This document shows, one piece after another, positions 1 to 64,000 of a stretch of DNA of 64,000 nt. The stretch is from Ascidiella aspersa. Its lineage: Eukaryota. How positions within the stretch are numbered: position 1 is the first letter of the stretch; each line of letters begins with the position of its first letter. Location of the stretch: contig OZ004610.1 of the NCBI GenBank assembly GCA_963924565.1, positions 16,492,001 through 16,556,000 of the forward strand, given 5' to 3'. A program made the position numbers and the translations under genes. The notes below the pieces were generated by a model, which was given only the letters and a program-made list of their open reading frames with translations, was not told the DNA's origin and did no database searches.

Positions 1-691
1 GGCTGACATTGTTTATTACTGCCTGGCTGAATGATGCAAACGCAATCACAACACAGTTCAGCTTACCTGTAAAGTAGTTTTTATGGAAGAGAATAGTTAA
101 ACTACTTTTCAATACTTAAAAGTTTGGTTAATTTTTATTGTCATGTGGTAAGTGTTTTTGTATTGTATTCAACAATAAACATAATAGAGTGATATTATTA
201 CGGCTAACTAATGAGGATTGAAGCTTGTTAAAAACAATAAATGACATATGCTTCCTAAGTCGTTTATTTACCATCAGCCTACGTATGATCGACCAGCATT
301 TGCTTTATGTACACAAAGTTTTTAAAATATTTTTTGACGTAGTGATATTGTTGCTGTTCGCAAAAGGACTATTACAAACATATGGTGCCTCGCATGACAT
401 ATGCTGTCCGTAAGTCCAGAAGCCTTCGATGCCACTATTATCTGTCGTTCTATCGAAAAAGCTCGCACTAACGCATTCAAAGAACCTGCGGGCAAGCTAG
501 TGTGCAGCAATCGGCCAACAGGCATTTATCAGGTGGCCGATAGCAAACTGCCTCGGTGACCAGCTGATCGGGGAACCTTTCTCTCTCTCACCAAAGAGAG
601 ATAAAGCGAAAGGCCAAAGAGATAGAAAAGAAAAAAGGCAGCGGATGTGCGTGAGACGAGCCTCTACCCGTCTACCGCCACTTTCGTCATT

Positions 692-726
692 TATAGTTTT
701 CCCGTCGTAGACGATTCAGTTCAGTC
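692..726 (+). promoter_or_regulatory. Candidate SoxC core promoter (TATA-like box plus Inr)
   Basis: TATA-like ttatag at ~691-696. Tandem Inr-like TCAGTT/TCAGTC at 716-726, ~26-31 nt downstream. GA-rich tracts at ~580-635. Motif-level inference only. Confidence 0.35.
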
Positions 727-1429
727 GTGATTAAATGTGCTACAGTAGTGTTATGGTGTACTAGCATCTTTTGGTTGCGCATATATAGCTATATATCTTA
801 CATACATTTCAATTTAGTACCGACTAACAACAAATTGTTTTGCCAACCGCTCTGTTTGATAAGAATCAATGCTATTATTTGAGTAAATCTTAAAGGCCAA
901 TAGTTTATGTTTGGTAATGAATATTAACAGGTTACGTACGAAGGATTAGTTGTTGAAAGATGATATATACTCTCTGTCTCTGACTGATTTAAGTTAGTTT
1001 TTTACGATTCTCGATGGGCACAGCACATCATCAAACGTTTTAGTGTTTACGTTTTTAAGTAATAGGTTACTGCTACGCGGAAATTGGCTTCGTGATGTGT
1101 TTTAATTGTTGTCGATCTGACGGCAGGATGTTACAAATGTTTTGACGCAGGGCTTGCGCAGCGGTATACATATATTAGTAAGTTTATTCAGTAGACTTAA
1201 GATAACATACATGTATTATTGGTACACTGCTGTCGTTATGTGATCGCAAAGGCTTAGTCTGACGTAGGTTTCCTGTTTATACTCCACACTCTAAACAGGG
1301 CATTTATTCTGTTTCCAGCGTATATTGTGTATATGTCATAGTAACCGCCCGCATAAATCTGACATTTAAGCTTTCTCCAAGAATTGCCATTTGAAGCAAC
1401 ACAGCAAAGCACCAACCCACACACGAAGT

Positions 1430-2953
1430 ATGTTAAGCCTAACGAGCGCGAGTACGTCGAGTGCCGAACCGATGTCCGCCGTATATATGAGTTTCGGTGC
1501 CCGCGAAAGGATGATCAAGCCGCCGGGGTCGCCGGATTCTGGCATGGGATACGACAGCGAAATGGATAATGAAGAGGAAGTGGCTGTCAACCGACGATTA
1601 AGTCAATCGCAAAAATCTTTATCGCATCTTCACGCATCGTCTCCTTCACCCACTCTTGAATGCATTAACTGTCCGGAGATGCAAGATGGCGAGCACGACG
1701 TGTTCGACGGAAGCGTGACGAAGGAAAACGAAGAAACGGCTCCCGAAGTGAAGCAGTTGGGCGAGTCAGCCGAAATTTCAACCTACACTTCTACTAACGA
1801 TAGAAAGATGGCAGAAATCTTGGCCGAGCTCAATAACCTGCCTGATACGAAAATAGAGTTACCTCCACCGTCAATCAGCAGTCAAAAGAAGCTGGCAGCC
1901 CGACCTGGCTACATTAAGCGCCCAATGAACGCCTTCATGATCTGGTCACAGATCCAGCGCCGGAAAATCATGGAGGAAACGCCAGACCTCCACAACGCCG
2001 AGATCAGTCGCAACCTCGGCAAGCTTTGGCGGGAGCAACCGGAGGACCTTAAAATGCCGTACATGATCGAAGCTGAACGACTCCGCCTGCAACACATGCG
2101 CGATCATCCCGACTACAAGTACAAGCCCAAGAAGAAAAACAAAGCTCAAGTGAAAAAGGGGGAGTTTGCTGAAGAATTAAACAGTCTCGTGAAAGCGACG
2201 GAGCCCGAGACGGCGGAAAGTCCGTCTCACCGTAAATCCCCCACGTACTCCCAGAAGCGTCCGCGTAAGCGGAAACTTACTTCGTTAACTGCGCGACAAT
2301 CCAAGAACAACAACAGCGCGGCCACGACGAGCAGCAGCAACAACAACAACGTTTTGATTGAGCCCAACCTCATGTCCAAAGCCATTTTCAATCCAATTCA
2401 GGTAGCTCTTACAAGTAACAACATGCAACAAAATGGTGCTATCGTATTTGACAATCCTACAGCAATGACCGTAAAAGTGGAGCCGACGGCGAGCAACACC
2501 ACGACCCTCACTTCGTCCTCCGCCAGTCGTAAGCGCGCCCGAACGAACTCCGAATCCATTGTCGAGAACCGCAACCAAGCCAACCACGTGGGATTGGTTC
2601 GAGGCACGTTAATAAACAACCAGTTCATTTTAGTACCTGGTACTTCGAACGGACCTGTGGATTGTACGAATATTGTTTCGACCTCGCCAACTCGCACCAG
2701 CAGGCCTGGGAGCGCTCCCCATCTAATCCCATCCCCTATTACCATACAAAACAATACCACCATACAAGGTTTCGTACCGATTGGCAGGATGACACGCCAG
2801 GATAGCAGCATTAGTATAGTCAACGGTGCCATGCAAGTTAACACCATCGCGTCCACCATCAAGACACCAACCACCACCGCAGCTCTAACCACGTGTGACA
2901 AACGAACGGAGTTGGAAACATTTGCCAGCGACTGCCTTCAGAATCAGATGAAG
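1430..2953 (+). CDS. SoxC: SoxC (Sox4/11/12) transcription factor, coding exon 1 with HMG box
   Basis: First in-frame ATG at 1430. HMG box [41 protein letters not shown]...[23 protein letters not shown] (~1907-2137) has SoxC-type WSQI-RRKIME and EAERLRL-HM. Exon ends at phase-0 donor AAG|gtaaga (2953/2954). Confidence 0.95.
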
Positions 2954-5900
2954 GTAAGAATACAAATGTCGATGTTGTTTAATATTTATAAATCCCTTAA
3001 CTACTGCTCAACGCTATATTAACACACATATGCGTCCAGCCTTATGAGAAAAAAATAGGGCGTAAGGCCAGGTGTGATTCGAACTTTGTCTCAGTTTTAT
3101 GTAAAAGGGCTAATGCGCGAGTTTCAGCGACATTTAGCGCACGCGGCCTGGTTGGCACCCAAGTTTTTTTAGCCAAGCTTGCATTTAAACAGCTGTCTGT
3201 CGCCAACGTTCGGTAATTAGTACTCCTCACTTTCACGTTCTGCAAAGCAGTGATTTATTGTTCGGACAACTTCGGCATGGAACTTTTGGATTTAAAAATA
3301 CGCCCAAAAATATTGATTATAGAAATCCCTTGTTTATAAATATTTGACTGTGCCGATTTAAGTGCTTCATCACGATAATTTTACTCACTTCAAACTCATT
3401 GCATCTCTAATGGGTTCACGGTTCACCACTGCCCGTTACGTATGACAACTATGCTGTTTTTTGTATAGCGCTAATAGGCGATTTTCGGAATATAATATTG
3501 CACCTTCGTTTAAGTGGCTTTTTATGTAACAGCAGGTCGTATAAATCGAGTTTGTGGAACCGGTTTATCCCGAAAAGCACTTTTTTATTATAATTGGAAA
3601 TCTGTTTTCACAATTCAACGCTCCAAGTCCTTTTCGAAAATCCATAATCAGATTAGCATATGCGTATACAACATGCGGCGCACCTATTCAAAATGACCTT
3701 AATCCGAAACCGGGTTAATTGTAAGGCTGCTGACATAACGCGAATGTGCAACCATTCAGATGTGATATCGAAAACAACGCTTCTTATTATCATTCTACAG
3801 TTACATTGTTTCCCTGTAGATATTTGCATGAAAGCAAATATATTGTTGCTGCGCACAATAATTAGGAATACATTTCAGTCTGTGTTACGTGTTTAGCTCT
3901 TACCAATGCAATACTGCTTTGTTTTCGTGAAACTAGAAGGAAGTTGCTTACATGATATGCTGGTTATGTTATTGATAAACGTATTTCACTCATGCCTAAA
4001 ATGAACATGTTGTGTCACTGTGGCCGTCGTAAGAAAAACAGTTTCGTCGACATCAGAAAGCCATTAACAAATAAACTTAGCTTTAGCTATTTTGGATCAA
4101 CATTTTAAAACATTACCAATACATACTAACGTACATCCGAGGTCGCCATCTTATTATTTGCTAGATTTATCTTATATTGCGATCAAGTCGTTTGGTACAC
4201 TCTGCGGTGATTTTTTCATTTTCTAACGATGACGATAAGCAAGCAGTATTTACGGAAGTTTCCAGTTTCGCCGGAGATGAAAGGCAATGATGGCTGTTCT
4301 CTGCCCTTCCAGCGAATTGCGTTTGGTCGTGTTAGGTGTCAATCTAAACGGGATGCTGTCCCTGCGATTTGCGGTAGCTGGCAATCAGCTAAGGCCATAA
4401 ATGGCGACCACAACGCCCTGTGCGGATTTCTCTTACTTGATTGGCCACTGCATTTCATGCTTTTTTCAAATTAAAAAAACGTATTTGGTTGATTGACATA
4501 CAAATCAATCGCTTCAACAAGGTTGCGGTTTCCGCTTTTACATAAGCCTAAATTTTGCTGCATGTTTGGCGTGACTCGCAATAAATAGGTAAAACTTATG
4601 TTTAACCAAGATAAACACTAGCGATTTGCATATAACTTTTGTCGCCGATTGCCGACGTGCACGCCTTCGGCATTTCAACCATATAAATTATTAATTACCG
4701 TTTAAGTCAATTTTGGAGATTCCCTGCGTTCAACCGGGAAAGGGGTGAAGTGAAAGTAATGGAATTTTCTGCTTCATCATTGCAAGGGTATTTTTCATTC
4801 AGCTAAACACGTTTTGCTGTGAACAATACTTCTGGGAAGTTCTAGGTATTGTTTAAAGTGGCCCGCGTATTCAACACACGCCACATTTTTGTGCAAGATT
4901 CACCAGCTTCTGCGCACGGTAAATCATTTTATATGCCTTATTGCTTCACCGAAGTGGACCAGCTCAGCTGTATATTGTGTCGGTGACCTGCTGTTTTAAT
5001 TTTAAAGATGTGCTATTTTTACCATTTAGGGTCAACTGTCTCGAGTTACCTAACATACGGCCGCTCGTCTAGCTATACGCCATTCGACCCTTTAGTCCTG
5101 ACACATTGTTTGTACTGCCAATTGTGTCGTCATAGCAGCAGACGCCATTTGGAATGCCTCATAAGTCCAACCATGTATTTCTGAGGAACGTTTTACTCTT
5201 TCGACTTGAAATCGTATTAGCCTACTTTGTGTCATTATTTTTTAAATTGTTGGAATTCCGCCACAATTAGGCTGAATCGCGATTGTTTAAAGGGAAATGG
5301 CACCATCTTTCTTGCTGCTGACTGTTTGGTTCCTTAGTAGGTCAGTTTAAGATTTCTGCCGCTGGAACGGGCATGTATGTCAAAGTCGCGGGATTTAATT
5401 AACTAAATATTTTTACGATCGGCTCATGATGGCTAACCCACCGCACCAGGAATAATTTAGCAACCCAAAGTTTGTCGGCTATTTTTTTCATTAAACACCT
5501 ACCAAATTTCCAAATTGTGGAAAAACACACTACTTTATTAACAAACACTTTAGTAATAAACATTGTTGTAGTTCGTAGCGAGAACCGACGCGTCAACAAG
5601 TTTGCTTTAGAGCAAATTTTAATATTCGCACAGAGACGATTCTCCTTACGTTTTGACGTCACATTCGCTGCTGGAGTACTAGTAAGAGGATCTGGCGAAT
5701 TCGTGCTACGTATTTCTAAATGCAATCGACAGGTCTACTGAAAAATTACATAAGGAAGTTTACATTTTTGCTGGCAACATCTCCAATCTTAAGGAATTTC
5801 TTGTCACATATCAATTGGTGTATATCTAGCCAATAGCTATTTTTCAAGTTGATAATTCTCCTAAAAGACCTAAATGTCCAGTTTTATTAGAAGTTTCAAA

Positions 5901-8900
5901 ACATATTTTTCCGTCGACAGTTTAGTGTTTACAACAAATATAGCCCTACTTGATAAGCAAACACCAGCGTTGACGTTTCGAGTTAGTCAGTCAGCAGTTG
6001 TATTCGTGATATGTCTCGGTGAAATACACACGCCTCCTCATTTCTTGTATGCGATCCAAATATCGGAACGCCTAAGCGCGCAGTATATTTTAAATTTTTT
6101 TCACCAATCGCTGCCATCATCTGTCCATTGCGTGACTTATTAGCGGTTTCGCTGCGTCTCGTGTATTTCCCTGAATTTGTCCTTGAACCATTCAACTACG
6201 AGAGATGGGACGTATTTTCTAGTGCTAGGCCATGCAAACTGGTTCGTGACAGCATCGTCGTTCTAGCCCAATAATAGCCCTGTTTAAGGTTCGGCGAAAC
6301 ACGCTTGTAATTTACTGACTTATGGTTTCAAATATGGCAATTCGTGATCAGCCATAATAGCAAGTTGTAAGACGCGATTACTGTTTAGCCTAAACCTACA
6401 CGGAGTAAACTGGGCAACGTTCGCACTCATACAGCCGTAGGCCAAGCTGTGTGTTAAGAGCTGCTTCTACGAAATGTTGTTTCCGTATTGTTTTACAGAC
6501 GTGGGCTTTCCAATAAAGGTTGATATGTCCATAAATTAAAAGGTAAAAAGTGTTTATTAATTCATTTTAAGCTTGTGATTTTTTAATGACGTTACAGTGC
6601 GGTACTACTATTTCTGTATATCGACCCTTCTCGAAATCTGAATCGCCCTAAATGTTTTGACCGGACTAACAATCATTATCCAAGAAAGAGTTCATCTGCA
6701 CTCGTTGTTGGCCAGTTGTTCGTAAAGGTTCAAACTACCGACGTAAACAAAACTGTGCACAGCGCAGCACATGTATGCTTCCCATCATTCACCCGTCGTT
6801 CGCAATATATTGATGGGCGAACTCGACGAACGTAAAGAGCAGGGTGAATGCGTGGTAGCCGCAGCGGCGCTTACTATAGATGCAACCAGGTCCTAGCGTT
6901 GTAGGCGTCATCCCATGCCCGCGACTTTCCGTAAACGCAAGTACGACCCAAACATGTTTACCGCCGCGCTGCTGCCCGTATCACGTGGTCAACATGGGCA
7001 AAAGCACTCACGAGTGTTTTCCACGCGTTTACGAGCAGTCCGCGAGTCCCAAGCAGCCTTGAAAGCCACTGTCAGGTCAACAAGTTCGCGTGCTCCCTCG
7101 CTATGTCTCGTTTGTGTTGGTTATATCGAGGTCAAAATTTTTCGATTGCGTTCAACGGTTGTGTGCTACGCAAAGCACTAGTATTAAACGATTCCCAAGT
7201 CGCTTTCTTGTAGCTCTATCATGGCAGGGGACGTCCCTCGTGGTGCAACAAACATTGGTGACCCCGCGTTAAGGTTGTCGATCAGTTGCGTGTCTTGTTT
7301 TTCTACTTTTCTAAAGATTTGAAAGGACGGCAACTAAAAACTTTTGCCTTATGGGCATTAGTTATCGTTCAAATAATTTTCTGGGCATATGCCATATAAA
7401 TTTGTATGGTGTCGCTAATCGCTGGAGTTGTTTCGTTCGTACTTGTTGTTATGCAAGATTTGTAGTAGTGACTGATGAGTCATCCAAAAACCAGACAAAC
7501 AACTTTATTGGATTCTCTCGCCACGAAGTAACCCACACAGCGAGTGCATTGCCCTTTGTTCCATGTTGTTCGCTCACCATAGTTTGTATTTTTGCCGTTG
7601 CTGTTTCCTCTCATGCATAACCTTCAGCGAAATTACAAAAAATCGAATGGGCGTTGACACGCACCCGGCATCATTAGCACTGTTCCGTTTTTGGAGGTGA
7701 TAAAACGCGACACTCAATGGCGACAGCGTTTGTCCAGGATAGGCGGGATAACAGAAACTTAGAAAGCGTTCCAAGCGAATTGAAAACAACCCATCCGATC
7801 GATTAGGTGTGAACTTTGACGATGCTTTTTGATGTTCCCCCAAAACACAAACGATGAGTAATCCACATTCAGGACGTCGTTTTTTATGTGTTCGATGGGC
7901 AACTACAGTAACGGTCGATCACGCATGACCTTTCCACGCACGTAATGGACTTGTGTATTTCAAGCTGGTCCACTTGTTGCCTACTTTTTAGTGTCACGCC
8001 TTGCGTTGGCAAACACTCGAACGTGTTGCGTTAATAAATCTTATGCAAAATAACTCTTCACGTGGCAACATTCCTTAGATTATTACCATTAAAAATCGGA
8101 TTGTTCGACTTACGTGTATTGAGCACAACTTACATAACTAAAATGAAAGTGGTCAGCGCACATTGTCACTATTATTAAAAACCTCGTTATCGAATCGCCC
8201 GATTACACAAAACAATGGTGCCTGGCTCCAGTTGGGCTACACGCAACGCGTTACAAGTCACATAACATTTTAAAAATACATTTGATGCTCCTTGCAGGAA
8301 AACTTATTGTTTTATATTTTTTAAACGTTTGAAGCAAACCGTATTGTATTCTACTCGACTCGATGCTTTAAGCTTCGTTCCCAACGCAATCCATAATTTT
8401 GTTAGGATTTTCTTTTAGATTTCGCTGCGGTTTCCTAAATGGCGAACTACTGTTTGTACTTTGACTTTGCCCAGAATCTTAATTTTCGTAATGGCGTAAG
8501 TTCTCAGTCATCGGAATACGTCATAAACGGAAACGCGTGGCTCGCGTGACGCGCTTCAAGGCGAAATGCAAACTAAACAGCACATAAAACGTGGAATACA
8601 ATAGTTGAGAAAAAAAGTCGTGATTATCCGCGCTTTAAACGTACCCCGGACAATACTAGTTGCACTGACGTAAATATTTGAAAATCGTTTAATACTTCAA
8701 TGAGTGTGTTTTTTTTTTAAAGGCTCCGAAACTTCAATGCACAGCAGAATCATTAGATGTATGTTGCACGAACCCATTGTTTTCCATAACAGGAAATCTA
8801 CCTTCTCCTTCGGTTTTACAATTTCCGCTGACTTGGTTGGATTTTTAAACAGCATCTTCGACAAAATCCATCAAATACGAAGCTGGTATTTTTAGCAGAA

Positions 8901-11900
8901 ACGCTTTTATTCTCCTTATCGTTTACCTCTGAATAGCCGTGGGCACAATAATTTGCGATAAAATTGTCTAGTGATTAGTTGGATTACAACCAGCTCTCGA
9001 CAATCCGGAGTCCCACTAGTTTTGCATTTTTACAACCTGAAGCAGTCGGTTTCTTCGCTGATTTTTTATTATTATATGATAATGCTTCTGCAGTTAGCGG
9101 CACAATATATCATTGTACATACTACATGATTTGCTACTTGCTTGTACCTGGTTGTTTTGTATTATGTTAGTCATATCCTTTTTTTATTACCGTTGAACAC
9201 AGAGTTGCGCCCAAGTAAGTTTACAATGTATTTGAAAGCGATGTTTGTGTTCGCCAATGATTCTTGGTGTCCTTGATCCAGGGCCCGTTACTCTCGGGCT
9301 GCAAACAACCACGGTTTGTTTAGCGGCTCTTACGCGGGCGCCGTGTATATGAGCATCTGGGTGGCAACGTGAGTCAGTTCCCAGTATTGGCGACGGCGCC
9401 GAGCTTTACTTGCCTCAGCCCGTTATTCGATCAAGGACCTTTCGCTTTGGAAAGGGTGCCGCGTGACGTTATTCAAGTGCCGCTTATTGTCGATCGAACA
9501 ATGGCCGGATTGGGAATTTTGCATGGCGACGAACAAATTGGACGGGAGAGCGGCACGGCCCGTTTTATATCTGCTTAAGCGACCTACATTTCCTATCAAC
9601 TGTGGCCTGGTTTGTTCTCAGAGTGCTAATACGCTTTATACAACGAATTTACAGTAATGGCTTAAAACGTCTTTTACGGTCTGCTGATTAGTACCGCCGC
9701 CTGCCAAACGGAGTATCGGTTGTTGCTTAGTCGTTGGGCCTTTTCACTGTTGCTGCGGAGATCTGGCAAGGCCGACGCCCACTTTCGCTGCAATGGTGAC
9801 GTCATAATCGGCAGCGGCAGGTGCCATATGCCCGTCGCCTGTGGCAACCGCTCGAGTCGAGCGATATCGGCACCTGCCTTTCGGGAGCTTTTAACGCTAA
9901 AAGACGTCCAACTCGCGCGTGACGGCGATTTGGCTTCTGGCTCTCTTTTTTGCGATGACGCTGCGACGCGCGTGCCAGGGTATCCAATGCGCGAAACTGC
10001 TTTGTCATCGCAAAGCAGCATGACCTCAATAAAATAATTTAATCGGTCGACACCGCTGTTAGCTTAATAAACATCGACGCACCGGGAACGGCTTACGTCC
10101 TAACAAACCTTTCAGCTTCTACTTCTCAGCAGACCGCCTTTTTAAGCAGTTAGCCAAGGATGCTCAATTCAAACGCTGAGGGGAATTGTAGGCGATGCTT
10201 ATTTGCTGGGCACTCACCCGATGGTTTCCTACAGACTGCTGTTCTCGCCGTGCAGTCGCATAGGAGATGCCGCGAAGTTGCTGATTGAAGCCGTTCGACT
10301 AGTTCGAATTTGGGTTGACGAGGCTTTCGCGACACTCGCCAAAACATTGCCCTAGCGCCGTCGAGTGATTTCAATAAATGCCGACACTCAACGAAATCCA
10401 TCATTGCGCGAAGTGCCCCCGTCGCATACTGCGTGATGCTGCCGTAAGACGATTCAGGCAGCAGTGGACGTTTAGGTTTCCGCGCTGCTATTTCCGTTGT
10501 CTGGGCCGCTGGATAAAAACCTCGCTTTGCTGCTGCGGTTGAAAGGCGAGTTTCACCTATCCATTGTCGCTGAAGGTGGCATTAAGTTCGTTTATGAGTT
10601 CGCTGTAGTCTGCTTAAACACAACCTAAAACGCGCTCATTAAGATCTTTTTCTATGCGGCGTTGCAGGTACATCCACAATTGGAAATTTGAATTCGTTCT
10701 TAACTTATCTCTTAAAACAGGTGGTGTCCTAAGACTTTGTGCTTGCTGGTTACATCATGTCGTATGCCCATCTCGTGTTTCTTGTAAAAGTTGTTATACA
10801 ATTTTCGCTTACCGTGAGAAACGGGACGCACTGGCGGCTGAGCTTCCCCGTGACTTCTTTACAGTTCGAAATATCACCGCAGCCTCTTTAGAGAGCCAGT
10901 CGCTCGCTTGTCCTTGTCTGCCTTTTAGACCGTAACACGGCGATTGGGTGCCGACGTCACCTAATTTGGCTCCACAAAATGTTTCCCGGCTTTGGCGCCA
11001 CCGGTTTACATCAGGATCAGATAACTCTTCACGTGACGTGTTCTGCTGGACAGATAGCGTCGCATGTCATCAAGCTAGCCCTTGTCGAACCTCAGTGGCG
11101 TATTTAAACTTTTGGTCTACGTAAATAAACGAACTGTCACAGCCATTTCTCAACAGGTCGCAACTTCCATCGCGTATTTGGTTAGATATGTACGATATAA
11201 ATAGGCACTCTGGTCGCGACTACCAGTCGGCTTATCTCGACAAGCAATTATAAGTTCGTGTTTCAAAGTGCCGGTAGGCGATCTGTTGAAAAGTGGTATA
11301 CATCAAACCGCCCAGTCGGAGTGCCGAAGCAATAACTGTTTTAACAGTTTGACATTTGGTTTGAGATTTTAAGCATACCAACATAAAGAGCATAACTGAA
11401 ATCCCATCGTTTAATTTCACCGTTTTTAAAACAGGGGCGTCGTCAATATTTAATTGCTTTCCTATGATATTATGCTTTTTATGCTTAACGATAGGCCAAC
11501 AAGGCATGACTATAGGTGTGAGGGAATTATTACTAAACCAGAAATCGATTTGTTAGTTTTGTTAGTGTGTCGTAAGGCTGTTCAGTTAGTTCGTTGCCGG
11601 CTTCACTTCGGGAGGATTATATTTCCTGCTTGTGTAGCTTTAAAGGAGCGGCGGATGTGCGCGGCGGTGTTGCCCTGATCGTCACTGCGGCATCTACCCT
11701 GTAATTAAAATCGCTTGTGCGGTTTCTTGTGAAAACGTCACTGCCGTGCTCGATTTGAAAGGTTTCCGGGCAATGGGCGTGAATCATCCGAAAAAAGTCT
11801 TCCTTGGTCCTGGGTTAAAAGTGAGCCGAGGGCGTTAACCGCATTAAACAGAACAAGTTTGTCGCGTTTTGGTACTCTTATAACGTCCAGCGTGCGCGGT

Positions 11901-14900
11901 GGTTTTGTGTTTTGATGATTCACTTGCGCGTGATTTCACATAACGCTGATTGTGACGAAGGCCGAAGTGCGTAATATGTAGATTCTAAGTTCATTCATGG
12001 ACACCAAATGGGAAAATTGTGGGTGTTGCCATTGCGTAAAGTCCAAATATAAAAATAAATCGTTTACAGCACATCACAATAAAAATTCTCGTTATAGCAG
12101 ATATCAAACTAGTACAACTAGTGGCAGGTACACAGCACACTCTAGTTTTAGCTGTAATTTTAATTTATTTTGAAATACATTTTTCGAACATTTTCTCGAA
12201 TCGATTTGAATATCCTTTGCGGTATTCAAACTCGTGACGATGCACCCCACGTTTGACTGAGGCATGGCATATAGGGGCGTGACGAACACCAGCCAATAAA
12301 ATCTGACCCACGCCCATTTGACGTCAGCAACAGTACGCGAGTCGAGCATATTACAGTCTTACAACTGCTAACTCCATCGCTGCTTTATGGCTGAATCATT
12401 ATACGCCACGCTTATAATCACTCGTCACGAGCGTTTATGTAACTAGACAAATATTTTTAAATAAATGATTCTAAAAATAAACTGCGATATTCCCCTTACA
12501 CTGGTTATAGGTCCTTTTAAGCTAATCGGTGAAATCGGTTTATATACATTGGAAATGAACGCAGGTCCTTCTTAATGCCTGCATCCTTTTCGAAATCGCC
12601 CATAAACCTCACTTCATTACATGTCGATTAAAACACTATCATTGGTTTCACAGGGTTGTGATCAGCTTTAAGCACTTAAAGTACAAAGTCAATTTTGTTG
12701 CGTAAACAATTGATAGTTCCATTTAAAGATTTTGAATTTTGTTGCCTATAGACCACCAGTATCAATACACCGATGATTTGTTGTGGTTTAACGTGCGAAG
12801 AAAAGTACTTGAGATCGCCCTATACTAGTTTGAACCTTTTTTTATATATACCGTTTTTTATACCGTATTCTGTGCAAGTTATATATGTTAGCATGACAAT
12901 GACAAGCAAATGTATGACTCAATGATACAAATTCATTGTTTACTGAATCATAAAAGCTCGAGCTTTCCGTTTACTGTAAAAACTATCGTTAATTGGCCCC
13001 CCACGCTTCTGGTGCAAGCAAGCGTGTAGCAATTTTCGAAAGCGAGCCAATTTTTCTTGGTGTCGTACAATTCATGTCAATTGCGACACTCAATGATTCA
13101 TCAGCCCCTCTTTCGCCAATAAAAGGTCGCCTAGGAAATCATTTTCGTCACGCAATGGAACACCTGCGTCCCGACTAAAACCTCTACTTTCGCGTCGTAA
13201 TGGCAACATAGAATTGAGTTAACTGGATTCGTATCCATTGTTAGGGGGCCTATCCAATGCGCCCCAATGGCCGGTTGTGATTTTGACAAGCTATTGTTGC
13301 GCGTGTCTCTGTAGCGCGTGGGTCGCTCATTTACCGTACATGTCGTTCCGCATCGCGGTTATTTCATAATAGCCACCGTTAAGCCATCGACGACGCGCTT
13401 GGAGCATGCGCTTCCTGTCTGCGTCCCACCGAAGTCAACCGCAAAATAAGGGTCCTTGGTTGTCCACCAGGTGAAACCGTTCCCCGGCTAGACGAAACCC
13501 GACGCCCTAGCACGTGGTCGCCCATAGCCTGATGCAATGTTTCAAATACATGTGCGCACGCGGGCGGCGTGTGTTTTATTTCATGGCCTTTGACACTTTA
13601 GCAATTCATGTGTGCGTTTTGATTAAAAGTAAATACATTTATAAAGAAGTTGACCTCCTTTTTTTTCTTTTTTTTATCGACATTCAACATGAAATGTAAT
13701 TGTGCTCAACTTTTTCTGTTTTGTTTCATGTTCTTCTCTCCCTGCTATACGACGACTCTGTTGACTACATTTTTACATCCTGTTCATCCGGATCGCTTGG
13801 CTTTTGGCATGTCACTCACAGGTAAGCCGATTAAACTTCGTAGCACCTTTTATGATCTCGAATCTAGATATTAATTTCGGCCGTCAAGCACATGTAGCGT
13901 CTTACGGGTAGCAACGAGACGTACGTAAATGTGTTTGCGGATCAAAAAGTTTATGAACTCGCGCCTTACCTCCGAGCCTACTCGGTTTTAAATAATGGAT
14001 GAGTCGACCGCACCGCATGGTCCCACACGTGTTTCGTTGGCCCGCGTGGTTGAACAAACGCTCGTGGTTCAGTTTCGCTGCTTTCCTTACGTTTGAAGTC
14101 AAGGGCCTCGCCTTCGCTAGGTGACATTTACAGCGTATTGTCGCGCGACATACTATTGTGATTCGTTGTCATAGTCACGCCCGTTTGAAACTCAATGCTC
14201 GGGTTTAGGGTGGCATACGTGACGTTCGCGTTTGTACTGCATGCACTTGCACTGCCATCCTCGGCACTTCCGCGCAAAACACGAAGAAACCACCCACCTG
14301 TGCAATAAACAAGCGCTCGTCAAAAAACAACCGATGCAACCAATAAGCTATAGAGAAATAGCGATATTGAGGTTGGGTCGTAAATGCGTGCTGGAAAGCT
14401 CAAACTAGCTTTGTTGTCACTGCCGCGTTATGATCTCACAGCGCACTGCGCCATATGGCAGGCGCTGCCGATTCCGTTTCTTGCTTTGTAGATTTCCTTA
14501 TTATCGCGTTCAGTCCATCTGTCGACGCGTATACACGACAGTAGTCAGTAATTCTGCAACCTGTGATCCTATACAAAATTAAATTTAGAAGGTTCACTGT
14601 TACTTGTAATTTATTTACGAACGTAGGAAGGTAAAAAAAAAAAAAAAAACTTTTTTGCAATTGTTTATAGTTTATTTTGAAATTTATTTGAATCGCCCTT
14701 TCGTTGGTTAGTATTCAGCTATGCCCTATGCAACAGTTGTTAAAATAAGGTGCTGTACCAACCAGACCGCGATTTGTGGTTTTAGTTCAATCCAAAACAA
14801 CGCTACGTTCAAAAAGCATTTCAACTTGTATTTCAACTATAAAGTAAGTCCGCACTTTCTGGTTATCGCCCCACCCAAGGGCAATTGACAGCTCACACAT

Positions 14901-17900
14901 GGCCTCGTGACGGCAAAGTGGTTTGGGGTTGGTTGACTGAACTTTACACAGTGAAATGAATCAAGCCCGTTGTTACTATTTTTGACAATTCATATCTGCG
15001 TCTACTTCTGTGTGTGTTCAGTACTGTTGTTGGTAAAACGTGCGTAAACACCTGACGGTAGCCGTCAAAACAAGAGGCGTGATGAAACATGGGATTTCGT
15101 TTGTGTGAAAACCGGGGTATTACCTGATTCTGTTTACCACCTGGATTGGGTGAACAAGAAAGGTTTATCACCTTTACAACCCCAGGCTGGCGTAACCTGG
15201 GTATCGGGTCGTGTGTTTTTCCCTTGGTCATTGTCATTTAGTTTCGCAAGTCGTGTTTCGAATCGTTTTTATAGTTATTTGTCGTAACGTGCGTGAGGTC
15301 GCGTACAGCATAAAACCACAGAACAACTCTAGGTGACGTAATGACAAGACCCGAGCCGACGCTTTGTCCCGCTGTTGCAAGTGCGAGCAAATATTGTACC
15401 ACTTTTCACTGGCCTATAGCAAGCCTCTTAACGTTTGCGCAAATACGCTTAGCAGCTGGCCTTTCGATGGCTTACCTGGGAAGGCTTAGTTTTTGGTTCA
15501 CGTTACGCAACGGGCTATCAATCGTACCTGGAGGCGGTCGTGAATTGGCTTTTACACTGATTAATTATTTTCGGTGGATGGGAAGATCACCGTTACGTAA
15601 CAATAATCCCAGCCTTACTTGTTTAGACCAACGCAATAAACCTGTCCATGAAATATGCTTATTTTGATCCCTTTAACGCTGAAAGACTTTCGCTTTATTC
15701 GTTACGGCCTTCTAAGATAAAAAAAATAGAAGGTACGTGGCTACACTTTCCGTTTAGGAGTTGGCCATTTGCCATTTGCCATTATTTAGACTGTGGTCTA
15801 TTATAATCCAGTTACGGCCAAATAGGAAGCAAGCTTGAAACCTGTTGGCTCGCCCTGGCTATCGTGCGCAGCGATGCGATCCGTCTGCGCGGAATTGATA
15901 GCGCCTAAATTGCGCCAGAGCTTACGACTCGTGCGTAGACTCTGTTTGCAAACAAGACCAGGCTTTCCCGTGGTGCAATCCTTTTTGCAGACCTTGGACC
16001 AATCGCTTTGCAGCAATTGGCTCGAGTTCAACCACACTGCGCGTTCGGCCTATTTGTTGGTCAAACTTACGTAACATGTTTTGATTGCGCTATTTTCTGT
16101 TTAAGTCAATCTGTTATTCGAACTCGTGTTTAAAAAAAAACATGTGTGTCAGAAATGTTGTTCGACTTAATATAAATGTTTGTAAGGTAACAAGCAGCTC
16201 AAAAAAGGTGTGCTTTGGCGTTGCCTTTTTACTAATTCAAGGCTCAATCGCCAAACTTACGAACACCAGTACAAGCTTGGGCCTGTCCGGGTAAGCCAAT
16301 GCAATGATACGACACACCATCGTTTTCGCATCTTTTGGCAGCAATAGTCCCGGAAAGAGATATTTTATTTGAAAAACAGAGGCATCTGGCAAGACGTGCC
16401 CGAACCTGCCCACTGGCGCCACGTTAATCGTCAGTGAGCGTGGCAACCGTTTCCTGGGCTCATATGGCGAAACGTCAACAAGCTGGCCGAGTAGCCAAGT
16501 GACTGCATGTCGCAGGCGGTGGCAATCACATTGTAATAAACCACTCGTCACTCACATTAACGGCGTCTGGTACCAGGCGCCGAACACGAAACTATCTCTC
16601 TTTATTGCCCCTAAAACAGCGCTTATACGAAGTACTGTTGTCGTATCGGAATGAAACGCTTGGGAGTTTTTTTATCAGTTTGTTACCAAACCGATGTGCG
16701 CTCAGCCCTGCAGATGGTGCTTGACGCCTATCAAGTGCTTATTGGTTTCCCTTTGCGAGGTTGTTCAGCTGGTTAAGCCCCATTAAACGAAATGGCCTCG
16801 GGTGCAAATCAAGGTATTAACTGGCCAATTGATTTGAACTGCTAAAAACATCGAGTCGCCAACAACATTATTATGTGCAACTTGAGTTGGTACTTTTTCC
16901 TCGAACTAATCGAAGGCCAGGTTTAGCTTGCGGCGGTCCTGCTGTGACGTCAAACGGCGAAGAGAAAAAAGGAGGGAGTCTCTGTGACGACACGAGCAAG
17001 CAAATTCAAAACAAACACGAAACAGCTGATCTCTCGCCTAAGCCGAAAGCGGCATTGGAGAGAGAGGGCGGCAGAGAAGCTGTGTAACTGCTCAACTGTG
17101 CGTGCAAATCACGTCCCTGCAGCATTTCGTGACGGCAATAGATTTTCTCGCCACTCACTTTCCAGAACACCCTTCTAAAATGCACCGTCCAGTAAAAAGA
17201 TATAGTTACATAAAAAATGGAGCAAACCAATCTGGCTGCAGCAGCAAAGTACTATGTCTGCTGCGCCTAGAGAACCCATTTAATTCGTTAAAGTGCAACG
17301 AATCGTGACCGTGACGCCCATCAACAGTTCCATTGCGACAGGGCGTGAAAGCTTTTCCAGCTAAAACCAACTCGGGGTTATCCATGGTTTAACCTTGCAC
17401 GAGGGAGCGGTAGTTTAAAGGACCAGACGGTGGGACTAATAACTCGCCACTGTCACAGACACCCTATCCAAAGATTGATGGCCTAGCTGAGGTTAACCTT
17501 ACGAAGTGGTGGACTGTTTTTTTCGATGTTTATTGTGCAGTCTCTCTTACTGAGTCTCGGGTTGTTGGTTATTGGTTAAATAATCTTAGAATTCAATAGG
17601 CTTGCCAAAAAAGTGATTTGTTTTGTTCATTGGTGGCAAGAAAATCCATTGCATTGACCGTCATCGCATTGTTTAACGTTAAATATAATGACATTATATT
17701 TTGCTAAAGAAGTAAAATTAGCATTTTTTATCATAACAAAACTGTCGGAAACTTGCTAATCATATGCATATTTGCAAATGCATTGCCAAATTTCTGGATG
17801 CAGCTAAAGAACTAACTTCCTCATATACCGATACTATCAACCATTCCCGGTACTGTAATTTCATGACGATATTTCCGCATCCGTTTCTGACGTCACTCAA

Positions 17901-20900
17901 TCATTGTGATGTATGCACATATAAACAATAGCAACGGTCGCTCTTTTGCGATGCCCCTCTATTTTCTTTTATCGAGAATGTTTATAGTATAATCCGATTT
18001 GCTTGTCTGTTTGTTGTCGCTATATTTACGGGCTTTAACATAACACGTATTCGCAGCGCCAGTATTACTGACAGTGCGCGTTTGTTATGATTTAGCGTTG
18101 GTCGAGAGTTATCGCGTCATGGAAACTTATGGCCGAGAGCTTTACCGCAACACTTTATGGTAGGCTGCACAGCAGCAATACAGAGCAACCATCCTCGCAA
18201 ATAGCTCATCGATGATGTAAATATTGGGCGGCAATTTCGTACTGGAAGTCGTATTGCGTTCAAAATGTTTCTTTGCAATAAAATTCAAAATTTACCTTTT
18301 TTTAAAGACAAGGTTAACAAGTCAGCGTTGTGTCGCCAATGAGTCACCATCGTGGCAAAGGGTTTGATTAAGGGCCCTTTTGTTCGCAGCCTTTCCCTCG
18401 ACTCGTGGGAAACCATTCCCTATGAGACTTTCAAGACAAACAAATGCCGGACAGAAGGACCGCTGAGCACGCGATGCTTTTTGTCAATTCGATTGCTGAA
18501 TGAAACGATTAATTGCTCGCAAGTCCTTCAAGTAGAGAGCTTAAATTCTTGACTAATTTGGCCTCTTATCCTGTTGGTTGAATACACCATCCCAGCTGAC
18601 GTGTAATTGGTCTTTCTACCAAAGTTCAGGCACTTGATTGTTTCAATTCCACATTAGTAGGATAACTGGATGTGTTGCAAGGCCACACCGTGAGTCACAA
18701 AAGTGCCACTCACTAAGTTTTAAAAGAGAAAGAAAAGAGGTGTCACTGATAATATTGCACTCTACGACGAGAATAAACTTGAACGACTGGTTTTAACCTC
18801 AAGACGAAATATTGCTTTATGGTTTATCACAATGGCGTTTGCGAAATTACACTTTTGGAAAGTTTTAGTACGCCGAAATACACTACTTATTCCTTAGCCG
18901 CTAGACTTGGGCTTTTGCGCAACGATTGAACCACGATAACGAGAAAGGAAAACCAGCTCTTCAACGTGGCTTTAAGTCAGTCTCATTTGCAGTAAAATAT
19001 AATAGAACCTATACAGCTACCACCTGTTCATTTTCGATTCACAAAGGTCAGCCTAAAACAGTGATTAAAGACAGGATCTGACGCACCGTACTAAGATGGT
19101 TAATGTTTTTTTTTCCTTTAAGCGGGTTCAGATCAACACATGTCAACCTTTCTTGAACTCTAGTGGTAGACTAATTTTACGCGCCATTGCTTCAATTATT
19201 ATCAGTGATGCAATCAAACTCTTGGTCGACCGGTTTAGATTATCATCCATCAGTGCTATCTTGGTGGCCCATTTTAATTTTCACATGGATATCATACTTT
19301 ATATCTCTAATGTCTTCATCATCAAAAGACCGCAAGGCCTATCACTACGACGTCTGTTAGCCTCTATATCCACCATTCTGACTTCGTTGGGCGCATTGGA
19401 GATAACTGCAAGTGATTTTCGCTGGTGACATTTTGTTCGGTTAGCTTTTGCACCCTGGTCGCACAACCCTAATGCGTTGATTTACTAGATCGTTGGCAGC
19501 GTATTGCTTTGTTTTTGCACTTTTTATCGTGTCTAATGGGTTTGGTTTTGTTCTCCCGTTTTTTACTAATCAAAACAAAACATATATAAGCTGCTTATAC
19601 CTCGTTGCCTATGCTGTGTCGTGGCGCTAAATCGGATCGGATGTTTTTGTTTTGTTTTTTGACGTCTGAGAAATTTACCTGCCATCGGACTACCGGCAAA
19701 ACGTACGCGGTCTTTTCACCCCTCAAAATCACCATGGTGAGTTAGGGCAGCGAACAGTGTGAACCCTTGAAGAAGTAGTAAACACATTGTGTATTGATGC
19801 CCTGTCTTATTAACGTAAACATGGCCGTTGTCGTTTTCACGATTTCACTGAAAACTTAAACACGATCTTTCAAAATTCCGTCATAACACTCACATGATGA
19901 CTTATGATTTGTTATCAAGTTATAAAAACAATCCCTGCCCCACAAGATCCTGATCATGTTACTGCACTGATTTGTTTTATTGAGTAAGTTACACAAGTGT
20001 ATCGATATCATTTAAATGTGGCGTACGACGATTTTCAGCTTCTATGTCATCATATACCCTCACTCGATTACTATTGGTCACTCGCCAAGTTTTTTGCTGA
20101 TGTACAGCTGTTTCTTTCCACTTGTACTCTTAAATTTTTCATGCAGCGAATAGTTTTAAGTTGTTTCGTTTCCAGAGTTTCTTTGTTCTTAAGGTGGTTT
20201 TGAAAAAGAGTTTGGAAAATAGGCCAGTGGTATAAAGCTTTTTTGTTGGGGGAGATTCGTTGATTTTCTTGTTTTTATTAAATTATGAACTATCATTATG
20301 TTAAGCCTTTCAGTATCAAAAGCCCAAATGTTAAAAACATTCAAGCCGCGACTTGCATTATCAGTGTTGTACATTTGGCAATTAATGATTATATGTTTGT
20401 TAGCTAATTCCCACCCTTGTTGATTTCCTGAAAGGTGGCTGCTTTGCCTTGTCCCCAACTCCTAATTACAGTACTGTTTTATATCTCTTTTCGGAAAGAA
20501 GGCAATCTAAGCTACTACGCTGTCTCTCGAGCATCCTCTCTCCTCGAGCCCCCTTTTTGCAGTTAACTTGCATTCGCGCTTTCGTGAATATTTAATGAGC
20601 GCAATGTCCAGCGGTTCGCCTGCGTTTGGAGCTGCATAATTAATGACGACCAAACACAATTTACATGTGGCGTCGTCGTAAGTTCCAATGCAATTGTCAG
20701 AAAGCATAAACCACACAACGCCCCTCCGAAGTAATGGGCAGCCTGTACCCCCTCCTAGCAGAGGCCAGCATGTCGCTACCACCGCGAATAATCGATGTAA
20801 CGTCGCATATCAACGCCTGCTGTTGTCCCTGTCCAGTCCGCTGCTTTTGACAAAATTTAAACCGATTTTTGCGGTCGTGGTGGGCCGCTGGACTTAATAA

Positions 20901-22517
20901 GGTCGGTAATGGTTTATAAATTAGTCCGGGTGCATCTTATTTGCAACCTGTCACTTTCCAATAAAACCGTAAAAAAGCAAACTCTGTTCATTTAAGAATA
21001 GCAGACAGTTTGATAATTTTACCAACTTGGATAATAGGAAATATATCCACCGCAAATCCGAAAATGCGGTATTTCTCCGCTTGCCCGTTTTCGATAAGGT
21101 CAATCTGCCTGACATATATATCCGTGTCCATGGTCCGCAGCGTGTTGCCATTACTCTCTTTCTTAAAATGAACTTGTCGACCCCACGGCTGATCTACTGC
21201 TGTCCATGAAAAGGCGCCCCTCAGGTTTTTCGACACGAAATTGGCCGAGCGCCCGTGTTTCGCTTTAACCACAGGCAAGGTCGAACTTCGTGACCCGAAT
21301 TTCCGCAAGCGTGTATAAATATACGTATGTGGTTAAGCTGAAACTTGTTGCCAAAAAATGGGATGGTACCCTCCACACCCTCAAGCACTTCTGCCCATAA
21401 GTTCTATTCATTGCCGCTGAGAAGAAATTAGGGTTTGTGTTATTGGGAAAAAATGGGGCAAGGAGTGTATAAACCTGGACCAACAGATTTTGAAAACGGT
21501 AAACGTACAAGTCGGAGACACATTCCAATTTAAAATGTTTAACAAACAACAGCGCCATATGCTTGTCATCCACACTTTGAACTCGTCGCTCTGCGTTGGC
21601 CTGTGGGCGCGCTTCGATAAACAAGATTTATTACAGGATCGCGGTTTGTGTGGGCTGTACCATTTAGCTTGCGACAAGATACGGCTAGTCCTTCTACCAA
21701 AGTCAGGGTTAAATTTACATCGCGGTTCGTGTCACGTGCTCGTCCAATATGTAACGTGTATTAAATTTAGTTGGAGTGACGGCAAGTTGTTAAACAAATG
21801 GTTAATCTGGTTTTATGGCCAACTTTAAGTTGTCTTTGGCAAGACTCGTAATTTCAGGAAGCCCTTATTTACGTTTATAACGCCTAGCAGTGAATTATAG
21901 TAAAGGACAGAGACGACGTAATTATAGTGCCCATTAGATGTTTGTGTTATAAAATCAAAGCACAACCATCGCTATCCACCATAGTCAGCAAAGGTTGGCT
22001 TCGGTGTTTTTAAATCCAGCTATCGTACTGTCCCGGATTTAATCAATATTCCCGTCCCCGCAACAGCCCTTGGTTTCCTACCCGGGTCGAAGCGAGTTTT
22101 CCTGTCCGATTCTCATAGCGAAGTCGCCGACAGGTCGCTCAATTTACATCCATTAGATGCCGAGCGAAAAGCCAGGCGAGGTAAGAGCGGAAATGGCCAG
22201 TTTACATTGCCAGCATCTGGGCACGAGTTTTCACTCTCCTCGTCAGTGAAGCGATTGTGACAAACGAAATGCGCCCGCTGTGTTCGTAACCAACCGCGCG
22301 TGGACAATAGCGATTACAATGCGCTCGTTGGCTCATGCAATATATGCGTCATGGTATGGCGAATAAACGTCAACATATAGGCTAAGCGAACACATGCTTG
22401 ACGGTTTATTTAATATAGTACTAGGCTACCGTTAACATTATAACTCATTTTTTAATCGAGCATTTTGGATGCCTTTTATACGTTTTTAATCATTTTCTTG
22501 CCATTTTATCTTTGTAG

Positions 22518-22688
22518 GAGGAGATGAATATCGACCTTAATCAATTCACGCTCGGATGTGGTATCGGTTTGGCCGACCCTTGCCGAAAACAATCTCACTT
22601 CGAGTTCTTTGATTCCAACACGGACGAAGTTCGAATGCTCATCGAGAGTTCCGACAACTCGTGGCTTACCGACGACCTCATGCGGTAG
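22518..22688 (+). CDS. SoxC: SoxC coding exon 2, C-terminal transactivation domain
   Basis: Acceptor ttttatctttgtag|, phase 0. Translates EEMNIDLNQFTLGCGIGLADPCRKQSHFEFFDSNTDEVRMLIESSDNSWLTDDLMR*. SHFEF-D--T-EV--LI----WL matches the SoxC TAD (vertebrate [23 protein letters not shown]). Joined protein 564 aa. Confidence 0.88.
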   Translation, partial: EEMNIDLNQFTLGCGIGLADPCRKQSHFEFFDSNTDEVRMLIESSDNSWLTDDLMR

Positions 22689-23950
22689 AAATGTGATGCA
22701 TCCCAAACTGGATCGCATCTTTCGCAATGCCATTCCAATTTCGCCGCGAACAACATGTGATTCCAAGCTCTAAATGTCGAAAGGTTGATTTTTCAAGTGC
22801 AATTACACCCGTTTCTCGGAATTACAATATTTGGAGGTTGGTCGACGATTTTCACCTCTGGTTATGTCCAACGTTTGTATGTAAAATAATGTGTGTGCTG
22901 TTCTTTTCAAAATCTACAGTAAATAGTTTCCTTGTATCGTGTACTTTAAAGTCAGAGGTAGGATCGACGTCACGAGCTAAATTTATTAGCTTACTTATTT
23001 GCCCGTGTACTAAAACAGCACGAAATATACGTCGATGGCTTTTGATGTTTGATAGCCACGTGTCTTAACCCTTTTTGTCCGGTACATCTGTTTACCTTTC
23101 GCCTTATATCCCACCTGTACCTCACTTTTACCTTTTTCGCGCCCATTGTTTTCACATCCTTCCGCAAAATGTTACCCACAAGCGTCCCTCGTTTCGTCAT
23201 ATACTTTCCCTACTTTAACAACGAAAAAACACGTATTATACAGGGTTTTCTGTTGTCGGAAAACGTAAAGTAATAAAGACTTTGTTGAATCAAAAAAATG
23301 CTGTACAGTGTACTGTACATACCCTAATGCTGTGCCCTCTTGCTCTACTGTACGACCCCTGTAATATCTCGACTGGTTTAGATGTGTGTACGCATGTTTA
23401 TAACCCGTGTATTTACGCTGTCATTACGTGCTGGAGATATTTTGCATTTAAGCCGCAATTAGTACAATGCAATATAGCACGGAACAAAGATTTCTTATCA
23501 TAGCTAATATTTTTCTTAGGGACTGAACCCGGCGTATTTAAACCTCTACCGTTTATGCAACGTATAATTTCAATTTTTTTTAATTTTCTGCTGCTTTTTA
23601 ACCGCTAAAAATACAATATCGTTTGAACTCTAGGGCAACATCCAAAATGCACAAAATGCTGTCGTTGTCGGCCTTATTCACGCCGATTTCTCTTTTTATA
23701 TGAAAACTACATACGTTTCGCAATGCCTGCCTGTTTTACACGGTCACTTCTCTTTGCGCTTTTTTGTAAATATAGTTCTATTCGCTCGATCTCTGCTGGT
23801 TGGAGTCGTGACCGCCTCGCTTTACTTTCTTTCTCTTTATTTTTTTTACATTTTTGCTTATTTTATTTCTCCCTCTTGTTGTTTATTTCACCAGCAATGG
23901 CGCATCGTACATTATCGTGGCGTGTCATTGCGACAAAAGAATTGAATAAA
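22689..23950 (+). other. Putative SoxC 3' UTR with poly(A) signals
   Basis: U-rich sequence after the stop; AATAAA at ~23272 and ~23945. Confidence 0.45.
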
Positions 23951-24583
23951 AAACACTTGTAAAAAAATACAACATTGACATAACTGCATATTTAGTTTAC
24001 TGACCTTAGTGTGATAGGCTAATAATTAAAATCAATAATTACATTATGGTATAGCTTGTTTAGTGTTTTGTCTTTAGTCTGTCATGATGCTCGCCATACA
24101 AAGAAACTCAACGAGAGGAGGGAAACACTTTATGGCAAATCGCTAGAATGGGGATTTTCTCTTGTTAGGTTGTGTGACGTTTAGCCAAAATGTAATGCTT
24201 AGCTAATTGTAGTACGCTATATTTTTGATTTATAGCACTTTCGTACCACAGAAAACTTACGTCATTCGTTCATTTTTGTATAAAAAGCGGGAAATAGCCT
24301 ACTTTATATCACCTGGTTAACGCTGAAAATCAAACGTTTGTTATTCCCCTTCTTAGGCTAAGGTTAGAAAAGACTGAATCTCCTATTAGGCCCATTACAC
24401 TCGGGCAGTTTTGTCCATGGTCAATTTTCGTACGTATAGACGTAATATTTAAAAATATTGTTAGTTCTGCACGATGTTTTTAACATAAAAACGCTTGTTT
24501 TTATACTTGGTAATAACTGAGTAATGCGGAATATATAACTGAGTAATGCGGAAAACAACGCTTTCTGCCTATAGTCCCTGGAC

Positions 24584-25905
24584 CAGCGTTTCTCAAACAA
24601 TGTGTCTCGAAAAAATCTTATGCTTATGCAAAGTGAAGCGCGGCGAATTTACTGTTGAATAAAATTGAAATTTTTGTTTTGTTAGTTTGTTAAGTTAAAA
24701 TTCATAACTAAAACTTCCTAAAGGCAATTATTTTGGTGCACTGGTGTAGCAACAGTTTTCTGGAATTGTGTATAATTTACGCGCTTGTGTTACTTTGTTC
24801 CATTATTGATTGAATTATTTCTATTCGTATCTGACACAAAATGGGATTGCAATATAAATTCTGATTTCATTTTATTCAAATTGGGGTCGCTTGTTAAAAA
24901 AGGTTAAATACCACTTCTCTAGGGTGCCATTTTTAACGCTCGAGGGTGCCGAGTTCATTTTTTGCTCAATTGTTAAGCTTCTTAATACAATTTTTTGTGT
25001 ACGATAAAAGTGTCAAAAATTAAAAAGTTTTTTCAACCTTGTTGCACAGTTAATGTGCTGTTACAATCTCGTTTATTGTAACGTTGCAGTTAATCACTCA
25101 GCAAAAATACGAGCAAGGGTGTCAAGAACTGTTTATAATTTCTGTAGCGTGCCGCAAGTCAAAAAAAGGTTGCGAAACACTGGAATCAAAGAAATATAAG
25201 GGACCAACGAACAACAAGCATGTTCCAATTGTTTGGTTATGACTACAATTTTCCGACTACACCATTAAATAAAGCAGTTTACTATCGCTCATCAGTTCGG
25301 ATCTAGGGGGTGGCAAGGAAGACTAAATTTTGGTATGTGTTAGACCGGTTTGAAAGTCGCAGTACGTCTTATATTATGTAACTTTTTAAAATGGCTGTTT
25401 TGCGAAACTAAGTTATATTTGCGCTTTGTTTTCCGTATTTTTAATATGAACATAACATGAAAAATACAACCCTATATAAATGACACTTTTTTCAACTTTA
25501 AAGTAAATGAACAATAAAATATATCGCGCTTCTGGAAGGTATTTTACAGATTTTCGCTGTGACTAAAGCTAACGTCCTGACCCTTTCCATGATGCAATTT
25601 TAGCAAAATTTATTTAGTTAAAAAACATTCCACGCTTATACAATGCAGTCATCTAAATTAAAAGTTTTGTCAAATACGCAATTTTTTCGCGCTTCGCGCG
25701 CACGATTTTGCCACTCTCATTATCACCTGATCTTATTTGCGCACAATGCGACGAGAGCAGCAAGTTTGTGGAGCTTATATAAGTCTTTTGACGTTAAACG
25801 AAAAATCATTGATCCGCTCCAGGCACGCATGTAGCACTTTATGTGGCCCGCAAGAGTATGTAAGAAATAGTGTGGCCCGCGATGCTGTCGAGCTTGGACC
25901 ACCTT
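24584..25905. mobile_element. Cluster of degenerate non-autonomous DNA transposons (hAT-type MITE ends)
   Basis: cagcgtttctcaaac at 24584 is inverted relative to ggttgcgaaacactg at ~25168-25182. cggatctaggggg at ~25298. tgtggcccgc subterminal repeats and an agcttggaccaccttg end at ~25842-25905 resemble the hAT ends at 41000 and 43380. Confidence 0.5.
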
Positions 25906-26586
25906 GTTTCAAACCATGCAGCTGTTAAAGGTAATGGCTAACAACTTGTTTGCGAAAACATCTCGATATATATGATCAATACGCCACGTCTCCTCTTAAA
26001 AATTGTCTGGTAATTTAAACCTAATAAACGCAAAATTCCGCCTTCTCCTGTAACAATTCAAACGAGAACAACAAGTTTCTTAAGGTTACTTTTATGACCT
26101 AAATTTGAGATGTCATCTCTAAAAATTTTATACCCCAAACAAAAATGCTGAATCCGCCCCTTACCAGAAAAGGCTTAGATGACGAGATTGGCCAAGTTTG
26201 ATATAGAGGGTTGAAACCATTGCTTAAAACATTTGATTTTTGTAGTGATTTTGAAGTCAAACAAGTGTTTTGTTCGTAGTTAGACAATCTTGCTGTTTAA
26301 AATACCTGAAAAAACTTGCATGCAGGTTGTGATTCAGGGCGATTAGCACACATAATGCCCGAGAATAAAGTCTTTGCCTATGCGGTCTAATAACCCAAAA
26401 ATAAAGTGTTGTGTTTTTTCAGTCGAACAAAAACTCGCCCCTTAATAATAAGGTATTGAGAATTACTGGCCTAAACTCTCTAGGCTAGGAGTGGACAAAC
26501 CGAAGCTTGCGAGACGCACGAAGCTATTTACACAGTTTTAATTAAGCGGCTATCACGTCCAGGTTGTGTTTGCGTTGACCTAACAC

Positions 26587-26979
26587 CTGCGTTGTAATGA
26601 CTTGACTTAAGTACAGATAAGTCACTGTTTTTAAATGACTTGACTGAAGTATTTTAAACAAAATGACTTGACTTCGGTATTTTGAACAAAATGACTTGAC
26701 TTAAGTCTTTTGTACACATGACTTGGGTTGAAATTAAGTGTTTTCGCTAAGCATTTTTCATTATAATAAAAACCAGGTTATTTATCTTAAGATCTGTACA
26801 TAAAACAAATTCCTTGCTATACGTTGCATTTTTTTGTTGAGTTATGTTGCTCATAATCGGACGAGTTTATCTGTTTTAATTGTTTAAACTTAAGCTTTAG
26901 TCTTTTGACAAGGACTTGCTCTAATCATGACTTGACTTGTTATTTAAACTCATTTCAAAATGATTTGCTTACAACACTG
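26587..26979. mobile_element. hAT-like MITE with atgacttgac subterminal repeats
   Basis: Imperfect TIRs ctgcgttgtaa / ttacaacactg. About 6 copies of atgacttgac(tt). Imperfect 8-bp flanks cctaacac / ccttaccc (6/8). Confidence 0.55.
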
Positions 26980-27580
26980 CCTTACCCTGAGGTCATCTTT
27001 AAGAATCTACCTACATGCCATTTGCTGATCACTTATTCTATGCAGTAAAAACTTTGCGTAAAAGTTAGCCTGTACAAAGCAAACGGCAATGCTACCGTAT
27101 TTTCAAACAAGTACTATGGTGTTGCTTAATGCACGAAACTGTGGTGTAATCTGTAGTGAAGGTGGTTGTCCTAAATGGCTATGGCAGAAAACATCTCCTG
27201 AAGCCTTGAAGTATAAGCTTGATCCGTTGATTTGTAGTGAAGTTATGCCTGGACTAAAAGCTAAAACAACGACTGCAGAAAATTACTTTCTGTAATCATA
27301 CAAAGTGAAACAACAAGTTAACTAAAAGTAGAAACGAAAACAAAAACTATTATCTTCTAATAACGCACGTAAAATTTTTAAACGTATACAATTTGCAAAA
27401 TTTAAACAATAGTATTACACGACGGTAGTGCCCACAAGATAAAAACACCACACACTATCTTGAGAAACTGTAGGGAAACATTGCTGAAAAAATAACAATT
27501 GAGAGTGTGATGGTTAATTAACATTAGAAAGTTGAAGGAACAATACGAAAAAAAATCATACACAAGGCACGACTCAGCTG

Positions 27581-30500
27581 TCACGTGGAGTCAACTTTCT
27601 TACGCATCTGCTCCTTTTGTCTATTAAGCGTCCTGCAAAGCGATTCAATTTAAATTTTATCGTTAAAGCTCATTTATTGCTTTTCGTTTTCTTTTTAAAA
27701 TAGTAGCTTTGTAACAAAGCAAATAACAAGATAAAAAAATAATCTTGAAAATTCATTTTAAAGCCTTATATTTCGAGAAAATCGATATCATGTCATTTGG
27801 CTTTGAAATTCATTTTTAAGCTACATTCCAAATCGACGAATAGTGTACCTAAAAATATAATTCATTTACAAAAACGTAGCTAAGCACGAAATTTTTACGC
27901 CGAATAAAACATTTATAGGAAGCTATATATTAAACGGAATGTTTGCATATGCCAATTTGGTACAAAAAAACAACCCAGATTAGGTAACTCTACAAAAAAT
28001 TAATTACATAGACTAACCTGTGCTTATCTTTGAGCATGATTGTGGTTCTATTGTTGAACTTGTAGTTATCTAAAATCATCGACCACTGGCCCTTGCCAAA
28101 TCGCTTGATTCCCTTGTTTAGGTTTTCTTCTTCCCAATCCGTCCACGGCTAAGAATACCAAAAACAAAATAATTCGTAATGTGTTCTATATTCATAACCC
28201 ATGGCATTATACAAATTTGTATAACTGTTATGTAACCCTCAGAAGTTGTACAGGCACTTGACTCAAGGAAAGCTTACCAAAATCAGTCGGTCTTTGCCTT
28301 GGTATATCATTTTTTTCTTATTAATTATATATTAATTATCGAAATGTACTCCTGGAATAAAAACATAGGTAACCAATCACCTATTTACATAAAGGTGGGT
28401 GGGGCTAATTAAGCAGTATGTGAAAAGCCTAGATAAGGATGGCGCATGTTTTCAGTAAAATTGCCAAAATCGTGTTTTGAGTTATGAAAAGTTTAACGCA
28501 AGAATGCTTGACTAGCCCAAAATAAGACGGGCAACATTTTGGATTGTTCTAAACTACCTGATAACCAAAAAGTTGTAAATGTATTTCTAAAAATAGGTTG
28601 TAACAGGAGTGTAAAAGTGCCATTTGGCTCACTTTAAAAATAAATTACGCCATACAAGCAATCTGAGGTCATTTTCGAAATCCGCAGCACATCCAAAACT
28701 CCTTTTATTTTAAACAATTGATGCAGACTTGTTTAATCACAGCTTGCTTCACAATATGCGATTTAGTATGATGGTTATTTTCAAACAAATAAAATGAGTA
28801 TTTATAAATATGTGGTACATAAGAACAATTCAATAACCAAATAGGTAAGGGTACAAAATATGTCCGCAGGGTGCTAGGTAACTTACATGCACTAGAAACG
28901 ATTTAGAACGAAAATATTTGAGAAAAATAAGTAGAACTTGTGAAACTCATTAGAAAGTGTGAAAATATTCAAAGTGATAGTTTGGTATAAATTTTATTGA
29001 GGCCAACAAATAAAACAGGACACCTTATTAGATCAGCAGAAACCTTAAGAGATGCCTCTAGTGACGTAATTTTGTGACGTCTTTGCCTACAATCAGAATT
29101 TGCTTACTTCGTGTAAGTTAATTTGTTTCTGGAGCGCAAATTTTTCACATCAATCAGTTATTCTTTCCTTTCTTTTTCGTGTATCTAAACATTTTAGTCA
29201 CCACACGGTTCCGGTGTGGAAATGTCTTTTTATTAAGGGCGAATGTCAGCATGGGCTAGTTTTTTTACATTACCTTGCTTGTAGGAAAATCTTGTATAAC
29301 CCAACTAACGTATAAACTAAGTATCGGTCATGCCTAGTTTAAACCCAGAATTTGCAGGGGTGAAGGGTGAACAGTCAGAAATGGATGATAGCTTGCGAAA
29401 CAAACTAATCATGTTGTGCTGTTATATACAGACGAGTTTTATCATATCATGAGACAAGGGTGAATGAAATGTGGAGATAGATGCTAGGGATGAAAAAACT
29501 AAAAAAGTTTAAGAAGCAATGGGTTAAGTTATATAAATCCTCACATACGGAACGCAACTGTAGAAACTTGCCTTTTTTTTGTGCGTCCGCAACTTCTTGG
29601 CCTGGACTGTATCGAAAATGTCTGACGCTTTCTCTCGCGACACAAAATTGTGTTTCGGGTCAGTTTCCCACGTCATCACTTCTCCAGTGCCATCGTCAAG
29701 CCAAAGACGTCGTTTCCTTTTTACTGAGAAGCAATAACAAAAACAACAAGGTGAATGAATACTTGGGATGGGAAACTTTAAACAGACTGGAGATGAACAA
29801 TTACGTCTTTTTTCAGAGGTTTAATGTTTTTCTATCTGAAAACAATTTTTGCTGCTACTTAATCGATTGGTCAACTTTTAGGCGCTTACCATTGTGCTGA
29901 CCCTCCACCCTTGCGATGCTGTTCCCCCTAGCGGTGTTACGACGCCTCCTCCGGGCAGGCGACATGCTCCCTTCAGGACTTTGCGAGCGAGATTTGGCGG
30001 GCGACAAAAGCTCGCAATCCTCCCCCTCGTCGTTCTTATTTTCAGACAACGGAGCCGCTGTTTCGTCAGTGTCTTTTTGCTGGCGCGTTGATCTTGGAAT
30101 TCCGTGACCGGACGGCACAGCGCTGTTAGCAACGTCACGGTTTGCGCAAGTGGAAGCTCTAGTTGGCGGACTTTTGCCTGGGGCGACTGCAAATCGGGAC
30201 TGCACACGGGGCTTCGGGACCGAACCGGATTGTCCGTTTAAACGCCGTTGGATAGGCGACGAGGTGTCAACGGCCTTCGTTTTACTGGGCGAGGACGAGA
30301 CGGTCCGTTCCAGGATTGTGACGTCGACCTGTTCTCGAAGCGTCTGCTTCGAGGCTACGGAATGCGACTGCGATGCGACGTCGTTGACCGTGGTTTCGTG
30401 TCTTATTCTCAACGGATCTTCGCGCAGGTCGGACCTCGATTTTGCACGCCCACCAGTCGCGTCAACCTCGCTTTGGGATTCCTGGTCAGAATCGATCTCC

Positions 30501-33500
30501 GAAATAGAAATCTAAAGATACGAAAAAACAAAGAAAGGCGTGAAAAATTTGGTTTAACATTCAAGTGTTTAATAAATTAAAATATCATATATTAGGTTAA
30601 TTTATCGCCTATGGTCAATAAGGCACTAAAATACTATATTATCGTGATATCGAGATAAAAAACAGAAATTATATAGTACACAAGTTTGTAGGGTTAAACT
30701 GACCATTTCTTCTGTTTCAGCCGATTCTGCTTCATTGGCGGACTCTTCACTTGATGCACCTCCTTCATCTGAAAATTAATATTTCCGTATTGGGATATAA
30801 TTTATGAAGAAAGACTATATTTAAAAAAAATAAAATTCCGAAGTTACATAAATTCTAGAGAATAATTATTTTAATTTTAATGCAAAAAAACAAATTTATG
30901 CAAATAGGCGTACTTACTAATAGTGTTACGTTTAAAATATAGAAACATGCTAGTCTTCGTTGTTTTTTTAACATAATACTTTCACATTTTTTTACAGTCA
31001 CATTAACTATTATACAAATGGTTGCACAATGCACATGCTGGTCAAACAAAACACTTTACTTTGGAAACTACTTATAACTAACTGACAAGATGTGTGCGCG
31101 CTCTACATAGGACGTAAAATGTTTACAAATGTTGTAATAATTCTTTCTACATCACATTTGATAAGCTTTCACAATAACCAAAATACACGGTAATTTACTC
31201 TTGCCTGCTGCCTGAGCTTGTTCAAGTAGGCCTAAAAGCAAATCCCGCACTATTACTGGCTCACGGCTCCCTTCATCACAATTCACTTGCTTTTTTAGTG
31301 AAATTAGCTTGCTTTTAAACTCGTCAACCGTGGCAGATGATGACGATTTGTTGTGACATTCTTCACGTAAGCCACCTTTATCAACATTCTCCTATTTAAT
31401 TCGGGTTGCTTAAAGCTGCCCTCTCAACTATACGCTCGAATGGGTCAGTTAAAGCGATCTTTACCTTGCAGCGAAGTTACTTCAACTTATCTTAATTAGC
31501 ATTAAACTGTTCTTTTATATATACCTCACAATCTTACATTCTACAAAACGCCAAATTGCGTAGTTAATTACGTCAAAAAGTAATTTTTAGAAAAAAAAAC
31601 TTTACCTGATGCTAATTGCGGTGGGCCCAGATCAGATGTAGTGGATGTAGACGACAAAGAACTGTAGTAAAAAGAATAAATTTTAATAAAGTTTCAAATG
31701 AATGTTTATTACGAATTTCAATTAAAGTTTACCTCTTGCGACGAAGACGGATGGTGGGAGTTCCTTTAAAATATTAAAAACGATTAAAATGTAAAACAAA
31801 AAAATTCATACTTAAAAACACTTCAAAAATGTGTAAATGCAGAAGCAAAAAATGAATTTTCTCATTTTTTTTTGTTTCTTCGACTACATATATATTTTTT
31901 TTTTCAAGACACGAGTAAAGCAAAACCATTATTTACACTTGGCAACATGTTATAATTATATGGTAAAACTAAGAAGTATGCACGAACTTTCTTTTCTTTG
32001 CTTTCCTTCATCCCGCACAAAGTGTTGATATGCAATCTTATGTGCAGTACTAAGTATCAGTTCCCCGTCTTCTGCTATGCGAACTATTTTCTGATTGCCC
32101 ATGTTACGCCATCTAACAAAAAAGCAAATAATCCACTTCAGTTACGATATCAAATATATCATCTTAGTTTGTCACAAAGTCAGGATTTTGCCAGGGTTTA
32201 CCTGTCCTTGAGGTGCACTGATGTTCTGTAGGCCGGAAATGTGTATTTGTTTAGAATTTGCTTCCACTTTCCAAGGCCCAGAAGAACCACGCCGCGTATG
32301 ATGCGCACATCTGAGTGGATCGTAAAGGCCTGGAATAACATGAATGTATCATATCATTCATTAGGACTTTAGATACCATGAAAAAAAACACATTATAGAA
32401 AATATATATATATATTTTTTTTGTGTTAGCTTGAATATCTACCTAACGGGTCGAAATCCCAACATACTTTGATTAAGCTTTAAAAAACACACGGATGTCG
32501 TACAACAAACCTTTCCGAGAAAAATTGATATTGATTTACGCTAAAGCCTACTGTCTTCTTACATTGTGTTTAACCACGCAAAATTTAGGTGAAGTTCCCA
32601 AAATATTGCGTTTATTGCAGCAGTATGAACAGTAGTGAGCACTTTTTTTTAAAGGAGATTTTTTTACGTTTAACGCACTTTGGAACCGGGACTACGTATT
32701 TGCTTGAATATCACACTATCATGCAAGTTTAAACAAAACTAAAGTTTTGCGTTTGTCAGTAATATAAAGTCGTTTGTTACTTAAAACAGGTGTGACACGC
32801 TTAGCCAAGTGTAGTGTGCTATAGTCGAATATCTAGTCGTATTATTCCAAAAACAACAAACAACATTGTAATTTGGTTACATATTAAGTTGTCACAATCC
32901 TTTTTAAACAGTCGGCTGTAACATGCGGCTGTCGATTTAGACGCCGTATTACTTTTATTAAAGGGAAGGATTTAGTTAAACCATTCCAGATACAATTAAC
33001 GTCAGGACTATCATCCCCTTAACTGTTTCACTATGTAGGGTACATTTTCTGCTATGATCGCAAAATGAAAAAAAAAACACCACATGGTGTGAAATTTATT
33101 TTTACCGAACGTTTGATGCAAGGTAGTACAGCGTTTTGGCCTAAAAAAACTGTTATGCCATATGAAAATATATAGCACTTTTTATTCCTCTGACGAAGAT
33201 GTTACTCTATCGGTAACATCACTTTTTGGTTAAATGCCAATTTTCCCAATCATATTTTGGGACTTGTGTCAACGTAATATATACTAGAGATAAAGAACAC
33301 ACAGTATAATGATTGGTTTCATTTTGTATAACCACGCAAAACTTCGATAGATAAGTTACCGCGCTTATTGCAGTTATAATCGATTTACAACGCCGGAGGA
33401 ACGCCCATAGTCCTTTACTGGATTATACTGGTAAATACTTTATATCGAACCTGGGCAAGGCCGGGTATTTCGTCTAGTTCTAGTACATCATATAAGGGAC

Positions 33501-36500
33501 GCTTACCATTTTCCTTTTTCCATACAAAGGTCGTTGTTCTTTGACAGATTTTTGAAGATTTCTGATATTAAAAAAATGCAAATTATATTAGGCTTGTAAC
33601 TTAAGATTGACTGTTGAGATGAAATAAAGACGGTAAAATTTGGCTTTAACATATATATTGAAAAATTTTTGTTATTACTTGATTTGAAATACTATTGATT
33701 TGAAATACTATTGATTTGAAATAACATTTGGTCTACAGTGTTTTACATAAGAATTAATAAGTAAAATGAGTTGTTATATCAAAATAAACCAAATGGTAAA
33801 ATGTGGAAAAGTAAAATTGTTTGCAGTTATTGTTATCTGTGTCGGTGTTGGTTAGCAAAACATAAAAGATCAGTTAACCAGTTAGAAAAACGGAGATAGG
33901 TGAACAACGGAAGACAATTCTGGCACAGTAATAGCACAAAAAACATGCTTACTATTTTGGCCAGAAGAATTATCCATGAATTAATAACAAATTAAATCAG
34001 CAAATTGTGTTTTTTTCAGCAACATAGTCTAGCAAAGCTAGTAATTCAGGTCAGACACTTATATATGTTAAAAGAATATAGATATTACGCCAGTGAAGGA
34101 ATTATCAGTTTATCTGAATAAACAGCATAACAGTATAAACATTAGGCAAAAGCATTAAAAAATAATATATAAATACTTCAATTTTTTTTTTTGCCTAATA
34201 GTTGTACTTTTACAACATCTATGGAAAGTGTGTAACCTGAATCACTAGCTTTGCTAAAACTATTCTGCTGTTACTGATCAGGAATTGAGGTCGACATATT
34301 TATCGTGGAAGGGTCAAGGTGATTTCCAATATTACACATTCAGTGCAGACAAGTATTTTTCTTATTTAACAAAAGCAACTATTTCCTTATACAAACCCAA
34401 TTTTAATAGGCAACATTGGGCCATGCATGGATTATCTTACTGTGTTTTAAAAATCCCCTTCTTAGATGGACGGCTTTTGTCTTCCACAATGAGAACACTT
34501 TCGGTATCAGCAGAAGATTCTGGCGATCTCTGTATGTCTGTGTTTTGCAATTGTGTGTTTTAGATGTTGAAATAAATATCATAATAGAAAAGTAGAACAA
34601 ATAGCAATCATGATTTCTATATCCATGATTGTGCATAAACAAGATGTATCCTTTCTGGCTCCTTTTTGCATGTTTGTTTACTCATTAAAATAAATTATCA
34701 CACACAAGTAGAAAGGTTAGAAATTCAATATTAAGGTTAGAAATATTGTATATTTAGTGATATAGTTTTACCTTGGTGTTGTTTGTTTTCTTGACATATT
34801 TTTATAATTGCTAAAAAATTCATATTTCACTAAATAAACCTGGTTAGCAGTAACTGGTATTTGTGGCCTCCTAAATAGCATCTCACTAAAACGAATAGGG
34901 GCATGTGCATCTTGGTTAGTCTGTAATATGTATTTTAACCCAAGTGTTTGATGCAAAGTAATTAATGTAATGTGTATATGTTACTCTGTTGACAGTAGTG
35001 TTTAAATATTTTTTAATTAGTATTTCCTGACATTTTTTGGTATTCCTTCTCTATAACATGTATAATTTAAACAGATTGACAAGACTTCTTATTCTTTATA
35101 AATTACAATTAAAGAGAACTGATTTTAACAGCTCCTTGAATGTAGCAGATAATTTGTTTGTACAAGTAGTGGTAAGACCCATTGTGTACTGTACAGAGGG
35201 AGGAAATGGAAATAAGGCTTTTTGCAGGCAAGCAGAAGAGTCAGTTAATTAAAATGCCATCAAACATGATAAAAGCCTGTTTTTAAATACTTTAAAACTG
35301 TATTGAATAACAATGTGATAAAGGCCATATTATGGTTTATAATAAAAAACAAGAAAAAAATAAATCCAAAGAATCTTAAAAAGAAGAGTTAAAAGTGCTT
35401 TTTTAGTTTGTTTTTTAGTACCTTGCAGAATGAGGTTGGTCAAACAACACTGACGGCCGAAACTATTTTTTACAACCAAGTTCAATGTTAACAAAAAATA
35501 AAACTCTCATTTAGTTAACGAAAATAAAAGTCAGTTTACCAGGATAATATCACTGAATATTCTGAATTAGCCAATTTTGGGGAATATACAGCAGAAAGAC
35601 ATGCTACCAAGATATGACTTATGTATTAATATTAAACAAACATGAAATTAAAACTACCAAATTAAAAAAAAACAAAAAAAACAAGATATGTCCCGAAAAT
35701 AAATTTTCGGCCCATATAATAACCATTAATGATATCTATAATTTTATTGTGTGAAATTTGTTCAGTTTTTGCTTCCTAATACAGACAATAGCAAGCATAT
35801 TCTGTCATATTTTGGGGTAAACTAAAACCAGTCAAAGAAGGTAGAACACACTATGGATATGGCTTTTCGTATTAACACAATTAATTACCAAATAATTTGC
35901 CTAAAATACAAAATATTAAAAACTATGCAGCCCAGCAGTTAAATTCTGCACCATGTAATCATGACCCCCAACCATAGTGGTTTCAAACCTACTAAAAAAA
36001 GATTATGCCAATTTTAAGAAATCTTACTGTATTACTATAACAATAAATTCCATTGAAACAAATCACATGAACTCTGCAACAAGTCTTAATTTAGTTGTGC
36101 TCTGTAAGTCTGTACACAAACAACGGTAACACACAACAAGTCTACAATATCTAAAGAATAATAATCTACAAATGCAGAGTATTACAACAACGGCATAATA
36201 GAACCAAATACACAACAATAACTGTGACAGAATAAGACCTAGTAAGATCAAGAAAAAGACCCAAACCTGTTTAAATAAGTCCAAAATACGTACATAATAG
36301 ACAAATTAAAGTTAAACTGTAGGGATAGAGTATGTGAAGCTTGGGGGATACCTGTCAGGCATCTGATGTTTTGCTGTCAACGTTGAGGTACCCTAGTTTG
36401 AATGGCACCATTGGGGCACCTCTGTTTTGGCACTATATTGTTTGCCCCTGCCGTTAGGGAATTGCTGGGGTTTCGGTTAATATTATAGGGGGAGTTATTA

Positions 36501-39500
36501 ATAAAGTTAGGGGTGGGGTTTAGTAAAAAGTTATATAGGCTTTGTTCTGGCCATTTACGCTTATTCTGACAGGTTTAAGCCTTTCTCTGAAGTTCTGACA
36601 GGTTTAAGCCTTTTCTCTTTATAGGGTATTTTTATTATTTTGGTTGTTGATGTTGTTCTCATTTGGGTCTTATGGCTGGATTTCACAAACAACTGAATTA
36701 ATAGGCTTAGAAATATTTAGATTCAAAATAATCCAAATATTTCTTGGCAAGCACCACCAATATAAACGCACCCAATGGTGGTTGAGAACCACTGTACTAG
36801 CAGATCAAAGTCTCAATTAAATTAGTAGTTTCATTTCATTGTTTTTTTATAAGGTGTGAGTAAATACGAAAATTCAACAATGCTTACTTTTGGCTGCCAA
36901 TTTCTCTTGACGAACTTTTTCCATGAAAATTCTGTTGAACTCTTCTTTGAACTAAACAAGGAGGATCAAAAGAAAAGAATAGTTTTACAAATATGTAAAA
37001 CACACATGTGTTTTTTTGTCTAATGTTAAATATATAGGTGACCATATCCTACCAAAAAATATCCAAGCTTGGATTTATGAAGCCATTTTTGTGCAAACCA
37101 AGTGTTTTAGGGTTGATCCTGTTTGTGTGTTTGTAAACAACACTTTTTACATAGAAACAATTTAAACATTAGTGGTTCTATTTTACAGACTTAGGGTTGT
37201 TATGTAGGTTAGTGTGTATTAGTTGCTTAAAGGTTCAAACAAGGCTAATTTTTTTATTTTGCTTTAATTTGTTTGTCTGTTGTAATGTGAATTGCCTAAT
37301 AAAATAAGGCCTAATAAATTAAGATTGCGGCGGGCCTTGCTTTATTTACCGTTTTTTTATAGAGAAAATTTTGAGGCTCTTTGGTGCTTGTATTTTCTGC
37401 AAATGGCTCTTCCATTGAATACATTTGCCCACCCCTGACATAGACCAATAATTTCAATCGATGTATGGCGAAAATTGCCAATAATTTTAATGTTTTGCGG
37501 CTGAAACACTTTATGCACAATCAGCGCACAATACTACTTATACTAACAGAGGAGGATTCTATACGATGACAAAGAGAAAGATACTATATAATATTAAGTA
37601 CAAGTATATATGCATATTGGAAGACACCTCATATTCAAGCAACATACTACCAAAAGCTTACATCTTTCGCAATGTTATTGCAAAGCACTGGCCTCTAGTG
37701 TGCATTGCTGTACCAGCAGATTTCAGTTTTTTGGACTTCCTGGAAGCACCGGACAATCACATTTCATAATTATACATTATAATAGTGCGTCATAAAGCTT
37801 TTTCGCAATCTATTACAAAGCAATCAAATTTTGTCATTTCTACTCAAATATCCCACTTCATATTTGGAAGCTAGAAAGCCAAGAAAATTACCTTTCATTT
37901 AAGCTAAGTTGCAGAAAAATCGAAGTAGAGTATTTTTCGGTATAACTGATCAAAGTTTTGTCATGCATGACTGATCACAAACAGTCATGTGTGAAACTAG
38001 CCACTGGAGGCCTGTAGTGATACAAAAACAAACAACAATATATCTTTTTAGAATCTGCTTACTTTGAAGAACTGATATGCATTGGATTTTTTTAGTTACC
38101 ACTTAAAACACCTTCATAATGGGTCAAACAAAATTTGCAGTTAAATTTTATGCATGAGCGATCACGAAAAAGCCTAAAAAGGACCAATTTTCATTCGCTG
38201 ATATCTCAAAAAGTACTAGACCAATTTCGGTAAAATTGGTATCACTTTTCATAGAATTGCACAGAGATTCTACATATAAAATTTTAAAAAAATCTATGAC
38301 ATATGGTGCCACCACTGTACCAGTAGCAATAGAATGACCCATTGTTGTGAAGCAAATAGAATCTATCACCCTGAAACAAGTTGTCTTTAAAAGTATTATT
38401 TTAAAAAGTATTATACCAAACAGTGGTTACAGGTAATTGTCAGCAAAATATCCGATTTACAACTAAGAAGTATTGTAATCTTTATAATTCGATTTTAAAA
38501 AACATTAAAAAGTAAATAATTTTTAATGATATTTACCCGAGACATGACAGGTACTCTCAGTATTTTCAAATATTCTTTCACCAATGCTTTTGTTGCATTA
38601 AAAATACGCAAACTGTGTGACATAGTAATCTCTCCGACTTGAGATGAACTTGCAACAATTTGCGTAAATTCTATCAGTTTAGGCTACAAAAAAATACACT
38701 TTAAATTTTAACATTTTAAAGTTAATCTAAATATTGTTTTGTTTTTAAAAAAAACTTACAAGAAATGTTTCATCCAAATACAGTTTCATTGTTTCATCAG
38801 TTGTAAGGTCTGTTATCATTTCAATAACTTCACACAACTTTTCTGACACTTTTCTTACTTGTGCAATTTGTATTATTTTTCCTTGTCATAAATAAAACAA
38901 AATGTTTGTTGAAATAACATGTAATGCTGGCCAATTAACAAAATATTATATATATACTTGATCTATAAGTGCCAAATAAACACTGGTAGTAAAAAATAAG
39001 AAAGGCTTAATAATAAATTACTTATTCTAAAAAGCAAACTTATCAAACTGCATGGGATGCAAACTCAAACAGTTCTGGAAATTATTCAAGCGAGCAGTCT
39101 GCTATGCATGTTGGCTAGATGTCACACTTAACAAACACAAAGGCTTAAATTATATATTTGCTAATCACATTGTACATAATAAATTTTTCGCGTATTTCAT
39201 TTTATCAATGAATTTTAATTGTGTCGTTAAGGGTTTGAAAAACCAAAAATAACTTTTTTTTACACAACATACAGCCATGTGAGTTGGTTGAAAGGCGCAC
39301 AGCTTCATGAAATGATCAGCAATCAAGGTCTTAATTTTTAACTTATTTTGTAAAATATGTATTTCACAAGTAAAAGGCATCTTTAGTATTTCCATACAAA
39401 CAACTAGTAAAAAATATTTAAATGTCAAAAAATTAAAACTTTTATTGTTGACAAAATGTATTATGTTGGATGGCAAGATTCTGTTTCGAAAAAAAAACTG

Positions 39501-39884
39501 AGCTTAGTTAAGTAATATTAATAAGTTAGAGACATGTGGCATGATTTGAAGCTTTAATTATATCTACGCTTGCAGCTAAGGATATTTACAATTTTAGTAT
39601 TTTTAAAGAAATCTAACCATCTGTTGTTAGCTGATGGACACATTCCTTGGTGCAATAAAGCAGTCCTCTAATGACAGAAGTTGGATCATTGGCATATGTA
39701 AGGGTTTTCTTAAGACCTAAGAAAGTAAAAGTTGATTCAACTTATTCTACGGCAAAGATTGTAAATAATTTTATATTTACTTACATGGTTTTTGATCAAA
39801 ACATTGAAGTTCCTCATTATATTCAAAGTCTATTGTCCATTGGTCAATTGAGCAACTTGATTGCTCTACGCCAGAGTCACTCAT
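27581..39884 (-). CDS. TERF: Telomeric repeat-binding factor (TRF1/TRF2-like): divergent TRFH-like N-terminus and two telobox Myb domains
   Basis: Phase-consistent exons: 39884-39785 (MSDSGVEQSSCSIDQWTIDFEYNEELQCF, W-x-x-DF like TRFH helix 1), 39716-39618, 38881-38760, 38683-38537, 36951-36888, [unresolved small exons ~35600-34441], 33561-33507 (..LYGKRKM), 32329-32202 (Myb1), 32112-31988 (RWRNM..), 31763-31733, 31661-31606, (31485-31465), ~31375-31199, 30768-30704, 30511-29890, 29723-29572, 28148-28018 (Myb2), 27632-27581 (stop). Confidence 0.8.
28018..28148 (-). CDS. TERF: TRF exon encoding the C-terminal telobox Myb domain
   Basis: PWTDWEEENLNKGIKRFGKGQWSMILDNYKFNNRTTIMLKDKH(R|TL), compared with human TRF1 [46 protein letters not shown]. 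Flanked by ttcttag| and |gttagt. Confidence 0.92.
32202..32329 (-). CDS. TERF: TRF exon encoding the internal (second) telobox Myb domain
   Basis: AFTIHSDVRIIRGVVLLGLGKWKQILNKYTFPAYRTSVHLKD(R|WRNM). Preceded by the KRKM exon. Acceptor ttattccag|, donor |gtaaac. The next exon (from 32112) completes KDRWRNM. Confidence 0.85.
33449..33478 (+). mobile_element. Helitron-like 3' terminus
   Basis: GC-rich imperfect hairpin cctgggcaaggccggg followed ~10 nt later by CTAG|T, the canonical Helitron 3' end. 5' end not located. Confidence 0.45.
36345..36640. repeat. Dispersed repeat with telomere-like motifs, related to 61080-61450
   Basis: gttaggggtggggtttag and a duplicated ttctgacaggtttaagcc unit. 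The reverse strand shares tgcctgaca / ccaaaacag blocks with 61190-61350, which contains aaccctaaccc. Confidence 0.4.
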
Positions 39885-39988
39885 AGTTGATGAAATAGTT
39901 CCAAACTGGCACTTTTCTTAAATTAAAAACAGAATTTTAGTTAAATATCTAGCAAATGCTGAAAAATAACTGTTATAGTTAGCAAGTT

Positions 39989-40257
39989 GGCGCTCTTTCA
40001 CTATTGAACGTAAAAATTAACAAAAATTTTTTTTTCTTCAAATGCCGCTTACCACAACGCATATTGTTTTGGTTAGGGTGCGGGTTAGAGTTTGGTTGAG
40101 GGTGGGTCAAGTTATTATTAATAATAAACAAAATATTACTTGACCCACCCTTACCCAAACGCTAACCCGCACCCTAACCCAAACAATATGCGTTGTGGTA
40201 TGCGGTATTATTTTTTTTTTTTGCATAACCTTTCACGTACAATAGTGAAAGAGCGCC
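39989..40257. mobile_element. Palindromic MITE (Merlin-like: GG termini, 8-bp TSD) with TTAGGG-like arms
   Basis: Long inverted arms ggcgctctttcactattg...accacaacgcatattgtt..ggttagggtgcgggttag..gggtgggtcaagt / acttgacccaccc..ctaacccgcaccctaacc..aacaatatgcgttgtggt...caatagtgaaagagcgcc. Direct repeat agcaagtt at 39981-39988 and 40258-40265. Superfamily assignment is inference. Confidence 0.8.
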
Positions 40258-40767
40258 AGCAAGTTTCATTTCAAAATATTTGTATGCATGCCTATACGAT
40301 TTTATTTAATTTGTTAAGTGTAAATCATGCATTGCATACTCCCGAGATTTTTCACGTGTAAAGATAGAAGAGCTAACTCTATTATAAAATTTGAGTACAT
40401 TACAAATTTACAAGTGAATTGTTTTGCAGTTTTTTAACTTCGAATTGCAAAGCTTCATGCTTCGCTGGTGAGTTAAGTCAAAGGCTATGTGATTTCTATA
40501 TAAACAATTGAGTCTTTTGTAACATTCTAGAATAAAACACATACTTAAAGCTGCTTGAGTTTTATTTTTTATATTTTTAATAAATTCAATACACACAAGT
40601 AACAATAATGTGCTGCTGTTTGGAAGTAAATAGTTTAATCAAAACCAGTCGACCGTGACAACCTCTTTCCTTGGTTGACGTATTTTATATACAAGTAATC
40701 CAAAAGAAAGAATGCTGAAGTTTGTGTGGCGCGAGATTCAAAACGACTATACAAGTACATAGGAAAC

Positions 40768-50852
<10,085 letters not shown>

Positions 50853-51120
50853 AATTAAAACCCTTTGCTCTTTTAACCTGCACTAGGCTTCTGCAAGAGG
50901 TGATCGCTTTCTGCCCCTGTCATATATGCGTGAGTGAAATGTTAAGGAAAGTGTTGTAAGAAAATATCAGTTTAATAAAGTAAACCAACAGTGCCTCACA
51001 TCATGGTTGGGTAATTATTGTGTTGAATATTTTTTAATTTTTGTTTTATTTTTTAAATTGTCTCACTGTCTTTTTATTATTTTAAATCAGTGGTACTAAT
51101 TGTTAATTAATCTTTTATTG

Positions 51121-51587
51121 TATGCATCATGCTTCCTTAATGTGTAATGGGATAACTTTTTTTAATCTTTATTTCTGTATAATATTTGGACTTGTTATTT
51201 GCTATATTAGTTATACAATGCTGCACTGCTGTAAATATAATGTTATTAATGTAATCCGTTTTTTTTTCTTAAGTAATAACAATCGTAAGGACACGGTGTA
51301 AACCCAGAATAACGTAAGAAGTGCATTTAAATATCATAGTTTTTATATTATGCATCATGCTTGCTTAATGTGTCATTGGATAACCTTTTTTTAAATTTTA
51401 TTACGACTTGTTTTTCGCTATATTAGTTATACAATGCTGCACAACTGCTGCACAATATAATGTTATTAATGTAATCCGTTTTTTTATTTTTCTGAAAAAG
51501 CAATCACAACGTAGGACAGTAATAACAATCGTAATAACACAGTGTAAAACCAGAATAACGCATAGAGTACATTTAAATACCATAGTC
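51121..51587. repeat. Tandem duplication of a ~230-bp unit in the DUSP23 3' UTR
   Basis: 51121-51343 and 51349-51587 share tatgcatcatgctt, gctatattagttatacaatgctgcac, aatataatgttattaatgtaatccgttttt, agtaataacaatcgtaa and catttaaata. Confidence 0.9.
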
Positions 51588-54500
51588 TTAGGATCTCTTA
51601 TCCCTCAAAAAACGATAATACTGTGCAATTGCTTTTTCTTGCTCTGAAGATTCAACCGAATGAGGTCTTAGTTTGCGAATTTCCTGTAGAGCATGGTCGG
51701 CAGAAAAGTGCTTTACTTTTACCAGGTAACAGGCAAGCATAGTTCCTGTCCTTCCTTGTCCATCTGTGCAGTGCACAGCTACAGCCTACAGAATTTAGCT
51801 GTATGTGTTACATTGTAACAAATAGGCAGTTTATTAAAAATAAACATTTTAAGTTTTGACAAGGTAATACTATCAAAGCCCATACAGAAGACACGGTTCT
51901 TAACTGGTGCGCAATGGAAGGCTGCCAGGTGCGCCGGTGGGCAGAAAAAGAAAATATTTCAATACATATTTTTTTGAAATTTTCTATTGTGCTTAGCTCA
52001 TTAATTCCACCGGTCTTTAAAGGTAAACACAAAATAAGACATATATAAAGCAGCAATATCTAAAACAGAATAATCTATATTGCCATAGTATTAAGACAAC
52101 CAACATTATAAAGCTAAATTTGCAGTAATAACTGTGGAATAAGATATAACAACATATGAATATGCCATAAAAGGGCCGAAATCAGTCCTAAATTGACAAA
52201 ATCACACTTAAATTTGAGAGGGTATGGGACTATTGAGGGACACCTTTCTGGCATCAACCGTTTTGTTGTCGATGTTTGTATACGGCAACGCTGTTTTGGC
52301 ACCTGATTGTTTGCCTCTTCAAGGGGTGGGGTTAGATGAAAGGTTGTATATAGGCCTTAACCATGTATAATTTCAATGTTGATGTTGTAGGAAAAAAATA
52401 TGCCTAAATCATTTTGCGCTCGCTTCCCTCACCGGTTCGTTGTCACATTTTTAAATGTCTCTAGGTGCGCCCAGAAGTAAAAAAAAAGGTTAAGAAACAC
52501 TGTACTAGACTCTAATACAACGGTGTCCAACCTGCGGCCGTCGATGAATAATTGTGCGGCCGTTAACACGTATTTTAATATGCATGTGTTGGCGGCCGTG
52601 ACCGTGCTGGCATGCGTTAATGGTTGATATGCTAAATGCAGATTAGAATTTTTTACGACTTTAGGGATTGTTAAATCAATGAGCTAGGCTCTTTCGCTGC
52701 ATTCTCAGGGAACAGATTACTTATGTGCGCTAAAAAAACTTTATTTCATTGATTGATTGATGCACAAAGAAATCAGTGTATGACAGGGGTAGGCAACCTA
52801 CGGCCAGCTGACCGAATCGGCTCGCCAATGTAATTTATCCGGCCCGCGGCTTCTTTGGACAAACTAGACACGAGTCTATTACAAATACTTTTTGACTATT
52901 CTAACTAGGCAAGTGCGTAAAATTTTTCGCGCTTCGCGAGAATCATATTTGAACGTTCGGTTCGTTTACGTTTTGAGGCTGTGTATCAGCGCTTCTTTAC
53001 CGTTGAACAGTGGAGAGCTGACAAGTGGGTTGCGGACAAACGGAAACCGTATTCAAAAATATTGGGCATATAATTTGTTTTCAATTTTTGGCAATGTAAT
53101 AAAAACTTGCACGAAATTTAAAACAAATGCCAGTATAAAAAAAATGCTGAATTTGGAACTTTGAGGCAGGTCTAAAATTAAACAGGTTTTTTTTTTCATT
53201 GCTGGTCATTATATTGGCTATGAGCATTAGAGCAGGGGTGGATCCAGAGAGGGCACCTAACCATGCCCCCTAAAAATATTATTTTTGACAAATTTCATTA
53301 CAAACGCTATTTTTCGCGCTTTGCGCTCACTTCTTCTATCTGTCTTTATGGTATTTTAGTCCCTTTGAAGTAAATCCGTTAATATCAAAAGTGCTATTTA
53401 TATCATGGCATATTGCGCTGCATTACAAAGAAAATCCAATTCTTACATAAATGCTTGATTGCTTGTGTTTATAACAATATGCGATTCTTTTATGTGCCTA
53501 AGCTCATTTCGATTGAATTAAAAGTTTTGCCCCAATCTTTTCGGGCTTCGCGCGACTAATTTGCATTTAGGTTCCATATTTTCCTACGTTCATTAGACAA
53601 CAAAATGTCTTTTTAAGATTAATTATGTTATGACGTCACGATTTGACAACTTTTTGAGTCATCCCCCCAAAAAATTTAACTTGCGGCCGTAAGGAAAATA
53701 AGATTGTCAATGCGGCCGTCAAGAGCTGAAAGGTTGGACACCCCTGCTCTAGTATATCATATGTTGAGAATGAATGGAGATATTTAAAACATTTAAATTG
53801 ATATTTACTTTTATATGGGCTTTGGTATTGATACTACAACCTCCGAACATTATGCTCCAACATATGCATGTAGAATTGTGAAATTTATGTCTACAATACA
53901 TATACAAAGGTAAATGGATATGTTTGCTCAACAAAACCAGTCTTAATCTTACAAAATGAGGATCCATTGTTTAATGTGCTCTTAAAAAATAATCAAGTCA
54001 TTCTACATTTAAACACAAACTATATCGGTCAAAAAAACAAAGACAGGTACAAAGAATTACCGTAAATACCTCATTTCTGTCATTAGCATCTTCAACAATT
54101 TTAACAAATTGTCGAATTTGGTTCACTGTTGGGCCGCAACAATCAGCAATTCTTATTTTTAATCTATTCAGCTTGGGCAATTGCACACTGTCCATTGCAC
54201 CAGTTGGCCTTTCTTTCATCAGCGACACACAATGACGAATTCCATTTTCATATAAAAATCTATATTGTTCTACAATAAAGGTTGAAATAAATGAACTGAC
54301 AAATTGGTTTTCAGGTTACTAAACTCTGGCAAAGTACTGAGCTATCAAAAAAAAACTTTTAGCAATCCTGCGATATACAAAATGAGTTAAAAAAGAATAC
54401 AGAGAACAATAAGCCTACCTTAAAAAGGTTTCAGCCATTCAAGCTAACTTTAGCAAGCAAGAAAAAACCAAGCTTAACTATTACAAAATGAAGTTTATTT

Positions 54501-54998
54501 CTTAATAAAAGTTTCCCTTACACTTAAAATGGACTGTATTAAAATATAATTGTATAGATTTGTATAAAATATATCCAGTTTTTATTTAAACAATTAGTTA
54601 GGATAAACATCTACTAATAAAGACAAAGATGTTGCATTAATGGTAAACATTGACATTTTTTAAACATATTTTACCTACGTGGTTTTGTAGGTGAAGCACA
54701 GCCTGCTAACCATCCAAGATCAACCCAGGAGAAGTTGTCTGGTGACTCGGAAGTGCATCTACGCCCATGTGCTTTTATAGAACAATAAAAAGTTTTGGTT
54801 TTAGTCACTAATATTGGTACACAAGCACATTAATCTGGGCTTACGAGTTGTAAATGGTCTTGGTACCACTGCTGCTGTGAAAGATTTATGTCTGCTATCG
54901 CTCTCATAGAGCTTTCGATAAGGTGATGTCACATCAGTTACCATAAGGCGGTGATGCTGCCTTAATGATGGAAATGCTGTTAAAGCTCTTGCATCCAT
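51588..54998 (-). CDS. DUSP23: Dual-specificity phosphatase 23-like, 4 exons, ~214 aa
   Basis: Exons 54998-54845, 54771-54679 (PDNFSWVDLGWLAGCASP), 54269-54070 (YRFLYENGIRHCVSL..IRIADCCGPTVNQIRQFVKIVEDAN), 51785-51588 (AVAVHCTDGQGRTGTMLACYLVK..EIRKLRPHSVESSEQEKAIAQYY). Matches human DUSP23 PPNFSWV / HCALGFGRTGTMLACYLVK. The first exon is less certain. Confidence 0.9.
52518..53746. mobile_element. Non-autonomous Buster-type hAT element containing nested MITE ends
   Basis: TIRs caacggtgtccaacct / aggttggacacccctg. TSD ctctaata / ctctagta (7/8). tgcggccgt subterminal repeats. Internal ends caggggtaggcaacctacggcc (52783) and caggggtggatccag (53233). A further MITE lies adjacent at ~51891-52502. 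Confidence 0.8.
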
Positions 54999-55260
54999 GC
55001 TTTTTTAGGATTTACTGGAATGCAATGTTTACATGAAATAACATAATTCGCCTATTACTCTAATTACACATTGAAAGTTAGAAAAAAAAGGGTTAGGTTG
55101 AACATTTAATAATCTGTTGCCTGAAGAAAGCAATTTGTTTATTTTTAATCAATTATTATAGCATAAAATATAATTTAAAAGTCCATAAGACTGAAAAACA
55201 TTTTGAAATAATAATGACCACTGACACAATTTTCAAAAAGTTACTTAAAATAAATGTATT

Positions 55261-56496
55261 TTAATTGTGAGAAAATTTCATAATAATTTCATCCAGCTTT
55301 TTGGGCGCCCAGTCTGGGTGTACAGCAGTGATTTGATCAACTATGGTATTAACCTCAAGACAAAGTGCTTGAATTTGGTTATCCCATGTGGGCAGAGTTT
55401 CTCGCTTTTCAAAGTACACAATTCCATCTATTTGATCAATAGAGCCCTTCATTCTTCCTTCACATATCATTTGTGAAGCTATTTTTTCAGCCATTTCATG
55501 AGGAATTTCTAACAGTGCACCCAGTTCTGTAAATCTAATGTTGTTGTACAGCTTACTTGCTGACAACAGATTGTGTTCAGTGATTGCCCGGTTAAGAATG
55601 TTTGATCCGTCTGCCGTCACAGCCTTTTGATGGGACATCAGTTGTTTGGAAAATTCCTGAACCTCATCATATTTTATAATGCGATCTAGATACATTTTTT
55701 CCAAGATGCTGAAGGCTGGAAGAAGTTGACACCGTTCATCTTTGAATAGTGTAGCAAGCATTCTAGATCTCTGTTGACCAGCTGGAGCCAAAATTGCACA
55801 ATGAAGTGCTTTCTCCAATGCTTTGGTTCGTTCAGTTTCGTGTATTGCACTTTTGTAAGATAGTTCATTATATCTTTGAGCAGCCTCTATGAACTTGCGA
55901 CGGTAATCCAGAACCCTTGCATAACACACCTTATAATGTATTTGTAGTTCTTCATTAAAGGTTTCACTTTGTAGCAATGAGGCTCTATTAATATATGCTT
56001 CAGCTTGTACGGGGTCTTCATCCTCCAAAAACAACCTTGCTATGGTCAAATAGGTTTCAAGCTTATAATCAAGACTATATTGCTTTTGACCAGACTCAAT
56101 TGGTATACCTACAAGCATTAGAGCAGCATTCCTCCACTTCTCTTCTTGTTCAAATATATTTGCAAGGTGTTGGCGAATTTGGGCAACCTGTTCTTCAAAG
56201 GATATAACCCTTGGTTGAATACGTTCCAGTGCAAACAGGGACACTTCTTTGCAAGACTGATTGTCAATCCCTGTCAGACTTGAACAGAAATCAGTGAGGA
56301 GTTGTCTTGAAACCATTTGACTGACATTTTCATTAAGCATTGCATCCATGAATGCCTTCAACCCTTCAATCCTTTCGATGCCTTCCAATTTGAAGCATTT
56401 TTTAAGTATTTCTTGGTATCTGTTGGTAAGATCCTTATGTGAACTACTTGCAGCTCTTCCAAGTACATTTAAATCAGCTTTAATGTTGGTTGCCAT
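55261..56496 (-). CDS. COPS4: COP9 signalosome subunit 4 (intronless CDS, 411 aa)
   Basis: Uninterrupted ORF from ATG 56496. Motifs [99 protein letters not shown] (PCI domain). Confidence 0.97.
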
Positions 56497-56769
56497 TATA
56501 AAACAGACCAACTTGCAAATACGATGATATAACGACCGTACAACCTGATAATATAAACATCGAGATCAAAATATTCTACAACATATAGTTGTAAAATATC
56601 CCAGACAAATTAATGCAAATTCGCAGTGAAAATGTGATAGGATCCGTGCAAAAATATAAAAATGTCCGGTCTAAGACCACAATACATTGGATGCCAACCC
56701 AATGTTTTAAAAGTCAAAAGCAATTAAAAAATAGTTTGAACCAAACCCTAACTTTGTTTTAAATTTGTA

Positions 56770-56940
56770 GCTTACTTGTTTTCTCCGGGACATTTACCCT
56801 GTACGTACACCTTTCACGAATAAAATTTGTTATGCTTCAAGTCACGGTTGAACGCCGACGACCCATGGTAACGTTGTGCGAAAAATATAAAATTGATACT
56901 TTGCTCTACGCTTGAAAAGCGTCAAACTGCACTTAGGTAA
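56770..56940. promoter_or_regulatory. Bidirectional promoter COPS4 / STPG3-like with an RFX X-box half site
   Basis: Local CpG-containing patch between a minus-strand donor (gtaagct, ~56776) and a plus-strand donor (ag|gtaaga, 56937). CCATGGTAAC at 56863-56872 matches the right half of the X-box GTTNCCATGGNAAC. Confidence 0.45.
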
Positions 56941-57880
56941 GACGGGCTTTGCTAAATGTGGAAAACAGAGATAATAAACTATTTCTTGGTGAAGGTCTTT
57001 TTCAAAAAACACTAACAAAAGCTTTGCTGTATTGCCTATAGCAATAATCTGAGTTGCCTAAAATAGGCTCCACTAATTAAACCAAAATTGGAAATTGGTA
57101 TAGAGAATATTTTTTTTTCGAAATAAGATAAAAATAGGAGTAGTACTAACAGTTAATCATCAAAAGAAAGTGTACACAAAATTTTCTGAACCCCAGATTG
57201 GAAATTTCACGGGAAGATGTTTAGCAGCTTGAAATTGCGTTATTGTAATCAAGTTACTAGCAAAATTTGCACGCTGTTATAAATTAATACTAAAAAGTAT
57301 TATTAAGCCTTTAGTGTTTCATGCTTTCCAGCTCAAGTTCAACGGATCACAAATTAAAATTCCTTGTCAATCACAACTAATGACAAATTGGCCACTTCTG
57401 TATATTAGATAAGTTGTTCCTGGTCTCCATATTGTTACAGGTGCTCACCCTAAAGTTTTTAACGCAAGTTCTGCGTAACTTGAAGTAGCCACTTACACAC
57501 CTAAGTTCTAAGGTTATGAAATGCAGACTGGAGTTTTAAAACCAAACGTTTAGGAAGCACTATTGGAATATCTTTATTTACCAAAATAGTACAAACTTAT
57601 GATTAATTATATCAGAAGTTTATGGTGAATGCTTACCCATTGTTATTTTAACAAAATAAATTTAAATCACTGCTAAAGAAAAAGGTTTTCATATATATTT
57701 GCAAACAAAGCAGTACAGATGCTTATAAACGTCATTCAATATCATCGGACCCTAAAAGGGTCAACAAAATTGAAGGATGGCATTGTGGTTAAGCATGGAT
57801 ATTTGCTATACTTACCTCATTACATAGTAACTTATTCGTAATTACATAAATATATATATATATATATTATTTGTTTAGAA

Positions 57881-60800
57881 ATGGAACCGCCTCCAGTTAT
57901 GGATGTTGATATTGACACAGAAGAAAATCGTATTTTAATGCAAGCAATTCAGCAGTCAGGTCTCGCAGATGTGTTTGCAGAAACCCCCTCAGCCCCTTTG
58001 CAGCAACAGTTGGAAAATCTTGACGCAGAAATGGTTTCTAGAGATGGTGCAGACAGTGGTAAGGTGTTGTATAATGTATAGCTTTTAAACATAGAATAAA
58101 AATCAATCGTAACACTACTTTTTTAACTTAACTTTTTCAGGAATTGATGTAAAACTTGAAAGTCCTTTTCCTAAACCACCTGCAACGGCAGAGCACAGAG
58201 TAAAGTCAACTCAAAATATACAATTAATGACTTCTAGAGTAAGTTAAGACAACATGTTAGGATATGGTCTTGTTTATTGCCTTATTATGTTTATTTATTT
58301 TTCTAAGGTGGCTGGATACAAACCTAAATCACCATGTTTTCATCCTGATCAAAACTATAAAAGATGGATTTCACCTCAATCAACACGGTTGGGTACCTAT
58401 CCTATTATCTAATACATAAAAAATTAAATATTTGATTCTAATATGACACAGCAAAACATGGTGAGATAGAAAATCCTCAGTGATGTCTTACATACAAAAG
58501 ATTTTTTTTAAATAGATAAATTTAATTCCTTGAAGTGTCATGCCTACCATGTTTTTTCACAGCCAACTGGATCCAGGCACACAGCAAAGACTTATGAGAA
58601 TGGCAACTGTTTCTGCAAGGTATATTACAACTTACATAATATTATGTGATTTTATTTCCATAGATGTAATTCTGTTGTGTATTGACTGCAGTTACTGTTT
58701 GAAAACATTTTTGATTTTATTTGTATTACTTATCTTCAGGCGGAGGCCAAGTTCCTTGTTCAGTGATGATCCATTAAAATTACCAGGAAAACTAATCAGT
58801 ATTTATGCTTTATTTTTTTTTAAATCATTGTATTTAATATTAAAATAAAATTAACAAGTTTAGTAATAATCCTATAACAAAAAAGTGATGTATTTCATTT
58901 TGTAATAATGTTTTAAAAACTTAAGAGAATTAATGATTCTAATATATTTGTGGATAACATTGCATAAATGGTAGAGGTATTTCACATTGTCCCTATTATT
59001 TAATGTCAAGAAACTGAAATAACACAAGTATTTATACCACAGCATGGCATGAGGCAACGCAAAGTCGCCCACCACTTCGCATTGACATGTCAGGTCCAAG
59101 TCCAACAACATATTCACCAAGAAATAAACCTCTTTATGAAACGAATGCCCCAGCATACTCATTTGGACGCAAAGAAGCAGAGAAAGGTACTCTACCTAAA
59201 TGTTTACTATTTTTCCTTCAATGCAGTTTATTTACGTTAGGTATTTATACATTTGGTCATAATACCGATTTATATTTATAGAACATTTTTTTCCAAAAAA
59301 TACCGCTTTCAGTTAGGCTATGACCAATGCCACCGATGCGATTTACAGATAACTTTTTTAAAAACCTTTGACTGCTTGATGGACATAAATTATTTTAAAT
59401 GCAAAAATATTAGCCGTATACAGTTTGTTTTAACAGTTTATTAATGTAGAGGGAAGTGGACAGAAAGCCTGGTCGAAATTATGGTTCAGATCACACAGTC
59501 CATTTACCCACAAAACTAACTACGAGCTTCGATGGCCAACTGCCCCTCACTATCAACAAAAGTCAATGCTTGGACCCAAACAAGCATGCAGACCTGGATT
59601 TCCCAGTCACAGCATTGGTAAGAAAGTTAAAACCGTTAGTCTAAATTTAAATACACAAAATACGAGTGCAATACGTTAAAAATGATAACTTTAGTTGAAT
59701 TTTACGGTTACGAAAAAGCTGCGTCCAACGTCAGACCAACCTGTATGTAACCCGTTTAAAATAAAAATTGCTTGCTGGTAAAACCGCTGCAATAAACGCG
59801 ACATTTTGCCTCAATTTTGTGTGGTTAAGCACACTGTAAGAAGCCATTTAATTGTTCTCGGGAAGGTTTGTTGTACGATACCCACGTATGTTTGGGATAC
59901 GACCCATGGCGTGTAGTAGCAGTGTTTGTTCGACTTGTGTGATATTCAAGCAAACTCGTAATCTCGGTTCCAAATGGCGTACAACGTAAGAAAAATTTAT
60001 TTCGTGTTAAAAAGTGAAAATTGTTTACCTTAAAACCGCCGCAATTTACGCGATATTTTTCGTGGGCTAAACATTCTGTAAGAATTAAAAAAGATTTCAA
60101 CTTTGTGACTATTTAAAAGTGAAAATTGGTACGACGAGTTTAAAGAGTGTTGCGACGACACTCGCTTGAGACGCTCGCTTGTTGATCCGTCTTTCTTTCA
60201 TCGTAGAGGATAATTTTTTTCCAACTTATCGGCAAATTTACTAATACCGCTTTGTAATTCCACACTGTTTTGAAAACACTGAGTATAAAAGACTTAACTA
60301 AGTGATGACTTTTTTTACGATTATCAAAAAGCTGCGTCGAACGTCAAACCCGTAACTCATTTAAAATAAAAATTGCTTACTGTTTAAACTGCGACAATTA
60401 ACGCAATATTCTGCGCATTATGCCTTAATTTTGCGTGGTTACTGGTTAACCATACTGCAAGAAGTTTTAAAGTTGTGAGTCTTTACCTGGAATGTTGCAC
60501 AACATGGTACCAGACGTTCGCTAACAATACATTTTATAACATGTGATGTGTTTTTTTGCGTTTGCATGTAGCCTATTCTAAACAACAAAGTCGCTGTTCT
60601 TTCCTTGAATGTTTGCCGCTGATTGTGTCTGAAACGGGTTAACTTAATGCTTCCCCACAGTATGACTATCACCTTTTAAGGATAATGTCTATGTGAAAGC
60701 TACATTGAATCGACTGGCGTGGTATAAATTATTATCGCGATTATATGAGGAACTGTAAAAAATCAAATTAAATTCTTTGTCTCGTGAGATTAAATTACTC

Positions 60801-63031
60801 TTTGTGCACGGTTTTGTACAATTTAAAAAATATGTAACCAACAAGCAATGTTGTGTGGTGTTTCTATAAGGCAGTGTTTGTAAACTTTTTTTACTTGGGG
60901 TAGCACCTAGAGACATATTAAAACCTGGCGGCGCACCTTGCGAGCGAAGCGAGCGCGAAATTTTTGAGGTGTACCGGTATTTGTTTTAAATTAGTGTCAA
61001 TTTTCATTATATAGGCTTTATAATTGCAAATCTTTAAAGGATCTTCAGCTTTGACCAAAATTGGAACAACGTTAACTTCGGAACAAAATACAGTTAGGAA
61101 TAAGGCGTAAATAGGACTAATACCTAAAAGTCGTAATAATGACGAAATCGGAATCTGACCTAAATGGCAAAAATAAGGCCTATACCACCTTTTATCTAAC
61201 CCTAAACCCCACCCATAACTGTCACTAACTTCCCTGATAATTTCAACCCTAACCCAATTGAAGCCAAAACAGGGGCGAAAAATCCGGGGCCAAAATAGCG
61301 GCGCCCAAATGGCGACAACAAACGGCCAATGCCTGACAAATGCCAGACATTCCATACCCTTTCCCTACAGTTTTAGCGTTATTTTGTCTATTAAAGTCTT
61401 ATTCAGATTAATTTAGGACTTATTTTGACATATTTAGGCCTTATCTAGACTATTTTACATCTTATTCTGTCGTGATTACTGCGAATTTGGCGTTATTATG
61501 TCGGTGATCTTAATACTATGGTATTATAGATTATCTAATTAAGATATTGCTACTTTGTAGGTCTTATTACGTTTTCTAATTGGAAGTACTGTGAAATCGA
61601 TGAGCTAAGTGACATTTATTGATCCAGAATTATTAACAAACGTAAAAAGTTGTAACAGCAATTGCTAAGACTTGCGTGATATTCAAGCAAATGCGTAATC
61701 CCAGCACCAAACTGAGTCCTACGTAAAAAAAAAGTTTGAAGTCAAAAATTGCTTGTCCGAGACCGATTTGCGACGTCGCTCGCTTGAGACGGACGCTCAT
61801 TGATGCGGCTTTCTTTTATGTAAAGAGACTATTTTTCTGTCTGGGAGCTTATCTATTTTACCCTACCGCCCGGCTTCTCGCTTAAGAGGGAGCATTATAA
61901 GCGACATTGCTCTGTCTGTCTTTTTAAGACCACATGTCGGTGACCGACCGGCGAACATATGGCGGCGGACAAACTTTGCTATTTATTATAAGAGATATCA
62001 CGACTTCAGCAGTACTCGCTAGTATAATTCTTAAAAAACACAGGTGCAAAAACTATTTAAATTAAATCAACCTAGCGCTGGATTTGTGTTGTTTATTAAC
62101 AGGCGTGCGACATAACCTGCAACTAGTGGCCAAAAGCAAAGAAGAAATGCCCGCCTCTAACCAGTACGAACCCGAGCTAGCACAACGCCACGTGACACGA
62201 CGAGCCCCCGCATTTTCGATGGGTTGCAAGTTGCCTAACAAGATCTGGGTTAAAACCTGTAAGTGATGATAACGTATGCGCTTCTTTTGTCTTTTGTCAG
62301 GCGTTATTTACATCCATGAGTGAAACTTTTTCAGTAAAAATGAACACGAGAAACGTACATCAAGACAGGCGTTTAACCGTATTCAACAATACAAGTTTCC
62401 TGAAAATATTACTATTTTCTTTTTAACTTTTTTCACGTTTAACCATAAAAATCACAATTTTAATTAAACACAGTTCCCAGGCCACGCGTCTCAATACTAC
62501 ACCTGCTAAAACATAGTCTGTTGTATCCTTATTATCATCGTTATAAAATACAGTTTTAACTTAATAAAAGAACAGGTTAATTGTCGAGTTTTTTTTTCTA
62601 AATGTAATTCAAACCTCTGACCTTCCTTTGTAAGGGATTCACATAAATTCACAGAGGGTCTGTAAATAAATCAACCAATTCACGACAGAAATATAAAATA
62701 GTTAAAATTTTCGCGCTTTATATGCATCAAATCATACGCGGTTAATTCACTTTCAGCTGCCTTAGATGTTTGCACATGTGTGGTAAAGTGATGGATGTTT
62801 CTTTTACAGTTTCGACAAAATCTATTTGCTGTTACTATTGCTACGTTAATAGTTATTTTATGGCTAAACGCCAATAAGTTTGCTTTTCTGTTTGAAGTAA
62901 ACGTTCCAGCCCCAAACTGTTACAACCCCAAGTCGTCCATTCGATCTGTGCGTCCCACTCATCCCGCTTTTACCATGTGTGTCGAAAGGAGGTTCAAGCG
63001 GCACGATATCGGCCCGTTTGCTACATTGTAA
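57881..63031 (+). CDS. STPG3: STPG3-like (sperm-tail PG-rich / SHIPPO-repeat) protein, 9 exons, ~357 aa
   Basis: Exons 57881-58058, 58141-58238, 58308-58387, 58563-58619, 58740-58798, 59043-59186, 59450-59617, 62103-62258, 62898-63031; phase-consistent. SHIPPO-type repeats GPSPTTY..APAYSFG, PASNQY..APAFSMG, PAPNCY..HPAFTM. The block GSGQKAWSKLWFRSHSPFTHK..WPTAPHY resembles STPG3 as I recall it. Confidence 0.75.
59680..61820. repeat. Old tandem duplication in STPG3 intron 7, second copy interrupted
   Basis: 59680-59830 resembles 60305-60440 (aaaaagctgcgtc.aacgtca, tttaaaataaaaattgctt). 59930-60200 resembles 61665-61820 (gacttg.gtgatattcaagcaaa, tgcgacg.c.ctcgcttgagacg). Confidence 0.75.
61850..61996 (-). 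mobile_element. Helitron/HINE-like 5' terminus fragment
   Basis: Minus strand reads a|tctcttataataaatagcaaagtttgtc (TC start after A, Helitron-like), with a ctgtctgtc microsatellite nearby. Confidence 0.35.
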
Positions 63032-63857
63032 CACGTAACTTCAAGAAAGCTACTCATCTAACAGCTCGTAAATTTTACATTTCGATTCGTACGTTGTTGT
63101 TGCATGTAGCTGTCATATTGTTTATCAATGAAATATTTTTATCTAGTCTTTTTTACTTTATTAGTTGTTTAAAATATGCTTTTTCTACTCACCCACCGGA
63201 TGAGGATACTTTCGCGCACTTCACATTTATTGGTGATTTGTTAAATTGTCTAAAACGCCATATGCCAAATACTTTTCCGTTCTTTCCTGTTATTGTCAAG
63301 TAATGAATGTTTCCTTTGTACAATATGCTCACTACGCTTTGTATGATCCTAACCGTCCCAATAGTTGTCATGCCAAACAGTTGTTATCAGGATATATGTT
63401 GTTGCGCTCATTAAGCCACAGATTAATGTGTCCACATGAGTGGAGCGTATTTTATCCTTGTGCCTAATTTACTGTTCCAATTTTCGTATAATATGCATCA
63501 GCTGTCTGCCTTTCCGCCACATCGAGATTGCCTTCTGCACTGTGATTTTTGTCCTTCTCGTCATTATGCTAAAATATTTTACATTTCTTTATAATAAACA
63601 AATAACTGCAAGGAATAAGTTACATTAGTGCTCGGTGACCCCACAAGTAAAGAAGACCATTTTGTTAACCATATATGTCTTCCCTATTAATAAGGGCGTT
63701 GTAGCGCTGTTTCTGTTGGAACAGTTTGAAGAAAAGCTTTAAAGGCTTCACGTCAAAAGTAAATTAAAAAAAAAGTTGTTACTTCTTTCGTTCAGTGAAG
63801 TTGCTTGTCATTATTTAATAAAGACTATTTATGCTGTGTATATATTACATATAACCC

Positions 63858-64000
63858 AGTGGGTCTTAACCAGGGTTCGACGCAGCTGTTTCAAGGGTTC
63901 GGCGAGAACGTCCTCTAAAACACTGGTCGGCAACCGCCGGTCCGCGGACCGGTGCCGGTCCGCGAGGAGTTAGTTACCGGTCCGTAGCAGGGTTGCCAGA
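63858..64000. mobile_element. Stacked hAT-MITE left ends (truncated by the window)
   Basis: cagtgggtcttaacc; cactggtcggcaacc followed by the perfect palindrome ccggtccgcggaccgg and ggtccg repeats; cagggttgccaga at the window end. Confidence 0.55.

Follow-up and report, generated by a model that had tools for sequence, protein, structure and literature searches.

A candidate ascidian TRF-like gene with two TTAGGG-type Myb domains

Results

Exon structure of the locus

The window, a stretch of 64,000 nucleotides of the Ascidiella aspersa genome, contains on its reverse strand a gene (39884-27581) that most likely encodes a TRF-like protein with two TTAGGG-type Myb domains instead of one. Its features are as follows, in the direction of transcription.

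39785..39884 (-): exon 1; ATG at 39884, 33 codons plus 1 nt, GTAAGT donor; first helix with the pattern W..DF..N..L.CF
39618..39716 (-): candidate exon 2; 99 nt, phase 1 on entry and exit, polypyrimidine-AG acceptor, GTTAGA donor, frame continuous with exon 1
38760..38881 (-): candidate exon 3; 122 nt, helical, AG acceptor, GTAAGT donor, continuous frame
38537..38683 (-): exon 4; final helices, LRVPVMSR aligned with the family motif PF(L/I).K, good acceptor, GTAAAT donor
33562..38536 (-): stretch holding putative acidic/Ser-rich linker exons; homologs have 100-190 unconserved residues between N-terminal domain and Myb1
33507..33561 (-): basic exon, N-terminal arm of Myb1; 55 nt, AG acceptor, ends ...GKRKM in phase 0, GTAAGC donor
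32202..32329 (-): Myb1 exon, AFT...GLGKWKQIL...RTSVHLKD; helices 1-3 up to LKD, W1 = F, FPAYR insertion in a loop
31959..32112 (-): post-Myb1 exon; (R)WRNM, then the conserved extension ...EDGELIL...AYQHF, open to the TAA at 31959-31961
30704..30768 (-): acidic, E/S-rich exon; polypyrimidine-AG acceptor, GTCAGT donor, entry in phase 1
29890..30511 (-): large hinge exon; 207 codons, S/R/P/K-rich, longest open frame of the locus, good splice sites
29572..29723 (-): iDDR-like exon; KRKRRLW..GTGEVMTWETDP, then a basic run to ...THKKK; GC-AG intron donor AAG|GCAAGT
28018..28148 (-): Myb2 exon, C-terminal TRF-type telobox; PWT...GKGQWSMIL...FNNRTTIMLKDKH, ends LKDKH, W3 = H
27581..27632 (-): last coding exon; (R)TLNRQKEQMRKKVDST, reading (R)TLNRQ..., TGA stop at 27581

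Positions, residues, intron phases and shared strand of the two teloboxes agree with an initial annotation of this DNA, as do the core tryptophan losses it listed (W1 to F in Myb1, W3 to H in Myb2). Both Myb exons are single-copy, with no close paralog in the 308.6-Mb genome. The Myb1 exon alone, which is devoid of the WRNM end of helix 3, matches Pfam Myb_DNA-binding with an E-value of 9.5e-4 (19.7 bits), and ascidian proteins in tblastn with 1e-12 (P0026). For the Myb2 exon, the Pfam match reaches 1e-6 (29.1 bits, cut-off 24.4), the tblastn match to ascidian proteins 2e-17 and the phmmer matches to relatives 5e-22 to 7e-18. The recognition helix of Myb1 is fully canonical (V-H-L-K-D-R-W-R). 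Its DNA-contacting pattern, a basic arm located three residues ahead of the first aromatic and the helix-3 residues K-D-R-W/F-R, is invariant in 9/9 Myb1 sequences and more canonical than that of Myb2, which at this locus has His at the position where TRFs carry W, Y or F.

The extension behind Myb1 aligns with P0026 in tblastn and with a conserved block of the ascidian alignment. The 3' end of its exon is a candidate, with a likely donor at 31988 or 31970, both weak. If the exon remains unspliced, the in-frame TAA follows Myb1, and AATAAA and ATTAAA lie about 250 nt downstream of this stop.

The initial annotation joined both Mybs by an in-frame chain of exons. Its segment 30768-29572, made up of three exons, is solid: one of these is open over 207 codons, and another, the iDDR-like exon, aligns to Phallusia (P0003, tblastn E 2e-8); the motif of the latter was set against the TRF2 iDDR core ETWSDEDELF. 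The part from Myb1 to the acidic exon is less firm, as donors and small exons can be combined in 17 alternative ways to make this connection; since many combinations are in frame by chance, in-frame joining is no evidence by itself. Entry of the acidic exon in phase 1 demands a coding exon upstream, so that it cannot be the first coding exon. An exon duplication had been proposed as well. Both Myb exons open after a phase-0 intron one residue ahead of the first aromatic, and both end in phase 2, but their 3' boundaries differ by two codons (LKD-R|W versus LKDKH-R|T). The 5' intron position thus matches and the 3' one is shifted, and the tree test (p-AU 0.12) neither shows nor rejects a duplication.

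The N-terminal domain is probably a divergent TRFH

Exons 1-4 sum up to 156 amino acids. Using an HMM built from ascidian N-terminal domains, exon 1 gave the best match (E 0.017, HMM positions 1-28) and exon 4 the second best (E 0.06, positions 146-174), with a weak match of exon 3 in the correct order; for exon 2, no match to this HMM above noise was found. The 3' end of exon 4 is uncertain, because read-through likewise yields family-like residues. Neither tblastn nor the N-terminal HMM gave a homology-based exon call in 33562..38536.

Pfam TRF (PF08558) had no match in the Pfam scan of the homologs, and Foldseek and VIA returned for this domain generic four-helix bundles only and no TRFH fold. 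In hhalign, the ascidian N-termini aligned to a merged TRFH profile with 72% probability (E 3.5e-5), and with 91% (E 1.2e-6, 181 columns) once the paralog on contig C6 was added; reversed and shuffled controls scored at most 18, compared to 39-49 for the real comparison. From these profiles, the domain is probably a shortened and very divergent TRFH whose likeness is weak, in keeping with the short, TRFH-like N-terminus of the initial annotation. A TERF2 Rap1-binding motif was not detected by Pfam scan and a TIN2-binding motif was not found. Exon-wise Pfam scans, which are uninformative for this purpose, found no shelterin partners.

The two-Myb architecture is conserved among ascidians

A single open reading frame encodes the full architecture in each of four named ascidians, and likewise in at least four further transcript-sized sequences. 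The former are Ciona intestinalis (LOC100177249, XP_002123931), Phallusia mammillata (CAB3261678), Clavelina lepadiformis (LOC143450384, XP_076807020/19) and Styela clava (LOC120341031, XP_039265388). All share the order helical N-terminal domain, Myb1 with extension, disordered hinge, TRF2-like iDDR motif and Myb2. Identity of the orthologs to the exons of this locus is 45-64% for Myb1 and 44-73% for Myb2 (tblastn). In their alignment, Myb1 with its extension, the iDDR-like motif and Myb2 are conserved, and the linkers are unconserved yet in frame. The hinge, predicted to be disordered in homologs (pLDDT <50), spans roughly 130 to 750 amino acids, depending on the ortholog. Pfam found two Myb stretches in 6/6 homologs tested, and a search of 1.8 billion representatives with the Myb2 exon gave two matched stretches in most of the strongest full-length matches. 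The lack of introns in P0026 (1022 aa, 3569 nt), P0029 (1204 aa, 3857 nt) and P0018 (304 aa, 1502 nt) points to transcripts. Independent Myb doublings occur in other TRF-like proteins (P0017 and Albula P0009).

As judged by sequence comparison, the two-telobox state is conserved among ascidians, namely Ciona, Phallusia, Clavelina and Styela, and the assignment of both Mybs at this locus to a single polypeptide, i.e., to one gene, is supported. The two-Myb polypeptide put forward by the initial annotation recurs in these four species and in four transcript-sized sequences.

Structure, phylogeny and genome context

AlphaFold2 models of the Clavelina protein P0002 have a pLDDT of ~90 for Myb1, whose three helices are followed by a hairpin and one more helix, and of ~93 for Myb2. 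The Myb1 extension is hence predicted to be a beta-hairpin followed by a fourth helix. The Myb2 model superimposes on TRF1/TRF2-DNA complex structures with an rmsd of 0.5-1.0 A (Z 10.5-11.3), and the best solved matches of the family profile are the TRF1 and TRF2 Mybs (E 3e-24 to 4e-18). In the tree, all Myb1 copies form one clade (support 98/94) and Myb2 is placed among metazoan TRF Mybs. Profile and tree bear out the assignment to a chordate TRF-like gene made in the initial annotation. The genome contains 9040 occurrences of (TTAGGG)5 and 0 of a control pattern. A second, single-exon TRF-like gene on contig C6 combines the N-terminal domain with a Myb1-type Myb; it could be a retrocopy of a short mRNA of this composition.

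Discussion

We consider it probable that 39884-27581 (-) is one gene for the ascidian TRF, the double-stranded telomere-repeat subunit of shelterin, in a lineage-specific two-module form. The protein would consist of a helical N-terminus of ~156 aa, an unconserved acidic linker and Myb1 with its extension, followed by a disordered hinge of ~300 aa, an iDDR-like acidic/Trp motif and Myb2. Both Mybs would read the TTAGGG duplex through a Lys/Arg arm and a K-D-R/K-x-R helix. Owing to the flexible hinge, one polypeptide could hold two repeat sites, either in cis or by bridging. We propose that this would reduce the reliance on TRFH-mediated dimerization, consistent with a decayed TRFH. As in TRF2, the iDDR-like motif may restrain MRN.

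It seems unlikely, instead, that the locus makes two products: an upstream one with N-terminal domain and Myb1, stopping at the TAA after the extension, and a downstream one with hinge, iDDR-like motif and Myb2, produced via an internal promoter or spliced-leader trans-splicing. Variants are tandem single-Myb TRF-like genes, or a fused gene mostly making short isoforms. The in-frame stop at 31959 with its AATAAA and ATTAAA and the weak candidate donors of the post-Myb1 exon speak for such an arrangement, and the C6 paralog corresponds exactly to the half with N-terminal domain and Myb1-type Myb. A 364-aa Ciona product from two annotation sources (UniProt F6YGY7, XP_078487311) begins within the hinge and has Myb2 only, making internal promoters or trans-spliced downstream products conceivable, and a separate entry of 111 aa in Clavelina is labeled 'TRF1-like'. 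Together, the stop and the short Ciona models mean that separate or extra short products are possible. However, in all four named species, and in no fewer than four further sequences, the frame is uninterrupted across both Mybs. Only its translation as one protein would hold it open despite an unconserved, length-variable linker, and the phase-1 acidic exon is excluded as first coding exon.

Two further readings accept a single double-Myb protein. It might act outside shelterin as a chromatin or transcription factor at interstitial TTAGGG-like sites, modelled on Tbf1/Teb1-type or plant TRB/TRFL proteins, with telomere capping left to others. This we regard as quite unlikely. The TRFH was not robustly detected by Pfam, Foldseek or VIA, neither the Rap1- or TIN2-binding motif nor a partner was found (the partner scans being uninformative), and a tunicate TRF is absent from the 2021 survey, which used a TRFH-plus-Myb criterion (PMC8653790). 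Against it stand the position of Myb2 in the metazoan TRF Myb group with TRF1 and TRF2 as nearest solved relatives, the TRF2-type iDDR-like motif at the usual spacing to Myb2, hhalign probabilities of 72-91% with clean controls, and the lack of a close genomic paralog for either Myb exon. Binding of DNA by Myb2 only is, in our estimate, very improbable; Myb1 and its extension would then be a protein-interaction or regulatory module, like the Rap1 Myb, or a dimerizer, like some Mybs of C. elegans TEBP proteins. All Myb1 copies have W1 replaced by F and a helix 1 without the acidic pair, the hairpin-plus-helix extension is lineage-specific, and C. elegans TEBP proteins are reported to dimerize through Myb modules (PMC11032478). 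Yet the invariant contact pattern of Myb1 surpasses that of Myb2, and ordinary TRF Mybs (P0017, P0093, P0146) also carry F at W1.

The TRF reading favored here bears on earlier work. One telobox was recorded in Ciona in the literature of 2012, and the 2021 shelterin survey (Myler et al., PMC8653790) states 'no TRF orthologs in tunicates'; the present gene may be the tunicate TRF missed by it. In our literature search, no TRF with two Mybs was described for tunicates or any other invertebrate deuterostome. Orthologous double-Myb proteins are already public, all labeled 'uncharacterized' (the Styela one formerly 'dentin sialophosphoprotein-like').

Comparison with known telomere-binding proteins

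Tay1 of Yarrowia and Teb1 of S. pombe, two fungal proteins, reportedly have two telobox-type Mybs per polypeptide and read TTAGGG-like repeats. Their Mybs are adjacent and N-terminal; to our knowledge, they have neither an iDDR nor a C-terminal TRF Myb. The ascidian Mybs, in contrast, are ~300 aa or more apart, with Myb2 being a metazoan TRF Myb. The ascidian double Myb is probably of independent origin, set apart from Tay1/Teb1 by these descriptions.

The best solved matches of the Myb1 profile part are 'Myb-extension' structures of plant TBP1/TRP/NgTRF1 proteins (2juh, E 3e-6; 2aje, 2qhb, 2ckx). These have an extra helix after the Myb, as predicted for ascidian Myb1, but superposition is poor (TM ~0.57, rmsd 8-9 A) and the ascidian extension begins with a beta-hairpin; any homology between the extensions themselves is putative. 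C. elegans TEBP-1/TEBP-2 (DTN-1/2) are likewise metazoan binders of double-stranded telomeric DNA reported to have several Myb-like modules per chain (PMC11032478, PMC7819708). Unlike the ascidian protein, they form, by their descriptions, a nematode-specific family on TTAGGC repeats, without TRF-type C-terminal Myb or iDDR.

With the single invertebrate TRF and vertebrate TRF2 (PMC8653790), the ascidian form shares the C-terminal TRF-type telobox, the long disordered hinge and a TTAGGG genome. Like the TRF2-type proteins of amphioxus, hemichordates, sea urchins and vertebrates (PMC8653790), it carries an iDDR-like motif ~40 residues ahead of Myb2, and its helical N-terminus has weak TRFH profile similarity including the terminal PFL.K helix. 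The ascidian form differs in its added internal telobox with extension, in an N-terminal domain of ~156-175 aa versus ~200 that is invisible to Pfam TRF, in the undetected TERF2 Rap1-binding motif and, at this locus, in KDKHR of Myb2 versus KD(R/K)(W/Y)R. The Ciona, Phallusia, Clavelina and Styela orthologs, none identical in sequence, have the same domain order and motifs as found here.

Exon structure of the TRF-like locus

The window contains no N and corresponds to C4:16492001-16556000 of an assembly of 308.6 Mb in 75 contigs. In the TRF-like gene on its minus strand, all acceptors of the called exons are AG and all donors are GT, with the exception of one GC.

Exons of the TRF-like gene, window coordinates.
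39884-39785, minus strand: exon 1, with the ATG start
39716-39618, minus strand: candidate exon 2, from splice sites and frame
38881-38760, minus strand: candidate exon 3, from splice sites and frame
38683-38537, minus strand: candidate exon 4, from splice sites and frame
Between candidate exon 4 and the basic exon, minus strand: no exons called
33561-33507, minus strand: basic exon, 3' end coding for GKRKM
32329-32202, minus strand: Myb1 exon, the internal telobox
From 32112, open until a TAA at 31959, minus strand: post-Myb1 exon, beginning (R)WRNM
30768-30704, minus strand: acidic exon, entered in phase 1
30511-29890, minus strand: S-, R-, P- and K-rich hinge exon of 622 nt
29723-29572, minus strand: iDDR-like exon, KRKRRLW..GEVMTWETDP...HKKK, with the GC donor AAG|GCAAGT
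28148-28018, minus strand: Myb2 exon, the C-terminal telobox
27632-27581, minus strand: last exon, with the TGA stop

Exons 1-4 sum to 156 codons. The N-terminal exons were not recovered in the window by tblastn with ascidian proteins, and an ascidian N-terminal HMM gave weak matches to exon 1 (E 0.017) and exon 4 (E 0.06) and recovered no other exon. A nested palindrome (39988-40258; outer arms of 28 nt, 93% complementary, and inner arms of 75 nt, 91% complementary, with a spacer of 19 nt), which looks like a MITE or hairpin, precedes the start codon by ~100 bp.

All searches and folds were run with single exons or database homologs, and exons were joined only for phase checks. The initial annotation had placed a phase-0 intron just ahead of the first aromatic residue of each Myb; reading of the exons bore this out, with a distance of one residue, together with the individual residues it had listed. 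The introns that follow the Myb1 and Myb2 exons share phase 2, at positions offset by two codons. The GC donor (window 29566-29571, minus strand) apparently serves the intron preceding the Myb2 exon; the vicinity offers no GT donor of matching phase. In a genome-wide search both Myb exons were unique. The Myb2 exon also matched weakly (E 0.002, 42% identity) at C1:13691840-13691938 on another contig, inside an open frame of 74 codons.

Double-Myb homologs in other ascidians

When 1.8 billion representatives were searched by phmmer for the Myb2 exon, the top full-length matches each aligned in two stretches. These homologs begin with a helical N-terminal domain, followed by an acidic linker. 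The internal Myb comes next; it has F at the W1 position, an FP.(Y/F)R loop that is longer by one residue, and HLKDRWRT(L/M), and it continues into a conserved tail. After a disordered hinge, whose length varies greatly, come the motif RR(L/I)WD.EGE...W(D/E), a stretch of basic residues and finally the C-terminal Myb. Named species are represented by the following entries, all of which carry the label 'uncharacterized' in the databases.

Double-Myb homologs from named ascidians.
Clavelina lepadiformis: XP_076807020/19
Phallusia mammillata: CAB3261678
Ciona intestinalis: XP_002123931
Styela clava: XP_039265388

We take the four species to span the three ascidian orders, with Ciona and Phallusia in one. 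For three further homologs (P0026, P0029 and P0018) the contigs barely exceed the reading frames, which suggests, tunicate genes being intron-rich, that these are transcripts. Two short homologs, P0018 (304 aa) and P0025 (344 aa), carry Myb1 near the N-terminus and Myb2 at the C-terminus, without the N-terminal helical domain; they are either partial transcripts or come from a lineage that has lost the TRFH-like domain altogether. A word-based protein search with the profile of the ascidian alignment was swamped by low-complexity words and recovered only P0026, and one with Ciona residues 362-462 gave no match.

Conversely, tblastn of the homologs against the window matched both Myb exons (E 1e-12 for Myb1, E 2e-17 for Myb2) and the iDDR-like exon (E 2e-8), and also the Myb1 extension in the exon following Myb1. 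None of the database proteins is identical to the exons of the window, so the window comes from another ascidian species. The whole family signature, i.e., Myb1 with F at W1, the FP.(Y/F)R insertion, HLKDRWR and the extension, followed by the iDDR-like motif and Myb2, is present in the window in family order, and these elements are presumably joined in one transcript. The double-telobox, TRF-like anatomy proposed by the initial annotation is confirmed and recurs in the Ciona, Phallusia, Clavelina and Styela homologs (phmmer, tblastn). In the literature consulted, no double-Myb TRF is described from tunicates or other invertebrate deuterostomes, and the databases list the orthologs only as uncharacterized proteins. 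Judged from these comparisons, the predicted double-Myb architecture is real, conserved among the sampled ascidians and a previously unreported variant of the TRF family.

The two Myb domains

The Pfam model Myb_DNA-binding matched the Myb2 exon with 29.1 bits against a cut-off of 24.4 (E 1e-6) and the Myb1 exon with E 9.5e-4, the end of helix 3 of Myb1 being encoded by the next exon. When a family profile built from the ascidian homologs was compared with solved structures, TRF1 and TRF2 Mybs were the best matches for Myb2 (E 3e-24 to 4e-18), and plant TBP1-type 'Myb-extension' domains were the best matches for the Myb1 part (E 3e-6). In an AlphaFold2 model of the Clavelina protein, Myb2 (pLDDT ~93) superposes on TRF1/TRF2-DNA complexes within 0.5-1.0 Å (rmsd 0.5-0.8 Å for TRF1-DNA), and in Myb1 (pLDDT ~90) three helices are extended by a beta-hairpin and one more helix. 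By Pfam, profile, superposition and tree, Myb2 is a C-terminal telobox of TRF type. The Myb E-values rule out chance ORFs, and a vertebrate TERF1 locus is ruled out as well, since the relatives are ascidian.

Both core substitutions reported initially, W1 to F in Myb1 and W3 to H in Myb2, are correct, and so is the LKD-K/R recognition helix in both domains (KDRWR in Myb1, KDKHR in Myb2). Compared with the helix-3 motif K-D-R/K-W/Y-R (PMC8653790), Myb1 is fully canonical. In Myb2 the aromatic position of this motif holds His in the window, F in Clavelina, Y in Phallusia and Styela and W in Ciona. All Myb1 copies share the basic residue of the arm, located three positions ahead of the first aromatic, as well as K, D and R of helix 3; Myb2 has these arm and helix-3 residues too, the His excepted.

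TRFH-like domain, iDDR-like motif and telomeric repeats

The Pfam TRF model PF08558 matched none of six ascidian homologs, and a genome scan with it gave no match, its own control being likewise silent. The model also misses six of ten non-tunicate Myb matches tested, including amphioxus, hemichordate and sea-urchin TRFs. Using hhalign, the N-termini of such Pfam-negative non-tunicate proteins (amphioxus, hemichordate, sea urchin and others) aligned to vertebrate TRFH with 99.7% probability as a positive control. The ascidian N-termini reached 72% against the merged TRFH profile (E 3.5e-5, 75 columns covering the last helices and a PFL.K motif), and 91% (E 1.2e-6, 181 columns) when a paralog on contig C6 of the same genome was added, with scores of at most 18 in reversed and column-shuffled controls versus 39-49. 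A Foldseek/VIA search with the N-terminal domain of a 562-residue model, predicted from a shallow alignment of eight rows (pTM 0.34), returned only generic four-helix bundles. The short, divergent TRFH-like N-terminus of the initial annotation is hence backed by profile similarity (72-91%) but by neither Pfam nor fold matches, and we lean toward regarding this domain as a putative TRFH.

The iDDR-like motif RRLW..G.GE..TWE/D lies 35-45 residues before Myb2 and is conserved in all full-length homologs. It resembles, at the level of a motif only, the core ETWSDEDELF of vertebrate TRF2 orthologs, and the TRFs of amphioxus, hemichordate and sea urchin have looser forms, about as far from the Myb. 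Myler et al. (PMC8653790) call invertebrate TRFs TRF2-like on the ground of the iDDR trait. The Rap1-binding motif (Pfam TERF2_RBM, PF16772) was found in no ascidian homolog searched, while the control TRF2 ortholog P0116 was positive. Exon-wise Pfam scans for POT1, Rap1_C and TINF2_N gave no match and are uninformative.

The repeat (TTAGGG)n is abundant in the genome and forms long arrays, with 9040 overlapping 30-mer matches genome-wide (5718 forward, 3322 reverse). One long perfect array was seen on contig C1, from 40958825.

One gene or two

The initial annotation had connected the two Mybs by an in-frame chain of exons. Between 32112 and 30768, 17 combinations of donors and small exons remain open, and because of these alternatives the chain is no evidence for one gene. 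What argues for one gene comes from the family: in at least eight sequences the frame stays open across an unconserved linker of ~130-750 residues, and in all of them the coding sequence runs on past the conserved Myb1 extension. The acidic exon of the window is entered in phase 1 and therefore cannot begin a protein. On the other side, the TAA at 31959 is reached if the post-Myb1 exon stays unspliced, and the candidate donors in this exon are weak. In addition, two sources give 364-aa Ciona models (P0024/P0154) that comprise no more of the 858-aa protein than its hinge and Myb2, and a 111-aa Clavelina entry (P0151), 'TRF1-like', is separate and slightly different. These short entries could be products of internal promoters, partial duplicates or annotation splits. 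Weighing both sides, we consider it quite probable that a full-length double-Myb protein is made; additional short isoforms are possible.

Origin of the internal Myb

A tree of 39 Myb segments groups the nine Myb1 sequences from ascidians in a single clade (98/94), with Myb1 of the window inside it next to P0026. Myb1 was therefore gained once, before the sampled ascidians diverged. The Myb2 sequences have no resolved position among metazoan TRF Mybs, and a forced grouping of Myb1 with Myb2 is not rejected (p-AU 0.12); an origin of Myb1 by duplication of Myb2 is possible. A recent tandem exon duplication is ruled out, Myb1 being old and monophyletic. Two nearly identical Mybs each were also observed in P0017 (642 aa, unknown invertebrate, genomic contig) and in P0009 (Albula goreensis, 481 aa); these doublings are recent, internal and independent of the ascidian Myb1, and the one in Albula goreensis may be an artefact of assembly or annotation.

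Through a weak genome match to Myb1 we found a second TRF-like gene, a single open frame of 450 codons on the minus strand of contig C6 (C6:4077411-4078760). Its N-terminal region matches the non-tunicate N-terminal profile that had been linked to TRFH at 99.7% (186 columns, P 5e-4) and the ascidian N-terminal HMM (E 1e-5). Its Myb is of Myb1 type, the loop being FPAW and helix 3 degenerate (LKDRCK), and joins the Myb1 side of the tree on a long branch (90/81). Neither Myb2 nor iDDR was found in the 9 kb downstream, and a word-based protein search with the open frame gave no homologs. In its form, TRFH-linker-Myb, the C6 gene corresponds to the front half of the gene in the window. This suggests either that two TRF copies fused to give the double-Myb gene or that a short isoform was retrocopied long ago to give the C6 gene. 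We regard as rather unlikely the scenario in which a complete TRF copy (C6-like TRFH-linker with a Myb1-type domain) was fused head-to-tail with a TRFH-less copy, the two-telobox monomer binding telomeric DNA with no need for TRFH dimerisation and the TRFH decaying.

Discussion

Tunicates are the sister group of vertebrates. According to Myler et al. 2021 (PMC8653790), no TRF orthologs were found in tunicates, and therefore the timing of the TRF1/TRF2 duplication stayed open. Our literature search on shelterin in tunicates returned nothing beyond Poulet et al. and Myler et al. The locus and its orthologs represent a concrete candidate for a tunicate TRF and a plausible answer to this gap. Judged by the iDDR-like motif, the long hinge and the TRF-type Myb, the candidate would be one TRF2-like gene per genome, which supports a TRF1/TRF2 duplication in the vertebrate stem.

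From the conserved arm and helix-3 residues, both Mybs are predicted to bind TTAGGG, and with the flexible hinge a single chain would be able to occupy two sites. Dimerisation through the N-terminal domain may persist, which would result in four Mybs per dimer, and the iDDR-like motif may restrain MRN as that of TRF2 does. Two Mybs in one chain combined with a weakened TRFH would be an unreported solution for bringing two Mybs to TTAGGG. Should a fusion have produced a monomeric protein, it would be the first metazoan shelterin with a monomeric two-Myb double-strand binder, and the split of TRF1 and TRF2 would be later than the tunicate-vertebrate divergence. The candidate offers a natural system for asking how far shelterin architecture depends on TRFH dimerisation; in Ciona, electroporation and CRISPR are routine.

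The fungal proteins Tay1/Teb1 likewise contain two teloboxes, which are adjacent, whereas the ascidian Mybs are differently spaced. Given this spacing and the place of Myb2 among metazoan TRFs, we argue for reading the likeness to Tay1/Teb1 as an analogy only.
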